A stretch of DNA of 64,000 nt, taken from positions 7,316,001 through 7,380,000 of the forward strand of contig CP075493.1 of assembly GCA_021613535.1 (NCBI GenBank), written 5' to 3'. The stretch comes from Adineta vaga (taxonomy: Eukaryota; Animalia; Rotifera). Below are positions 1-64,000 of this stretch, in pieces. How positions within the stretch are numbered: the first letter of the stretch is position 1; each line of letters begins with the position of its first letter. Position numbers and translations under genes: made by a program. The notes under the pieces are model-generated. The model worked only from the letters and a program-made list of their open reading frames with translations, was not told where the DNA came from and ran no database searches.

Positions 1-196
1 CACCAGCGCCTGGAAAAAATAATCAAGAATGAAATATATCAGTAAATGAATTTATTTTACCCAAGAGAAGTAATCGATAAGTAGCTTTATAAATTTTTTC
101 ATCTTGTTTTAATTTGGCATTGATTTGCTTATTGATTTGTTCACGCTTTTTCTCCTCATCATTTTTCGGTGCAATACAACTCCAAAGTTTCGGCAT
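1..196 (-). CDS. Heterotrimeric G-protein alpha subunit, Gs-like (5' part only; gene runs off the window)
   Basis: Exon 1 (196-61) encodes MPKLWSC...INAKLKQDEKIYKATYRLLLLG. A GT-AG intron (60-10) follows, then G-A-G(E), giving the RLLLLGAGE P-loop. KIYKATYRLLLLG resembles Galpha-s QVYRATHRLLLLG. Confidence 0.85.
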
Positions 197-621
197 TTTG
201 ATTTTCTTATTTAATTGATCAACATATTCTAATGAACAATTCGTCATCTGGAGCCATGCATGCACGCAGAGATGCGCGTCGTTAACAAATGTTTTTGATT
301 TTGTTTTTTATCGACTAACAAAAGAAAAAACGTTCTTGTCGAATTAATCTAAAAGAATTAATCAAGAAGAAATTCATCATAAACAATTTCAGCATGTCGA
401 TGTTACATATACGACCGCATATAATGTCTGAAAGACGAAAATTTATGACAAGCTAAGATTAGCAAATGTGCCCAAAATAGCTCACTAGACATCTATGCAC
501 TTGTTAATGATTAAAAACAATAAAGTAAAAGACAAAGGAAAAAAACAAGATTTTTTTCTGAGGAAATTTTTTTTCGAAAATGTCTAAAACTGTAATATGA
601 TTTGTTCTGATCAGATTCGAG

Positions 622-687
622 GTGTTGTTGTTATTATCATTAGAATTATTATTATTATTATTATTATTATTGTTGTTGTTGTTGTTT
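622..687. repeat. Compound (TTG)n/(TTA)n microsatellite
   Basis: Directly visible trinucleotide runs. They explain the spurious poly-N ORF 504..731. Confidence 0.9.
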
Positions 688-987
688 ATTTGTATCGAAC
701 GAGCAATTGAGATTGATGGTTGGTGGAACAAATGATGAAATCTTATTGGTGGAAAAATTGACCTATAGGAAAAAAAGAGAGTTGTTAAAATTTAAAATTT
801 TGATTTTTTGAATTGTCTCAAACGTAAGTTAAGATTTTTTTTCTATTTAAAAGATACTAGAACTGAATTAGTAATGAAAATTTTGATTAATTTCAAAAAA
901 GAAAGGTTATCACTCGAAACTAAAACTTGTCGGCTATATCAAAATGTTTAAATTATATAATTTGAAAGAATTTCGTTTGGTTTAGAA

Positions 988-3900
988 ATGTCATCGACTT
1001 TGTTCTATGATAGTGATGACGAACGTGATAGTTTTGACATTGACCGTCGACGAATTGAATCATTTCAATCGAATTTCTTATCGGCGTCCATTGAAAGTAG
1101 TGACGATGACGACGAAGGTATAATTGATGGCACCAAAATTCCTTCATCAACTAAATTAAAAGGTCGTGCTCGACATTCATATCTGGATATATCAAATCTA
1201 TCATCATCATCCTCTTCACAAGAACAAATACAAAACGATGACGATGATAATGAACAAAATCCATTCGATATTATTTCCAAATCTATCGATATAGATAGTA
1301 TTAAACCCGTGAAGAAGAAGAAAAAGAGTCTTGGTGTACCAAAATCTAGAGTTCTACTAGATACAACGGATATTTATGATCAAGATGATAGTAATGATAA
1401 CAAACGATCAGATCTAAACAATTATGGTAAAATAAAATGATCTGAAAGAAACTTTTTTATTATTTTCGATTTGAAATAGATGACGATGATGGTGATAGAC
1501 GACCAAGTAAATCGAAATCAACTGAGAAAGTAAGATTGATATATTGAAACATGTTTGTTTGTTTGTTTGTTTCTTTTTCAGTCCAAAATTCGAAAACCAA
1601 CCAAAGCAGCTATACTGGAAACAGAACGAAAAATGCAACAACTCAGTCGATGTAAGATGAGGTCAAGTTTATTTTGAAGTTAGAAACTATTGTTGATATG
1701 TATGCGCTTGTAATTCCATTAGAAATATGTCTTGTCATAGTTACCAGTTAATCTCATTCAGATCGATCTGTTCTGTTGTTACATCAACACTCAATGAGAG
1801 CAAGAAAAGAGCATTGATGTTCTTTTTTGTGTCAATATTTTGACAAGAGTACTGATTTGTGAATAAACGATCAAGAACATTGAACTTGTCAAGTTGAAGG
1901 TCATAGAAAAGAAAAGATAATAGATGCAAAGAATAGTTCCGTTCAGAATCAGAATAATATGCATTGAACATGTAATTAGTAATATTCATAGCGAAGCTTA
2001 GTAAAGATTAAAAAAAAATGATAGCATATCGACAATTTTTTATCTAGCTGAACATCTGGTATTGCCTACATTCATACCAAAACCATTAGAAACATGGCAT
2101 GCATTAGAAAAACGATCTCGTCAAGAACTTTTGAATGAAATTCGTGCAAAGTAATCAAGTTTACTCTTAGAAATGTAATATTCATTTATTTCTTATAGAA
2201 ATCCTTCGTTTACTCCTCAAGATCCGGAACTACCTGATTTACCTGTTGTAGATGTCGAATCTACGGCTTCATCGACTCTAGCTGATTTAACAAAATTAAT
2301 CGATGATAAGCCAACTCAATCATCGAATAGATTGAATAAATTGAGTCGATTTCTCAATCCTGATATTTTGAAAAAGAAACCAACTATATCAAATATTGGA
2401 AAAGAATCGAATGTAATGATCGATTTGACTGATACAAAAAAAGCACCAAGCCAGTAAGAAAATGATTAGCTGATTTTATTTCAACTATTATTCATTTGTT
2501 TTAGCCCTACGATGAAATCAGCCGTTCATATTTCACTTGGTATGTGTGTATTCGTAGAATTTTATAGAATGATTTCATTTTTTCTCGATTAGATTGTATT
2601 AAATCTCCATCATCGACTAAGAAATTAGTTGAAATGCAAAAACAACTTGGTATTCGAATGCGAGCAAAACGAACAGCTATGTTAGCTGATAATGTAATTA
2701 ATATGAAAGATGAAGTCGAAGATGAAGAAGAGGTAGAAGATATTAATGAAGTTGATGATGATGATTCAATGGATAGTACCAATGAAAGTAATGATGCAAA
2801 TTCAGACGTTATGTCAACGATAGATAAAGAAAATGTAAATATATGAAAATAAATATTTTGATTGAAGAATGAAAATAATTCTATTTTAAGGATGATTTAC
2901 ATATGGATGATGAAGAGACAAAACAATCGATTAGTAAGTAATGGTTTATGACAGAAAAAAAAACCTAGATATTCTGTTTAGCTGATGACGAAGAAGATGA
3001 CGAGGAAGAGCAAGAAGAAGAGAGTAAAAAAGAAAATACACAATCGTCGTCGAATCCAAATCGACCATCATTAAAAGTAATTTTAGTTTTTGAAATGGTT
3101 TTTGGCGAATATAATTTCTATATAGACGATACTTACACGTTTGGAATCATCCAGTGAACAAGTACAACCACCAACGCCAGCGTAAGTAGAAAAGATATCT
3201 ATTCTGAACAAGAATTATATAGATGATTTAGAGAGCAAAATGGTCAAACTGAATGGTTTAATTCTGCACGTCCAGCACAATTCGATTCTGAACTTGAAAT
3301 GCTTTGTTCCGGGGCATTCGATGGAGAGAACATGTAAATATTTCTTATTTACCATACATATCTATTATATTGATCTTTTTATTCTATTGTAGAGTTCCAC
3401 TATCACAAAATTATACTCGTGTAGAACCAATGAATTTTTCTCCATTACCACCAACACAAGCCGAAGATAATGATGAAGACGAAGATTTGACAGTACGACG
3501 TCCAAAAGTTCGTCAATTAGTTGATGACGATGATGAAGAAGGAACTGATTCTAATAAGCAATTAACTGGTGCCAGTAATGATGCTCAGGAAAGTGAACAA
3601 GAAGAAGAAGAAGAAGAAGAAGATGATGATGATGATCAACAAGAAGAAGACATCGAAGATAATGAAGAATTAGTTGATTATAAAAAACAATTATTCGAAA
3701 TGGAAGCCGAAGAATCAGGTTTGAATAATAAGATATATTGTGTCGAACGAATATTCCTACGTTTCTTTCATAATAGGAAGTGATGATGAAAAAACTAAAA
3801 ATAATGATGACGAAAGTGATAGTGATGATGATGATGATGAACCCGATGAAGAATTACAAAGATTTATTGACACAGCAGCTGTTGAAATCGATGAAGATGA

Positions 3901-5133
3901 AGCCGATAATATGGCTAAAGTTCATTTGTAAGTAATCAATTCTGTCCGTAATATCTATTTAACTGTATTATGATGTTGGTTTTTTAGGAAAATTAAAGCT
4001 AAAGAAGATGAACATCAATTAAAATTACTTAAAGAACAATATCTTGATTTTGATGGTGATGATGATGGACGACGAATAAAACTTTCTAAAAGTAAATATA
4101 AAAATAGAACATTTTTCAGTTGAAGAGAAATTCTCTACTTCTGATCTTTCTTCTATAGATCCAAGAGATGATGATGACGAAGAAGACAACGATCCTGATT
4201 ATAATAGTGAAATGGCAGAAGATGAAGATGATGATGATGAAGATAATGAAGATGATCCAATGAATTTGAAAGATCGAATGAGTGAACTAGAACGACAACG
4301 TTCGATACAAGATACTCAAGTAAAATTTAAACAATAAATGATTTTTGTTTTTGTCAAAGAGAAGAAATATTTCTGTTCTTCTTTAGGCTGAAGAACTTCA
4401 TTTGGATGAAGATTTAGATAGTATTGGTCAAAATAGTTTAATGTTCAAGAAAGGTTTAGTATTGAAACAGAAAAGAATTCAAAGTAAGTGAAATGTTTCT
4501 GTTCTATATAGGATGGGTGGATATGATATCTATGTTCACCCTCAAGGATTGTCAGATCATAGAAACAGTCAATAGATTTTGTAATTCAATTTTGTGTTTT
4601 AGGTACGACAACAACAACAACAACTCATATTGAAACAAATACTGAAACAAAAACTGATTCAACAACTAAGAAAACGAATCAAACTCGTTCTGTCACTCTT
4701 AGTTCTGTTCTCTTAGCAAAACGATTTAGTTCGACACTTTTAGTACCAGTTAATCGAACTAATGTCGCTGCATCTAATTCGAATAATACGAATGAAACAT
4801 CACTGACAGCTAAAAAACAACATAATCCTCGACGACATGTTTTTACAACAAATATAACATCAACAACTGGTGCAAATGAAAATCAAAATCCAATTCCATC
4901 AACTGCAATTTCATCTGGTGAAAAAGTAAATAAATCGAGTCTTTTTGTTTCCACAAATGCATGTAACTGTGAATATATTTGATTTCTAGCGATCCAATTC
5001 AACTGATAAATCTCCGAAAACGAAGATTAAACGATTCAAACAATCAACTACAACAGCTCCTCCCACGGTTACGAACAAAGAATCATCGGCTAGTGTATTT
5101 TCCGCTTTAGCACTTTCCAATACACGTCATTAA
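988..5133 (+). CDS. CLSPN: Claspin-like replication checkpoint mediator (multi-exon)
   Basis: Highly acidic multi-exon protein. ELEMLCSGAF (3290-3319) matches the Chk1-binding motif ExxxLC(S/T)GxF. FEMEAEESGSDD and RFIDT...KVHL...KEDEHQLKLLKEQYL resemble the Claspin/Mrc1 C-terminal region. Stop TAA at 5131-5133. Confidence 0.75.
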
Positions 5134-5922
5134 CCTGTTCAACAACCAATTCCAAAATCTCTCAATCTTGCATGACTTGTCAGATCTCTCTTTTCTTCCT
5201 TCTATGTAATTAAACACTTATATTTAACCACCTTTATTTTTTATATGTATGTTTGTCAGAAAAGTCATTTTGTTCTTTACTTGTATTGCTCAAATTATTT
5301 TTTTTGTTCCTTTACTTTTTTGATGAACTTACTTAGCTTTGTGTGTATTAGTTCTTCCATATGCATGTTCTTTACTTGGATTCGGTGAACAAAAAAAACC
5401 GATAGAAATTAGTCAGATAGAGAAATAAAACAAAAAATATGACTCAGATAGTGGAAAAAAGAAGAAAATTTCTATAATGTTGTGCAGTTCAATTGATATC
5501 ATTGAATGACATATGATAGTTTTCTATCAATACCTATTTTCTTGTATCAAATTCTTACAAAAAATTTTGATTCGTTCACATATTACTCAATAGAATACTA
5601 TCAACTCCATGGTTTATTTCATGAGTAAATATAATTTCATACGGTTACGAAATCCATCAATGTGTTACTTTTACCTGATGATTATTTACTGTCTTTTGAA
5701 GAAAAAAAACACAACAAAAATAATCCAATAAACAACATGACCATGTGTGCATCATCGACTAAATACAAAGTTTTTTCCGATAATGAATACGACTATCAAT
5801 GTTGTTCTTACCATGTTGAGTCATATATTCCGATAGAATACTTTATCATTTCGTTGAGAAAAGATCGGCAAACAACGTTTCGTTTTTATTTTTCTAGATT
5901 GTAACACAAAAAATAGTTGAAA

Positions 5923-7464
5923 ATGTCTGACGATGAAGACATGGTTGATAATGATGATTTTGATAATGATTATAACAATGATGAAGAAGAACCGGATGAT
6001 GATCTTGAAAATCAATATTATTTTTCGGAAGCACTGATGGAAGATGATTCCGATGCTGCTCTAGAAAGTTTTAAGAATGTTCTTTCATTAGAAAAGAAAG
6101 TTGGTACAAAAGGTGATTGGGGTTTTAAATCATTAGAACAAATGGTGAAAATTTATTTAAAAAAGAAAGATTTCGATCAAATGTTAACGTCTTATGAAGA
6201 ATTGTAAGATACATCTGTAATCATTAACACTAGAATAAATTCAAACGCTAATACTTTACCTAGATAAGTTTAACATGATATTTAATTTTATATTTAGATT
6301 AACCTACATCAAGTCAGCAGTGACACGAAATGAAAGTGAAAAAACTGTCAATTCTATCATCGATCAAATATCGATATCTGGACAACTAGATCTAATAGAA
6401 AAGTTCTTCCAAACAACGCTAAATGCATTGAAAGAAGCAAAAAATAATCGTCTTTGGTTTAAAGTTTATCTTAAATTAGGAAAATTATATGAAGAACAAC
6501 AAGATTATAATAAATTACCAAAAGTCATCAAAGATTTATACAAATTATGTGATTCACCAGAAGGTGAACTTCATTTTTCTTTTTTAAAAACTAAAAACAT
6601 TCATATGAACTTTGTAGGTGTCGATAGTCAACATCGTGGTACTCAATTATTAGAAATTTATGCTCTAGAAATTCAAATGCATACATCACAGAAGAATAAT
6701 AAAAAATTAAAACAATTATATGAAGCATCTTTACATATCAAATCAGCCATACCTCATCCATTAATCATGGGTTTGTTGTAATTATATTTCTATTCATTTC
6801 TCGAAATAAATTTTTGTATGCCATTATAGGTGTTATACGAGAATGCGGTGGTAAAATGCATTTACGTGAGCAAGAATATGAAAAAGCACATACAGATTTT
6901 TTTGAAGCTTTCAAAAATTATGATGAACCCGGTTCACCACGTCGTATAACCTGTTTAAAATATCTTGTTTTAGCTAATATGTTAATGCGTTCAACAATAA
7001 ATCCATTTGATTCTCAAGAAGCTAAACCCTACAAAGATAATCCTGATATTCAAGCAATGACAAATCTTATTGGTGCTTATCAAAATAATAATATTAAAGA
7101 ATTCGAAACTATCCTACAAAAAAATCGTCAATCAATTATGGATGATCCATTTATTCGTGAACATATTGAAATTCTTTTACGTACGATACGAACTAAAGTT
7201 TTAGTTCGATTGATAAAACCTTATACAAAGATTCATATGAAATTTATTGCCCATGAATTAAATATTGACACATATGAAGTTGAGAATCTCTTAATATCTT
7301 GCATTCTCGATCAAACAATTCAAGGTAAAATAGATCAAGCTAATAGTGTCCTCGAACTTGATCAACAACAAAATATTCAAGGTTTACATCGTTATCAAGC
7401 TATCAATAAAGTTTTGACACAATTACAAACAATTCAAAATTCTTTTATACAACGATTTCAATAA
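5923..7464 (+). CDS. COPS2: COP9 signalosome subunit 2
   Basis: [72 protein letters not shown] domain; 3 short introns. Confidence 0.97.
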
Positions 7465-8142
7465 TTACCTTTTCTATGAACACAATTTTATTTTCAATGT
7501 AAATCAAGATAAATTTCTTTTTCATTTTTTTTAAATTTTTTTCATTTAAAATATATATTTCAAAGTCCAATAGAAATAGAATCAATATGTATATATATAT
7601 TGCATACTTAAATCATGTAATCATTATTTTTTTCTCTTCATATAAATTTATGCGACGTATTTGATTACCATATGTCATCAACCATAGAGAGTCGTCGCAG
7701 CTGTTTCTCTATTTCGTTTATTAGATATTTTTCTTTTACTTTTTCAATAATAACAGATTCTTGTCAAAAAAGTTTTCATTTGCTCATTTTTGATAACCCG
7801 ACATTTGCGAACATGTATATATACGCCTGTACTCTGCACGACTATTGTTTTAATTACATGTATATAGCATCGTTTCTTTCCCATGACACGTTTTTTTCTA
7901 TTTACTTTGGCTTTTTTTTTCTATTTTGTTTTTGCGCAAGAAATCGTACCACACATGATGTGTAGACATGATTACATGCGTGTCCGGACCGTGTTCTTAG
8001 GTTGAAAGGAACAAAAAGCGAGAGAAGAAAAAAATAACGTTAGTAGGCAGTGGATTTTTTTATCTCATTTTGATGTTTTTCTTCTCTCGTATATTGTACA
8101 TTCTGAATTGAATAGAAAATTGACTATATTTTTTTTAGTACA

Positions 8143-11100
8143 ATGAGTGGTGATTCAGCAAAACAAAATACATCAGCATCGACTACAAGTATGAATGTTC
8201 ACGATTGGAAGCGTGCTATGAAGGTTAGTATACATTCCATTAGAAATAATATTCTTATCTCGGATTGACACCCACACTTTCGGTACCTCATTTTCATCAG
8301 CGAACGAATAACTCACATTTCAAATATCTATCTCTTTTTAAATTCAATATCAGTTTATTATTAATGGTAAGCAAGTATGTTTTTCTGTTATTAATATACT
8401 TACGATTGACAGATACATCATAAAATTAATGAAAATTTGCATCGATTACAGAAAGTAATAAAAAAAGGACTCATGAATGTTTATGAAATAAGACCTTGAA
8501 GAGTGTGATTAAGTGTAAAACATATACATATCCTTCGTTTCTGTCCTTTTGTATTTTACGTTCCAAGATTGGTTTACTGTAGAATATTCATCCATTTAAA
8601 TATATGAGTCATACATAATAAAAACACATCGATATCCTTTGTTCGAAATATATTTTGAATAATGAGTATTTACTTTGATTAGATATTAATCGTGTATCTA
8701 TATTTAGATGGACATGAAAGGCAAACTTAAAGATGAAATAAAACAAAAAGATCCAAATAGTCGATTGTTTTATCAACATCAAGCGTTTGCTGAAACTGCT
8801 GTTAATGCTCTTGAACAACGTACACTCCTTGATGTTGATTCTGAACCGTAAATAAAACAAATTACTCAACACTTTTATTCTTTTTTTTCTGTTCAATTAG
8901 ATGGAATACACGTCATACAAGTATCATTTGTACTCTAGGTATATAGAAATTGAAACGAATTATCTTCGCTAAAAATTTGAAAATCGTTTTGTAGGTCCTG
9001 CATCACAAAGTGTGGACATGATTGAAAAGATGATCAACGCTGGAATGAATGTTGCTCGATTGAACTTTTCTCATGGTTCCTATGAAGTATGAATAGAAGA
9101 ATTTCATAGTGATGGAAAAATAACTCGTATTCTTTTCTCATTTCTTTAGTATCATAAACAAAGTATTGATAATGTTCGAGAAGCTGAAAATAGAAGCAAA
9201 GAAAATGGAGCAGTACGAACTATTGCTATTGCTTTGGATACGAAAGGACCTGAAATTCGTACGGGTATACTTGCTGAAGTAAGACAATTACAAATTTCAA
9301 TAATAATCGATGGAAATGAATATTCATTAGGGAGTGAATAGTGAACTTGATTTACAAACTGGAATGATGGTCCATGTCACTACCGATAGCAGCTATGAAA
9401 ATAAATCAACGAAAGATAATTTATATGTTGATTATAAAAATATAGTTCAAGTGATTAAAGTAAACAATCGAATCTTTATTGATGATGGTTTAATTTCATT
9501 ATTAGTCAGAAAAATCGGTTTGTAAAAGATTATTTATTCGTTATTATCAATCATGATAATGTTTTCTTTTAGGAGAAAATTATCTCGATTGTGAAGTTGA
9601 AAATGGAGGTCTTCTAGGTAGTCGAAAAGGTGTGAACTTACCTGGTGTACCTGTTGATTTACCAGCAGTATCAGAGAAAGATAAAGCCGATCTCAACTTT
9701 GCTGTAGACAATGATGTAAGAAATCAATTGACAATGATAAAGAATGTTCATTTTTCGATCGTTTCTTTTCTTTAGCTTGATATGATTTTTGCTAGTTTTA
9801 TTCGTAATGCCGAAGGTGTTCGTATCATTCGAAATTTACTTGGTGATAAAGGAAAAAGTATGAAAATAATTGCAAAAATTGAAAATCATCAAGGCATTCA
9901 AAAGTAAATAGAAAAATTGTTTCGTTTTTCTATGAAAGACTACAAAGATTCGGATTTGAATTAGTTTTGATGAGATTTTACAAGAATCAGATGGTATTAT
10001 GGTGGCACGTGGTGATATGGGTATTGAAATTCCACCACAAAAGGTTTTTGTTGCACAAAAAATGATGATTGCTAAATGTAATCAAGCAGGTAAACCTGTT
10101 ATATGTGCTACACAAGTAATTCTAGTTTCTTTTTTATGAATATGATTTGTTTTATTTTACGTTTGAAATAGATGTTAGAAAGTATGATTAAAAATCCTCG
10201 TCCAACTCGTGCAGAAGTTAGTGATGTTGCTAATGCTGTTTTGGATAATACTGATTGTATTATGTTATCTGGTGAATCAGCAAAAGGAAAATATCCTGTT
10301 CAATGTATTCAATTAATGCATGAAGTTTGTTGAATAGATTTCAGATGATTTTTGAATACATATATGTATACATATTGACGTTTTGTCTATTTTAGATTGC
10401 TCGTGAAGCTGAAGCATGTTTATTTCATCGTGAACTATTTGAAAATCTTCGTTATTTTACTAAACCACCATTAGTAAAAGAAAATAAATAGAATTAATTG
10501 ATTTTCTACTACGAGATTATTCTTTCTATCTCAGGATCAAATACAATCAGCTGCAATAGCTGCTGTTGAAGCGGCTTTTCGAAGTTTTGCTTCTATTATT
10601 GTCGTTTTAACTCATTCCGGAGAGTAGGAAAATTCCAAATTGTTTTTGATAAAAAATCTAAAAATTTTCTCTGAATAGATCTGCTCGTCTTATTGCTCAA
10701 TATCGTCCACGAGCTGTTATTATGGCAGTTACACGATCATTGAGAACTGCTAGGCAATTACATTTGTATCGTGGTTGTTGTCCTGTTTATGTCGAAGGTA
10801 ACTGATTTGACTTCGTTAATAAAACATTTATTATCAATCCCTTTTTTTAGCTGGACGAAGTAAGTTATCGACCGTTTGTATTTCATTTCTTATAAGTTTT
10901 TTTTAAAATTTAATTAGAAATAAATCAGTTTGATGATAATGAAAGTAACAGTAAGTCGATCATTTCGAATTTTCTTAATATCAACCGTAAATTCTTGTAC
11001 TTTTGATTTTAGATCAAGATGCGCAAAGTAAGAGGGAACTTTTATATGACGAAAAAAAATTTCTTTAAATTACTTTAGATCCGGATCATGGAGAAATAGT

Positions 11101-11364
11101 TGCATTTAAACAACATAATATCTCCACTACACAAGCTTTAGCTATGAGTGATTGGTTACTTGATATTGATGCACGTGTTATTGATGCAATAAAAGTTGCT
11201 AAAGATCGTGGTTTTTGCTCGACTAATGATGCCGTTATCGTTGTAACAGGATGGGTAAGTGCTTTTTTTCTCATTTTCCATTCCTCTTATTGAAATTTCT
11301 CTTTTATTTATAGCGTCCTGGTTATGGTACAACAAATACATTACGTATTATTTATGCCGAATAG
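8143..11364 (+). CDS. PK: Pyruvate kinase (about 18 exons, including 3 microexons)
   Basis: [94 protein letters not shown]|[11 protein letters not shown]. Stop TAG at 11362-11364. Confidence 0.97.
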
Positions 11365-12407
11365 ATTACCATTTTTATAATCATGCGTTTTTTTCCGAAA
11401 TATATTTAAACAACAACGTATTTTTTTCATATCATTATCGAGAGATAATAACAATCGAAAGTCTGAAGAACGGAAATATTTAACTACTCCAAATACATAA
11501 CATAATTGATTTCTGCACATTGATTTTCTTTTTTAATATGACTAAGCAGTACTTTCATGATTAAAAATAGTCTGTTAAGATCTTCTATATTCAATATTAA
11601 TAATTCTTTTAAGTGATTTCCTAACTTGATGATATCAATCCTCATAAGAATATTCACTACAACATGACATTTGATTCTATTTTCATTTCTTAAGAGATTC
11701 TAGGTCAATCTCTATTAATATAACCATCAACGCAACAGTGCTGTTTTTCATCTTTCTCACTATTCTATCGGACAATCATGCATGAAGAATAATTTATTAA
11801 AATGTGAATACTCTTAGTCAATTGTAAAAACTGTATTTTCGATATCTAAAGATTAAATTCTCGAAGAATGTTTATTTTCTTATCTTAATGAATAGAAAAA
11901 GACGAATTAACCTGTGGAAAATTAATAACTCTCGCTTTCAATATAAAATTCGAATGAGAAGATTGAATTTATCATAAGCAGCTGCTCATCATACCGACAA
12001 TGGATGAGAGATGACTGAATTGAACATAATCATTCAATAATGATGAATAATCTCAATTATCGATAGAATGAAAAAGGAATATATTGACCGACCAATACCA
12101 ATTCGTTTTCTTCTCTCTTCTTCTCAATTGAGAACATTTTCTCTTTCTTCTCTATTCATTCTCCACCAATGAAATCGTTCCTTCGATTACTTTCTTGCTG
12201 AGTTACAAGATGACGATCATTCATCAAGATTATTTGAAGTTGAATTCTATTTCTCACTAGTTTTAACCTGTTGGATCGGCAATTGTCTAACATCAAACAA
12301 AATATTTTCAGTCAATTGTTTTCCTTACCAGTCAAAAAGAAATATCAGAAAACATTTCTCTCGTCAATCTACATATATATATGGCATCATTTCTTTAAAT
12401 ACAGAAT

Positions 12408-12579
12408 ATGTCTTCAATTTTTCCAACGTGGTTCACTGAAACAATGTTACTTCAACGAAAACATTTCATCTCGGAACGATCCAATGAAGATTTAGCGGAA
12501 CGATTAAAATATTTACTTGGTGTACAATATTATGCTGGTATACTTACACCACCATCAACAACATCATCAGAATATATTA

Positions 12580-12613
<34 letters not shown>

Positions 12614-13754
12614 TGTTGATGACAACGATAATGATGGACATGAAGATCATGATGAAACAAGAATGGATATATCCAACGATCTTTATCAATGTAAAGATTG
12701 TGACAAAAGATTTTCTACATCACATGGTTTAGAAGTTCATGTTCGACGTACACATTCATCCGAAATTCGACCTTATTCATGTGATCTTTGTTCAAAAACA
12801 TTCAGTCATACGTTATCACTTGCTCAACATCGTACAACTCATACACAAGAACGATGTTTTCAATGTAAAATCTGTGGGAAATCATTTAAACGTTCATCAA
12901 CTTTATCTACACATTTATTAATTCATTCCGATACGCGCCCATATTCATGCGCACATTGTGGCAAACGTTTCCATCAAAAATCTGATATGAAAAAGCATAC
13001 ATATATTCATACAGGTAATTTTCTTTTCAATCTCAGTAAAAGCTATAGAATGATCAATGTCAATCAGATAGATTAGCTCTGATGCCATATCGATATCGAT
13101 TTAGGAAGAAGAAGGATGATGATGATGACGACGACGACGAAGATGCATGATACAATTAACCAGATGTCATCAGTTCTCTTGAGAAAAAATATGATGATGA
13201 CCATTTTAAACATTGATAGGAACCTTGTTAACTATGCACACTTAAAGAAAAAGAACGAGCGTCATTTAAGAAATGACGCATGATTTTCGCACATAAGCAC
13301 TTTCTTTTTTCTTCAGTTGTTCTCAAGAGATTGAGCAGATCCTTTAGATTATCTTCTTTTGTTGTGTTGTGTTCATCTGGAAAGATGAAATAATCAAGGG
13401 AAATTGAAAATAAAAGTTTTTATCTATTTAGGAGAAAAACCACATAAATGTGTTGTCTGTGGAAAAGCTTTTTCTCAATCATCCAATTTGATAACACATA
13501 GTCGTAAACATACGGGATTCAAACCATTTCAATGTCATAAATGTTTACGTGCATTTCAACGAAAAGTCGATCTTCGTCGCCATATTGATACTCAACATGG
13601 TGCCGAGTTCATACAAGAGAATTTATCTCTCAAATCCAAACTAATTGATCCACATTTAAACAGTAGTTTGAATGAAAGTAATCATTCGACAAGTAATGGA
13701 GGAAAATATGGACCGATTGGATCATTAATACAAGAATTGGCTGCTCGACATTGA
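12408..13754 (+). CDS. Gfi1/senseless/PAG-3 family C2H2 zinc-finger transcription factor
   Basis: Six C2H2 fingers with the diagnostic [56 protein letters not shown] and [10 protein letters not shown]; one intron (~13015-13431). Confidence 0.93.
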
Positions 13755-15276
13755 ATGAAGAAGAAAACCGCGACTAACTGACTTTTGCATGATGATGATG
13801 ATGATTAGTATTATTTTCATTTCGTTCAAATTTTCTTGTCCTTTTCTTTCTTTTTTCGTTCTGTATAAATGATGATCCATATGTTGATGTGTCTGTCATA
13901 TTGAAAGGCGGTGAAGATAGAAAGTGTGAGCAACCATCTGGAGAAGGAAAAGAAATCTTGATTGAGATCGATGAAGTGCTGTTTTATTATTCATTACAAA
14001 TCTAGCACGAAAGGTAACAAGATTATTAATCGTATATCAATGTTGTGAGTAGAACTCATTTATAAATTTATTCCATTCATTCATTTCATGTATTTTCTCG
14101 ATTAATCACTTCACAATAGTTAAGTATTATTATTATTTGATTCTCAAATGAATGTGCTATTCTTTAGTGTTCATTTTTATTCAATACATATTATCTTTCC
14201 TCAAATGATAATATGATGTCAACTAGAAAAATCAAAATAAATAAACGCTTGCGGGCTTCATATACCCGAGTTGTTCGTATCGCGGCTTAAAATCAAACGA
14301 TGATTCATATGTGTTGCTTTTTCTCTTTTTCATTGCAGGTGTTGAACACGAGCATACGTGATCATCACTGTTGCTGAATGGTTACTGATCGAATCGTGAA
14401 TGAACAGAAAAAGAAAAGTTGACAAGTTGTCTCTTTTCTATCCTTCAGGGCAATTTGAATAGACAACAACAAGAAAAGAAGTAAAATATAAAATGCCATT
14501 TGGTCAATGTTGCTTCTGGGTAAAGAAAAAGAAACCTTGTTAGACTACGAAAATTATAATTAGGCATTTTCTGCTTGTAACAATGATCTTTCATTTAACT
14601 TGATCATCCATACGTCTTCTCAAGAGCCTAGAATGCAATTAAATATGATGACAAAATCCACACGTTTGCAAACTTTATTTTTTTTCATTATCCGATCGTT
14701 CAGGAAAAGCAATCATCGACGATTTAAGTCTCCTGTGAATATCGACTAACACGAACGTCGCGCTTTTTTTCAACTTACGAGACAAAATCGTGTTTTCTTC
14801 GTCTTCTTCTCTTCGTCAAGTAAATGAAGATGGAATATGTCACATTTGAGAATATTATGCTGTCAGAGATGAACCAGTGATTAAATTAATCAAATGTATT
14901 AGAAAATAAGATGATAATATTTGTACGTTTACAATACGAATTTCTACTGGAGGATAAGAAAATCAATAAAGTAAATATATGCAACTATCTCTATGATTTT
15001 CTGCTATTAGATATCATCTCTCATTTCTGTCAATCCAAATCGAAAATAGTTCATAAGATTAAAAAATCAGAAACGAGTTTTTATTCATTTCAATTAAATA
15101 TATTCTTTCTTTCTTTTTTTTGTAAACTGTTCTTTTTATTTTTTTATTAGTATTTTTTCGGTGATGTTATTTTTTTTTTCATTTCTTATTATGCCAAATA
15201 AAACAAAACGCAGAAGACAATATTGGCACGTATAAATGACGATGCATACTCGGAAAAAAATGATTAATTTCTTTTT

Positions 15277-16879
15277 TTAACCAAATATATCAAGACCACC
15301 CATATCTTCATCATCTGATTCTGGTTCAGCTGGTTTTGCTGCGGGTGCAGCAGCAGCTGGCTTACCACTTGCAGCAGGTGCACTGGTTGGTGCTGCGGCA
15401 GCAGCAAATTTCGATGGATCTTTCAAGTATTCTTTCAACTAAAATACACAAAAGAAAACAGTTGAGTTCTATTGCAAACAGAAGAATTCTTAGTAATAGT
15501 AAACATAAAAATGGATTTCAGAACGCTGTTGGATATGGTTATTTGTTCATCAGTTGCTTTAATCAGTAGCAGAACTGGATAACAAGATTCATCATATGTC
15601 CATTTCTTCTCTAGAGAAAAAATTTCGTTCTTTTACTTACAGTTTTAGCTTGTTCAAACTCAACATCAGAGTTAGCGGCCAATCCAAGTAGACGTTTGAA
15701 TCCACCAAGAATGAGATGTGGTGCTGATGCTTGATTTGGATAATTAATACCAAGTGAAAAAGCAGCTAAACGTTGAACACCTTGAGAGAATTTGGCACGT
15801 AAATCAGCTGGTTTAATATCAAGAATTGTTGGTTCGAAACAAGATCCCGAATCATAAACTAATCAAAGAAAAACAATACAAGGATACATATAATAGAAAA
15901 ATCATTGTGTTCTACCTTGACGAATAATTAAACCATAACTAAATGGTGAAATATTCAACATATTAAGTAATGTTGCTTCACTTGGACCAACTTTCTCACC
16001 AATTTTAATTAAATGAACATCATTCTAGAAAAATCAAAGTAATTTAATTTGAATTTATATACTTGTATATACCTACGTACAATGATTTCAATAGTACCAC
16101 GTGTGATTTTAGTTGGAATTTGAAGTGCTTGAAAAAAACTGGTTTTTTCTGGACCTAAATTTGTTACTTGTGCCGGAATAGTGACATCAACAGGTGCAAT
16201 AGCACCAGCACGAGCTGGAGCAGCGACCTAAATAGAATTCTCTATGAATAAATATCAATTGAATTCAACATTCTCAAACCTTATTTTCCAAAATTTTATC
16301 GCGAATTGTACTTAAATCTTCTTTGGTAAAAACAAAGCCAATATTTTCATAGACATGTGGTAGTAATTTTTCTAAATTGCTATTTTTTGATGTTTGTCCA
16401 CGAATAGTTTTACGCATCATTGTATTTTTTCCCATCAAAATAACTAAATAAATTCATATTTAGCATTATTTCAACTATCTAACGAACAACATGAACACAT
16501 ACCAGCATGACCACGAAGAGATACACGAATTTTTTGCATTTGACGAGAACCAACATTATCAGCACCGACAATAAACACTTTCGGATATTCATCCAAATAT
16601 TGCTAGAAGAATATAAAATTTTACCTTAGTATAGATTATTTCGTTTGTCCTCTCGTATATATCCTTTAATAACTATATAGTTTTGAAATAATTGCTCTCA
16701 GAAGATATTATTCTCAGTGTTTCCGAAGAAACTCAAAATTGCAGAACACAGTATAAATTTGATAATCATCAACGAGCAATTACTGATAAGTTCGGTTTTT
16801 TAATACATCGAAAAATTATCTATACCGTTAAACGCATTGTATATTTGGCTTTCCATGTTGAACGATCTTCTTTCACCAT
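15277..16879 (-). CDS. RPLP0: 60S acidic ribosomal protein P0 (uL10)
   Basis: Exon 1 [18 protein letters not shown] (16879-16826), then [57 protein letters not shown]. Ala-rich hinge; ends [14 protein letters not shown]. Missed by the ORF track because the exons are short. Confidence 0.97.
15509..15605 (-). ncRNA. Intronic box C/D snoRNA, SNORD38/snR61-like, with a second guide
   Basis: Lies in the last, unusually long RPLP0 intron. Terminal stem AAATGGA/TCCATTT, C box ATGATGA, guide CCAGTTCTGCTA + D' CTGA, C' CTGATGA, guide CCATATCCAACAGCGTT + D CTGA. The D' guide is complementary to conserved 28S AGCAGAACUGG. Confidence 0.88.
16689..16782 (-). ncRNA. Intronic box C/D snoRNA, SNORD96-like (5.8S Gm75 guide)
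   Basis: Lies in RPLP0 intron 1. Perfect 9-bp terminal stem TAATTGCTC/GAGCAATTA, C box TTGATGA, guide TGTGTTCTGCAATT + D' TTGA, internal GTTTC-TTCG-GAAAC hairpin, D box CTGA. The guide is complementary to 5.8S AAUUGCAG(A/G)ACACA. Confidence 0.82.
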
Positions 16880-17238
16880 TTTTTCAAAAAATTTTTACCA
16901 GATGTTTCAATCTAAAAGAAATTCGAGTCAATTTAAGCAACTGTAATTTAGCAAGAATTTTCGATAAAAACGAAACGAATTTCTTAAGAACGACTACACG
17001 TCGATGTATCGTCCTCCTTCAAATCTCTTGAAATAAACAACAATTATGAATCGAACTTTTTCCTAAAGAAATAATTTTCATTTTGATTAAAATAATTAAG
17101 AAAATTTTCAAATAGCTTTTTTAGTGAATTGATATTATAGAAATCAAACGAAAGAAGGACAAAGTTATTTTCGAATGAAGAAATTAACCAATCAGATAAC
17201 TTGCTGTTGATTTTCCCCCAAATCAATCAAAATCAAAA

Positions 17239-20200
17239 ATGATTGAACCAACGAATCGAGAATGTACTTTATTAAAACGTTCTCACGATTTTGAACAGTA
17301 TTATTCTTCAAAACGAACAAAAAATGATAAACAGGATGACGAATCATCAATAGATACTGATATCGAATCGAATTATTCTATTAGTGATAATGATAGTGAT
17401 ATCGATAATATTGAAAATGATTCAAATCTATCAACGGATCAATCTCGATATATTCCGATTGTTTATAATCAAATTCAATCTTTGAGTAGATATTCAAAAA
17501 AATCAATCAAACAATTCAGATATATTTATGAACATAATCAAAGAAAACCGATTGTACCAACGCAAAGTACAGATGATAATCGAAATCAAAACAAATCTTT
17601 ACGATGTGAATTCAAACAGACATTTAACCGAATCGATCTCTTTAAAGAAGGTTATACTGTATTATCGGATGAAGCATTTCCATTCTATTCACTTTGTTAT
17701 ATGGTTTGTACTCAATGTTCTCTTGAAAGTTGCTAAATAATGAAAGAAAAGATCGTCTTTTTAGTGTGGTTCCATGGGTAGTGATTTAATCTATTGTAAT
17801 AGTTGTTGTCAAGCTTATCATATCGCTTGTTTAAATGAATTCGAACGTCCTCATCTATATCCAACATCTGAATCTTGGGTATGTCCTAATTGTACAATAT
17901 GTAATATATGTGGTTTATCGAAAAATTCTTCAATAATATCATGTTCGGATTGTAAACAAAGTTATCATATAAAATGTCTAAAACAAAACAAAGATGAAGA
18001 AGAAACTTTGAATAGATATCAACGAATTTGGTGTTGTCCATTGTGTATAAAATGTGATTGTGGACAAGCATTGTTGTCAACTGAACGAAATCTTTTATCA
18101 TTGAATAAATCTCTATTATCACAACAATCATTAATGTGTTCTGATTGTTTAAATAATATGAAAATTATTCGATCAAATAAAAATGAAACAATTGAAAAAT
18201 GTCATTTATGTGAGAAATTTATAGAACAATTTAGTACAAAACCCAAACCGTTGTTTTCTGTTTCATTAATTGGTAATCAATCGAGAGAAAAAGTGAAAAA
18301 TTTATTACAATGTCAACAATGTCATCATCGATTTCATCCAAAATGTGATGGATATTTAAATGAAGATGTAACATTGATACCATTGATGAAAAATACACCA
18401 ATAAGTATTATCTGTTCAAAATGTGATAATCATCAAAAGGAAAATATTAGAAATACATTGCTTAATTATAAAATACAAAGTAAGCGATTGAATAATTCCT
18501 CTCTAACAAAATCAAATCTCTTTAGTCGTGAAAAGTACAATAGCAAGTATCATTTCTACATTACAAATTATGATTACGGAAGATAATCGTTTACATACAA
18601 TGAAACGTTATATGTCAAATCTTCAACAATTACATCAATCACGACATTATTCATTGAATTTACATGCTTTTATCAATGATTTATTAATGATTATTCAACG
18701 TTTACTTGATAATTTTGATGGTCGACAATGGCAAGCAGCTATCGATAATTGTATTCATCAGCATTGTCCATGGTGGAAATCATTGAATAGAACAGTATTT
18801 TCTTCATCTGTAAATTCTTCAATATCACGTTGTTTTATTTCACCATCGATTGATCATACATATGCATTGAATAGTGATCATCTTTTTTCTCGATCAACTA
18901 TGCATAAAAATCATTTATTAACATCAACCGATTCTTTATTACGTTATATTGATAATAAACTTGATGAAAAAGATTCATTTGAAAATCTTTATCAAATCGA
19001 TATTCGATTTTGTCAATTATGTCAAACATATGCTGAACATTATTCAACAACTATTTCGCGTTTAATTTCAATTGGAATTAATGAATGGGTACATATCGGT
19101 TGTATACTTCCAGCATATTCAAAAATACTTGATCAATCACCATATATTTTACATAAGATACGAGAAATCGTTCAACGATGTCAAACAAAATTTAAATGTG
19201 ATTTTTGTTCAAAAATGGGTGCAAGTGTTCAATGTTATGAAACTAATTGTCAAACATATTATCATTGTCGATGTATAGAAGAATATTATACGAAATATGA
19301 TCAAAATCTACAAAGAAAATTTCAAATGATCAATGGATTATTACCAAATTTAACAACACTATGCGTAAAACATAGTAAAATAAAGATGAAAGATGAAACT
19401 GTATATTTAGATGATTTTGATCTTTCAAAATTGAAACCGGTTAATTTATCTTCTACAATATTTGCTGATCTATCCAATACTATTCATGAATTTTCTTTAG
19501 AGAGTATTCAACTATGTATCGGCTCTCTTCAAATCAAATCATTCGGTGATTTTCATTATCTTCTCGATGATGATCCAAATCGAACTATCTATCCGAATAA
19601 ATATCATGCATCACGTTTATTCTGGAGTACGAAGAATCCTCGTGAAAAAACTATCTATCATCTCTATATTGACATCGAACAAACATATCATCAGGAAAAA
19701 TGTAATCATCAAACTATAGAGTATCCTCTCTCGAACGAAGAACAATTGTATGAAATATGTCAAGAATATTTTAAAAAATTTCAAAGAAAACCATTTCAAC
19801 AGAAATTCAATCCATTAAAACAACAGGAAAGGTTCATTCAAGAAAATAAACAAATATCTTCATTGATTAAATGTCAACCATCAAAATCAATATCAAAAAT
19901 GATTACTCGACCAAGAGATCGATTTATGAATGGAAATTCTTTGGATGGAAAAACTTTACGAAGTTTGTTTACAGATGATCCAGAAAACTTCTCTCGATTA
20001 GCTCTTGCACTTGTACAAGCATTTCAACATCCTGAACAATCATTATCAGAAGCAAATATGTAAGATTAGAATCCTTATCACTCATGTTTAATATTGTTGT
20101 GTACTTATAGAAAAGTTCAAGAACCGATCTTCAGTTATTATTTGTCTGATCAAAAATCCAAGTCAGAAACGAATCAAACAGAATCACCAAATGGTATAAA

Positions 20201-21507
20201 AAATTTGCCAGTAATATTTGAATTTATTTTTTTTTCTTTAGATTTGTTACGTTCTTTTCAAACACAAACATCATCTATTCCACAAATCGATGGAAGTAGT
20301 GATTATGATGATCATATATTATCAGACACAAGCACAGAATCTTTCTCCAGCGAAGAATTAATTAAACGATATGAACAATGGTCAAAAACAAAATATGGTC
20401 ATGTGAAATTTACGATTGTTAGTAATGATGGATATAGAATTGTTTCCAATGATTTAGAACAAGCTTGGTCAAATGTTGTTAATCTAGTACGAGAATGTCG
20501 TGATGATATGAAATTAACACATTTACCAATGACGAATGAAGAATTAAATGGACATCGAATATTTGGTTTAACAAAATCCATTGTTAAAATTTTATTAAAT
20601 CAACTTTATGAAAACACATTGTCAATCGAAGAAAAGAACAAAACATTAATCTTACCATTATCATCATCGACTGACAATCGTAATTCAACTTCAATTATCA
20701 AACGAAAATTGAATTCAAAAAAAGTTTCTTTACTAAATTCAAGATTGAATATTTATCAACGAAAAACTGTTCAACATCAACGATTCAATTGGTTATTAAA
20801 TCCTAATCGAAAAGTTGAATATGCTTTGCAATCATTCGAAATCGATGATGCACTCGCATATGCAAGGTAAATTAGCAAAACAATTTGAAATCAACAAAAT
20901 AAATTCTCTTTTAGACAAATTCTTCTTGAAGAATCTTCAGTTCGTTTACGTCTCTATCATTTACGTTATTTTTCGGAACGAATATTAATTGTTGGTTCAT
21001 CATCTATACATGGTTGTGGTTTATTTACATTAATTGATCTAATTGAAGGACAAATGCTAATTGAATATACAGGAGAAATTATTCGTCCATGTCTTACTGA
21101 TAAACGTGAATATGAAAACGAAAGAAAAGTAAGAAAAATGTTCTATTTTTAAATAGAAATAATGAGGATTTTAGGGTTTTGGCTGTTATATGTTTACTGT
21201 TGATTCTATGAATGTTATCGATGCTACACATCAAGGAAATAAAGCACGTTTTATTAATCATAATTGTCAAGTAAGTTGATTGATAATCTAACAAATTAAT
21301 TTGCAATCACCTTGTGTTTTTTCTCCTCTTTAGCCAAATTGTTTTGCTAAAACGATTCATTCCGATGGTAGGAAACATATAATCATCTATGCATTGAAAG
21401 ATATTCCTCGTGGTTTCGAATTGACGTATGATTATTCCTTTCCCGAAGAAGATATCAAAATACCATGCCGTTGTGGTACAAATACTTGTCGAATTTATTT
21501 AAATTAA
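17239..21507 (+). CDS. Compact Trithorax/MLL (KMT2A/B-like) H3K4 methyltransferase
   Basis: Three PHD fingers, an extended PHD (WVHIGC...CDFCSKMGASVQC...YYHCRC), FYRN (YPNKYHASRLFWS), a Taspase-type site QIDGSSD, FYRC (LNGHRIFGL), SET (SIHGCGLF, IEYTGEIIR, ARFINHNCQPNC, ELTYDY) and post-SET CRCG..TCR.YLN*. Confidence 0.9.
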
Positions 21508-21966
21508 CAGTCATCTCTACATATTTTTGTATTTCTTTAGTCAGATGTTTTTTGTTTGTTTTTTGTTGTTTGTATAATACATGTATTTTAGATATTAAAG
21601 CATAAAAATTGATCTTGAAATTTTCAATTGATATTTTACTTATTTATAAACTTCGCGACATGTTTTTCTTCCTCGATAATTATGTTGAAATGAAAGAATT
21701 TTTCTCTTACCATTGTCAAGTGCCTCATATCAAACACTTAAATAAGGCAAGAATACTGTTCGAACGGAAATAATATGTTTTCGAAAAATATTGCATTATT
21801 GTTTTTTATCGGTTGTAATGCAAATATTAATCGATTGAATTATATGATAAGTGGCTATTAGAAAGATACTAATAAACATCTTCGCTTTCTCAAGCATAAA
21901 ATAATCAAGTATAATAACACACATATGTAGTTTTTGATAATTATCAAATAGTTCCAACTTTTCATT

Positions 21967-22367
21967 TGACGTCAAACATTGGTATTTTAATATGAAGTAG
22001 ATGATATAAATAATTCATATATTAGAAAAAGAAGGACAAGATTTAAGGTAAATTTCGGAGATATTGATGCTTAATGTTAGATCTTTTTCTAATTAACAAT
22101 ATAACTCAAGGAATCGTGTGTATTATATTCTGTGGTCATGAAAACAGTACATAAAACTTAATATCTTCTTGTTTGCTGACGTCGTGCTATTTCATCCAAT
22201 TACGTCTATAAGTTTTCATGTTGTAATTATCTTACTTGGAACAACTTATTATATCATGATGACATGTCATTTTTTCAAATCAAACTTACTGTTTCTTCTT
22301 ACTTGATTACAATAATCTTCTTTGTGTGACATAGTTCGGAAACAGATTAATGATATTTTTGACGTCA
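21967..22367. promoter_or_regulatory. Cluster of cAMP-response-element (CRE) palindromes
   Basis: TGACGTCA at 21967-21974 and 22360-22367, plus TGACGTCG at 22177-22184, about 1.0-1.4 kb upstream of a prohormone-like gene. Confidence 0.4.
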
Positions 22368-23349
22368 ATTGCGCATTTACTGATGAAATTTAAAAACTAT
22401 TGAAATACATATACGACTTCTTGTCTGCTTGATAGGACAAAGATCTTTGTTGTCTATATTTTATGGATCATTAAAAACCATTGAAGTAAATAACTATTCT
22501 TATTCATTAGAATGAATAGATTTATACAAGCTTGAAAATTTAATGATTCTCAAGAGAATCTAGTACGAGTTCCTTTTTAACTATTCAGTATCTATCAATT
22601 TAATTGAAAAAAAACTACAAGTAAAACTGACTTATAAATATTCATTATATTCACCTCGAGTTCACATCAATAATACAATATCATTCAGTTGAACATCTGG
22701 ATATAGAGACAATTTATTCAAGTACATTTATAGCACACCAATAAAATTAGCAATTCGAATATTGTTTTTGATTAATCATACTGAAAACTAAATGCGACAG
22801 ACATATGAACCAGAAACCGGAAATTTCTCATGTTATTGTTTGAATCAAAAACAAAAACAATATTCTAACAAACTGTCGTTAGTAAATCTGCTTAGAACTA
22901 TATAAATTTCTGTGCACCTTATTTTCTTCGTTAGTAAATGATAATCCAATCCCCAATGGAAAAAAAAATAGACAGAAATATTTGAAATGAAGGTAAAAAA
23001 GAAGCCCCTGGATAAGGTTATGAATATTTCTTTTGTTCTCTAGAATAAGTATATGCTAACTTGTTGTGACACTCAACGTCGTATTTTCTCGCTTAATGAT
23101 ACAAAGAGTTCGAAGAAAGAAAAGCAAGCACGAACAATTTCTCCTTTTCTAATTACAAATCGGACTAGGAGGAAACAAAAAAAAATACAAAATACGAAAG
23201 ACTATTCACTCATATATATATACATCCTGTCGTAGTCTGATTATACTTTGCATATAGATTGCGTTTTTCTCACTATTCTAGAATACTTTTCTTGACATAT
23301 AAAGAAGAAAAAAAAGAATCTTTTTTCCTCTCTACATACCTCGATAAGA

Positions 23350-24762
23350 ATGACAACAATAAGAGTACGTCACACATTTCTAGAGAAAATAAGAGCTCAT
23401 ACGTTTGAGTATATTTTATTTTTGAAGAATCGGAAAAGAAAGTCAAATAAAAAGTTGTCTTTCTCTATAAACACCTTTCGATTGATATACAAAAGGTACA
23501 ATTCATCGATTTTTCTAGATGATCTCAAAGATGTCTTTGATTGTTTATGGTGTTTTATCTTTAAATATCATTATTCATGCATTACCTATTCAACCAATTA
23601 AAGAAGGTAAAATACTTAATTCAACTGTATTACTATACATCATCTATTTTAGTTATTCCACTAACTAAACAGACTTCAATCAAGTCTATAATTGATTCAA
23701 AATCCGCTACAACATCTGAAAAAAAGCATGACAATGCTGAAACGAAAAGAAAACGTAATGTTGAAGCAATCATTCCATTCGATGAATTTACAGATGATGA
23801 AAGTAGTGAAGAACATGATATTGAGATTAAACATAAATTACATCCAAAAATGAAAGAAACACCTGCACAAATTCATGACAATGCTGAACGTAAGTTTTCT
23901 TTATTAAATCTGATAGTGCAAGAATTCATGAGTCAGAAACTTATTATTTTTTTTTGGCTTCTTCTCTTCTTCTAGAACCAGTTGCTACAGATGATTCGAA
24001 AACGTTTACAGAAATCAAAATGAACCAAAATGAATTAGCCAACCTATCAAATCAACGTCGTCGTCGTCATGTTCTTTTCAATGATCATAGCAATCAAAGA
24101 CATAAACGAGCTTTATCAGCATATGGATTGTATGATACTGATCCGGTTAGTTTTATTGTTTGACAGCGTGCTACTTGAAAATTATATACAATCAATATTG
24201 ATAGTTTTGTAATGATTTTTTGTTTCATTATTATTTTAGTTATACGCATCGGTTCTTGAACGACAACAATTTGTCCGTCCGACACGATCTTTTTCGTAAG
24301 AAATAATAGTAAAGTTGTACCATTTTCTCAATTCATATGTGCACTTTATTAGACCGATCTATTGGTACCCGTCCTCGTATGAACGAAATACTCGTTCAGC
24401 ATTGATTTCATCTCTTTATGATCAACCTGAATGGAGTAGAATTGCCGTAGATGATATCGATGAAGATGAAAGTAAAATAAAGCGATTTAAATATCTTGTC
24501 AAAGTATCATTTGTTTTATTGATAACTTTAGATACATTTTTAAATGATGATGATGAATATCAAACGTATCCGATTGTATATGATAGTTCTGAACTACCAC
24601 AAGATTATAATATCGCTGTAGATGATGATGACTATGATGATGATGATGATGATGATCTCTATCCAGTAAGTGATGCGTACATTTGTCACCTATTCATTAA
24701 ATAAAATATCTATTATTTTGTAGCTTCGTTATAATCCAACTTATGGCTATTTGAAAAAATGA
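23350..24762 (+). CDS. Orphan secreted prohormone-like precursor (multi-exon)
   Basis: Signal-peptide-like MSLIVYGVLSLNIIIHALP. Convertase sites KRKR, RRRR, RHKR, RPTR, RNTR. Acidic Tyr-rich C-terminus; stop TGA 24760-24762. The first exon (MTTIR) is less certain; an alternative start lies at ~23519. Confidence 0.7.
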
Positions 24763-25090
24763 ATACAACCGGTTTATTTCTAAGAAAATCAGAAAATCGA
24801 TAAATAAAGAGAAAAAAAAAGAAGAATCAAAACATTGTTCCTTTTATTCTTTCTATGTTGTGATTAAGAGCATATATAAAAAATACATATTTTTTCCTGT
24901 GTTGTGTGTATCTACTTACGATTTGTCACGTTCTTCCTCTCTCCCATCATGTGTCTTACATTGATATCAATCATTATTCATAGGCATGTAACCAACCATT
25001 CACATATTTATTTGCTCGTATTTCGTATAATTACGTGACGAGATATTTTTTCTTTCTTAAACACAAAATTAAGAAAATTTCTCGAGTTCA

Positions 25091-25423
25091 ATGAATAATA
25101 CCAATGAGACGATATGTTTTACGTGTCAAATAAGTAACGGACTTAGTACAACAGAACAACATGGAATTATTATATTAGTTGTTGTGATGTTTATTTGCCT
25201 TGTATTGTGTTTTACAGGTATTCTATGGTTTGGATTTCATACACGTTTGAAAATGAGTCTCAGCTCAAATGCTAATGTTGGTAATCCAGCGCATAATAAT
25301 GAGGCATTTAACAATGAAGCAGAAGATGATGATGATTACGAGGAATATATGCAAAATATGAAGAATACACAGCGATCAACAACAGAACAAGTTAATATTG
25401 ATCTGAATGATCGACGAAATTGA
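25091..25423 (+). CDS. Small single-pass membrane protein, unknown function
   Basis: 110-aa ORF with N-terminal N-glycosylation sequons (NNT, NET), one hydrophobic helix (GIIILVVVMFICLVLCFTGILWFGF) and an acidic tail. Confidence 0.65.
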   Translation: MNNTNETICFTCQISNGLSTTEQHGIIILVVVMFICLVLCFTGILWFGFHTRLKMSLSSNANVGNPAHNNEAFNNEAEDDDDYEEYMQNMKNTQRSTTEQVNIDLNDRRN

Positions 25424-25645
25424 TTATGATTTATTTCTGTTTCCGGAAATTATATATATAATAAAGAATAATTTTTGATGAAATTCAATATTATTTGTAA
25501 TATAAGATCGGGTGCATTTTGAGAACATATTTTTCTATATAAATCGAGCAAAAGTACATTTATTACTATGTCATTCTGCCCATTAGAGATATTTATTTAA
25601 AAAAAAACAGCAACTATCGGTAATGATACAAAAAGATTTGATTAG

Positions 25646-28381
25646 CTAGTTTCCTGTACCAATATAATCGATAACGGCAGATCGTAGAAAATGTAATCGT
25701 TGTTCTTCATCACGTTTTAAACGTGTAACTTCTTGATCACGTTGATTTAATGTTGTTTGTAATTCAGATACTCGACTTTCCAATTCACGAATTGTATGTC
25801 GATCGGTAAAACGTTGATCTAATTAGAAATTTTGAAATTGAACAAGAAGAAGTTTTAATCAATTTACCTTTTAAATCATTTTCTAATTGTTTAATACGAT
25901 CTTTGAATTCATCATTCATACCGATATCTTTTTGAATCGATCGAAGTTTTTTTTCATATTCTGTTTTTGTTTTTTCACGAATTTCAAGAATTTCATTATC
26001 TTTACCAAGTATACTCTATAATATTAGAGATTGAAGATATTTTTTGTTGAAACGAAAGAATTTACCGATTGAATAGAATCGACTTGTCGTTTAAATGTTT
26101 CGATTTCAATCGATTGAAAATGAATCTTTTGTTGTAGTTCTCGATTGGTGATTAATTGTTGATTGTAACGAGACTAAAAACAAAATTTTATCAACTTTAC
26201 ACTCTAATGCACTTCTATTTCGAATTTAGTAGAGCTTCTTAATATGGATATTCATGTTATTAAATCACTCGTTCTTATGCTTAGAATTGATCGATTAAAC
26301 AAAAGATTACTTCAAGTTCTTCTTTTGAACTAGTCAATGTGCGTAATCGATCTTCAATTTCTTGTTGTTTTTTTTCTTCTTCATTTCGAATTCGAACTTT
26401 TTCTTGTTGAAGTGTTTCATCATGTGTTAATTTTTGTGTTGAGATTGTGGATTTTAATGAATTAATTTCCTACCAAAACGAAAATGAATGATAGATTTTA
26501 TGAATTGATTTCGTTTTACTCGTTCTAAAGATGTTCGAATACTGTCTAATTTCGTGATTTGTTCTTTAAATGTTTGTTCACTTGATACATTTGCTTCTTT
26601 AGCACGTTGTAAATCACGACTCGCAATTAATTCATGATCTTTTAATTCTTCTTTATGTTTTGATTTTAAACGTTGAATTTCATCTTCCATTGAAGTTAAT
26701 TTTATTTGATGCGTTCGATCGTTCATTGCTATCTAAATGGAAGTTCTTGTTTTCGATTGCATATTGATAAATAGATCGCTATACCGTTTCTTGAAGTTCA
26801 TGAATTGTCGATTGAAGATTTTCATTTTTTCGTGTAAAATCATGAAGTTTTTCTTGTATATCATTTAATTTCTAAATGAAAGAAGAAGATATTTACCATC
26901 GAAATCTTTCGTTAGAATAAACATTTACATCTTTTTCATTTTTATATTCTCGTTGAATCTTTTGTATAAGTTGTTCTTTATCAATTTCCATACGTTTCAT
27001 ATCATTTTGTGCATCATCATACTGTCGTTTTGCTTCGACTAAATCATTTTCCAAAGAAGTATGTTTCGTTGACAATGCTAGGAATGTTAATTTTCGTTCA
27101 TCTAATGCATCTTGTAATTTTGATAATTTTTCCGTCAATGATCTAAACATCAATGCGTAAGTTCGTATGATATGTTCATCAATTATCCTCTATTTACTTG
27201 TTTGCTTTGACCATAGCTTGTTCTTGTAGTGACATACGTGTTAATGTTGTTGTTATCTGATGATCTTTTTCTTGATGAACATTCTGTAATTGTCGAGAAA
27301 GTATCGCCATATTTTGTGAATGTCCAAAATGCATTTGACGTTGTTCACTATTTTTTGCTATTGCATTTGCTGAATTTTATTTAAAAAAGAAAAGAAATGA
27401 AAGCAAACAAGAAAATGAACATATACATACCGATACTTTGCATAATATCATCAGGAATATTATTTCCAACTAATTGTAAATCATCTAGAGTTGCATTCGT
27501 TTGACATAGAACTAAGAGTGCTCGACCACCGATAAGACCAACATTATTCCAACGTAGATCTATATTATTTGGTATTCAAAGATGCGTTTTGTGAAAGAAT
27601 CAACATACCTAATGCACGTAATGCCGTATTTCGTTTCAAAGCTGTCGCTAATTCGGAAGCACCAACATGATTTATATCATTATTACGTAGATCAAGTTCA
27701 ATTAAGAATTTATTATCGGCAAGTGCATCGCAGAATACACTAAATGCAGGAGAATTCATGGCACCCAATTGATTCCATTCGAGACGTAAACTAAAAGTAG
27801 AATTTTATAAACTAGAGTAATCGTTATTGATATAAACTTACTTTCGAAGTGTTTGATTTCTTCGTAATACTTTTGCTAATGCTTCTGTTCCAGCTCCTTG
27901 AATTCCATTTCCCTATCAATATTGAACAAATCTTGATAAAATGTTTACTTCTGATTATTTACCTTCAATTCTAATGTTTTACACGTAGTATTCGTTACCA
28001 GTCCATGGAGGAGAGCTTGTAAAGCTTTGAAAAAAAAGCAACGAATAGGTGGTTATTATATACACATCCAGCTTCTATCAGATCTATTTACCATCACTCG
28101 AAAGATTACAATCATTGAGATGAATACTTGTAAAAATAAAATCATGTGTAAGAATTTTTCCTAATATAGAACATTGTCCTTCGGGAATATTGAATGATGA
28201 TAAATTTAAACTTTTAGTTTTATTATCTTCACCAGAAACTCTAGAAAAAACAATGTCTTCTCAATTTTGATAGAAATAATTTTCATTTTTAGTACTTTTG
28301 AATTTCGCCAAGAAGTAATTCATTTGGTTCAACATGATATGTTTTACAATATTCGTGATAGAGCTTTTTAAATTGATCCAT
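25646..28381 (-). CDS. LRRC45: Leucine-rich repeat + coiled-coil centrosome linker protein
   Basis: [12 protein letters not shown] start, RI-type LRRs ([45 protein letters not shown]), then a long coiled coil ending [14 protein letters not shown]. Confidence 0.88.
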
Positions 28382-29597
28382 GATTAAATTCTTCTAATCC
28401 TAAGATAGAGTCGAATCCAGATGTATGTTCATTCAGCCATATTTGAATTCTATTCAAATAGGTATCGGTGCAACTGACTATTGAACTTCAATTCAATTGA
28501 TCGATTTTTTATGTGAATATTCAGAGACTAGTTTAAAATGATTGAATCCTTTATTTTTTTTTCTTTATAGAAGTAAAATAATATATAAATAAATATGACG
28601 ATAGGTGTCACTACATGAGATGTGATGTGATAGTTAAGAACGCGTTCAGAAAGAAACAAAATGTTAATGAAAATTTCATTGATATTTTCACAGAAAACTC
28701 AAAAGCCCAATAGGCGATTTAACAAGAGCTTGAATAAATATTTTATTCTCAGATTTTTCTCTTTTCCAAAAGACGTTTCATTATTACAATGCTTGTATTG
28801 AAATAGTTCTGATGTCATGACGTTATTTAAAAAAAATACTATTGCTATTTTCATTATAGTAGCTATGCTTACGTAGGCATTTCTGAAACAGATATACTTC
28901 AACTATAACAAGAAAAAAAATGTGTCATTTCATTCGCTCATATGAAAATAGAGATCAAAACACTAATTTTTATTTTAACGACAAAGTATCCCATTGATGT
29001 TTTTTGGTATTTTATATCGTAGATCTACTGAAAAGATAACAGTATTAACTATTCTCCAATCAACGTATTCCTGGCATTTTGTAAATATTTGAAAATGCTC
29101 ATTTATACACAGAAGTGACTTTAAAACACACTGATGCAATCACAGATTCAACAAAGGCTATAATTTTTCTTCAACTAACGTCATAGCACGTTAGACATAC
29201 ATGCAGGGAAAAGGTTAGATTGATTATTTCTTTTTGAAATCACATGCATTCCTCAACAAGACTAGCGCCAAAAAGTTATCGCATAGCAACTATGGACTCA
29301 TTAGAATGAAGTCAGATAATCCCTATAGCAACCTTGTAAACAAATTCAAGAAAAAATGTGTCATTATAAGGTGTGTTTTGCCCATCTTGCCTCTATCTTT
29401 TTTCTTTCTTCTTTTAAAATTATTCCATGTCTTCAAGCTTCGTAATGCTTATTCATTCATTCTCTTTCTCCGCTCTTTCTTTCATATATAAATAGCGAGT
29501 AGCAGCATACAAATAAGTAAAGAAAATAACAAGGAAAAAGAAGGAAAGAAACAATCAAAAATCGAGAACTTTTAACGTACGACAAGGTCAATTTCAA

Positions 29598-30342
29598 ATG
29601 CCAGTAAGAAGATATGCTGTGTTACAAAAGTTTTTCATCTCCTTATTTTTGTTCTAGCCAAAATCGAATAAATTAACCAATCATCAAATGAAAGGTAAGT
29701 TATTTCAAATTAAAATTTTATCAATCTATTCTTTTCTTGAATATTAGAATTACGTGATGCATTTGATATGTTCGATCGGGATCATAGTGGATCAATATCT
29801 TCATCCGAATTGAAACAATTATTACAAGCATTGAATTTTAAAACAAACGAAAGTCTTATACGAAAAGTAATGAAAGAAATGGATGCCGATGGTATGTAAA
29901 TATTCCATCTACAGACATGAACAAAAATTCGTTCATTCGTTATTTTCTAGGTAATGGTACTAGTAAGTGTTTGATTGTTCTTCTGAAAATATAAATGTTC
30001 TTTTTCTTATGTTTGTTTCTGTAGTTGAATTTAATGAATTTGTGAAAGTAATGAGTAGTGTCTATACACGAAAACTTAATGATGATGAAATGCGTCGAGC
30101 ATTCAAATGTTTTGATAAAGACGATTCTGGTAGATTGAATTTTGAAATGAAAATATATTCACACTTGGTTTTTGTATTACTTCAAAGGTTTTATTACTCG
30201 AGAAGAACTACGTAATGTTCTTAAACAATTGAATCAAACCATTAGTGAAAAACGGATTACAGAAGTTTTCAAAACAGTGGATGATGATGGAGATGGAAAA
30301 ATTAGTTATGAAGAATTCGCAGCTATGTTACAAGATTCATAA
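29598..30342 (+). CDS. Calmodulin-like four-EF-hand protein
   Basis: Spliced translation gives EF loops DRDHSGSISSSE, DADGNGTIEFNE, DKDDSGFITREE and DDDGDGKISYEE. Too divergent to be true calmodulin. Confidence 0.92.
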
Positions 30343-31695
30343 CAAAGGTTTTGTCAATAAACTATATATATACATTTTTGTAGTTATATCCGTTCTTTTT
30401 TTTGTGTCAATACTATTGTGTGTTAATATATGAAATTTCTAATAAATATTGAAAATTTTACTGAATGACATAAACGAAAATCGTCGATGTGACAGATGAA
30501 TGAGGAGTAAATACAATAATATTTCTTTTGAAGTTTGTGTAGTATGTGTCATGAATTTGTCCGTATTGAAGAACATTCCATTCGTGACTTGAAAACGAAC
30601 TCGAAGAACAAACATACATGTTAATAAACCATAAAAATAGTACACAAATACTTGTATTTACTTTTACTTTTCTACGAACAATTATTTCGATGAATTTGTA
30701 TGACAGATTAAACTCATGGATACCGACAAATCTTGCGTTCTGTATTAAAATACAATGATCTTCTATATTAATTCTGCACATATCACATGTTTATCTGTAC
30801 GAAAGAACGAAAAAACAATTTCGTAGTGTACAATATTTCTAACAATTGTCGAATGGGTGGGTACTTCCAATGATGAACAAGTTCGTGTAATTATTTTGAA
30901 GGTATACTTGAATTCAACTTTCAAGTATTACACCTATGTAATTCTATTTTTGATTTCTGTCAAAGTTGAGTTATTCCAACAGAGAATATCATACGATTGA
31001 CTTTTCACTATACTGTTATGATTTCATTGGAACTATACTCACTCTCAAAACGTTCTGTCTTGAGTGACTTATAGAATATTTGTAAGTAAAGATTTTCGAT
31101 AGTTTCAAGAACATAGCATTTAAATATACAATCTAATCTGATTTGACAAGATCCTTTCATATGATTTTATCAACAGCACTTCATTTTGTACACATTATTT
31201 GAACAACAAATACATATAAATCCAATAAAGCCGTGTTATCATTACGATCGAATATAGATTTTCAACTAAACTGCTCAAAAGTGAATTATGATCAGTATAT
31301 ATGGGATTCGCTGAGATAAGATGTTATTTTTTTTACACTGAAAGCAAAAAACGAAATCTTTATTATTGCTTACATCTCCCAAAGGATATTATTGTACAGT
31401 TTGTTCATTTCGTCTTTCTTTTCAATCTTATCATTATCGATTTTTGAAAATATCAGCAGCTTTTATCCTGAACATGTGATTGTCCTAATTTCTGTGTTAA
31501 AAATGAACCTAACTTGACGGTCCCGCTCGTGTCGAAGTGATCAATGAGAGAGGTTCGAGTAAACTCAATTCAGCCTCACCAATCTTTTCATTTTCATTCG
31601 GGAATGAAAGAAATTAATCTCACGTTCTTCATTTCATTTTTTGTTTGATTTCGCAATGCAGAGGAGTGATGATTGTTATTTTCATTAAAAGAAAA

Positions 31696-31800
31696 GTGTT
31701 GCTCTGGCAGATCAGTGTTGCCACCGATCCGCACGATTTCGTCATCGCAACATGTATTTAATCCGCAAGGATATTTACCTCTTGGTAAGTTGTAATAAGC
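31696..31800 (-). ncRNA. Spliced leader (SL) RNA gene, copy A
   Basis: The minus strand reads GCTTATTACAACTTACCAAGAG|GTAAAT, matching the recalled bdelloid SL exon (GGCUUAUUACAACUUACCAAGAG) followed by a splice donor. Identity to copy B covers 105 nt up to a T-run, matching the recalled SL RNA length of 105-106 nt. Confidence 0.92.
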
Positions 31801-31816
31801 AATCTGTTTTCACGAC

Positions 31817-31918
31817 GTGTGGAGCAAAACGTTTTCGTTGTCTCTACATTTATTGTTTTGGAAGAAGCAAACGAAAGAGTGCAAAGTGTAGAGACAGCAT
31901 AGATGTCGTGCTCCACAC
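31817..31918. promoter_or_regulatory. Back-to-back bipartite snRNA-type promoters of the two SL RNA genes
   Basis: TGTAGAGACA at -48..-39 and TGCTCCACAC at -26..-17 are identical and identically spaced upstream of both copies (31887-31896 and 31909-31918 on +; 31839-31848 and 31817-31826 on -). The sequence between them has diverged. Confidence 0.75.
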
Positions 31919-31934
31919 ATCTCTCAGACAAATT

Positions 31935-32039
31935 GCTTATTACAACTTACCAAGAGGTAAATATCCTTGTGGATTAAATACATGTTGCGATGACGAAATC
32001 GTGCGGATTGGTGGCATCACTGATCTGCCAGAGCAACAC
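31935..32039 (+). ncRNA. Spliced leader (SL) RNA gene, copy B
   Basis: SL exon 31935-31956 GCTTATTACAACTTACCAAGAG, donor GT at 31957. Three differences from copy A, two in loops and one C-G to U-G. Confidence 0.92.
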
Positions 32040-32649
32040 TTTCATTTAAAATAAAATTGACATCTATTCAAATGGAATGTTACTGAGTAATAACCTGGTT
32101 GGTACCTATCGGCTAAAGAACAATGTGTTTGAATGTAGATGATTGATGTAGGTAATATCTGTTAGAAGTATAATGACTATCAAAATTCATTAAACACGCC
32201 TATACGAGATTTTGTGATAAAGGCCATAGATAAGATGTCGCTTTAATCTTGAGGGTGTGGAAGATTACAGACATTGGTTGCGAGACGGCTCAGTCGAAGT
32301 CAGTAACTTGAATATATTTTCTGAATAAATTGATCAAATATATAATCAATAATAAATATCTCTCTTTATGTGGAAAACTGACATCAAATGTTTCTTCGAA
32401 AGTAAAGAGAAAACGTTTGTTGTTAACATCTAAAACTTCACGTGATAAGTTTTGAATAAATGAAAAAACGAATAACTCGATAAAAGTAAACTTTCTGTTT
32501 GTCATAAAATTTGTTTTCAAAATAAAAAATTCATTTGGAATTAAATTTTATCAGATAAGTTCTCTTCTGAAAAACAGTTCTATAGTAAAAAGTAACAAAT
32601 CTTAATCGTATATTTTCTACTACTACTACCTCCATTAATACACCACAAT

Positions 32650-32963
32650 ATGAAGTATTAATCAAACTCGTGAAATGCTTATTATCTTTATCTCATGACA
32701 ACAGTGAGTTCGAAAGAGAACTTGATGCTGTATATGAACGATTAGAAGAAAAAGAAACTCAATCGATAAACAAACAAACAAAAGAATTGACTAGAGCAAC
32801 TAAAATGTTCGACGAGGAAACCACAAAATTTGCCACAGCTACGAAAAATAGAACATTTGATGGTATCAGTACAGTCGAAGTACTGATGAGAGATGATAAT
32901 GCTAAATTTGTTGGTTTCAAAACTGAATTAATTAAGAAAAGAACAGGAAAAATAAGTGATTGA
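32650..32963 (+). CDS. Small hydrophilic orphan protein (~87 aa, 2 exons)
   Basis: ATG AA|gtatta...caacag|T: a 50-nt intron (32655-32704) joins in frame to ORF 32670..32963, giving MNEFERELDAVYERLEEKETQ...KISD*. Confidence 0.5.
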
Positions 32964-33674
32964 AATAGATGTTTTGAACGTTATCTCTCATTTTTCTGTA
33001 AATACTCTAAACATATTTTTTGTATAAATTTTAAGAATGGAAGGAGTGAAATAACAGACAAATTTGTAGCTATCGAAACTTACTTCCTATGGAAATAGAT
33101 CGTAAAATACTAGGAGAAAATCAGGAAACCAAGCATGCTAACAAGCCTGCTGATAGTATAAATGAAAATAATTTGACGATCTCATGAATAACAAAATATC
33201 CAATGTGAGATAGAAATGAGCTCTAGAGTCGGATAAGAACTCAAGATAATGTATTCTCTTCTCTTCTCTTTGTGTGCTGTCCGCCTCATCTTCTCATAGA
33301 TGAATGCAAAACAAAAATTACTTTTACCGTCTTATATGATTAGACTACCATATATAAACGTACTTTTACTTGTCATTCAGTCAATATTCATCTGAGAATA
33401 GTGAACTGTTCCACACTATTTTAAAATGATATATATTTTTTTGAGTTTCTTCTTCTCTATGCATTTATATGATGAAGGATTGTTTTGCCGGAACACAAAT
33501 GACTAATTCACCATATACATGTCTAATACAGACGTCTATTGTTTACCTCACTATGGTGAGGGATACAGCCCGGTTAGTGTTTTTAAAACAGTGAGCAGAG
33601 TTTCTCTGTACGCGTACGATTTATTTATCTGTTAGTTTTCTTTTTATTACAAGATAAATAAAATAACACACGAG

Positions 33675-36600
33675 TCATAATTTCTTTTTCATGTCTGCGA
33701 GGTTTTTTCTATACATTCGAAGATCAGGATGTCCTGAAGGCAATGATTGTTGTGCAATTTGTACAGCACGCTCATAAAATGAACCGGCTTTTGAATAGTT
33801 CTTCATGTCTTCATACACCACACCGATGTTGTTGCAAGATGCAGCCAAATCAGGATGATTTGGTGGTAGTGAGTTTTGTCGAATTGCAAGGGCTTTTTCG
33901 TGAAATGAAAGTGCTTTTGTATAGTTAACCATGTTGTAATGCACCAGAGCAATGTTGTTGTAAGATGCAGCCAAACTCGGATGATTTGGAGGAAGTGATT
34001 GTTGATCAATTGCAAGAGATTTCTCATAATATGAAAGTGCTTTTGAATAGTCACCCTTGTTGTCATACACCAAACCGATATTGTTGAAAGATGAAGCCAA
34101 ATCAGGATGATTTGGAAGAAGTGATTGTTGTCGAATTGCAAGGGCTTTTTCATGAGATGAAAGTGCTTTTGAATAGTCACCCATTTCGTCATACATCAAA
34201 CCGATATTGTTGTAAGATAAAGCCAAATCAGGATGATTTGGAAGAAGTGATTGTTGTCGAATTGCAAGGGCTTTCTCATGAGATGAAAGTGCTCTTGGAT
34301 AGTCACCCATCTTGGAATACACCAAACCAATGTTGTTGTAAGATGAAGCCAAATCCGGATGATTTGGAGAAAGTGTTTGTTGTTTGATTGCAAGAGCTTT
34401 TTCTTGAGATGAAAGTGCTTTTGGATAGTCACCCATGCTGGAATACACTGCACCGATGTTGTTGTAAGATGCAGCCAAATCAGGATCTTTAGGAGAAAGA
34501 ATTTTTTCCTCGATGGCAAGTGTTTTTTCATAGAATCTAACTGCCTCTTCATATTCTCCTCGATTGTATTTGATGGAACCAAGTTGACTATAAATTGGTG
34601 CCTTTTCACTCTCCTTCGTTGTTTGATCAAGCAGCATTTCATAAATCTCTTCAGCCTTCTCATTTTGACCCAATTTCTTTAGCACTAAACCCAATCTGTA
34701 CCATCCTCTCGAGTCTGGAAAACTCTCTTCTCGTATGCGCTCAGTTAGTGCATGTAGTTCCTTGTCATTATCACTGGTCAATGTCAAACTAACTTCGAAG
34801 AGTTTGTTATTTCCATCCATTTGTTTGAAATTCTGAGTTCGAAACACGCTGTGCATTGAAAATAGCACTTCATCTTCATCCTCAATGGCACTATGATCAC
34901 GAATTGATGCAAATGATGTTGTTGATTGTTTTGGATCAATTTTTATTACAAACAAAATTGCCACCAAATCTGGATTACTTAGATTTTCTTTTGCAAACCT
35001 GAGTGAAACATTTTTCTCCTTGCTAGTGGATAAGAAATTGTTAAAGGACATGAGTCCACCTTTAGTTTTCTTTAATTGTTCGAAATCTGCGATGGATACG
35101 CCTTGTCCACGATAAACTGTGAAAATTTTATCCATGTGTTGTTCTTCATGCACGGATTTGATGTGTCGATGTAGATCGTTGATAAAGAAGCCCATCCGTG
35201 TCATGATGTCACCATCCATCGTTCTGATTCCACGATTGAGCATGCGATAAAAGAAGCATTCATAGGTGTACCACCAGATAGGTTTTTCCTGATGATATTT
35301 GCGTTCCAATAGTTTCACTTTCTCTAATTCTTCGTCGTTATCGATGAAAAGTTCACGACAGTAATGAACGTAATCCTGAATATGTGCATCGTCGAATTCG
35401 ATGGTCAATAAGATCTCCTTGAGGATCTGGGTGTACATGAAAGAAGGATCTAATTGATCCAACTTTTTGTCAGATGCCACGAAACTGATGGAAGCGGCAT
35501 TTTGTTCACATTGTGCTACAGGGTATAGCAAAATTATAGACCCCTCATACACATGCATACGAAAATCGTTATTTTATTTCAGCAATAAGAGATGGCGGTC
35601 AACCAATGGCATAGGAGTGCGTGGGTACACATGTACTATCTACCAATCTAACATCGTATTTCCGTTCGCTGATAGTGGAAGAAAAAAATACAAATCAGTG
35701 AAAACTTGCTGTACCATAATTATAGGCCCCCTATACGAAAAATACATTTCTCGATTTTCTAGAGTTGATCATCAGGCGATTTCTGAAAATTTGTTCGATA
35801 ACAAATAACGTTCTATCTATTTCTCTCACTTTGAGATATGGTTGGTCAAAGTTATGGCGCAGATTCTCGTTATTATGAGTTTTACTGGTGGCTTATAACT
35901 AACTACGTGATCTTGATCAGAATATCATTTTTTCGTAATTTTGATTTGTTCAGAACTAGTCCGATAGATGTGTTTACTCTAGATAGCATCGCCCTGATTG
36001 AAACTATGTTGATTAAAGATCAATTTGATAGAGTTTGAGAAGATAGCTATCGTGGTACCCCATAGCTATGTAGACTGTTCCTTAAAAAGTCGCAGAATTT
36101 CATGACTAGTTGAACCGATGACTCCAGTCTAATGGTATAGTTAGAGAGAGCATATCAAGTTGTACAAGAATATCAACAAATATAATACAGGAAAGCAGTC
36201 CTCAGAATAAAGATTGATGACGTCGAAGATTAACTAGTTTCACCCGATATATGCATATGGAGGCAACAGAAAATTTGTTTATATAATTTTGATACACTGA
36301 TTCCGGCGGACTCTATACACTTTTTCAGACACCTCTTTGATTATGAATCTCAGTAAAGTAGGAAAAATCCAGTTTCCTTCTTCATGAGTTACTATAACAC
36401 AATCAGACGACAGTAGTTAATTTTGCATAAGTTTAGTAATTAGCCAATCTTCGACGTCATCAATCTTTATTCTGAGGACTGCTTTCCTGTATTATATTTG
36501 TTGATATTCTTGTACAACTTGATACGCTCTCTCTAACTATACCATTAGATTGAATTGGTTGCTTCAACTAGTCATAAAATTCTGCGACTTTCTAACGAAC

Positions 36601-37596
36601 AGTCCACATAAAAGAGTAGTACCAAGGTGACTATCTTCTTAAACTCTACTAAGTTGCTCTTAGATCAACATAATTTGAATTAGGGCAATGCTATCTCGCG
36701 TAATTATGTCTATCAGACTAGTTTTGTGTAGATATAAATTACGAAAAAAGTGTCTCCTGCCCAAGATCACGTAGTTAGTTATAAGACACCAGTAAAACTC
36801 ATAATAACGAGAATCTGCGCCATAACTTTGACCAACCATACCTCAAAGTGAGAGAAATAGATAGAATGTTACTTGTATCATAGGAAAATGTCAGAAATTA
36901 ACAGTTGGTCAACTCCAGAAAATCGAGAAATGTATTTTTCGTATAGGGGGCCTATAATTATGGTACAGCAAGTTTTCACTGATTTGTATTTTTTTCTTCC
37001 ACTATCAGCGAACGGAAATAGGATGTTAGATTGGTAGATAGTACATGTGTACCCACGCATTCCTATACCATTGTTTGGTCACCATCTTTTACTGCTGAAA
37101 TAAAATAACGATTTTCGTATTCATGTATATGGGGGGTCTATAATTTTGCTATACCCTGTACTGCTTGTTTGAGAGCTTCACAGATAGGTTTGATCTCTGT
37201 AAAGACTCCCTTAATCTTCGGCCATTCTTTCGCCCATTCTTCATGTCGTTGTTTGTTGCCACAAAAGATGAAAATGGAATCCACTTGAGACAAATCATGT
37301 ACCCGAGGTACAGTATGCTGTCCAAGTGAACCTGAAATAATCATGCACGCCTTACGACCTTTGATGGTTTCAATAAACTGGATGCACTGATCGCCATTGG
37401 TGTAAGTGTTTAAATCAATGACAGCACGTCGAAGTTGTATCATAGTATTTTGACAATCTTCATTGTTCTTGTCGATACTGCCATCCAACCATATAAGAAG
37501 AACACTTTGGATCTTCTGAATATCAAGACAACGACGTCCACGTGTGTCTCTTGAAGTTCCAGTTGTTTTTTCAGTTGTTGCGGTGTTGCTTGCCAT
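33675..37596 (-). CDS. ADP-ribosyltransferase (R-S-E clade) + TPR protein, interrupted by a DNA transposon
   Basis: The N-part (ORF 37138..37596; LLIWLD...IISGSLG...IFIFC) and C-part (ORF 33675..35558) join in frame as ...KQAV|AQCEQN... (759 aa) when the insertion and one TA are removed. ART motifs VYRGQ, FLSTS, EDEVLF; 8 TPRs; otherwise intronless. Confidence 0.9.
33720..34475 (-). repeat. Six tandem 126-bp (42-aa) TPR coding repeats
   Basis: Unit A.SYNNIG.VY..MGDY.KALS.HEKALAI.QQSL.PNHPDL, repeated with high nucleotide identity. Confidence 0.95.
35519..37158. mobile_element. Non-autonomous foldback/MITE-like DNA transposon with Tc1/mariner-type ends
   Basis: TA|CAGGGTATAGCAAAATTATAGACCCC ... 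GGGGTCTATAATTTTGCTATACCCTG|TA. Inverted arms at 35519-36231 and 36446-37158 (713 bp each) around a 214-bp spacer. TA duplication at 35517-35518 and 37159-37160. No transposase ORF. Confidence 0.95.
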
Positions 37597-39551
37597 TGAT
37601 TTTATTTGTTCTGTTGATGAGAATAACGTATATTGTGAATTTTAGTTCCTTTGAAAAGTTACCAATAATTGACTGACCAAAATTTGCTTATTATATAGGT
37701 CTCTATTCTCTTCCGATGTATTTTTCTTTTGTTGATTTTTATATTTCTTCTGAAATCATGAGCAAACAACGGAATCCATTTAACGAGGTACTCTTACGTA
37801 GTTGCCAGTCATCTAAATATTCGCCGAAAATGAATGTTTTTTATTTGTTGTCTTCAAACATATTCTTATTGTTTGCGATTAAGAATCAAAAATTGGAAAA
37901 AATATTCCTAATTCAAATCTATAAATAATGTTAATCATGATTTTGAAAAGTACAATCAAATTCAAGATGGGATATGTGATGCATTAAGACGACGACATCA
38001 ATAATAAAAGAGTTTCAATTATTGTTCTTCTCTTTTTCATTATTTTAGAACAAAAGTATCTGCAATAAGAACATGATTGGGTCATTGAAAGAGAGATTGA
38101 GTGAGAAAAAAGAACTTTTTGTTATTGAACTCTGACCATAGATAATCTATACATATTATGGATAAATGTGAATATAAAATCTTTCTGCGAAAGAAGCTTC
38201 ACAGAATTTGTCTTATGATTTTGTTTGATTTCTTCAAAAAATGTGAAGTCAATAAACACAGCATAATGTAAGTTCTTTTAGTTGTTGCTCACTTTTCTAT
38301 TCTTTGACTACTACAGTAGTAGATATAATATTCTGTAATAGGAAGTATTCTTCGTGTTGTTTCTTATAACATATTTCAATTTTTTCACGATTTTTATCAC
38401 ATGAAAATCTTCAATCTACTGAAGATTGAATATTGGTTTGATCAGATCTAAGAAATAAAATATGTGATATTAGTCTTGAACACCTTTGGAAAAACTGGTG
38501 TTTGGGCGACTATCGAAATGTCTATTATATATTCAGATAGAAATCTCGATTGTATTAGACTTAACATATACAATATGCACTTTTGTTCATTTTCATCAAT
38601 ATTGCACATAAATAATGATGTTGAACAAAAATTCATATTTATCTGACTTTGTTATTTTCGGTCTTTTAATTATAAGTTTACTTTTCGCACTGACAAAATT
38701 CTTTTGTTCTTTTTCTTCTTCACTCTCGACACATTAAAAAGGGTTTTTTACAGTTGCGATAAATTACGTAGTTGGAAAGAAAAAATTATAACCTTCGATT
38801 TAGTGTTGATTCAAATGAATTTCTATATGATTAAGATGTCTCTGTATAATCCAAATATTCAATTATTAACATTAGTTATATCTCTCTTCGAAACTTTGAT
38901 CACGGAAATTTTCAATCTTCTTTTGAGCGAATCAATCTCAATGGTAGTTTTAATTCTAGATCTATCTCACTTTCGAATAATTGAAATGCAATCGTTGATC
39001 CTCGTATTAACTTATTCGGTTTTTGACCAAATGATCTGTTTTTTTTCTGATAAGATCTAAAATTTGAGCAATAGACCAGCTATCATTAATGTTTTTCGAG
39101 AAAGTTTTCTGAAAAAAAAACGAATAGTGAAAGAGTTTTCATCATAGATTGGAGACATTGAAAATCTGTCGTTTTCCTTTGAATGAGATACAATTCTGTT
39201 TGTCTTTTCCAACAAATAATATACATATGAACATATACGTAGATACAGGAAAGTATTGTGGAGGATGTGGGTGTGGGTAAGAATGAGGCTATATATTCTT
39301 AAACCACACCCACCCCTCTATGTAAAGAGGACATCTATCGATGTGCATCCTCAATGGTTTATTAAAAAATAAATTATGGATCTAACCATTCTAGAAGAAG
39401 AGTATGTATGTGTATGTCGAAGACAAAAGTCGCTCACCGAAATTTATGCTTACGTGTCTTTTTGACTCATTTGGAAAATGTTCTATAACTTCAATTGTTG
39501 TCTAAATTCGAATATCTTACTTACACATTAATCAATTTAATAAAATCCATA

Positions 39552-40197
39552 ATGCCAATTCAATTGTCAGATTTTCAAAGTAAGACAAACAAATAATTGT
39601 AGAATTTTCTTGTCAATAATCAATCCATATGATCTTTCTCAGAGATCGGTCTTGGTCTGTCAATATTTGGAGTTGGTTTTATTTTCCTTGGAATGATTTT
39701 TCTCTTTGATAAAGGCTTACTTGCTGTCGGAAATGTAAGTTTGAATGAAATTCAGTGACAAGATTTTTTGTTTATTTCAAATTAAGATTTTATTTTTGGC
39801 TGGTTTAAGTATGATTATCGGTTTTGAACGTACATTTCGATTTTTCTTTCAACGTTATAAAATAAAAGCAACATTACTTTTCTTTGGTGGAATCGCAATT
39901 GTTCTAATCGGATGGCCATTAATTGGAATGATTGTTGAAATTTATGGATTCTTTCTTCTATTCGGGTAAGTACAAACATATATGTTTACTTATTTTATTA
40001 AATTCGTATATATTTTAGTGGATTTATTCCTATTGCAATTAATTTTCTTCGACGATTACCTATTATCGGTTCTCTACTATTGTTACCTGGTATTCGACAG
40101 GTTTGTATGACAATTTTTATTCGTCAAATTGATGTTGTATTCTTGAATTTTGTTTTAGGTAGTCGATCGATTGTGTGAGAGTAGATCAATGGTATAA
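39552..40197 (+). CDS. GOLT1B: Vesicle transport protein Got1
   Basis: LSDFQ|KIGLGLSIFGVGFIFLGMIFLFDKGLLAVGN|ILFLAGL...GFERTFRFFFQRYKIKAT...GWPLIGMIVEIYGFFLLF|...SRSMV*. Confidence 0.93.
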
Positions 40198-40462
40198 TGA
40201 TGCGTTTTCTTCTTTGTTAGTTCAGATATATCTGAACAATTCTTTATGTATCTTGTTACACATGCGTGTTCTTTCTTTTTTTCTGTTCGTATATGAAATA
40301 ATCAAAGAAAACAAAAAGGATGTTAAAACTCAGCAATTTCTTTGTGTCTCCAATGATTTCTTTTTAAATAGGAATATGAAAATTCAGTCATTTTATTTAT
40401 TTTTCAGATGATTGATTCAAATTAATCGTTCTAATATTCATGAATATTAGATTAAAGAAATC

Positions 40463-43091
40463 ATGATTATTCAACATGGTTTACAACCAATATTAAGACA
40501 CAGTAATAATAATATATATATGACATAGTGTGTTCAATAATTGAGATGAGTTATTTGTTTTTAATTCTTTATAGCTCGTCAATCATTAAAACGTACTTGT
40601 GTAATATTAACCTATACTGCACAACATCATATTCTTCGTACTCTTTCTTCTACGTAAGTCGTTTTCTTCAAAGACATTTATTATACTGTTATTTCTCTCT
40701 GACACTCATTCCAGCCCTTTCAATTCCTATGGACATGATCTGTTATTCCAACAAAATCCCTTCTATATACCAAAACGCTTACAATCTAATTCAACTCCAC
40801 CACCAACTTCAAGTGGTGATCCTCCACCTGATTTGAATGTATCTGCCATTAAATCAATACCATCAGCATTAAAAGGTCTAGATAAAGTTATGAAAATTTC
40901 ATAACAATCTCTTCATTTCAGCTCGAACACGTAAAGCAATAGTTAATGATGTTGATACAAGTTATACAGAAAATAAACTTATTACAGCTGTTCGAGCAAT
41001 GCATGAATATCTATTAAAACCATCGTAAGTTTTCTCGAAAGAATATGAAATTCATTGTGCATATGTATTGTTTTGTTATATAGCGATTTGGAAACATTGA
41101 AGCAATATAAGACACGTTCACCGTATTCGGATGTTGCTGATACTTCACAGATGCTGACAGTTTATCGACGAGGTGATGTCGAAAAACGGTAAGATCATTT
41201 TTAATAAATAGAAAATATTCTTATCGATCTTTTATATATTTATATCGAAGTGCTTTTGAAGTTTGGGGTAGTCCAGAAATGTTAACGAAAGAAAAAGCAA
41301 AACGTTCAAAAACTCGACAAGATGAATATGAAGGTACCATTAAATAGAGATAATCATTTTGCTTTTAAATCATTTTTTCTTTCGTTAATAGCGTTATTTA
41401 GTCTGAAAAAATCAGTTAAAGAATATCAGAAACGTTTATCATTATTAGAAAATGCTTCATTTGATAATCGAAAATCAGTAAATACTATATCTCTTCTTCG
41501 ATATTCTTGAAATTATTTTGATTTAGGTTAAAAAAAATATTCTCACAACCGGTAGTGGAAAAGTTGTTATAGCTGCTGTCCTAATGTAAGACTTAATTGA
41601 ATGATAGACATAAGAAATTTTTTCTATTTCCTTCATGTAGTAATGCGACAAATGCAGTTGTGAAAACAATTGGTTGGCTATTTACAGGTTCAGCCTCATT
41701 ATTTTCTGAAGCTGTACATTCTATTGCTGATACATGCAATCAACTGATCTTAACATTTGGTTTATGGCAATCGATTAAAAAACCAAATCCAGAACATCCG
41801 TAAATGAAAATAAAATGATAAGTCATACAGATTCGAAAACATTCTTTTTCTCCATTTAGTTATGGTTATTCAAATATGACTTATATATCATCATTGATTA
41901 GTGGTGTGGGCATATTTTGTTTCGGAACAGGCCTTGCTTGGTATCATGGTATATTAGTTTTATTACACCCTCAAGAAATGGAATCAGCTTTTTGGGTAAA
42001 GAAACAATACCATCGTTGTTTTTGTTCTTACATCGATGTGTTAATGTTGCTGTTTTAGGGTTTGGTACTTTTGAGTGGTTCATTGATTTCTGAAGGAGGT
42101 TTGTTGGAATCATTTTCACTAAGATTTGATATACTTCTTGATGTTGTTATTATTATTATTGTCTAGCAACACTTTATATGGCTGTTAATGAGATTCGAGC
42201 ATCAGCAAAAGAAACTGGCATGCGATTTTGGGAATATGGTACGAAAATTTTGTTATGAATTCGATTGATTGTATATTCTTATTATTATTTAGTTGGTCAA
42301 GGATATAAACCAAATGTCAATGTTGTTCTATTGGAAGATCTTGCAGCAGTTCTAGGAGTCTGTGTAGCTGCTTCAGCAATGGGTCTTTCCGTTTATCTTA
42401 AATCACCTATTCCAGATGCGATTGGTTCGCTTGTTATCGGTGGTATTCTAGGTGCAGTTGCTTCTTTTATTATCTACTCAAATACAGCTGCATTAGTTGG
42501 ACGGTAAGTTAAAGTACAAATGAGAAATTCAATGTTTATCGACGATTCTTTTTCGATCATTAAAGATCAATTCATCCGAATCAAATTGAGGCAATCAATA
42601 ATGATTTAGAAAATGATCGAATGGTTCGGTAAGTTAAATTTTCTAATTAGTTTCTATACTATAATTAGTTTTCTTCTATAGTGCATTGTATGATATTAAA
42701 GCCACTGATATGGGTTCACAATCGGTTATGTTTAAAGCTGAAGTCGATATTGATGGACGAGAAATAACTCGATCGTATTTGGAACGAATTGACATTCAAC
42801 TTATTCTCGAAGTTTGCTAAAAGAATAAGATCAATTCTTTTTAGAATTAATGCATGTGTTGTTTTTTCATTGAAGGAAATTCAGAAAATTGATACGATTC
42901 AAACTGCAGAAGCATTTCTTCTCAAACATGGAGAGAATATCGTTGATCGGGTTGGAGCTGAAATTGATCGAATCGAACGAAATCTTCGAGTAAAATTATC
43001 ATCTTCTCATTTCTTTAATCATACGATTATTTTCATTCTTTCCTAGAAAAAACATCCATATCTACGACATGTTGATCTAGAAGTTCTCTAA
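40463..43091 (+). CDS. SLC30A9: Mitochondrial zinc transporter ZnT9
   Basis: ITAVRAMHEYLLKPSDL, TGSASLFSEAVHSIADTCNQ, HPYGYSNMTYISSLISGVGIFC, VVLLEDLAAV, FKAEVDIDGR, LLKHGENIVDRVGAEIDRIE, LRHVDLEVL*. Confidence 0.95.
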
Positions 43092-43346
43092 CAAGCCACA
43101 CTTTGATTTTAGACTATTTTTCCATGTATTTAATCGCTTTTTTTCATGTAAATATATACATATATATTAAATATACTCTTTATTTCATCTGTTTGTGAAA
43201 AACATTTCAAAAGATAGTATTCTTATTTTGATTTCTTGCCTAGTCAAATGTTCGACAATTAGCAAGACTTTTCAATCGTCAAATGATTGTATACATAAAT
43301 TTAATATCAACCTAATTTTATTTTTCATCACATGTGAAACAAGAAA

Positions 43347-44749
43347 CTATGTATAACCAATTGTTCTTTTCTTATTCGCTTGACTTATATCAGAAAGGGT
43401 TGGTATTGGTGTTTTCAATTCATTTGCTGTTGGTAATGCTCTCGTACCAGTTTCATGTTCTTTATTTATTTGTTCTCGTTTCTTTTCATCTTCCACTGCA
43501 TCTGTTGACGTATCTTGATCAAGGAGTTTGACCTTCGGTTTCTCAAATGTATATAATAATGAATCTGATGGTGGAAGCCATGAGGGTAAGATCTTTGAAT
43601 GAACACGCCATTGACTGTATGGAAAGGTGAGTACACGTTCAAAAACAATATATTCGAGAACATCTTTCGGTATTATTTCATTGCCATACATCAATCGACC
43701 AAATCGATCATAGATTGCACATGTCTTAATGATTGATTTACATAGAGAACAAAAGCAATGATTGAAATGTATCTTACCTGTTTTGAATGCATTCGTACAG
43801 TTATTTGTGCCATTGTCATACCCTTAAGAATTTCTCCACTTTTGATAGCTACGACGTAGGATGGTTCAATGTCTTCTAACCATTTCCAACGTAAAGTTTT
43901 GTAACGAAGACCACGACCCATTTCCTATCAAGATACGTTGAGATAAAAATAAGATGAATAATCTTTTTCCTACCGCGAATGATCCAGGTGTAACTAATTG
44001 AATAAGACGTTCTTCATCTCGACTAAAAAAGATTTCAAATCAAATCGATTCCATTCAAAAACTAAAGAATATTATTTACTCCATCAATGCTTGATGTGCA
44101 TCAATATATCTCTGTTGAGCTATATCAGCAAATAATAACGGTTCAAAATCTGGTTCATGTTTACGAATAGTACTTGAATGTTTTCTTGTTGCTAAATTCT
44201 TTTTTAATGATGTATAAAATTGATTTAATCTCTAAAATATGAATGTCAATCATCTTTAAACCTAAGTATTCTAATAAACTCACATCTCTTGACATTAATG
44301 TTGCTTTTCCATCACCTTCTGGAGGTACATATGCTTCAAATGGTTCCGCTAAATAAAAATAAATCATTGTTACAATTACTTTTCGAACAAAATAAAACAA
44401 GAATTGTAATTACTCGATGCATCAATATATAATGGTTTGTATTCAGCAGTACGAATTGGAGGTATACCTTCACGTTTGAAATATTCTCGTTGTTCCTGAA
44501 TTGTCGACGATCGAAGTTTTCGATCTCGATCAAAATCCGGTAAATCAATCTAAAAATAGTACCAATGAATTGAATGAACGAATCAAACAAAAAATATGTG
44601 CATACATCAAGAACTTTTTGTCGTCGAAATAGTCGCCATTTTGGTTTAGTATGATGATTAGGTGATTTTGTAAAATGTGTTCGAATAATGATTAGAAATT
44701 GACGACTATTCGTTGTTATTTGAGTCGAACGAAAGAGATTCAATGCCAT
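43347..44749 (-). CDS. MRPL45: Mitochondrial ribosomal protein mL45 (Tim44-like domain)
   Basis: [51 protein letters not shown]...[11 protein letters not shown]; N-terminal mitochondrial-presequence-like segment. Confidence 0.9.
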
Positions 44750-44975
44750 GAAGAAATTAGATCAACTAATCTAAAACAAAATGAGATATTTTTCTTTTTA
44801 CACTTCTCTATACATAATGAGAATCATTCGGTAAGTTTTGTTAATCAGATCCCTCTCACTCTAAAGTCATACGAAATACATATATCTAGTGTAATCATTC
44901 ATGTATATATATATATATATTTGTTTCTAATAATTATATAAAAATTTATTAGCTGAAAGACATTTATGTGTAAAA

Positions 44976-45554
44976 TTATTTTTTTGTTTGTTGTTGATAT
45001 TGCATTTGATGAAGAACACTTTGTGCATCTTTGAATTTTTCTAAAAGTTCTTGTAAACTTTCTTGTGAACAAGTAAACTGTATATGATTGATATTTGTTG
45101 TATATTTATCACGTTTTGTCCAGTCGAGTGTATAAATTGGTTCAAAAACTTTATCAGTATGATTGGTTTTCAATTGTAAATCTAAACGCCAATTAAGATT
45201 TAAAAGACGATCATGTTCAATGGATTTTTGTTTAAGATATAATTGTATTGTTGGTAAATGTTTCGTATATGCCGAAAGAAATCGATCTTGTCGAGATTTA
45301 TTTGTAAATTGTAAATCATCAAATTTCGATCGAACGGATGTTTCATCAAGATCATATTTGACACATTCAAATAGAAAAGTTAATATTGATGAAATAAGAT
45401 GTTTATCAATTGATGATGAAAATTGTATATTGCCATTTGTTGATGTAAATAATGAAAAGAGTTTATCAATTAAATCTTCATATGCTTTGTCAGAAAGATA
45501 TGTTTGATCATTTAAACGATGAAAATCTTCTTGGATTTCAATATTGAATTCCAT
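44976..45554 (-). CDS. COMMD3: COMM domain-containing protein 3 (intronless)
   Basis: 192 aa. COMM domain LLNLNWRLDLQLKTN...IQFTCSQESLQELLEKFKDA most resembles COMMD3. Confidence 0.85.
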   Translation of the reverse strand: MEFNIEIQEDFHRLNDQTYLSDKAYEDLIDKLFSLFTSTNGNIQFSSSIDKHLISSILTFLFECVKYDLDETSVRSKFDDLQFTNKSRQDRFLSAYTKHLPTIQLYLKQKSIEHDRLLNLNWRLDLQLKTNHTDKVFEPIYTLDWTKRDKYTTNINHIQFTCSQESLQELLEKFKDAQSVLHQMQYQQQTKK

Positions 45555-45727
45555 TTTTTATACTAACAATCAAATGAAAGAAAATGTTTCACAATCTAAA
45601 ACAACGAGAGAAGAAAAAGCAAGTTGGTTGAGTTCTGAAAGGAATGAAAATATTATATATATATATGACTAAACTAAAGATAAATATATGTACGCATATT
45701 TAAGTTAGATAACAAGATTGTATTTGG

Positions 45728-46943
<1,216 letters not shown>

Positions 46944-47495
46944 CTATAATTATTTTTACCCAATATTTTCTTAGTTTATACATATTTTTTTCAAGATTAA
47001 TAAGAAGAGTGAAAGCTCAACGTATATATATATATATATATTCCAAGGATCAATAAACAGTATGTGTGCATAGGTTCACAAGAAAGAGAGAGAGAGAGAA
47101 AAAGACTACAGACTACGTACAGAGAGCAAGAACAGAAGAAAGAAGTTACTTATTTTGGATAATTCACCACTTAAATTCAATGGTAGCAGTATTGATATAG
47201 GTAAGAAATAGAAATCAAAAAGAAAAGAAACAGATAGTTTGTCTTTATATATAGGTATATATAACACGTTACTATTTTGAAAAGTTGATAAACAGCATCT
47301 GTTGTTGTTGTTGTTGTTTTGTTTGTGGAATGATGCAAAGCAGGAGAGAAAAAAACAGAACACAAGCATGGAAGCGCCAGAGAATAACGAACAATTGTGA
47401 GAAGGAAAAAAAAACAATCAAAATTCGAAAGAAGAGGAAAATGAAAAAGAGAATAAACATCACACTTTGTACAAGAAATCATGACCAGCATATTT

Positions 47496-49240
47496 TCATT
47501 GAGCCGTTGTTGAATCATTATCATCAGTTGGAAAGAAAAATTGTTGTTCTGTTGTTGGACTGGTAGATTTTTCTTGTTCTGTAGTTGGTCGTGGTAATAG
47601 AACAGATAAAGGTTGCAAAGAAGAAGCTTCATCTAAAGATCGATCGCGATGAAATTGATTTCTATTTGATAATTTCAGTTTTGAACAATTTATATTGATG
47701 CCAAGATGTTTAGTCGCAGATGGAACAATTAATCCTGCTGATTGTATAGAAGGAATAACTGCTGAACGAGTAAAATTTGCTGGTAAAAGTAAAAATGATG
47801 ATGACGAAGATGATGTTGTTGATGCTGGAGATATAGGGGTAAATGTTAATGATGATGATGAGCATGTAGAATTTGTTGGACTTGGACATATACTTGGCGA
47901 ATTAGGTGGAGGAAATATATCATTATCAGAATGTTGAATTGGTTTAAAATGAGTATTATCATTCCCGTTTGAAGTCGATGAAGAAGAAGATGACGAAGGA
48001 GGTATCGAAGAAAGAAGGTTAAGTGATTGTTGAGTCGTAAGTAAACTTGTACTCGATTCGACCAAACCAGGTGAAGGAGATTCACTAAAAGAGAATAGAT
48101 AGAGATTTTGAATTTATTTCTTGATGATTGATACGTACGGTGAATTAGTTGGTCCAAATAATGATTCATTGTCACTTGCGATTCTACTTTTTTTATTATT
48201 CGATCCCATTGAAGTTTCATCTCCTTCTACAAAAGAAAAACAAGAAGAAATAAAATAAAAAGAATGAACTTTTCAAACAAACGTTTTCGTTTGAGATTTG
48301 GTGGAAAAGATGGAATTTTATTGGACGAATTATTATTAGTATTGGTCATCATTCCGATTGGACTTTGTGATCGACTAGGTGGAGAAGCTAAATAACATTG
48401 GAATGGTGCAACTTGTTGCTGAAGTGCTGGACTATAACATTGCTAAAAAGAATGAATGAAGAGAGCAATATGTTTGTGATGTCTTATCTTGAAATATAGA
48501 ACGTACTCGTTGATTACTGACAACTGCACAAGGTCGTGCAGGAGTTGATGGACTTGGTGATGATGAATAACACAGATTAGATGAATCAGAACTGTTGACT
48601 GATGATCGACGACTATCTATTGAATGTGCTGGCTGTTGTGGTTGTTGTTCATCCTAATAATGATTCAACAGAAAACAGTTTTATATTCTTTAGAAAAACA
48701 AAACTTACTCCGACTGCAAGATCCGTAAATGATATTGACATTTTGAGATTATCATGTAAATCACTATAAATAGAAAAAGTAATTGCGATCTAAATTTTAT
48801 ATTAATCAAATAAACTTACCGTTCTTGAGATGCTTCATCAACAATAGGATTGGTCATTTCATTTTTCATAATATGAGCAAAACGACTGAGACGAGTTTGA
48901 TGTGAACTCTAAATAGATATATAAACAAATCAGATTAAATCTATTCATTAGTATATGTCATCTTTTTCTTTTAGAACAATGTCTATGAAAGATTAATACT
49001 TACAAATGATGAACTATGTCTTCGTAGTTTGGAATCACAAAAATCGACATCATCAAATTGCATATCATTTCTAAAATAGAAGACAGATACAATTCTATAC
49101 TCGATAAAAATATTTAAAAAACTTTCATACTCAGCTGTATTAACAAGAAGTGGAAGTGCTGGTGAACTATTCGATCGTTTGATTGACAAATCGAATAAAT
49201 GTTGTCGAAATGCTGATGCATCATCTTCTTCTTCATCCAT
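47496..49240 (-). CDS. FAM122/PABIR family PP2A-B55 regulator
   Basis: IKRSNSSP, RRHSSS, QCYSPALQ, RSQSPI and LKRK appear in the order seen in FAM122A; Ser/Pro-rich; multi-exon. Confidence 0.75.
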
Positions 49241-49317
49241 TAGAACATTTGAATTCAAATTGATTTCTAAAATTTATCAATCTAGAATAAATAAACAAAA
49301 ATAGAAAGAATTCATTT

Positions 49318-50343
49318 TCAAAAATCCAATTCTTTCGACGGTGTGCATGTCAAAGATTTATTTTTCTCGTCACGACTCGCATCAGCACTGAGATCAGGTG
49401 GAATGGAATATTTTTCAAAAAGAAGATTTTTTCGATGCTTTATCAACTTTATTCCAATATCCCAAGTGTCGGGAATTAATGGTTGAATCGTATTTAATTT
49501 TGGTAATTTAATCAATTGACAAAATGCCACATAATCACTATGAATTACATTGGATAATTTTAATTCAAAAACTAAATCGGCTACTGTTTCGAATAATTTC
49601 GATTTTTCATTTAATGTTATGATACATGTTGCTAGGGATGTACGTAATAAGATTCTTAAATGATAGAGAAAGGCAACTAATTCATTGAAATGATTTGCAG
49701 GATTATCATCGAATAAAGATAATGATAAGGATTGAATTCCAATACGAAGAATACGTTTTTCTGTTTGTTGAGAAGAATAATCAGTTGTGAGAAGTTTTTG
49801 TAGAGTTTTCAATAGATAAGTTCGATAGGATATTGATGATTGTGATTGTTGATAATCATTCCAAGTTATTTTATGAATTTTAATTTGTTCAAAAAGTTCA
49901 TTCGGAATGGATTTTGTTGATTGAAGATCATACTGAATAGTTGATGTGGATGCTGAATCAATCGTTGAGAGATTTTCATATCGCCATGCTATTTTCATTT
50001 TTTCATTTTCTTCATCCGTACGAGTATCAGATGATGAAATATTTTCTTCTTTTGTCGGAAGATTTTCCGTTAGATCAGTTCGTAAAGCAGCAACACATAA
50101 ATCCTGTTTATTATAGATTCCTTCAGATAAATAACAACGTAAAATTGAATCTGATAAATTGAAATTCTTATCTTCATATATTAATAGAAGTGAACCGATC
50201 GGTAGACCACCACCAATAAATGTATCCAAAGACGAGACACCTGTTGATGTTATTAATAAATTTCCATTCGAATTCAATCGTGTGCCAGTTGGTAAACGAA
50301 CATTGGGCGTTGATGAGACTTTTTTCTTAAATGTGATCGACAT
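49318..50343 (-). CDS. ELP4: Elongator complex protein 4 (intronless)
   Basis: TSTGVSSLDTFIGGGLPIGSLLLIYED, MKIAWRYE, ILRIGIQSL, FLYHLRILLR, LIKLPKLN, FEKYSIPPD...CTPSKELDF*. Confidence 0.93.
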   Translation of the reverse strand: MSITFKKKVSSTPNVRLPTGTRLNSNGNLLITSTGVSSLDTFIGGGLPIGSLLLIYEDKNFNLSDSILRCYLSEGIYNKQDLCVAALRTDLTENLPTKEENISSSDTRTDEENEKMKIAWRYENLSTIDSASTSTIQYDLQSTKSIPNELFEQIKIHKITWNDYQQSQSSISYRTYLLKTLQKLLTTDYSSQQTEKRILRIGIQSLSLSLFDDNPANHFNELVAFLYHLRILLRTSLATCIITLNEKSKLFETVADLVFELKLSNVIHSDYVAFCQLIKLPKLNTIQPLIPDTWDIGIKLIKHRKNLLFEKYSIPPDLSADASRDEKNKSLTCTPSKELDF

Positions 50344-50583
50344 TGTTGCAAGGGAAAACGTGAAATATATGTACGTATGATTGTTGTATGTACGGTACGT
50401 TGTAATGGATGGATGGATGTATCTGTTTATTTTTGAATCGAACTGTGCTCGAAGAATGATTGGTGAGAAAGGAAAATAGATGGCGTTAGTTGAAAAAAAA
50501 AGAAAACAAAAGAAAAATATTTATTCATTTGAGTGAGATTAATAGGAAAAGATTTCAAACAAGAAGGAAGAGTTGTCTTTTTG
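50344..50583. promoter_or_regulatory. Putative bidirectional promoter between ELP4 (-) and EIF2A (+)
   Basis: Only 240 bp separate the divergent start codons; contains an ATTGG (CCAAT) element near 50459. Confidence 0.6.
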
Positions 50584-52944
50584 ATGGCTTCCGCAGAAGT
50601 AAAGACAAAATCTGTACCGTTATTAGCAGGTAGACTTATCAATGTTTATGATCAATTCAAGGTGATCTTGTTTTCATTTATTTAGTTCGTGGTCCCAGTG
50701 CTGTTCAATTAGTAACAAGTCCCGCTCATCAAGATGATATAACAAAAGTGGCTGTTTTTGATATAGAAAATTGTCGTTTAACATGTTTTAGTCGTAGTGG
50801 CCATCAATTTATTATTGCGACGAAAGATGAGTTAGTTAGGTTTTTTTTTCGAATAAGAAATCCTGAATTTTCCAACTTATTTTCTATAGTATTCAAGTGT
50901 ATTGTTGTAATACACGACAAGTTTTATATACTTTACCAAAACGACGAATAAATGCTATGGAATATAGTCCTCAAGATACATATCTGATGTTATTCGAACC
51001 ATTTACGAGTATGTAAAGTAAGATAGACAAAATTTAGAGCAAAAAAAATAAAAACAAGAAATACTTATTTAAATAGCTGTGGCTGGTGAAGAAGAAAAAC
51101 CGAACTTGACTATTTATAAGTCAAATACTGGAGAATTAATTGCTTCTTATATTCATAAGAAACAAAGTGATTGGTATGAACTACAATTCACTTGTTTGAT
51201 CGTAATATTTTCCATGATTTCTAGGGCACCGATTTGGTCTAATAATGAAGCTGTATTTGGTCGTATGCAAACAAATCAAGTCTGGTTCTATGAACCCCCG
51301 AATTTCGGTAAATTTACCCTATAAAATTCAATTTATAATAAATTTCTTGTGACATTTACAGAAAGATATGTCAATCGATTAAGTATTGAAGGTTTACAAA
51401 TGTATAGTTTGGGTAAAAGTAATGCGCCATATACAATTGCCACTTTTATCAAAGGTAAAAAGGTATATGAAGACACAAATATATCTATCTACCTATCTGG
51501 TATTTTACTATAATTCTTCAAAATCTTCTAGGGTATACCCGATTGTGTACGATTACTTAGTTATCCTGATCTAAAAGCGACAATTGCTAGCAAAAGCTTT
51601 TTTAATTTTGATCATGTGAATATGAAATGGAATTTCAAAGGTTAATTTCAATAATTTGAAATCTCAAACTATATGTAATCTAATTTCAGGAACAGCAATA
51701 CTTGTACTTTGTAGTACCGATATGTCAGAGAATAGTTACTATGGTGATACAATACTTCAACATCTCAATCGAAATGGAGATAGTAGTAATATTCAATTAA
51801 GTAAGAAATTTGGATTTGATTTACACATTCAGAATGTATTCGTGTTCTTTTTCTTTCAGGTAAAGCTGGTCCAATTTACAGTATGGAATGGTCTCCTGTT
51901 GCTGATGAATTTATCGTTGTTTATGGATGTATGATTTGGTTCTTGATTTAATTGATAGAATGTTTGATATTTTGTTTAGTTATGCCATCGAAAGCGACTG
52001 TATTCAATGCAAAATGTGATGTAGCATGGGAATTAAGTTCCGGAGCAAAGAATGCTGCATATTACAGTTTTGATGGTTTACATCTCGCACTTTGTGGTTT
52101 TGGAAATGTTGCAGGAAATATTGAAATTTGGTAAGTTAAAAATATTCAATAATGATTACAGTTAAAATGATATTGAATTTGTTTTTTAGGCATATGAAAG
52201 AACGTAAACGCATCTCACAAATAGAAGCATTGGATACAACACATTTTCAATGGTGTTATGATAATTATCATTTTATTACAGCTACAACAGCACCACGTTT
52301 ACGAGTGAAAAATGGGTATAAATGATTTCTCAATGAAAAAAAAACAAACAAATCATACTATTCTATTTTAGTTTCAAAGTGTGGCGTTTAACTGGTGAAC
52401 TTGTTTATGAATATAAAACTGGTGAAAATCAAGAATTATGGCAAGTTTTATGGCAACCAGGAACATACGAACGCGGTCAAAAAGCACCTATCAAAGCAGA
52501 AGATGGTTCTGCACCAGGAAAACGTAAGAAAGAACATTGTTTATATTTATCTTATTATCTCATGTCAAATAGCGAAAGCAGCAGCTGCATATCGACCACC
52601 ACATCTTCGTCAAACAACTCGACAGATTCCTAAATTACATGAAGATGTAACAGCGAAACCAGCTACATCTCATCCTCCACGTGTAGCTAAACCCGGTGGC
52701 GTTGAAGAATTATTTACAGGCGATCTTGAAAAAGATAAAAAAATAAAAACTGCTCATAAAGTATATTTCAAACTGAAACAAATCGATCATACTATTGTAT
52801 TTATATATCTATCTTTAGAAATTACAACAAATTAAAGGTCTAAAAGAAAGATTAGCAAACGGTGATAAACTGGAAGTTGATCAATTAGAAAAGATCAAAC
52901 GTGAAAATGAATTAATTGAAGAACTGGAAACTTTAAGACTCTAA
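50584..52944 (+). CDS. EIF2A: Eukaryotic translation initiation factor 2A
   Basis: PLLA|VRG start, DMSENSYYGD, GPIYSMEWSP, VVYG|MPSKATVFN, LCGFGNVAGNIEIW, TATTAPRLRVKNG, AYRPPHLR, DQLEKIKRE; many short introns. Confidence 0.95.
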
Positions 52945-53041
52945 TTTTTCTATTCCTAAGGAAAAAAAACATATGCATAAACTGTGTTTTTTTTTTAAAT
53001 CTAAACATGAAATTTGTTGACGTTGATTTTGTTTTTTAGAT

Positions 53042-54140
53042 ATGACAAATACTGTGCCAATGAATAATAATAATAATAATAATAATACCAATAATAATAC
53101 CGTCGTAGATGAAAGTCGAAAAAAACGAAAGTTAGTCAATGAAATTTGTTTTTCTTCTCTTATTCAATCAAGACTTTCTTTATCATAGAGTCAAACGTGT
53201 TACAATCGAATTAGGAGATATAACACAACATAATTTAAAACAATTGAAAGTACTCAATCGAGATGTATTTCCTGTTGCTTACAATGAAAAATTCTACAAA
53301 GATCTCTTAGGTGCTGGTGAATTGTGCAAATTAGGTATGTCTGTTTTGTACGTCAGAAATCTATTTGTATATTAATCAAAAATCAATTTGACAGTATTTT
53401 ATCTCTACAGATCAATGATTGATTAAAGCAATCAATATATACAGAAGAATAATCTTTATACTTATTGATGACTTGAGATTACATCCTGTCTGGAGAACGT
53501 TTGAGATGTTATCAGATGTTTCTTGTTTGTTTGTTTGTTTGATAAAAATCATACACATATATATATGAGTTAATTAAAGCTAAATTAGGCATAGAGATGA
53601 AGGACTTCTTTCAAGGAATGAAAGGAAAAAAAGGATTCGAATATATGCTTTTGTTTTAGCATACTGCAACGATATTGTCGTCGGTGCTGTCTGTTGTCGT
53701 ATTGATCTATTAGAAAACCGTCGACGTTTATATATAATGACATTAGGTGTTTTAGCAAAATATCGTGAACTTGGCTTAGGTACATTAATGCTTGAACATG
53801 TTTTTAAAATTTGTGAACGTGAAGGAAATATTGATAGTATTTATTTGTATGTATTTGGATAGTTTGTTTGTTTGTACAATGAATTGTTTTATTTATTTAT
53901 TTTAGACATGTTCAAATAAATAATGAAACAGCTTTATCCTTTTATAAAAAATTTGGTTTTCAAATTATTTCAACAGCAACAGAATATTATCGTCGTTTAG
54001 AACCCTCTGATGCTTATTTACTTGAACGTCCTTTTAAAAAATCCGCTACAAACGAACAAACAATATCAACATCATCTGCTCAACAGAATACAAAGAAAAT
54101 TCCAACCGTACCTTTATCAACTATTACAGATGTTGATTGA
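53042..54140 (+). CDS. NAA50: N-alpha-acetyltransferase 50 (NatE/San)
   Basis: IELGDITQHNLKQLKVLNRDVFPVAYNEKFYKDLL, AYCNDIVVGAVCCR, LYIMTLGVLAKYRELGLGTLML, HVQINNE, YYRRLEPSDA; N-terminal poly-Asn extension. Confidence 0.96.
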
Positions 54141-54310
54141 TTCAACATGAATTATTATTCATATCGACACATACCTAAATAATCGATGGTTTTTCTTTGT
54201 TGTCATTTGTCTGTGTTTCGTTTTTTTTATAATGAAAAAATACATATACATATAAAGAAACAAGAAAAATCGAATATCATCGACACATAGGAGACGACGA
54301 ACAGTTCCAG

Positions 54311-55542
54311 TTAAACATTCGGAGTGTTAGATTCTTGTCTGACGCTTTTGGGTGTTGATATTGTCGAGGGAACTACACGTTTTGAAAATTTTGCTATTTG
54401 ATAGTCGTCGTTATCAGATCGACTTAATGATGTAGCTCGAACGAGCATCTAAACAACAAGTATTATCATGTCTCAGATGAGAAGATAATAGATTTATACC
54501 GGTTCTGCAGTTGGATCTTCACGAGTCGATGGTACAGTGATAGCTAAAATTAAAGAGAAGATAATGGAATTCAATAGGATTTTTTTTTCTTGAATTATTA
54601 CTTCGTTCACCAGTTAGGCGACGTTCTGGTGTTAATTGTTTGATATCGGCTGAACCTTTTTTTGAGTTACGAAGAAATGCTAAAATACCACCGAGTATGA
54701 GAAGAAGTAGAAGCATAGCACCAACTGCAACCAAAAGCCATGCCCATACTGTTAAACGATGTCGTAGACCACGAATTTTGGGACAATTACGGAATTTAGA
54801 TGCAGTTAATTCAGAATTTCCTACGAAAACGATATTTTAAAATTAGATTAAAATTGAACTTATCAATTCTTTTAACCTGGTAATGTAAATTCACAAGCAA
54901 GTCTAAAATTTCGTTCATGACAATCTATTTGACGTATGCAGATATTATTTGAGCCAATGTCACTTGTTTCAAAACATGTACCATTCGAATATTCGGGATT
55001 CACACAATAATGAGGCCAATAATCTTCTTTTCCATCCTTACATCGTTGTAAAGTATCATAATCGGATGGCAATTGAATTGCATAATGAAGTTCATCATAG
55101 TCACGAAAAAGTGCTTGTAAGATTTTCGTTTTTTCTGGTGTATTTAAAACTAATTGTCGTATACCTCTTGTTGGTTTAGTACTATTACGACTAATGAGAG
55201 AATACTGTTGTCGTTCTAATAAACGTGGTGTTCGTCGTGTGCATAAACGTTGAGTTTGATGCCATGAATATCTTTGGCCCATCGTAGAAAAATAGAGGCA
55301 TTCATTACCGATTTGATAGAAACTATACGGAATTGACCACGTTGAAAATGTGCATCAAATGATGATTTCGAACTACGAATTGGCTCATAGATTTCTATAT
55401 TGTAAAATGAAATTCTTAGTATTAGTTCTTGTTTTAGAAATCAAATACCTTGTATGAAATCTTTGTCATCATCATCATATTGCGCATTTATTAATATAAG
55501 AAGCGAAATAAAACATAGTAAGATCAAATTACCATACGACAT
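54311..55542 (-). pseudogene. Type I membrane C-type-lectin-like protein with a 1-bp frameshift (null allele or assembly error)
   Basis: Signal peptide MSYGNLILLCFISLLILINA. Lectin-like [C]PYSFYQIGNECLYFS...YSWHQTQRLC...IDCHERNFRLACE, then a TM helix. Exon 2 is out of frame unless one base is restored between 55331 and 55332. Confidence 0.7.
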
Positions 55543-56182
55543 ATCTGCTAATCAATACGACAAGATTCTTGTTTATATGTCAGTGGGTGTTGAGTTAGGA
55601 AAGAATAACGAGAACTATTGGATAGACGAATATCATTGCCATTGCTTAACGTACGCCTTTTTTATTATGTATTTTTCTCTTTCTGTTATAGTCATTGATA
55701 ATATTCGAAGCCAATACATGTCGTAACCACACTATTCTGTCTTCTTTCCTTTCTTTTTCTTCTTTTCTTCTCATAATAGTAATACAACTAAGATTTTTAT
55801 GCCATTGTCTCAACCTAGTAAACATACGTCTTAGTTCTTTTGTCAATGTAAATATGTAAAGGGAGAGAGAGAGAAGAATATTATGGTCTGTCACTCTCCA
55901 TCAATTATAAATATAATCAGTGATCAGTCCAAAGAAAAAACATACAGATATACAGATCAATTGACGGAACATTACCTGTAAATTGCTCAGAACGAAGAAA
56001 GAAGAAATGATAACGATTGCCAACGGACAATGTACAATCATTGAAAATCTGAAGCGTTCTATATTTATTAAATTTACAGCAAAACAATCAATTACATAAG
56101 TTCCGAATACGTTAGGTAATCATCTCTTTTTTTCTCACTATTTCCGTCATTGATTTTCATCTTTCAATAACCAATCAGATTC

Positions 56183-59100
56183 TCATGTGAATGTTGTTTC
56201 ATCTGTACTATTTTCAAATAATGCTGAAAGTAGAAAAAGACGTTTTTTTTTCTCATATCGTAAAAATTTGAATAGAACATACGTAGAAATATTTCATATT
56301 GATATACTTTATCTTTTGTATCTTCGACTGCAGAAATTAGATGATCAATCAATTCATCACACTAAAATAATATCAAATTCAGATCTTGTGAAAACAATCT
56401 TACAGAGAAAAAACTACGAACTTTCATTGCATTTAATCGTAAGATTTCATTTTGTTTTATTAGTACTTTAATTTGTGTTAATAATTTCTGTTTCGTATAT
56501 TCATGATTATCGGGTGATTTGGATTTCGCTTTTATTAACATTGCACGTTGTGGTTTTGCTCTTGAACGTGGATCTTTAGCTACTTCAAGAACTTTTGGCA
56601 CAAACACAAGACATAATGTTATCGTTACACAAAGTAAAATAAATATTGATGTTAATATATAAGATCGTTCATGTTGATCACGTAAGAAATAACCAACGAC
56701 AGCTGTTGTTATACTTAAAAGAACAACATTGTAAAGACTCATACCAACATAAGTAGAATCATTTAATGCATTTATATGAACATTGCGTGTTGCCCATGCA
56801 AAACGTGAACCAACAACCTTATTGAAAAGAAAAATAGACAAATGAATACTTTTAATATAGAATAACACATTAAGTTAACAATGAAAGAGAGAAAGAAAGA
56901 AAAAGAACTTGTTAGGTTTTACTAATTCAATTGATCGAAATCGTTTCTTTTAAAAATATCAATGAAAGAATGTGATTTACCATGAGTACACCTTTGTAAA
57001 TCGATTGCATTGTAAACCAAAGTGATCGTCGTTTTGATAGACATTCTTCATAATTCCATAGAATAACAATATCTTCATCTTTTGTCTATGAAATTCATCA
57101 AAGAATCTGGTTTTTTTTAAAAAGAAGTTCATATACCTGTATTTGACTACTATGATGAATAATCTTCAATGGATCAAGAATTTGCCATGATGCTAATAAG
57201 ATTGTATCAAGAGCAAAAAGAATTCCAACAAAAATAAATAACCGATAATCTTTAATTGCCTATAAACCAAAAGACTTTTCATCTTCTTTTAAAAATCGAA
57301 TATTTCTATTCATTACTCGTTTCGAAGCATTGACATTCGTGAATATTGTATGAACACGCCATGTTTTACTAAATATAGCTCCAAAAGATATTGTAAAACC
57401 AATGGATAGAGTCCAAATACGAGCCTTATCAACATTACACATCAAGAAAGCAACGTAAAACTATCAAATCGATCTTACTGCACAGATAAAATTCATAGCT
57501 GCTTCTGAATTTCGTATACCCAATAGAGACGAATCAATACCCATAAGAAGTACACTTATATAGGAAAGTATGCAACCAGCAATAATTAAATTATTTATTT
57601 GTGGACTTGACATTCGTATAAAACTAAAGAGAAAAAAAAACAGTAGTCAGAAGAGCAACAGAAACCTTTTCTCTTACCGATGTGTACGAAAGATAATATT
57701 AAAGACAAAAAATCCCAAAGCTAGGCAAATTCCTGTTCCACTAATACTTGCCATAATCGTATAGGTTAACGTTGATATACGCTGATCACGTTTAATACGT
57801 TTAATACGATCATTTGGTGGTCCTTGTCCTATTTAAATCACTAATAAATCATCGATAGAAAAAGAAAATTAATCATTACCATGCCAAGTTATATTTCTTT
57901 CATTGCTTGCTGAAACAAGAATATATTTCGAATGATTTGTTGGTAATGCAACAAACAATTTCACAATGTCAACCATTGATGATTTATGACTAGGAGAAAC
58001 TATGTCAAATGTTAAATAAAATACAGAGTTTATATTGATAGTTATTTTTTTTACGTACCTAAAAGTTGTTCAATAACAATTTCACCAATACGATCACCAT
58101 TATGAAATCGTACACGTCCTGTAACACCTTCGATATCAATTGTTTGAATAATATTAATCAATTCATGACGCCAACATTCTTGACGCCAGATAGAATCAAG
58201 ATGAAATTGATTTGGACAAGTATGTAACTTTTCAAATGCTGCTGTTAAAGTTAATACAGCATCAAATGCATATCCAACGAAATAATCCGATGTGTCTAAT
58301 GTTGTTAAATCAAATTTAAATTGCTCTAATGTCTAAATAAAAAAGGATAATATGTCCACAAAAAAAAGCAAACAAGTTTTTTACTAAATCAGCCATAGTT
58401 CTTCTTTTTGTATCGTAACCAAGTTTTGCTACACGTGTTTGAAGTGTTCCATTAAAAGCTTGAAGAATTTCTGATGTATTACAAGGACCTGGATTATTTA
58501 ACCACCAATCTGACTCATAATAACCAACAATAATCCATTGAAAACGTGCACCATATAGATTGTATCGAAATGCCTAGGAAAATCTTTATTATTCATTGAA
58601 AATGAATTAGTTTGATTTAATTACTTCACAAAAGATTCGAACAGCCATGGTTGAATTGAAATTTCCAAGAATAATTCGAATATTATTTTTCTAGAGAAGA
58701 AAAAACCTCTTCATTTTTCTGTTTATATCAATGGAAATATTGATATTAATAAAATAAAATCTTTCTTTTGTTCGAAGAGAATAGATGTCTAATGATATAC
58801 TTCTCGAGTTAATTGTCGGAAACCTCGAAAGAAATAGACTCTTCAATATGCATATATCGAAATTCTTTACGTTCGATTGATGTCTAGAACTTATATTACC
58901 TGTAATTCATCGAATGCATCTTTTAAAGAATTTCGTGTTCGATTGACTTGAGTTTCATCCAAATCTTTGAATGATATACCTTTTGATAGAGCATTTTCCC
59001 AATCATGTTCATCTTGTAAAAGATCATTAAATCTTGTTACGGGCTAGAATATCAAATGAAAAGAACTTAGAGATAATCGCTTTCTCTTCTTGTTAATTAC

Positions 59101-59730
59101 CATCGTATATTGTCTTTCATATTGATACAATATTCCAAATCGACGCCAATTATATTTTCGTAATAATAACTTACGAGCTAAAAGAAATAATCAAGATATT
59201 AAATGTAATAGTCTATTTGTTTTCTCTTACCAATATTATGTTGAGAATCACCGGGAACAGTTCGTATTAATGATGGATATTTTTCTCGAGCAGTAAAAAG
59301 TGAACTTGTTTCTGAATAGATAATCTTCAAAATAAAGAAATGATTAAAGAATTTTTTTAATCACAGATGAAATGCTTACGATAGTCATATCAAAGATTCC
59401 AGCAGTTTCTGCAATTGCTGAAGCAACTGTTTGACATGATCCACTGAAAATTGCTAATGGTCTCGGTTTTCGATGGATCATATCGAAAATAAGTTTTGTT
59501 CCAATAGCCATATCACATGGAATATCATGTTCATGCCGTTGAATTTCCAGTTCTGTTTGAATAGTTTTGATTGATTTTAAACGAGTCAATGCATAATCAA
59601 TAATTATTGATGATGAAACATTCTTTTCTTGATGTTCTTTTGTAAATAGACCAATTAAGGGAATTTGTTTTGCTTTTATCATAAAAATAATTGATAAAAG
59701 AATATACACAATACTAAATGAATAATACAT
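56183..59730 (-). CDS. GABA-B receptor subunit 2-like class C GPCR
   Basis: Signal peptide; Venus-flytrap domain (REKYPSLIRTVP, YNWRRFGI, IEGVTGRVRF); 7TM motifs (RMSSPQINNLII, GAIFSKTWRVH, FAWATRNVHINALNDSTYVGMSLYNV, LCLVFVPK); C-terminal coiled coil. The 3' end is approximate. Confidence 0.88.
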
Positions 59731-60554
59731 GGAAAAGTAAGGTGTGAATATTCAAATAAGAATAGTTATTCTAGAAAACAAATATAAGAAGAAGAAGAAA
59801 ACGAAGAAGAACAAAAAAAAGAATACTGTCGATCAATGTAACTCTTATTATTCTTTTGTATTTTGTTCCTTTTCATCAAGGTTAACAATTGATTGTTAGT
59901 GAGTTGATTAAAAATTGATTGACTAGAAGAACAAAAATTTCAATGTCTATTTTACCTCGTTATCATAACTTGACATGAACACTAAGTCAATCGTTCTTTT
60001 ATATACAAATGAATATTCTTCTTCTTATACATTCAGAAACTAGACGAAAGAAATCTTATTTGATTACGACGAGACGTTCAAATATAATTCATTCAATAAT
60101 GATAATGGACAACATTAGATATACAATTGAATTGTCATTAAAGGCCGAATATCATCTTCATTCAAGTACTTTTAGATAAAAGAATCTAGACATCCTACTG
60201 TGAAATATCGAAAGGGATTTATAAAAATATCTATAATCCAAAATGATCGCGTTTTGTCTTTTCCTCTTTCCATTGAACAAATAGATTGATATAGATATAA
60301 ACCAAATCTAATATCAAGATAGCAAGAGTATTTCTTAATACGGATGTATTTTATCGTTCTTTCTTCTTTCGTTCTATTCATTTCTTTTCCTCAAGAGAAA
60401 TGACACTCATTTTATTCAAATTGAATTATTTCTTGGAATAAAGACAACGACAACAACAACAACACAACTATCAGAGCAGAACCATACACATAAAATTCTC
60501 TGATGAGAGAAAGAAAAAGAATGTTTCATATTCTAAACAAAGATCGTTGATATT

Positions 60555-61523
60555 TTAAATTTGTGTTAAAAACAAGAGTACACCACTAAAATGTGTATAT
60601 GTATAACCATATATATTGTTACGTGGAGCTGATTGACCAGGATCATTTGAATCTCCAATTGCTTCGACCATAACTTGATCATTTAGATCTAATTCAGCAT
60701 AGACAGATCCACGAACATGTGAAAAACGACGTCGACAATCACAACGTATCATACTTAGAACATTGATTTGATTATGAAGAATACGTACAGTAGCCTACAA
60801 TTTCATAACAACAAGAAATATAATTCTTATTATTATGTTATGAGAAAAAATAATCACATACAATTGAATCCATTTGTGCCATGATTGTCATACTAAATTT
60901 ATAGATACCTCGATGTGTAGCTGTAAATACACCTGTTGATGGATTATAACCATTTCCTTCATTAATATCAGCATTTTCAAAAAGAATTGTTTCCGATCGA
61001 TTGGATTCCACGGATAGCATTTTTTGAAGGTATGCCATAAATGCGACAACAGGCACTGATTCTTTCGATCGACCAACTTCACCTACACGAACAGCAAAGA
61101 GATTTATCTTGAACAAAATTCAATTATATCATTACCTTGAGGTCCAACAGCACCACGTGGTCCAGAATTTCCTGGGGGTCCTGGTAAACCTGGTGGTCCA
61201 GATGGTCCATGCATTGCTAAGAATGAATCAACAGTAAAACGACGATTGCGCATATCTCTATCATAAGGTGCTAAGAAGAATAATTTCGAATTCATATCAA
61301 GAAAGAAAAGAATTTAATTTTACTAACATAGATTTGGAATTGCTGGACATCGTACTGACAAATGGCACATGTCATTTTCATCAACATATTCTTTTACGGT
61401 ATCATTGATATAAACTGTTTCACTTGGCGCTTGTCGTGTATAATGTTTATATGGATAATATTGAGTTTGTATTCGTTCGAAAGAATAAAAGATTAGAAAA
61501 ATTATTGAATATAATCGCATCAT
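60555..61523 (-). CDS. Secreted short-collagen + C1q domain protein (CTRP/cerebellin-like)
   Basis: Signal peptide, (GXY)n GPSGPPGLPGPPGNSGPRGAVGPQG, then C1q domain VAFMAYL...NEGNGYNPSTGVFTATHRGIYKF...YTHFSGVLLF. Confidence 0.92.
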
Positions 61524-62334
61524 ATTTATATAATCAATATACACTTCGCTGAAGAAATATTTCTATCGTTGATGTTGTTGTTATTTTCAATGTGCATACT
61601 ATTAAATCAGTAGTATTTCCTGGAGATTTTTTTCTCTCTTCATCACATTCTTTTTGGTTGACTTCGTTACTGAGAAATAACGAAGACTTTTGTTCTAACC
61701 CGTATGCACGGAGTTTGAAGAAGAAGAGAAAAAAGAGCGAGGAAAAGGAGAAGAAGAAAGAATTATTAATAAGCATTGAATCTGATGATTTCTTTTTATT
61801 CTGACTTACTGTTGTTATTCTCGGTCGACTTTTTGCGTCGCTTGAAGATATATGTCTAGCTGAACATTCTATCGCTCTTTCACCACAATTCATATGATTA
61901 ATTGTGTGTATGTCTGTAATCTGTTTTTTTTAATGACATTTTTATTCGTCCGAATAGAATTCAATATGACACATGAAATCAACAGATGAGATCATCCAGA
62001 ATTCGAAAGTTTCATCATGAAAAACTAGAAATATAGAGCTAATAATTAGGATGAACTTTCTTTTATAACAAATAAGCAAACATTTTGATTAGTTCGAAAG
62101 TAAACTATTTTCTAAATGGTAAATATACGTCTTATAGCTAAAGAAGGTAGAAAAGACCCTTTATTAAATATGTTCTCGATACTATTTTTCTGTTAAAATT
62201 GACATATTTATTTACAGAAAGAGAAATGATCTTTACTCAATTTTATATTTTTATAAATTTATCAATGTAAAAATAAGATAAAATAAATGTGTTGTTTTTC
62301 AAAACATTGAATCAATTGTTTTCCAGTTCATCTA

Positions 62335-63138
62335 TCAGGAAATATTTTCAGCGACAGTCGAACATTTTCTATTTGTTTCCGGTACTTTTTCTACGGTAAA
62401 TCTAATTGAATGATTATTTGATCGTTTCTGTGATTCATTTGTAGTGAGTAATGTAGATTGTTTTTCAGTCATAGGCAGTTCTTCTTGTGTCGGTGGTACG
62501 GGTGTTTGTGGTTGAGAATTAACTCGAAAGATGGGTCGTCGATTATGTAAAGAACCTCCACTTGATCGACGTGAAATAAATCTTTTAGAGAAAAATTTTG
62601 ATGTATCAAATCGATTATCATGTGATGTATGAAGTTGTGTTATTGGAAGGGTATCACTATCATGATCCTCTGCGTTTCGTGCATTCATACGATGTATATC
62701 TGCTAATTTTCTATTGATATGTCCAATTGTGACACTATCTGCTGTTATCGTTTGATAATATTGTGCATGTGGTTCATTCTGTTTTTCTGCTGTAGAATAA
62801 TAGATTTTCCAAAGACGTTGTCGATTTTCTGGATCTCTTAATTCGTAAAGAATTTGTTTTTTCGTATTATCAGCTTGAATATCATGATATCGAGCAAATG
62901 GATTTGCATTCGATGATGCCGATTTACCAGATGTTTCATAATCAAATAAAAATCGACTTTCAAACGTTCGTGGACGTACACGAAAGAAAAGCATTAGAAC
63001 TAAACCAGCTGAATACCATATTAAAATAACAGCAATATATATAGCTGCACCTTCATAATCATAATCATTTGCTGAATCGTTCGTTGCTGTCGTACTGCCA
63101 ACTATCGATGAGTTTGGTGGTGTCACCAACGATACCAT
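62335..63138 (-). CDS. Orphan single-pass (type III) membrane protein
   Basis: Intronless 267-aa ORF from ATG 63138, preceded by a TTTTCTTTTAG acceptor. Glycosylation-sequon-bearing N-terminus, TM GAAIYIAVILIWYSAGLVLMLFF, long cytoplasmic tail. Confidence 0.8.
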   Translation of the reverse strand: MVSLVTPPNSSIVGSTTATNDSANDYDYEGAAIYIAVILIWYSAGLVLMLFFRVRPRTFESRFLFDYETSGKSASSNANPFARYHDIQADNTKKQILYELRDPENRQRLWKIYYSTAEKQNEPHAQYYQTITADSVTIGHINRKLADIHRMNARNAEDHDSDTLPITQLHTSHDNRFDTSKFFSKRFISRRSSGGSLHNRRPIFRVNSQPQTPVPPTQEELPMTEKQSTLLTTNESQKRSNNHSIRFTVEKVPETNRKCSTVAENIS

Positions 63139-64000
63139 TGGATTATCTAAAAGAAAATGTCCTGATCGTTTTCTTTTCTCTCGATTTGAATAAACGAGCA
63201 TATCAATATGTCATTCGTTATATAAAAGAAAGATTATGTAAAAGGTGGTAATGTGGTTGAATAAAATATACGAAGATTAATCTCGTCAAACAAGTTGACA
63301 TATGAGATGTAACATGATGAAAATCAAATCTTTAAAGAACAAAGAATCATTCTTTTTACAAACTAAATGAATGCAGTCAACTATAGTTAAAAATTTAGGA
63401 AACAAAACAAGGCATCGCCTTCATTTACTTACTTTTCTTTCGTACAAAAAACATGTTTTCATAACGTATTCTTTTGTACACATATCTATATTCTTTGTTA
63501 TCATTATGCACTTACCTGTCGAAATAAAAACAAAAAATGAATCGTGTTGTTTTCGTTTTCTTTTCTTCTTACTTGAGATAATATCAACTGTGATTATCAT
63601 CATTATTTTTAATAACATTCAAAACGACTTGTATTAACACATGACTGCATCGAATATAGTTATTCATGATGTTTCACCTTCGATTATCAAACCTTCAATA
63701 TTATATTAGAAGTAAAACGATGTGTAATAAATATTAATCGTTTCTTTTTTCATAGAGACTCATTGAAGATTAAACAGTGATTTTTTTATTATTCTTCTAG
63801 TTTTTTTACAAGTGGTTATACAGGTAGTTATTAAAAAAGAATCAACACATCAAAAGATTATAACTGAGATTGACGAAGAACATCGACAATATCTTGATTA
63901 ACTGCCGTCGCTTTGTCTATCGGTGTTTGTCCGTCAATGTCTTTTAAAGTTAGATCAGATTGAAAATGAAGTAGATGACGAACTGCATCGATATTATTAA

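Follow-up and report, generated by a model that had tools for sequence, protein, structure and literature searches.

Organisation of the locus

The window analysed in this study is a 64-kb stretch of DNA from Adineta vaga (C1:7316001-7380000). A repeat search of the window revealed an inverted repeat with arms of 174 nt each at 31678-31851 and 31884-32057, which are 87% complementary and lie 32 nt apart. The sequence GCTTATTACAACTTACCAAGAG, which forms the exon of a spliced-leader (SL) RNA gene, has exactly two exact copies in the window, at 31935-31956 on the forward strand and at 31779-31800 on the reverse strand, one in each arm. In both arms GTAAAT stands directly 3' of the exon, placing a 5' splice donor (GU) right after it, and about 83 nt then lead to a T-run. 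The repeat search and the exact exon matches thus confirmed the 344-bp inverted repeat, with arms starting with the exon and GTAAAT, that had been reported in an earlier note on this DNA.

The left gene (31692-31800, reverse strand) is composed of a 22-nt exon (31779-31800), a GT donor (31777-31778), a structured 3' part reaching to 31696 and a T-run at 31692-31695. The right gene (31935-32042, forward strand) has its exon at 31935-31956, its GT donor at 31957-31958, a structured 3' part reaching to 32039 and a T-run at 32040-32042; at this 3' end there is TTT only, then C, then ATTT. The two 5' ends are separated by a spacer of 134 nt (31801-31934), a proposed bidirectional promoter whose length is fixed in other pairs and whose sequence is conserved among paralogous loci. 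The 344-bp palindrome very probably represents two divergent bdelloid SL RNA genes arranged around this shared promoter spacer.

Alignment of the arms showed three differences in the transcribed part of about 105 nt, at RNA positions 36, 75 and 83 (31970, 32009 and 32017 in the right arm; 31765, 31726 and 31718 in the left arm), the right gene carrying U36/U75/U83 and the left gene C36/C75/A83. Arm identity drops beyond the T-run, at 32040-32042 on the forward and 31692-31695 on the reverse strand, in agreement with the previously noted arm identity over about 105 nt that ends at a T-run.

Identity with the published bdelloid leader

The published bdelloid leader is GGCTTATTACAACTTACCAAGAG, a 23-mer (PMC3795323, Table 1), and all 22 encoded bases of the window exon are identical to it, which corresponds to 22 of the 23 bases of the published leader. 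As summarised in PMC1925144, bdelloid SL RNAs are about 100 nt long, and in two bdelloid families more than 50% of transcripts bear their 23-nt exon. The original description, as cited in PMC1925144 and PMC3795323, was made in Adineta ricciae and Philodina sp. (Pouchkina-Stantcheva & Tunnacliffe 2005, Mol Biol Evol 22:1482). The window genes resemble the SL RNA of those species in the exon (22 encoded bases), the GU donor and the length of about 105 nt, and their role as leader donor for more than half of bdelloid mRNAs is taken here from the bdelloid literature.

A difference lies at the 5' end: the published 23-mer starts with GG, whereas its first G is unencoded in the genomic copies found here. 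Among the 223 copies with upstream sequence, from this genome and from metagenome loci, the base preceding the exon is T in 216, C in 7 and G in none. The published 23-nt exon therefore holds for 22 of its bases and fails for the first G; this extra 5' G, encoded in 0 of the 223 copies, probably stems from the cap or the way the leader was cloned. PMC3795323 is itself inconsistent on the leader, which contains AACTTACC in the main Table 1 and AACCTACC in supplementary files 2-3; the AACTTACC of Table 1 is backed by the base composition stated in that paper (6 T, 5 C) and by every genomic copy.

Searches with Rfam gave no match to an SL family at E<=10 on 31000-32800, and none at gathering score over the whole window. 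Rfam miRNA and snoRNA matches around the locus were dismissed as chance matches caused by the palindrome. The SLIDR paper and a 2025 chaetognath paper contain nothing on rotifer SL genes.

The SL RNA family and its predicted fold

The genome searched comprises 100.8 Mb in six contigs. With up to two mismatches allowed, the exon followed by GTAA was matched 59 times, compared with 0 matches for the reversed control, and chance is therefore excluded. Every exact exon core TTATTACAACTTACCAAGAG in the genome precedes G, and none precedes A, C or T; retro-copied trans-spliced mRNAs, in which the exon would lack the following G, were sought and none was present in the genome. A metagenome scan additionally found exact matches to the 26-mer in 93 contigs. 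In total 225 copies were collected, 203 of them with the invariant intron core, and a covariance model (R1) was built from 150 distinct sequences. R1 gave 85 matches in the genome; the left window copy, with 127.1 bits, comes 3rd among them, and the right copy, with 123.1 bits, 12th. A chimeric or truncated subfamily was also noted at L132:1152-1263 (reverse strand), L134:4037-4148 (forward) and L136:1196-1307 (forward); in these copies the exon and the initial ~40 nt are retained, after which all continue into a common unrelated A/T-rich sequence (ATTTTGAATTGAAAAACAAAC...).

Minimum free energy (MFE) folding gave the same structure for both arms, at -34.2 kcal/mol for the left RNA (z -4.23) and -31.1 kcal/mol for the right RNA (z -3.02). 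In this predicted fold, hairpin 1 (UUACC/GGUAA) encloses the AG|GU junction, hairpin 2 (AUCC/GGAU) is small and variable, and a closing helix, (U)GUUGC/GCAAC(A) with G-A/A-G after it, encloses a weak 3-bp hairpin and an 11-bp hairpin. Two of the differing positions are final loop bases, 36 in hairpin 2 (AUCC-UUGY-GGAU) and 83 in the GCAU/GCAA loop, and the third, 75, forms a U-G or a C-G pair in the 11-bp stem. All three arm differences are thus predicted to leave the RNA structure intact, and they sit in it exactly as the earlier note had described.

The fold is supported by covariation among the 150 distinct sequences. Paired cells make up 91.6%, compared with 27-50% when the partners are slid by 1-3 columns, and changes on both sides of a pair were counted in 358 cells, compared with 32-81 in the slid controls; such changes occur in 22 of 32 pairs, and none of 500 shuffles reached any of the observed measures. 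Most of the covariation is held by the long 3' hairpin (for example AU:68/GC:60 and UA:50/CG:48), which RNAalifold recovered independently, and the 3-bp hairpin is weak (79% paired). Hairpin 1 and the closing helix vary hardly at all and are therefore neutral evidence on the fold, neither for nor against it.

The core GUUGCGAUGACGAAA ... CCAGAGCAAC is invariant in the canonical SL RNA copies and lies at 31982-31998 and 32028-32037 in the window, and at the mirror positions. According to the predicted fold it makes up the closing helix and the adjoining G-A/A-G at a three-way junction. The possibility that this core is a k-turn (box C/D-like GAUGA...AGA) was considered and rejected, since Watson-Crick pairs flank the G-A/A-G on either side and a bulge of 3 nt is lacking. 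In 201 of the 203 canonical copies, both window genes included, no canonical Sm site (RAU3-6GR) occurs; a conserved single-stranded AAAUACAU or GACGAAAA may take its place. The missing canonical Sm site in both copies, and the TTT-only end of the right copy, are among the findings that speak against reading the locus as two SL RNA genes.

Paired arrangement in the genome and in metagenomes

Counting of copies and their orientation, as proposed in the earlier note, identified 21 exon-defined head-to-head pairs in the genome with a 5'-to-5' spacing of 133-134 nt, and R1 added about 10 pairs in which the partner has a divergent exon. In metagenomes there are 51 pairs with a spacer of 125-137 nt, 48 of which fall at 132-135. 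As the same layout occurs in independent metagenome assemblies, it is not an assembly artefact. The head-to-head pair is the standard unit of the SL gene family, so that the treatment of the paired layout as a peculiarity of this locus was not borne out; the pair at 31692-32042 is an ordinary copy of a known RNA gene in the family's normal arrangement.

The pairs are distributed unevenly. Chromosome 5 carries 9 pairs within 43 kb (9.884-9.926 Mb), chromosome 2 carries a cluster of SL genes that is linked to U2 genes, and further U2-linked SL clusters, with U2 within a few hundred nt, lie on chromosome 5 (10.91-10.93 Mb) and chromosome 6 (4.52-4.53 Mb). About 12 pairs are solitary and dispersed, the window pair among them. 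No 5S gene or other Rfam RNA was detected in the 64-kb window. The suggestion that the genes do not belong to a tandem or 5S-linked array is accordingly valid at the window locus, where 5S is absent, but does not extend to the family, given the 9 pairs in 43 kb on chromosome 5.

SL genes are also paired with U2 genes. Two SL/U2 head-to-head pairs across 131 nt were found at C2:8684694/8684826 and C2:8685484/8685616 (regions C2:8684584-8685022 and 8685374-8685811; L127/L143), and a third, across 133 nt, in metagenome contig L045 (8881-9321); the geometry of these pairs equals that of the SL/SL pairs. There is, moreover, a second class of SL gene, whose 24-nt exon, ACTTATTACAACTTACACCAAGAG, differs by an AC insertion and is followed by an otherwise conserved intron. 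Its copies include C5:10924169-10924282 (reverse strand) and 10928402-10928515 (forward) in L135, a copy in L134, and C6:4520288-4520404 (reverse) in L142, and most 24-nt-exon copies face, head-to-head across 115-134 nt, a GGTAT-donor variant of the 22-nt SL.

Arm divergence and the transposon alternative

A short AT-rich inverted repeat that is present at many loci, with copies scattered over five of the six chromosomes, has the general appearance of a MITE, and the palindrome could on this account be a MITE-like non-autonomous DNA transposon whose arms merely hold SL-like sequence. The distribution of the differences between the arms, however, does not fit such an element. The arms are alike only where they are transcribed: identity is 101/104 in the RNA (97%), whereas the half-spacers reach 44/70 and the 3' flank 17/27 (63% each; Fisher 2e-9 and 6e-6). 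The same pattern of selection was observed across 62 pairs, where the RNA has a median identity of 93-96% and the spacer one of 61-63%; in 60 of these pairs the RNA is the more conserved. Comparison of ten dispersed paralogous loci with one another gave mean pairwise identities of 92% and 82% (the two RNAs), 86.5% (spacer) and 57% (flanks). Although its halves are only 63% alike, the spacer is thus well preserved from locus to locus, which fits a functional asymmetric promoter and not terminal inverted repeats. The palindrome arises because two conserved RNA genes face away from each other, not from transposon terminal repeats.

The surroundings of the unit argue in the same direction. The sequences outside 31678 and 32057 differ, and no target-site duplication is present at these borders; the unit does occur at many loci, as the earlier note had considered for a transposon, but no duplications were found. 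Sequence shared by the dispersed loci extends asymmetrically into the flanks without fixed ends, the SL/U2 pairs use the same geometry although they are not palindromes, and the layout and the RNA covariation are conserved over many bdelloid species. Furthermore, of the joints listed, none in a contig of the DNA run X6 jumps over the unit. The window unit thus shares with MITEs the short AT-rich inverted-repeat shape and the high copy number, and differs from them in the missing target-site duplication, the arm identity confined to the transcribed parts, the lack of defined ends and the deep covarying conservation. A transposon origin of the palindrome, largely refuted by the uneven arm divergence and the lack of a target-site duplication, is considered extremely improbable.

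The resemblance matters in practice. Repeat maskers would probably hide the SL loci and no Rfam model finds them; consequently, annotation that relies on standard repeat masking and on Rfam would miss the genes from which most bdelloid mRNAs obtain their 5' end.

Putative promoter elements and polymerase

A putative snRNA-type external promoter is present upstream of both genes. In the right gene a PSE-like element, GTGTAGAGACA, lies at 31886-31896 on the forward strand (-49 to -39) and is the most conserved upstream block; in the left gene the arm alignment places its counterpart, ATGTAGAGACA, at 31839-31849 on the reverse strand (-39 to -49). A proximal block, AGATGTCGTGCTCCACAC, follows in the right gene at 31901-31918 on the forward strand (-34 to -17), and the arm alignment locates its mirror in the left gene at about 31817-31831 on the reverse strand. 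The consensus of 147 distinct exon-anchored upstream regions contains the blocks tGtGTAaaGACa at -48 to -38, agATGTCGTGCTCt at -34 to -20 and AAgTT at -5 to -1.

The U2 snRNA genes of the same genome have ATGTGTnnAGACA at about -50 to -38, AGTT just 5' of the start, and no TATA box. The motif ATGTGTnnAGACA, its distance and AGTT are common to the U2 and SL genes; the U2 genes differ in that their RNA product is unrelated to SL RNA and lacks a terminal T-run. U2 is an RNA polymerase II gene. A U2-like promoter without a TATA box suggests transcription by this enzyme, with the spacer acting as a bidirectional U2-like promoter.

Transcription by RNA polymerase III, as for U6, with termination at the T-run, would account for the run of at least four T that follows the last helix in most copies, and for the missing canonical Sm site. 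The U6 genes of this genome, however, are built differently: they have TTCACCG upstream, ATATATAAG at -30 and T8-9 terminators. The SL genes have no TATA box at -30, their upstream motif is that of U2 and not the U6 element, and the right window copy ends in TTT only. Polymerase III is for these reasons thought unlikely to read the SL genes.

An ATTCA(C/T)CG(T) element and a TATA-like box, unlike the U2/SL motif, are shared by the U6 genes and three weaker U1-model matches (L149-L160). In three of the U1-model matches CTACTGTGCAA is found upstream, and two U1-model matches lie head-to-head, 248 nt apart, at C6:4233946-4234518.

Proposed mechanism and comparison with nematode SL1

In the proposed mechanism, the spacer would carry one PSE-like element and one proximal block for each gene, and each gene would be read outward. 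Transcription would begin at the G after the conserved RTT and yield an RNA of about 105-108 nt, consisting in order of the 22-nt exon, the AG|GUAAAU junction within hairpin 1, hairpin 2, the single-stranded AAAUACAU, the three-way-junction domain, predicted to be closed by GUUGC/GCAAC with the adjacent G-A/A-G, the long covarying hairpin and the 3' end ACUUU(U). The exon would then be donated to pre-mRNA acceptor sites by trans-splicing. Within this scheme we infer the acting polymerase, the activity of the window locus and trans-splicing in Adineta vaga.

The SL1 genes of Caenorhabditis elegans are arranged divergently to 5S rRNA in a tandem repeat of about 1 kb, are transcribed by polymerase II from a PSE, and encode an Sm-binding RNA. 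The window genes are like nematode SL1 in the RNA of about 100 nt, the 22-nt exon, the pairing of the donor within hairpin 1, the snRNA-type upstream element and the divergent pairing with another small-RNA gene. They differ from it in several respects: they are paired with another SL gene (or U2) and not with 5S, the locus is solitary and not a tandem array, and the bdelloid copies have neither a canonical Sm site nor a match to an Rfam SL family, whereas nematode SL1 binds Sm.

A broader reading can be formulated for the family as a whole, and we rate its chances as about even. Throughout Bdelloidea, SL genes would lie almost only in divergent pairs on a bidirectional snRNA-type promoter of fixed length (about 133-134 nt), which drives SL/SL, SL/U2 and mixed two-class (22-nt and 24-nt exon) pairs, and their product, which has an invariant junction core in place of a canonical Sm site, may enter an unusual SL RNP. 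If this is true, pairing would couple the supply of the trans-splicing substrate to U2 and to the second leader. Divergent pairs, the fixed spacer and the U2 linkage are undescribed in the searchable literature, a scope that leaves out the 2005 primary paper; if true and unreported, they would constitute a new gene architecture for spliced-leader RNAs. This family-wide architecture, with its fixed spacer, U2 linkage, 24-nt class and missing canonical Sm site, is a more interesting result than the window locus. The covariance model, the count of 85 matches, the U2-shared promoter motif and the paired layout in many environmental bdelloids are new resources, which can serve the mapping of trans-splicing and possible operons in bdelloids, the question of how SL RNA and U2 output are coordinated, and a test of whether the second leader class marks a subset of genes.

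Expression data

Contigs over 29001-34999 from assembled sequencing runs were inspected. An EF-hand gene at 29569-30460 on the forward strand (Pfam EF-hand_1, E 7e-6), with GT..AG introns of 53-58 nt, is present with these introns removed in three runs guessed to be RNA; the spliced form occurs in those three runs and not in the DNA run X6, and the three runs therefore hold RNA. The only contig of the RNA-guessed runs (X3, X4) on the SL locus covers 31697-31783 with 2 mismatches and carries 100-123 nt of foreign flank, which places it at C5:9925948, a gene of the chromosome-5 cluster. Family transcription, or DNA carry-over, is thus visible for a chromosome-5 cluster copy only, and as Logan contigs collapse variants and lose small RNAs, this is weak evidence in both directions. 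No SL-to-acceptor joint over 29001-34999 was found among the joints listed. The description of the locus in the earlier note as two functional, divergently transcribed SL RNA genes was therefore right as to two divergent, intact members of the family, and overstated in the word functional, since no locus-specific transcript was seen.

Dispersed copies and the duplicated segment

The window locus lies inside a segment of about 0.6-1.2 kb that has been copied to about 12 places, which indicates that some duplicative spread has occurred. Its left flank at 31540-31691, part of the duplicated segment and not of the RNA, is common to about 9 other dispersed SL-pair loci, and the right flank at 32043-32085 is likewise common to other dispersed loci, with a further shared block at about 32200-32400. 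Overall, no fewer than nine of the dispersed loci have about 150 nt of one flank and 50 nt of the other in common, and about eight have a further block of about 200 nt; longer stretches of flank are common to subsets of the loci, with variable and asymmetric extents. The block GAGTAAACTCAATTCAG of the left flank was found at 10 loci of this genome and at 0 metagenome loci. The pair thus reached the window site inside a lineage-specific duplicated segment without fixed ends.

These observations raise the possibility that the window pair, intact as it looks, is silent or a relic, carried here in the duplicated 0.6-1.2 kb segment, while the clusters on chromosomes 5 and 2 supply the SL RNA. The sharing of flanks beyond the genes by about 12 dispersed loci would agree with this, as would the recurrence of a neighbouring segment of about 840 bp near three other pairs, the position of the closest paralogous copy of the EF-hand gene (C4:5.51 Mb) away from any SL pair, and the origin of the sole contig from the RNA-guessed runs in the chromosome-5 cluster. 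At many dispersed loci, moreover, the partner gene is degenerate, with a C9A exon or a broken hairpin 2. In the dispersed pairs L124, L128, L129, L136, L138 and L139, for example, one partner has the C9A exon GCTTATTAAAACTTACC and often a damaged hairpin 2; such copies represent either a minor leader variant or decay. Both window copies, by contrast, have perfect exons, donors and promoter motifs and top-ranking model scores, and the differences between them keep the structure intact. The spacer is also far better conserved over the dispersed loci than the flanks (82-86% versus 57%), which indicates continued selection. A silent window copy is consequently judged quite improbable, and we favour the reading of the pair as two intact SL RNA genes.

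The neighbouring segment of about 840 bp occupies 32720-33560 of the window and contains part of an ORF (32670-32963) whose only match, to SRP14, is non-significant (E 0.035). Copies of the segment that are 79-80% identical were found at C6:3854437, C4:14061503 and C4:2219239, each situated 3-7 kb from another SL pair, and a 260-bp sub-part of it occurs at three more sites.

Follow-up and report, generated by a model that had tools for sequence, protein, structure and literature searches.

The 134-nt spacer (31801-31934) that separates two head-to-head SL RNA genes in the window, i.e. in the whole 64,000-nt stretch of Adineta vaga DNA that was analysed, is a real promoter footprint, probably with a function. 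In the reading that we favour, to which we assign a probability of roughly 70%, the spacer would be a compact divergent promoter driving both SL genes, with three blocks in each ~67-nt half, an upstream block (box A) that is common to the U2 genes, and transcription that is likely due to Pol II. Judged by the promoter sequences compared below, box A is an element of an SL/U2 promoter class and not a general bdelloid proximal sequence element (PSE).

The two SL RNA genes occupy positions 31696-31800 (minus strand) and 31935-32039 (plus strand). Each is ~105 nt long, and they are 97% identical (105/108 positions matching). In both copies the SL exon, GCTTATTACAACTTACCAAGAG, is followed by a GT donor; it spans 31935-31956 in the plus copy (from the G at 31935, with the donor at 31957) and 31779-31800 in the minus copy, where it starts from 31800. 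The published bdelloid SL has 23 nt, GGCTTATTACAACTTACCAAGAG (PMC3795323, Table 1), and the exon in the window equals this sequence minus one 5' G. Since a T is present at -1 in 45/45 SL copies of the genome (44/47 representatives overall), the first G of the published SL is not templated, and +1, assumed from the published SL, is likely at G 31935. The 3' end was placed by sequence comparison, as conservation among the SL copies stops at ...GCAACAC (+105), which in the plus gene is followed by TTTC and A-rich sequence. In most SL copies an A-rich stretch follows a run of four to six T (T4-6). The bdelloid SL RNA has been reported to be ~100 nt long (PMC1925144). A canonical Sm-binding site (R-A-U3-6-G-R), typical of most SL RNAs, was absent from the 108-nt SL gene. 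An Rfam analysis of the whole window gave no match; there was no rotifer SL family at threshold, and Rfam was thus unable to confirm the SL genes.

The features of the spacer that had been described in the original prediction were found again. The 10-mer TGTAGAGACA is located at -48 to -39 of both genes (31887-31896, plus strand; 31839-31848, minus strand) and TGCTCCACAC at -26 to -17 (31909-31918, plus strand; 31817-31826, minus strand), and outside these boxes the symmetry of the spacer has indeed been lost: between -67 and -1, 20/20 box positions match between the two promoters versus 19/47 of the others. The bases adjoining +1 are symmetrical as well, with 6/7 of the last bases identical. 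The arms form a 174-nt inverted repeat (87% complementary) and SL genes are multicopy and dispersed, so that the 10-mers might be viewed as functionless remnants, left by a recently duplicated inverted segment or by gene conversion between copies, or as the terminal repeats of a mobile palindrome. We find this explanation hardly credible, as the 19/47 matches elsewhere are at the random level (six of the 19 fall in the last 7 nt) and the boxes are retained, between unrelated flanks, in a second gene class and in other bdelloids. A recent palindrome leftover and MITE terminal repeats were therefore rejected, both being contradicted by the cross-species and cross-class data.

A larger set of promoters was collected for comparison. 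The scanned genome (100.8 Mb in 6 contigs) contains at least 40 SL genes, most of them in head-to-head pairs, with 45 distinct combinations of gene and upstream sequence. When metagenome contigs were searched for exact copies of the SL exon followed by GTA, 96 further distinct promoters were obtained on 95 contigs, giving 141 distinct SL promoters altogether (45 of this genome, 96 from metagenomic bdelloid contigs). We took these contigs to be bdelloid because the SL is a bdelloid trait, undetected in the monogonont Brachionus (PMC1925144). The SL RNA bodies and flanks vary widely among them, which indicates that many species were sampled. From the whole collection, a low-redundancy set of 47 SL promoters was prepared, less than 70% identical to one another over -70 to -1.

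In these 47 promoters the information content peaks at -51 to -40, -34 to -21 and -11 to -1, and is near zero at -70 to -59, -38 to -35 and -20. The three peaks define (i) box A (-51 to -40), with the consensus A-TGTGT-A-R-R-GAC, (ii) box B (-34 to -21), with the consensus aGATGTCGTGCtc, and (iii) a proximal block (-11 to -1, abutting +1), with the consensus CGAgaaAARTT. The best conserved bases were A-51 (94%), T-46 (89%), A-41 (87%), G-47 (85%), G-42 (83%) and C-40 (81%) in box A; A-32 (85%), T-29 (81%), T-31 (79%) and G-27 (79%) in box B; and T-2 (98%), T-1 (94%), A-4 (89%) and A-9 (81%) in the proximal block. Mean pairwise identity amounted to 0.62 in box A, 0.52 in box B and 0.59 in the proximal block, compared with 0.31 in the far flank (-70 to -52). 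Within the full set of 141 promoters, 129 had an in-register box A and 120 an in-register box B, and the spacing from A to B was invariant in 117/118. The SL copies are related by duplication, so that these counts are not fully independent; clustering at 70% identity and the inclusion of a second gene class lessen the dependence only in part. The claim that real promoter elements, kept by selection, lie at fixed spacing upstream of SL genes is thus borne out, box A being kept across the 141 promoters while the flanks are randomised.

The two predicted 10-mers fared differently in this comparison. The first corresponds to the core of box A, whereas the second touches only the 3' edge of box B: the conserved block is aGATGTCGTGCtc at -34 to -21, and the CACAC half of TGCTCCACAC is lineage-specific. 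The mean pairwise identity of the 3' half of the second 10-mer is 0.39, and when TGCTCCACAC is compared with the 96 metagenomic promoters, 3-6 of the 10 positions are mismatched in most of them. Nor is the N12 between the 10-mers (AGATGTCG in the plus copy) a neutral spacer, as its right half belongs to the conserved block. Used as a spaced pattern in a scan of the genome, the two 10-mers gave 34 matches at up to 3 mismatches, versus 5 for the control pattern read backwards, and the pattern gave no match in 100 shuffles of the window. As many as 32 of the 34 genome matches were inside SL gene spacers, while two (C3:18340636 and C4:118025) had no SL gene at the corresponding place. One match of this kind, with 3 mismatches (L068), contained no Rfam RNA and was taken as a chance hit.

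Scored with matrices built from metagenomic sequences only, the individual elements of the spacer differ in strength between the two genes. Box A (-51 to -39) of the plus gene (31884-31896, plus strand), which contains TGTAGAGACA, reached 16.0 bits, and that of the minus gene (31839-31851, minus strand), with the same 10-mer at 31839-31848, 12.0 bits. Box B (-34 to -21) of the plus gene, AGATGTCGTGCTCC (31901-31914, plus strand; its 3' part overlaps TGCTCCACAC at 31909-31918), scored 19.4 bits. At the corresponding position of the minus gene, AAACGTTTTGCTCC (31821-31834, minus strand) is a diverged "type 2" box B, which keeps the TGCTCC part and scored 5.6 bits. The start-proximal block of the plus gene (-11 to -1; 31924-31934, plus strand) ends in AAATT next to the G at +1, and that of the minus gene (31801-31811, minus strand) ends in AGATT. 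Most of the head-to-head pairs in this genome contain such a type 2 box B, and box B, poor as it is in the minus copy of the window, may be dispensable or flexible. Among the genome copies, the promoter score was not clearly related to gene integrity (rho = -0.27, p = 0.07), a comparison in which truncated copies and register shifts of 1 nt act as confounders.

The length of the whole divergent spacer is conserved. Among 63 distinct head-to-head pairs, taken from this genome and from the metagenomic bdelloids, 61 had a spacer of 132-135 nt (mode, 134 nt), although the central spacer sequence is randomised across the pairs. With the length held in this way despite random sequence between the boxes, the two halves of the promoter would seem to function together as a single, geometrically fixed unit. 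The divergent arrangement of the pair leaves no room for a distal enhancer. In the 63 spacers (that of the window and 62 others in loci L001-L194), the two half-promoters within a pair usually differ in flavour.

Box A is also present upstream of the U2 genes. Rfam models detected 19 U2, 7 U6, 6 U1, 3 U4, 3 U5 and 2 U3 matches in this genome. In the U2 genes the sequence A-TGTGT-NN-R-GAC has its C at -39, and +1 is preceded by TAGTT; the metagenomic SL contigs supplied 12 more distinct U2 promoters with the same box A and start context. When 21 U2 promoters (12 of this genome and 9 metagenomic) were scored with a box A matrix derived from SL promoters only, the best match was located exactly at -51 in 21/21, at 8.3-19.3 bits (99.9th percentile of the background, 5.9 bits). 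Nine diverged U2 promoters all retain A-50, G-46 and G-41/A-40/C-39. Box B was recognized in only one of the 21 U2 promoters, and a TATA box is absent from both SL and U2 promoters. The SL and U2 genes are, in addition, physically linked across bdelloids, on many contigs, and U2 was the only snRNA adjoining SL genes on contigs fetched solely for SL.

Several further observations were made around these loci. SL-like genes inside U2 clusters (L072, L075 and L078; C5:10.91-10.93 Mb and C6:4.52 Mb) have altered exons, e.g. ...ACTTACGAAGAGGTATAT, and a box A whose register is shifted or degraded. A 5S rRNA gene (L132:14330-14448) shares a metagenomic bdelloid contig with three SL genes. A box A-like site, ATGTGTTGAGACACGACAGATAT, is present at C2:12696868-12696890 (minus strand), away from known SL and U2 genes, and the genome contains a single U12 gene (C1:8468895-8469050, minus strand).

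The other small nuclear and nucleolar RNA genes examined do not follow this pattern. With the SL-derived matrix, box A was found in register in 0/24 U1, U3, U4, U5 and U6 promoters. Instead, these genes (loci L081-L099 and L195-L196, in each of which the gene starts at base 1501) carry another element at about -61 to -43, either TTCACCG-N-TTTT-G-TTTTGCA or (C/T)TACT-R-TGCAAT-TTTTGC, with a TATA box downstream of it at about -31 to -24. The U6 genes have TATATAA at about -30, a run of eight or nine T (T8-9) at the 3' end and this PSE type other than box A. The U1, U3, U4 and U5 genes have no T-run, and a AAATGAAA-like motif is located 10-25 nt downstream of them. The main difference between U6 and these four presumed Pol II gene types, which also have a TATA box, is the 3' signal. 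Three of the six U1 matches (L084, C2:2628065; L085, C6:4233946; L086, C5:14662872) begin with ATACTTACTTT instead of ATACTTACCTG, which means that the 5' splice-site recognition sequence is altered; these three carry the TCACCG-type element and the three canonical U1 genes the CTACTGTGCAAT type. By the criterion of promoter sequence, the genome has two small nuclear RNA promoter architectures.

For the proposal that the spacer contains the bdelloid equivalent of the PSE, the outcome is thus mixed, the motif occurring at other SL genes and at U2, but not at U1, U3, U4, U5 and U6, which lack box A in register. The motif had also been expected to help in finding other snRNA-class genes. A genome scan with a strict box A plus ATRT core, a pattern that misses many true SL promoters, gave 12 hits, i.e. 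8 SL loci and 4 elsewhere, compared with 5 for the control, and it revealed no further class above the control. A stronger form of the proposal, in which both 10-mers constitute a general bdelloid snRNA PSE, bound by canonical SNAPc and usable for all snRNA-class genes, could draw on the PSE-like position and fixed spacing of the elements, on the presence of box A in U2 (SNAPc-dependent in the animals studied), and on the SNAPC3 locus and weak SNAPC1 match in the genome. We nevertheless regard it as unlikely, given that 24 U1, U3, U4, U5 and U6 genes use another element plus TATA, that the scan gave 4 hits outside SL and U2 against 5 in the control, and that the second 10-mer is not conserved across species. 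Moreover, the TCACC start of the element of U1/U4/U6 type resembles the human PSE, TCACCNTNA, more closely than box A does. This TCACCG-type element is at least as good a candidate SNAPc site as box A. The searches revealed one locus for SNAPC3 (two exons, 88 and 56 bits) and one for SNAPC1 (a weak match, 29 bits); the single SNAPC3 locus, with no sign of a second complex, likewise argues against a general PSE role of the 10-mers.

In the divergent promoter that we favour, each ~67-nt half of the spacer would have three blocks at fixed distances from the start. Box A would be the class-defining upstream element, at which a sequence-specific factor would set the start ~40-50 bp downstream, in the manner of a PSE; that this factor is SNAPc would be pure conjecture. 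Box B, largely SL-specific, may help to position the basal machinery in the absence of a TATA box, and it occupies the position of the fly PSEB (Pol II snRNA genes) or the U6 TATA box. The sequence CGAgaaAARTT followed by G would form the start-site context, with A(G)TT-G as a putative initiator. The polymerase of the SL genes is most likely Pol II, since box A and the A(G)TT start context recur in U2, which has no T-run.

It is also conceivable that the SL genes are Pol III units, with boxes A and B as a TATA-less external promoter and the 3' T-run as a terminator. The RNA is short (~105 nt), and in 91/120 low-redundancy SL genes a T4-6 run is found at a fixed place within a few bases of ...GCAACAC, both of which would fit such units. 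However, 29/120 SL genes, including the plus copy of the window with its TTTC, have fewer than four T, and the true Pol III genes of this genome, those of U6, have a TATA box and T8-9. The U2 genes, which share box A with the SL genes, lack a T-run, and to our knowledge U2 is a Pol II transcript in all eukaryotes studied. Furthermore, a cap has to be passed from the SL to mRNAs, and the untemplated 5' G of the published SL was probably added by cap-dependent cDNA methods. Transcription by Pol III therefore seems improbable, and Pol II remains the polymerase of the reading that we prefer.

Which factor recognizes box A is a separate matter. It is possible, though rather doubtful, that the protein binding box A is either a variant SNAPc or a dedicated factor other than SNAPc, and that SL and U2 constitute a separately regulated class, the SL perhaps having arisen on a U2-type promoter. 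The two non-overlapping promoter classes within one genome and the SL-U2 linkage across bdelloid species are consistent with such a factor. A precedent is provided by C. elegans SNPC-4, which alternative partners redirect to piRNA motifs. On the other hand, SNAPC3 and SNAPC1 were each detected at one locus only, and no candidate factor was found. The SL RNA also showed no similarity to U2 RNA above shuffled controls, and the same was true of U1, U4 and U5 RNA; derivation of the SL RNA body from U2 thus finds no support. This explanation, moreover, overlaps with the divergent promoter favoured above and differs from it only in naming the factor. Equally tentative is the fuller scheme of two systems, a canonical PSE plus TATA for U1, U3, U4, U5 and U6, and box A with a dedicated or re-targeted factor for SL and U2, in which the SL gene, as a bdelloid innovation, would have been born on the promoter of U2, to which it is still linked, or would have lent its own to U2.

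Among the closest known systems, the snRNA promoters of flies resemble the SL promoter in their layout; in them the PSEA is followed, 8 bp further on, by the PSEB (Pol II genes) or a TATA box (U6) (PMC1761439). Both the rotifer promoter and the Drosophila PSEA/PSEB, recognized by DmSNAPc, are compact and bipartite, with fixed spacing to +1 and an upstream element at about -40 to -60 (PMC1761439). The gap between the elements is 5 bp in the rotifer (A at -51 to -40, B at -34 to -21) versus ~8 bp in the fly, and a second element of the fly type, at about -32 to -25 in place of a TATA box, is found as box B in SL but not in U2 promoters (1/21). The likeness is one of geometry: box A has ~12 bp, compared with 21-25 bp of the fly PSEA, and a single PSEA family serves U1, U2, U4, U5 and U6 in Drosophila, whereas box A is confined to SL and U2. 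More generally, box A resembles an animal PSE in being placed at a fixed distance ~40-60 bp upstream (129/141 SL and 21/21 U2 promoters), but in the animals studied the PSE is common to all major snRNAs, and among these box A occurs on U2 only.

The vertebrate PSE, bound by SNAPc, is likewise a proximal element at a fixed distance, and vertebrate U6 also has a TATA box and a T-run (PMC3499247). Vertebrates use the PSE alone for Pol II and the PSE plus TATA for Pol III, unlike the rotifer, in which U1, U3, U4 and U5 have a TATA box. In this respect genes of the U1/U3/U4/U5 type are more like those of plants. The element resembling the human PSE (TCACC...) sits on U1/U4/U6 in the rotifer, and not on SL or U2.

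Other organisms with SL RNA offer further parallels. The SL RNA genes of trypanosomatids are multicopy, with a Pol II promoter. This promoter (bipartite plus initiator; SNAPc/TRF4/TFIIA) is, as in bdelloids, dedicated, compact and composed of several blocks, and it differs from those of the other snRNAs, which in trypanosomatids are Pol III genes with tRNA-like elements. However, the lineage and the sequences are unrelated, and the trypanosomatid genes form tandem head-to-tail arrays, in contrast to the head-to-head pairs of bdelloids. The nematode SL1 and SL2 genes, too, are placed on an upstream element of snRNA type. In C. elegans this PSE is common to the SL and all snRNA genes, unlike the upstream element of the bdelloid SL, which is shared with U2 only.

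Three SL genes with differing promoters (C5:10.9 Mb, C5:9.9 Mb and C6:1.43 Mb) contain the same foreign insert (L075:2108-3196, also in L014 and L035), located at +41, after GGATT. The translation of its open frame shows three CCHC-type spacings, one of which is matched by Pfam zf-CCHC (E = 4e-6), and the insert looks like a retrotransposon site-specific for SL RNA genes. The NeSL elements of nematodes are likewise specific for a site in SL RNA genes.

No description of rotifer SL or snRNA promoters was found in the full-text literature searched, a scope outside which the 2005 discovery report (Mol Biol Evol) falls. The promoter map proposed here consists of three blocks within 51 bp, the complete two-way unit having 134 bp, and, if correct, it would offer a practical start for designing cassettes to express small RNAs in an animal for which transgenic tools are almost lacking. 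The most interesting outcome is the split of small nuclear RNA promoters into two classes. The animals examined to date use a single PSE family for all their major snRNA genes (PMC1761439), and a division into U2 plus SL versus U1, U3, U4, U5 and U6 would, if true, raise the question of what reads box A. In the same way, a promoter shared between SL and U2, together with the linkage of their genes, would bear on the origin of the SL system, which the sister group seems to lack.

Follow-up and report, generated by a model that had tools for sequence, protein, structure and literature searches.

A 1,640-bp non-coding foldback element splits the one coding exon of an ART-TPR paralog in the rotifer Adineta vaga (AV20 assembly, chromosome 1); it occupies positions 35519-37158 of the 64,000-nucleotide stretch analysed here (the window, to which feature coordinates refer). 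This is probably a very recent Tc1/mariner-like insertion, that is, a fresh insertional allele and neither an established intron nor a member of an introner family, and any repair of the message would more likely be of the SOS type described below. The gene runs on the minus strand, and its features, from 5' to 3' on that strand, are the following:

37159-37596, minus strand: upstream part of the ART-TPR coding sequence (146 aa), an N-terminal domain without Pfam match, ending in ...EALKQAV
37159-37160, no strand: gene-upstream copy of the TA target-site duplication, from the sequence
35519-37158, no strand: non-autonomous foldback DNA transposon, 1,640 nt, no coding capacity found
36438-37158, no strand: terminal inverted arm (5' arm on the gene strand), from the inverted-repeat search and the predicted fold
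37153-37154, minus strand: hypothetical GT donor (agg|GTATAG) carried by the terminal repeat, paired with 35523-35524 in the predicted fold
37138-37140, minus strand: premature TAG stop if the element is retained in the message, six codons into the element (QGIAKL, then stop)
36240-36437, no strand: central loop separating the arms, 198 nt, from the inverted-repeat search
35519-36239, no strand: terminal inverted arm (3' arm on the gene strand), from the inverted-repeat search
35556-35558, minus strand: ATG that lies in the terminal repeat and shares the frame of the downstream piece (ORF 33675-35558, 627 aa)
35517-35518, no strand: gene-downstream copy of the TA target-site duplication, from the sequence
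35516-35517, minus strand: hypothetical AG acceptor, formed by the A of the duplicated TA and a host G, preceded by TTTTGCTATACCCTGT
33675-35516, minus strand: downstream coding piece of the ART-TPR gene, 613 aa and a stop, with the ART domain (PF01129, aa 81-240 of the piece) followed by TPR repeats

The element begins and ends with CAGGGTATAGCAAAATTATAGACC...CCCTG (CAGGG...CCCTG), and together with the duplicated TA it accounts for a total insertion of 1,642 nt. Its two inverted arms, which with the TA included extend over 35517-36239 and 36438-37160, are 723 nt each and 88% complementary, far above chance level. A Pfam search with the sole ORF of the element gave no match. The TA duplication, the CAGGG...CCCTG ends and the two 723-nt arms fit the Tc1/mariner kind. 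Like MITE or foldback elements derived from that group, the element combines a TA duplication and CAGGG-type termini with a lack of coding capacity and a low copy number; its repeats, however, make up 88% of its length and are much longer than those of typical MITEs. In its dimensions (1,640 bp, 723-nt arms) it resembles Tc4, a foldback element of ~1.6 kb with repeats of ~770 bp.

The insertion is exact, as 18 paralogous loci of the same genome read ...CAAGCAG-CA-GCACAATG... ungapped at the insertion site, and an annotated paralog protein is continuous across it (KQAAARCEQ). The insertion point separates the N-terminal domain from the ADP-ribosyltransferase domain of the gene, which belongs to a very large gene family. 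At the DNA level, the reading frame is broken by the element, with a stop after six codons. AATAAA motifs, at which a message that retains the element could be polyadenylated, lie at 36471 and 35578. The intact open frames on both sides were rejected as a sign of selection: given that the sister copies differ at only 0.7% of sites, the insertion is too young for visible decay, so the frames are uninformative on this point. A word search with the downstream exon, either whole or restricted to the non-repetitive ART region, returned no A. vaga protein for the ART-TPR locus, the sole match being the paralog I4U23_026119. This result is likewise uninformative, because the repeat masking that preceded annotation (PMC8494291) may explain the absence.

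A sister copy of the element, 99.3% identical (11 differences in 1,640 sites), is found on chromosome 3 (within C3:5110900-5113700), where it splits the coding exon of a methyltransferase gene, also in a TA|G context. The homologs of this methyltransferase gene are continuous across its insertion site. The identity between arms is ~88% within each of the two copies, and the divergence of the arms is therefore older than the last jumps, whereas the near identity of the copies themselves leads us to infer that the insertion is very recent. The sister locus matches an A. vaga protein, I4U23_012252, at 100% identity; the AV20 gene model there, built with RNA-seq/PASA evidence (PMC8494291), takes as its start an internal Met lying downstream of the element and does not splice the element out.

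The whole family comprises about ten elements with 18 termini on five chromosomes, set in unrelated flanks, and every copy with intact ends is flanked by TA. Coding exons are interrupted by the two youngest copies only. No recognisable exon holds any of the older copies (70-94% identity), most of which are found nearer the chromosome ends, a placement that fits the subtelomeric bias reported for the canonical transposable elements of A. vaga (PMC8494291), together with purging of genic insertions; the canonical TE content of the species is reported to be low (PMC8494291). An enrichment of TA|G targets, which had been suggested as a test by the initial annotation, was not found: at the 16 flanks that could be scored, the outward base is G in 5, C in 4, T in 5 and A in 2, which is not significant (rough binomial, P(≥5 G) ~0.08 if G makes up 15% of bases). 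A search of transposase loci for an autonomous partner that shares the ends of the family gave none, similar ends being present at 0 of 12 DDE_3 loci. Three solo termini (C1:16199177, C1:16597619 and C3:9805313) were discarded as partner sites, with no transposase nearby, as was the DDE_3 match adjoining the old C5 copy (L064), which is a separate Mos1-like mariner nested inside it, its ends bearing only a loose resemblance to those of the family.

Taken by itself, the insertion is unremarkable: a young DNA transposon has entered one member of a very large family of genes. Its value is that of a natural substrate, since two near-identical copies, each predicted to form a strong hairpin, are inserted into the single-exon coding regions of two unrelated genes, and RNA-seq of the species is public. 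The two loci could tell spliceosomal removal, and thus intron birth, from other outcomes, including no rescue, in a third animal phylum.

The proposed course of events starts with a recent jump of the non-autonomous foldback transposon into the ART-TPR exon. If the message is repaired, the base-paired terminal repeats would be recognised, and an imprecise, spliceosome-independent excision followed by RTCB ligation (SOS splicing) would be the better-precedented route; exact GT-AG removal with the gain of a Gln is possible on paper, as one among several outcomes. Spliceosome-independent excision of hairpin-forming transposons (PMC12779559) was absent from the initial annotation. When Tc1, Tc3 or Tc4 lies in an exon in C. 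elegans, or hsMar2 in human cells, the mRNA loses the element at sites close to its repeats without the spliceosome, in a process that is triggered by repeat pairing, requires AKAP17A, CAAP1 and RTCB, and leaves junctions that are rarely GU-AG (PMC12779559). By analogy, AKAP17A would recognise the paired 723-nt repeats of the ART-TPR transcript, the RNA would be cut near the repeat ends, and RTCB, acting via CAAP1, would rejoin it, yielding mixed junctions, only some of them in frame, and a partly buffered gene. We consider this a serious possibility, although one that falls somewhat short of an even chance.

Two features expected of an SOS substrate appear to be present: pairing inverted terminal repeats of a DNA transposon within an exon, judged from the sequence and its modelled fold, and a host that encodes AKAP17A, CAAP1 and RTCB, judged at the level of family matches. 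The trigger is predicted in an extreme form, with a fold of -1088 kcal/mol in which 645 of the 723 arm nucleotides pair with the opposite arm (a hairpin of ~645 bp), and the known substrates are Tc1/mariner-type and long-repeat elements, Tc3 and Tc4 included (PMC12779559). In a profile search, matches to all three factor families were obtained in the genome, all above the curated Pfam cut-offs and valid at family level: AKAP17A (PF25015, 55 and 49 bits, C6:10895197-10895865), CAAP1 (PF15335, 43.9 bits, C2:12546504) and RTCB (PF01139, up to 295 bits, three loci). Such homologs are necessary but not sufficient, and their presence does not demonstrate SOS splicing in rotifers; the process is not known from rotifers or any spiralian. 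In addition, the 720-bp duplex may instead undergo editing or enter RNA silencing. The AV20 model of the sister locus contains no excision product either, though imprecise isoforms may yield no gene model. The parallel with exonic Tc1, Tc3 and Tc4 is close in that a cut-and-paste transposon with pairing repeats brings premature stops into an animal coding exon, and in that excision close to where the repeats end can bring the frame back (PMC12779559). In contrast to the C. elegans cases, the A. vaga case is known from DNA and belongs to another phylum, rotifers being unmentioned in PMC12779559, and whereas SOS junctions are heterogeneous and rarely GU-AG, the A. vaga element has one GU-AG pair that gives a clean +3 nt on paper.

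This GU-AG pair is the basis of the reading put forward by the initial annotation, in which the spliceosome would remove 37154..35516 to leave the full-length protein plus one Gln, the family being a nascent introner at TA|G sites. Its description of the junctions holds on re-reading the sequence: on the gene strand the 5' junction is GCA GTA CAG G|GTATAG (G 37154, T 37153) and the 3' junction is ...TTTTGCTATACCCTGTAG|CA CAA TGT (A 35517, G 35516). The proposed intron takes 1,639 of the 1,642 inserted nucleotides, so that the net gain is 3 nt (CAG, one Gln) and the frame is kept, whereas use of the alternative donor at 37161 removes 1,646 nt and shifts the frame, as had also been stated. The arithmetic is exact and general: with a donor carried by the terminal repeat and an acceptor made of TA and a host G, the same +CAG outcome applies to any insertion preceding a G. 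At the sister locus, where the context matches, the same removal would give HL-Q-DIS. Exact splicing would thus predict the junctions GCAGTACAG|GCACAATG in the ART-TPR gene and CATTTACAG|GACATATC at the sister locus.

Even so, such splicing is unlikely in our estimation. In its favour, both youngest copies are exonic with a sense-strand G after the duplicated TA, as survivorship of splice-competent insertions would predict (the joint chance of exonic and TA|G for the two is roughly ~1%, a post hoc estimate with n=2), and a pyrimidine-rich run precedes the TAG at the 3' end of the element. The claim that GTATAG serves as the donor of RPLP0 intron 1 in the window also appears sound, as ACG|GTATAG at 16825, when read by eye against the human RPLP0 sequence, agrees with the conserved N-terminus; this intron presumably measures ~221 nt and ends in the acceptor ttcttctag|CA. 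GTATAG nevertheless agrees with the usual donor consensus GTRAGT at +1 to +3 only. The existence of an in-frame pair is itself weak evidence and not beyond chance, since among 7 GT and 3 AG within ~100 nt of the element ends 3 of the 21 pairs leave the whole gene open. The AV20 model of the sister locus has no such intron. A length of 1,639 nt would also be far outside the usual range of A. vaga introns, 30-100 nt, the median being about 55-58 nt (PMC5916493, from which the lengths were taken, the ORF-joining intron search of the window being too noisy for a splice-site matrix).

Regarding the fold, the initial annotation expected the arms, given as 713 bp, to pair and so bring the two sites together. 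The pairing is indeed predicted, with arms of 723 nt, and it weighs against splicing: the predicted ~645-bp hairpin starts with a 27-bp duplex that is perfect, and both sites fall within it, donor and acceptor being paired to each other and thus sequestered. U1 could, however, bind before the hairpin forms, because the 5' site is transcribed ~900 nt ahead of its pairing partner. Protein and contig look-ups found no spliced product, and scans of metagenome contigs gave 0 matches to the empty or the +3 junction pattern and 0 to the 26-nt terminus.

Comparison with documented introners (PMC9860276, PMC12130899) shows a similar anatomy: the element is non-autonomous, has terminal repeats and a duplicated target, and would bring one splice site itself, with the duplication and host sequence making up the other. 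Introners with one splice site of their own and the other co-opted from the duplication, or adding a few in-frame codons, have been described (PMC9860276); the Aureococcus case adds 12 nt (PMC9860276), and removal of the A. vaga element would similarly add a few in-frame nucleotides. The difference is one of numbers. Introner families consist of many similar copies that are demonstrated introns in many genes, while the A. vaga family has about ten copies, two of them in genes and both very young, with none of the older copies in exons and thus no set of similar copies serving as introns of unrelated genes. What stands of the idea that a new intron arises at every TAG landing is therefore the anatomy and the +CAG rule, with the GT...AG from element and duplication keeping the frame on paper at both loci (weak evidence); the introner family does not. 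Predominance of the exact GT-AG product at the two loci would make this a rare observed transposon-made intron in an animal. The stronger form, in which the family would be a newly arising introner of an asexual animal, with a repeat-borne GT and pyrimidine tract, a TA+G acceptor, exact +CAG splicing and exon tolerance, is more doubtful still. It would explain why the sole two young copies are both exonic at TA|G, and it would be the first introner reported for rotifers as far as the searchable rotifer literature shows; the main texts of PMC9860276 and PMC12130899 do not mention rotifers. A related system is that of Fritillaria borealis, in which, according to Henriet et al. 2019 as cited in PMC11282704, thousands of MITE-derived non-canonical introns, mostly with AG-AC or AG-AT borders, have transcript support. 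There a transposon that has entered a gene is spliced out like an intron, with borders at its ends or close by, as would be the case in A. vaga; unlike those introns, the A. vaga case would be a single GT-AG proposal read from the genome.

Least probable of all is that the downstream part of the ART-TPR gene is expressed alone, without the N-terminal domain, either from ATG 35558, with the element supplying the promoter, or through spliced-leader trans-splicing at the new TAG|CA: that ATG is indeed in frame, as the initial annotation had noted, and its 627-aa frame holds the whole ART domain and the TPRs, but the first AUG past TAG|CA (CAATGTGA) is out of frame and followed by an immediate stop, and the N-terminal domain is retained in all paralogs.

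The minus-strand ART-TPR gene is split by a foldback transposon into two open reading frames, as follows.

Features of the interrupted ART-TPR gene
37596 to 37159, minus strand: upstream open reading frame, 146 aa, no Pfam match
35519-37158: foldback element, 1,640 nt, with TA on either side once the shared TA is subtracted
35516 to 33678, minus strand: downstream open reading frame, 613 aa, with TPR repeats after an ART domain (PF01129, aa 81-240)

On the gene strand the junctions read ...AAA CAA GCA GTA / CAGGGTATAGCAAAATTATAG ... CTATAATTTTGCTATACCCTG / TA GCA CAA TGT.... Each flank has dozens of paralogous matches elsewhere in this genome, at 84-89% nucleotide identity. In 18 fetched paralogous loci the flanks are contiguous, reading ...CAAGCAG CA GCACAATG..., and the annotated paralog protein P0157 is uninterrupted at the insertion site (...EALKQAAARCEQNA...), with the two pieces of the window gene abutting on it without a gap. 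The empty site is therefore GCA GTA GCA (Ala-Val-Ala) and, at the level of sequence, the insertion is exact, with 1,640 nt and a duplicated TA gained. A search of the protein collection found no A. vaga model for the window gene. Metagenome contigs were scanned for the junction and for the element terminus, with 0 matches. The only annotated A. vaga ART-TPR protein in that collection is I4U23_026119, against dozens of genomic paralogs at 70-89% nucleotide identity, which suggests that the family is largely absent from public annotation, possibly owing to repeat masking beforehand.

Within the element, the repeat finder returned a single inverted pair (35517-36239 and 36438-37160), composed of 723-nt arms that are 88% complementary and separated by a 198-nt spacer, and no direct repeats; the sole ORF, 113 aa long, matches nothing in Pfam. 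A whole-genome search (haploid AV20 assembly of PMC8494291; six contigs, 100.8 Mb, ~30% GC) yielded ~10 elements of this family, together with 18 matches to the 24-nt terminus, and every copy whose ends are intact has a TA duplication. The window copy shares 99.3% identity with a sister copy (C3:5111149-5112788), and 94%, 84%, 83%, 81%, 80% and ~70% with others. The sister copy differs at 11 sites and shows the same 88% arm identity, so arm divergence is a feature of the family and not a clock. By its TA duplication and CAGGG ends the family fits the Tc1/mariner superfamily, an assignment that is structural. No autonomous partner was found for it among the transposase loci examined in this genome. 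The transposase ORF inside an old copy on contig C5 was considered as a partner and rejected, as it belongs to a different, nested Mos1-like mariner, which has 31-nt perfect terminal repeats of its own. This mariner (L064:5035-6340; G000:C5:1324034-1325339) lies in a ~78%-identical foldback copy, has an unbroken 412-aa frame with HTH_48 and DDE matches, and looks potentially active from its sequence; its ends (TACATAGGGTGATCCAAAAGTT) are only loosely similar to the foldback ends.

The sister copy likewise interrupts coding sequence: the exon belongs to a gene for a SAM-dependent carboxyl methyltransferase (PF03492; L002:1357-4072, G000:C3:5111005-5113720) and is split between ...LIQLGVEHL and DISNSSSPLIIADFGSSHG..., where rotifer homologs are gapless (GIDHLDIS). 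Its orientation relative to the gene is identical to that at the window locus, and on the sense strand a G again follows the 3' TA. The model I4U23_012252 from the haploid assembly AV20, 100% identical to the sister locus, has 285 aa versus 343-350 aa in homologs; its first residue is an internal Met, 25 residues past the downstream side of the element, and it lacks the 66 N-terminal residues of the homologs, the ADFGSSHG motif among them. The AV20 annotation was made in funannotate after repeat masking, and drew on PASA, mapped RNA-seq and a transcriptome assembled de novo (PMC8494291).

The initial annotation had proposed that the element splices itself out in frame, in the manner of an introner (an intron-generating transposon), and the sequence facts behind this proposal hold. 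A candidate GT donor is found in the terminal repeat, five bases inside the element (G37154/T37153), the candidate AG acceptor arises where the duplicated TA meets the host G (A35517/G35516), and frame computation confirms that removal of this 1,639-nt interval from the 1,642-nt insertion would leave an added CAG, while a donor at 37161 would cause a frameshift. The +3 outcome is general to the element, for any copy with a G after its 3' TA, whatever the codon phase; the equivalent hypothetical splice at the sister locus would give HL-Q-DIS. Near the element ends, three of the 21 possible pairs (7 GT x 3 AG) keep the whole gene open, so it is unremarkable that one pair preserves the frame. The donor had also been likened to that of RPLP0 intron 1, which, judged by eye from the conserved N-terminus of human RPLP0, appears to begin ACG/GTATAG, an unusual donor, at 16825 and to end ttcttctag/CA ~221 nt on (window 16604-16825, minus strand). 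At this apparent length, that intron exceeds the 30-100 nt typical of A. vaga.

Exonic DNA transposons are known to be removed from animal mRNAs by SOS splicing, a spliceosome-independent process (Zhao et al., PMC12779559). In C. elegans (Tc1, Tc3 and Tc4) and in human cells (hsMar2), host mRNAs are freed of such elements with an efficiency of up to >99%. The excision sites, several of them, fall within or close to the terminal repeats, are seldom GU-AG, and leave small indels; pairing between the inverted repeats is the necessary and sufficient trigger, and the process requires AKAP17A, CAAP1 and the ligase RTCB and resists a spliceosome inhibitor (PMC12779559). Our element presents this trigger in an extreme form, with a predicted pre-mRNA fold of -1088 kcal/mol in which 645 of 723 arm positions pair arm to arm, and the genome has matches over curated cut-offs for RtcB (three loci), CAAP1 and the AKAP17A RNA-binding domain. 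By analogy, SOS-type excision from the message is a realistic possibility, if short of an even chance, and would be the better-precedented route if the message is rescued.

Exact spliceosomal GT-AG removal is improbable. The strongest point for it is that both young copies (2/2) are exonic and in a splice-competent context, though this is post hoc with n=2; in A. vaga ~40% of the assembly is exonic (PMC5916493), and a diploid asexual can go on carrying a heterozygous knock-out when the gene is non-essential. Against it, donor and acceptor both lie inside a predicted 27-bp perfect terminal duplex, the donor GT pairing with 35523-24; A. vaga introns are mostly 30-100 nt (mean 108 nt; PMC5916493) as opposed to 1,639 nt; and two AATAAA motifs occur inside the element on the gene strand. 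The window gene is without a found model, and the AV20 sister model begins beyond the element, without the N-terminal part, a weak point because masking could hide an intron. Older copies adjoin no long open frame, the nearby Pfam-matching ORFs (one Kelch, one TPR) being 300-380 nt off and not spanning the junction; these copies lie mostly toward chromosome ends, where canonical TEs of A. vaga concentrate (PMC8494291). This pattern fits purging of genic insertions and not retention as introns. The initial annotation is partly supported: its splicing logic stands, the function it proposes is hypothetical, and by the features tested the foldback family is not an introner family. The ATG at 35558 reads in frame into the downstream piece. 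That the gene yields a truncated protein is very improbable. All three routes are compatible with the DNA-level description of the insertion.

Described introners bring one splice site with them and recruit the second from the duplication, or else add in-frame codons (PMC9860276, PMC12130899); the main text of neither paper mentions rotifers. In A. steineri, a 940-bp intron of a desaturase gene was termed "introner-like" solely from general features of introns (PMC10597677). The window and sister copies could serve as two natural reporters of what a rotifer does with transposons inside messages.

The RtcB (PF01139) matches lie at C3:9037602-9038699, versus C3:8931334-8933015 and C6:2403646-2404638. 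Two of the three loci are broken up in six-frame view, which suggests that they contain introns; the other is in a single stop-free 511-aa open frame and might represent another RtcB with a separate origin.

Follow-up and report, generated by a model that had tools for sequence, protein, structure and literature searches.

In trypanosomes, all genes are polycistronic, with the acceptor ~100-300 nt downstream of the poly(A) site. In Caenorhabditis elegans SL1-type operons, polyadenylation and trans-splicing share the U-rich tract that precedes the AG and compete; C. elegans operons can also have internal promoters. [quoted passage not shown] The closest described layout to the one presented here is that of the Ciona intestinalis operons without intercistronic DNA (Satou et al. 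2006; PMC1488885), in which poly(A) tails of upstream messages begin at the acceptor AG and 16/18 upstream cistrons have no AATAAA. C. elegans SL1-type operons also have no intercistronic region (cited in PMC1488885).

The window, i.e., the whole 64,000-nt stretch of Adineta vaga DNA analysed in this work, carries five unrelated housekeeping genes head to tail on the minus strand: ELP4, PABIR-like, GALT, COMMD3 and MRPL45 (Table 1). We consider it somewhat probable that this cluster is an SL-resolved polycistronic unit of the Ciona type without intercistronic DNA. As in Ciona, the genes are unrelated and co-oriented, the upstream poly(A) site falls on the putative trans-splice acceptor AG of the downstream gene, and upstream cistrons mostly do without AATAAA (none in COMMD3, no conserved one in ELP4). 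Also shared would be the Ciona arrangement of one SL for all genes with a first gene that need not be trans-spliced. Unlike Ciona, the cluster belongs to another phylum with an unrelated SL, it has one 552-nt spacer and 3' UTRs of 36 to >370 nt, and the evidence consists of RNA contigs, as opposed to SL junctions and dicistronic cDNAs. The poly(A) site adjoins the trans-splice site as in C. elegans SL1-type operons, but the characterised ones carry a canonical AAUAAA, and no conserved one is found in ELP4 or COMMD3. SL2-type operons share the co-oriented housekeeping and mitochondrial genes that would lie downstream of one promoter, but they have a ~100-nt spacer and a dedicated SL2; here neither feature was found, with 0 nt at two junctions and one SL in the window. 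The downstream trans-splicing signal, instead of AAUAAA, would set upstream polyadenylation as in trypanosomatids, but here the poly(A) site falls on the acceptor, and an ordinary promoter precedes the first gene.

We found no report of rotifer operons of the sea-squirt layout in the searchable literature. If confirmed, the few animal phyla known to have operons would gain one more, and the cluster would be a second independent case of the Ciona layout (poly(A) site = trans-splice site), bearing on whether that layout arose convergently in response to genome compaction and on the coupling between 3'-end formation and trans-splicing. For bdelloid annotation, UTRs and promoters of such genes would not be inferable from intergenic space.

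Gene Identities and RNA Evidence

The stop-to-ATG gaps in cluster order are 77, 552, 173 and 226 nt by sequence coordinates, in agreement with the five minus-strand genes and gaps of the original prediction. Five genes share one orientation with a chance of 1 in 16, which is unremarkable alone; the features above chance are acceptor conservation and coincident RNA ends. Protein searches were run per exon, with exons not joined into spliced proteins. GALT has the N-terminal PF01087 and C-terminal PF02744 domains (E 2e-35 and 4e-62), and the last exon of MRPL45 matches human and pig mL45 in PDB (E 1e-16). For COMMD3, 44 bdelloid orthologues were found. The PABIR-like gene is a putative PABIR, assigned solely through collinear orthologues in A. 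steineri and Rotaria that carry PF27638 (PABIR_N); its A. vaga exons in the window, searched alone, gave no Pfam match. Each of the five genes occurs once in the 6-contig, 100.8-Mb assembly, which leaves no duplicate for an ohnologue gene-order comparison.

Table 1. Features of the cluster and associated elements (positions in the window; / marks a splice acceptor or donor boundary).
Feature	Position	Strand	Description
SL RNA gene pair, divergent	31779-31801; 31934-31956	-; +	GCTTATTACAACTTACCAAGAG/GT; 0 expected by chance
Bidirectional promoter, eIF2A (+) / ELP4 (-)	50344..50583		Five-lineage comparison
ELP4 (PAXNEB), first gene	49318..50343	-	Single exon, 341 aa; PF05625, E 8e-53
ELP4 3' UTR	49281..49317	-	~36 nt; ends in invariant TATTCTAG/ATT
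PABIR-like (FAM122A-like)	47496..49240	-	8 exons, 434 codons; ATG 49240, stop 47496
PABIR-like exons 1-4	49240-49131, 49070-49004, 48908-48820, 48763-48709	-	
PABIR-like exons 5-8	48653-48507, 48442-48283, 48226-48139, 48084-47496	-	
PABIR-GALT spacer	46944..47495	-	552 nt; ends in AATTATAG/ATG, AG 46945-44
GALT	45728..46943	-	3 exons (46943-46841, 46779-46375, 46314-45728); 364 aa
GALT-COMMD3 spacer	45555..45727	-	Conserved acceptor GTTGTTTTAG/ATTG, AG 45597-96
COMMD3	44976..45554	-	Single exon, 192 aa; COMM domain PF07258, E 1e-12
COMMD3 3' UTR	44770..44975	-	~205 nt; ends in TTTGTTTTAG/ATTAG
MRPL45 (mL45, Tim44-like), last gene	43347..44749	-	7 exons, 356 aa
MRPL45 exons 1-4	44749-44606, 44549-44413, 44347-44283, 44230-44080	-	
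MRPL45 exons 5-7	44022-43974, 43924-43778, 43724-43347	-	
Canonical AATAAA of MRPL45	43318..43323	-	~25 nt past stop, inside AAAAATAAAATTAG

The RNA evidence consists of contigs, not raw reads, from four public runs (including X1, X5 and X12). The contigs are spliced, mostly one per gene, and skip ten GT..AG introns, and therefore the four runs represent RNA. Seven of these joints are PABIR-like introns (contigs of 3 runs), two are in GALT (46314/46375 and 46777/46839) and one is in MRPL45 (44549/44606); the remaining MRPL45 introns were placed by sequence and collinear tblastx matches. Run X5 is 3'-biased, and poly(A) ends are visible in X5 alone. Contigs lose rare ends, and a contig cannot prove one single molecule. 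Contig ends also recur at the non-acceptor positions 46916, 45584 and 49352, probably heterozygous sites, so exact contig ends weigh less than is apparent.

RNA Ends Coincide at Two Junctions

At the ELP4-PABIR junction, the X5 contig of ELP4 ends at 49281, followed by A13 and adapter (a loose end of 13 T before 49281). The poly(A) tail begins at 49282/81, which is the PABIR acceptor AG (49283-82), and the X1 contig of PABIR begins at 49283, the A of that AG. The same holds at COMMD3-MRPL45: the X5 contig ends at 44770 followed by A13 (13 T loose end before 44770), the tail begins at 44771/70, the MRPL45 acceptor AG (44772-71), and the X12 contig of MRPL45 starts at 44772, the A of the AG. Each tail begins no more than one base away from the acceptor AG. 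The distance from RNA end to RNA start is thus 0 nt at both junctions, and each pair of messages shares one boundary. The PABIR acceptor follows the ELP4 stop after 29-39 nt in five lineages, in which an 11-nt block, TATTCTAGATT, is invariant within an otherwise variable spacer. The poly(A)-signal region of ELP4 reads AATGAA in A. vaga, AATAAG in A. steineri and AATAAA in another lineage (L021), with none in Rotaria; the final 40 nt of the COMMD3 3' UTR contain no AATAAA. YAG/A is found upstream of MRPL45 in five lineages.

The downstream genes could instead start independently, each from its own promoter within the preceding gene or that gene's 3' UTR; SL trans-splicing would then only trim a short outron, and a shared U-rich signal would account for poly(A) site and acceptor falling together. 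The compact genome (100.8 Mb), the different depths among genes and the existence of internal promoters in C. elegans operons speak for independent starts, which we nevertheless regard as unlikely. With only 29-39 nt available in five lineages, the PABIR promoter would need to be in the ELP4 coding sequence; PABIR, COMMD3 and MRPL45, unlike ELP4, have no conserved CCAAT/TATA-like block upstream in the lineage comparison; and both RNA ends need transcription across the boundary, as argued for Ciona (PMC1488885). Within the polycistronic reading, the free 3'-OH of the outron at the AG might be polyadenylated without a cleavage signal, so that the T-rich TAG/ATT motif would double as acceptor and poly(A) site, with either the upstream or the downstream mRNA arising from each precursor; we offer this as a quite speculative and rather improbable model.

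GALT-COMMD3 Junction and PABIR-GALT Spacer

One X5 contig (45555-45708) bridges the GALT 3' UTR and the COMMD3 5' UTR without a break, which establishes RNA continuity across this boundary in that run. DNA contamination of X5 is unlikely because the PABIR introns and 5' exons have zero coverage. No other downstream-gene contig reaches upstream of its acceptor, and among the four runs no RNA contig spans more than one junction, the bridge being at GALT-COMMD3 only. YTTTAG/AT is present 0-41 nt upstream of the COMMD3 ATG in nine lineages. The acceptor strings quoted in the original prediction before COMMD3 and MRPL45 are both present in the sequence, but the AG it assigned to COMMD3 (45564-63) is probably wrong. 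COMMD3 contigs start at 45584, those of two runs extending 22 nt upstream of AG 45564-63; this AG is not conserved and was rejected as the main acceptor, and AG 45597-96 is the one kept in nine lineages.

The 552-nt spacer is mostly a long conserved PABIR 3' UTR, with 80% column identity among A. vaga, A. steineri and Rotaria. An Rfam search of 43-51 kb gave nothing above noise, so the conserved spacer is not a known RNA family. PABIR contigs extend to 47118/47111 (RNA coverage to at least 47118), and 46917-47012 has no RNA contig in the four runs. ATTATAG/AT occurs upstream of GALT in three lineages and the acceptor abuts the GALT ATG. A (TA)n and conserved block in the 3' part of the spacer, 50-100 nt upstream of this acceptor, is from its sequence a possible internal (TATA) promoter. 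The cluster may therefore be two units, ELP4-PABIR and GALT-COMMD3-MRPL45, or it may be one.

In its strictest form the proposal would be a single five-gene operon with a sole promoter at ~50.4 kb and four SL-resolved junctions. All evidence for the Ciona-type unit applies to it as well, PABIR contigs run at flat depth over most of the 552-nt spacer, and the GALT acceptor adjoining the ATG is conserved. We find this form doubtful, given the contig-free interval 46917-47012, the (TA)n block and the greater contig depth on downstream genes. Depth, a poor measure, climbs from ~20 on ELP4 to 67-171 on MRPL45 in X5 and X12; the increase fits additional transcription input, and gene ranking by contig depth is not relied on.

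Spliced Leader and Acceptor Class

As the original prediction proposed, SL genes lie in the same window, two of them at 31.8-32.0 kb. Both encode the same leader, the single SL sequence found within the window; because this leader works in trans, their location is irrelevant to the mechanism. Every downstream gene has retained the AG/A acceptor in all lineages sampled, as AG/AT at three junctions. AG/AT is found at 4/4 putative trans acceptors but, within the same set of genes, at 2/15 cis acceptors (Fisher p = 0.004), and both SL-bearing bdelloid mRNAs in JGI have GAG/AT. No splice joint ending at any of the four acceptor AGs was detected in the RNA contigs of four runs, and cis 5'-UTR introns using these AGs were rejected on that ground. 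As predicted, each downstream gene is preceded by a 3' splice-site-like AG, which is conserved and has no cis partner in the RNA contigs.

SL letters were not found at the four downstream acceptors in contigs of the four runs, in which rare ends are lost. A JGI scan for SL + 98-128 nt + a conserved MRPL45 motif gave 0 matches in a collection that holds two SL-bearing contigs, and none of the contigs of nine orthologues (genomic/metagenomic, introns or spacers retained) holds the SL. We infer that contigs starting at the AG mark a de Bruijn fork between genomic ...TAG + exon and SL-joined ...GAG + exon. SL addition and co-transcription are likewise inferred: the predicted rotifer operon gains a coincident poly(A) site and acceptor at two junctions and one bridging contig, and it lacks SL letters on contigs.

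It is highly improbable that there is no trans-splicing and that TAGATT is an initiator-like start (YYANWYY, +1 = A of AG) lying next to a poly(A) site by chance. CTAGATT and TTAGATT do match YYANWYY and contigs begin at exactly that A without SL letters, but other lineages keep YAG and not the initiator pattern (TTGCAG/ATC, TTTTAG/AAAAG), two independent poly(A) sites would have to fall on the same dinucleotide, SL-bearing bdelloid mRNAs start GAG/AT, and ~60% of bdelloid mRNAs are reported as SL trans-spliced (PMC4824033).

Cluster Ends and Gene Order

ELP4 faces eIF2A over ~240 nt. Comparison of five lineages shows in this promoter a conserved CCAAT box AACCAATCA together with a CTAAYGMCATCTAT block and, ~75 nt upstream of the ELP4 ATG, a TATA-like AAAATAAACA. 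The 60 nt preceding the ELP4 ATG contain no AG, and the promoter region has no conserved one (five lineages), in keeping with the description of ELP4 as an acceptor-less first gene with a divergent promoter. In X1 and X12, ELP4 contigs (49352-50384) begin at 50384 and carry no loose end there. A conserved CCAAT/TATA-like promoter is found for ELP4 only among the five genes, and a conserved AATAAA for MRPL45 only, where AAAAATAAAATTAG is shared by A. vaga, A. steineri and Rotaria. In the Ciona-type unit that we favour, transcription would start at the promoter common to ELP4 and eIF2A and continue through the downstream genes. SL trans-splicing at the conserved YAG/AT acceptor would form the 5' end of each downstream message, each upstream message would be polyadenylated at that same AG, and the last gene, MRPL45, alone would use a canonical AAUAAA end.

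The order NAA50<eIF2A<>ELP4>PABIR>GALT>COMMD3>MRPL45 is kept in A. steineri, Rotaria magnacalcarata and two metagenomic bdelloids, and the predicted gene order is therefore conserved between Adineta and Rotaria, both bdelloids. This may be general microsynteny, since collinearity with the window extends for ~30 kb in one bdelloid lineage (L006). The A. steineri assembly L001 has a copy that lacks ELP4, PABIR and most of GALT but retains COMMD3 and MRPL45 intact, which favours independent starts. In Rotaria, homology to the window ends directly after MRPL45.

Layout and gene order of the cluster

The assembly carrying the cluster comprises 100.8 Mb in six contigs, and the best database orthologues are Adineta proteins (82-86% identity); similarity searches with the spliced genes were run exon by exon. 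Flanking the cluster are eIF2A upstream, on the opposite strand, and a convergent cation-efflux gene downstream. The stop-to-ATG gaps of the original prediction (77, 552, 173, and 226 nt) were re-read from the sequence with the same values. Each of the five genes has a single copy in the haploid A. vaga assembly (G000); if the genome is a degenerate tetraploid, as it is taken to be, the ohnologous counterpart of the entire cluster has been lost.

Genes of the candidate spliced-leader (SL) operon in the window
Gene	Coordinates	Strand	Remarks
ELP4	50343-49318	-	PAXNEB profile
PABIR-like gene	49240-47496	-	eight exons; identity supported only through collinear orthologues
GALT	46943-45728	-	three exons
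COMMD3	45554-44976	-	
MRPL45/mL45	44749-43347	-	seven exons

The orthologue look-ups yielded genomic loci for A. steineri, for Rotaria magnacalcarata, and for several metagenomic bdelloids. Conservation of gene order, proposed earlier as a check, was found: NAA50<eIF2A<>ELP4>PABIR>GALT>COMMD3>MRPL45 is present in full in A. steineri, in Rotaria, and in two metagenomic lineages, and the similarity between Rotaria and the window stops just past MRPL45. Because one further lineage is collinear with the window over about 30 kb, synteny alone is weak evidence, and the junction sequences are more telling. At the locus from a second A. steineri assembly (L001), NAA50, eIF2A, ELP4, PABIR, and most of GALT are absent, COMMD3 and MRPL45 are intact, and a homologue of the 54.6-55.6 kb (-) gene is fused to the last 66 GALT codons (L001 5283-6640, compared with the other A. 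steineri locus, L002, and window 54598-55579). This arrangement reflects either a misassembly or the loss of about 8.7 kb from one haplotype.

RNA boundaries and acceptors at the gene junctions

Four public runs (X1, X5, X6, and X12), all as Logan contigs, were compared with the window; ten GT..AG introns are skipped in the contigs, and the runs are therefore RNA. Most genes are represented by one contig each, and contig depth increases toward the downstream genes. Poly(A) ends of ELP4 and COMMD3 are visible in one run only, the 3'-biased X5, in which the PABIR 5' exons are without coverage. In X5 the ELP4 contig ends at 49281 and continues into 13 non-templated A and Illumina adapter; the COMMD3 contig ends at 44770 and likewise continues into 13 non-templated A. 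Since the base after each AG is A, the tail starts are read as 49282/81, the AG of TTATTCTAG/ATTG before PABIR, and 44771/70, the AG of TTTGTTTTAG/ATTAG before MRPL45. No conserved AATAAA was seen for ELP4 or COMMD3 in the lineage comparison.

Contigs of the downstream genes begin at the same sites: PABIR at 49283 in X1 and MRPL45 at 44772 in X12, each the A of the acceptor AG. We infer that these starts reflect a k-mer fork between genomic ...TAG+exon and SL-joined ...GAG+exon, with the short branches clipped. Contig ends also recur away from any acceptor, at 46916, 45584, and 49352, which are probably heterozygous sites. No cis joints were present at the acceptor AGs in contigs of the four runs, and these are therefore not cis 5'-UTR acceptors. 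An unbroken X5 contig (45555-45708), with an exact 30-nt overlap with the adjacent contig on either side, spans the COMMD3 acceptor, from the GALT 3' UTR as far as the COMMD3 ATG; RNA thus crosses the GALT-COMMD3 junction. At window positions 46165 (GALT) and 50013 (ELP4), X1 and X6 contigs diverge into 45-255 nt of unrelated sequence, and these loose ends may be divergent alleles, chimeric contigs, or alternative transcripts.

The COMMD3 acceptor had been placed at AG 45564-63, and this assignment is probably wrong: X1 and X5 contigs reach 22 nt upstream of that AG, and comparison of nine lineages puts the conserved site elsewhere, at AG 45597-96 (GTTGTTTTAG/ATTG, 0-41 nt upstream of the ATG). 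The putative GALT acceptor is ATTATAG/AT (0-3 nt upstream of the ATG, three lineages) and that of MRPL45 is YAG/A (12-27 nt, five lineages). In the ELP4-PABIR spacer the 11-nt block TATTCTAGATT, 29-39 nt past the ELP4 stop, is invariant in five lineages and the rest is variable. AG/AT occurs at 4/4 putative trans acceptors vs. 2/15 cis acceptors of the same genes (Fisher p = 0.004). In Rotaria, a GC-rich insert (about 9700-10000 of the Rotaria locus, L004) with inverted ends GCAGTGGCGGATCC...GGATCCGCCACTGC lengthens the COMMD3-MRPL45 spacer to 457 nt; the insert looks like a MITE, and the MRPL45 acceptor is retained.

SL RNA genes and comparison with known operons

SL donor genes do lie inside the window, as predicted, as a divergent SL RNA gene pair at 31779-31801(-) and 31934-31956(+). 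Both have the leader GCTTATTACAACTTACCAAGAG/GT, for which 0 matches are expected by chance. Just two contigs in the JGI collection bear the SL, L024 (1181-1203, -) and L025 (1135-1157, -). Both are Rab-GTPase-like mRNAs of bdelloids that carry the complete leader at the end of the contig; their leader joints are GAG/ATTC and GAG/ATCA, i.e., GAG/AT in 2/2.

In Ciona operons the cistrons abut one another, the poly(A) of the upstream cistron comes after the acceptor AG, AATAAA is absent in 16/18 upstream cistrons, and a single SL is used for all genes; the authors argued that transcription has to cross the boundary for both RNA ends to arise (PMC1488885). The bdelloid cluster is alike in anatomy and unlike C. 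elegans SL2-type operons, but SL addition on its genes is what we infer, and the chief weakness of this reading is that none of the four putative acceptors shows SL letters in contigs of the four runs. Rotifer operons had not been reported according to a 2021 paper (PMC7986045), and no later report was found in the literature searched. We lean toward reading the cluster as one or two Ciona-type polycistronic units.

PABIR-GALT spacer and the ends of the cluster

The number of units turns on the 552-nt PABIR-GALT spacer (46944-47495, -). Over about 550 nt it shows 80% identity between Adineta and Rotaria (L002 5046-5623; L004 7128-7654), comparable to or above the protein-level identity of COMMD3 (74-82%), with long invariant blocks including TGTACAAAGTGTGATGTTTATT, TATGGCGCTTCCAT, AATGCTGTTTATCAACTTTTCAAAATAGTAAC, TGTAGTCTGTAGTCTTTTTCT, and ACGTTGAGCTTTCACTCTTCT, and it matched no Rfam family. 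Such conservation suggests either heavy post-transcriptional control of the PP2A-inhibitor-like PABIR gene or a GALT promoter. PABIR contigs cover the spacer to at least 47118, 47013-47110 is masked as repeat, and a conserved (TA)n plus block lies 50-100 nt upstream of the GALT acceptor. A long regulated 3' UTR reaching the GALT acceptor and an internal TATA promoter are both compatible with this. The strict form of the original prediction, one five-gene operon under one promoter, is therefore unlikely in our estimate: no contig in any of the four runs lies on 46917-47012, and the (TA)n plus block would suit an internal promoter.

Upstream of ELP4, a CCAAT box AACCAATCA, the CTAAYGMCATCTAT block, and TATA-like AAAATAAACA about 75 nt upstream of the ATG are common to five lineages, and the ELP4 contigs begin at 50384, some 40 nt past the TATA-like element. 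No conserved AG was seen in this region in the five lineages. Three lineages retain AAAAATAAAATTAG, with its canonical AATAAA, past the MRPL45 stop. The eIF2A/ELP4 bidirectional promoter (50344-50583) has CAAATGAATAAATAT, CTAAYGMCATCTAT, AACCAATCA, and AAAATAAACA conserved between Adineta and Rotaria. Conservation extends to the divergent neighbor pair, eIF2A > NAA50-like acetyltransferase (L004 1609-1689; window about 50584-54140), which would be a second operon-like pair served by the same promoter region as the cluster; the gap between its two genes in Rotaria is only 79 nt.
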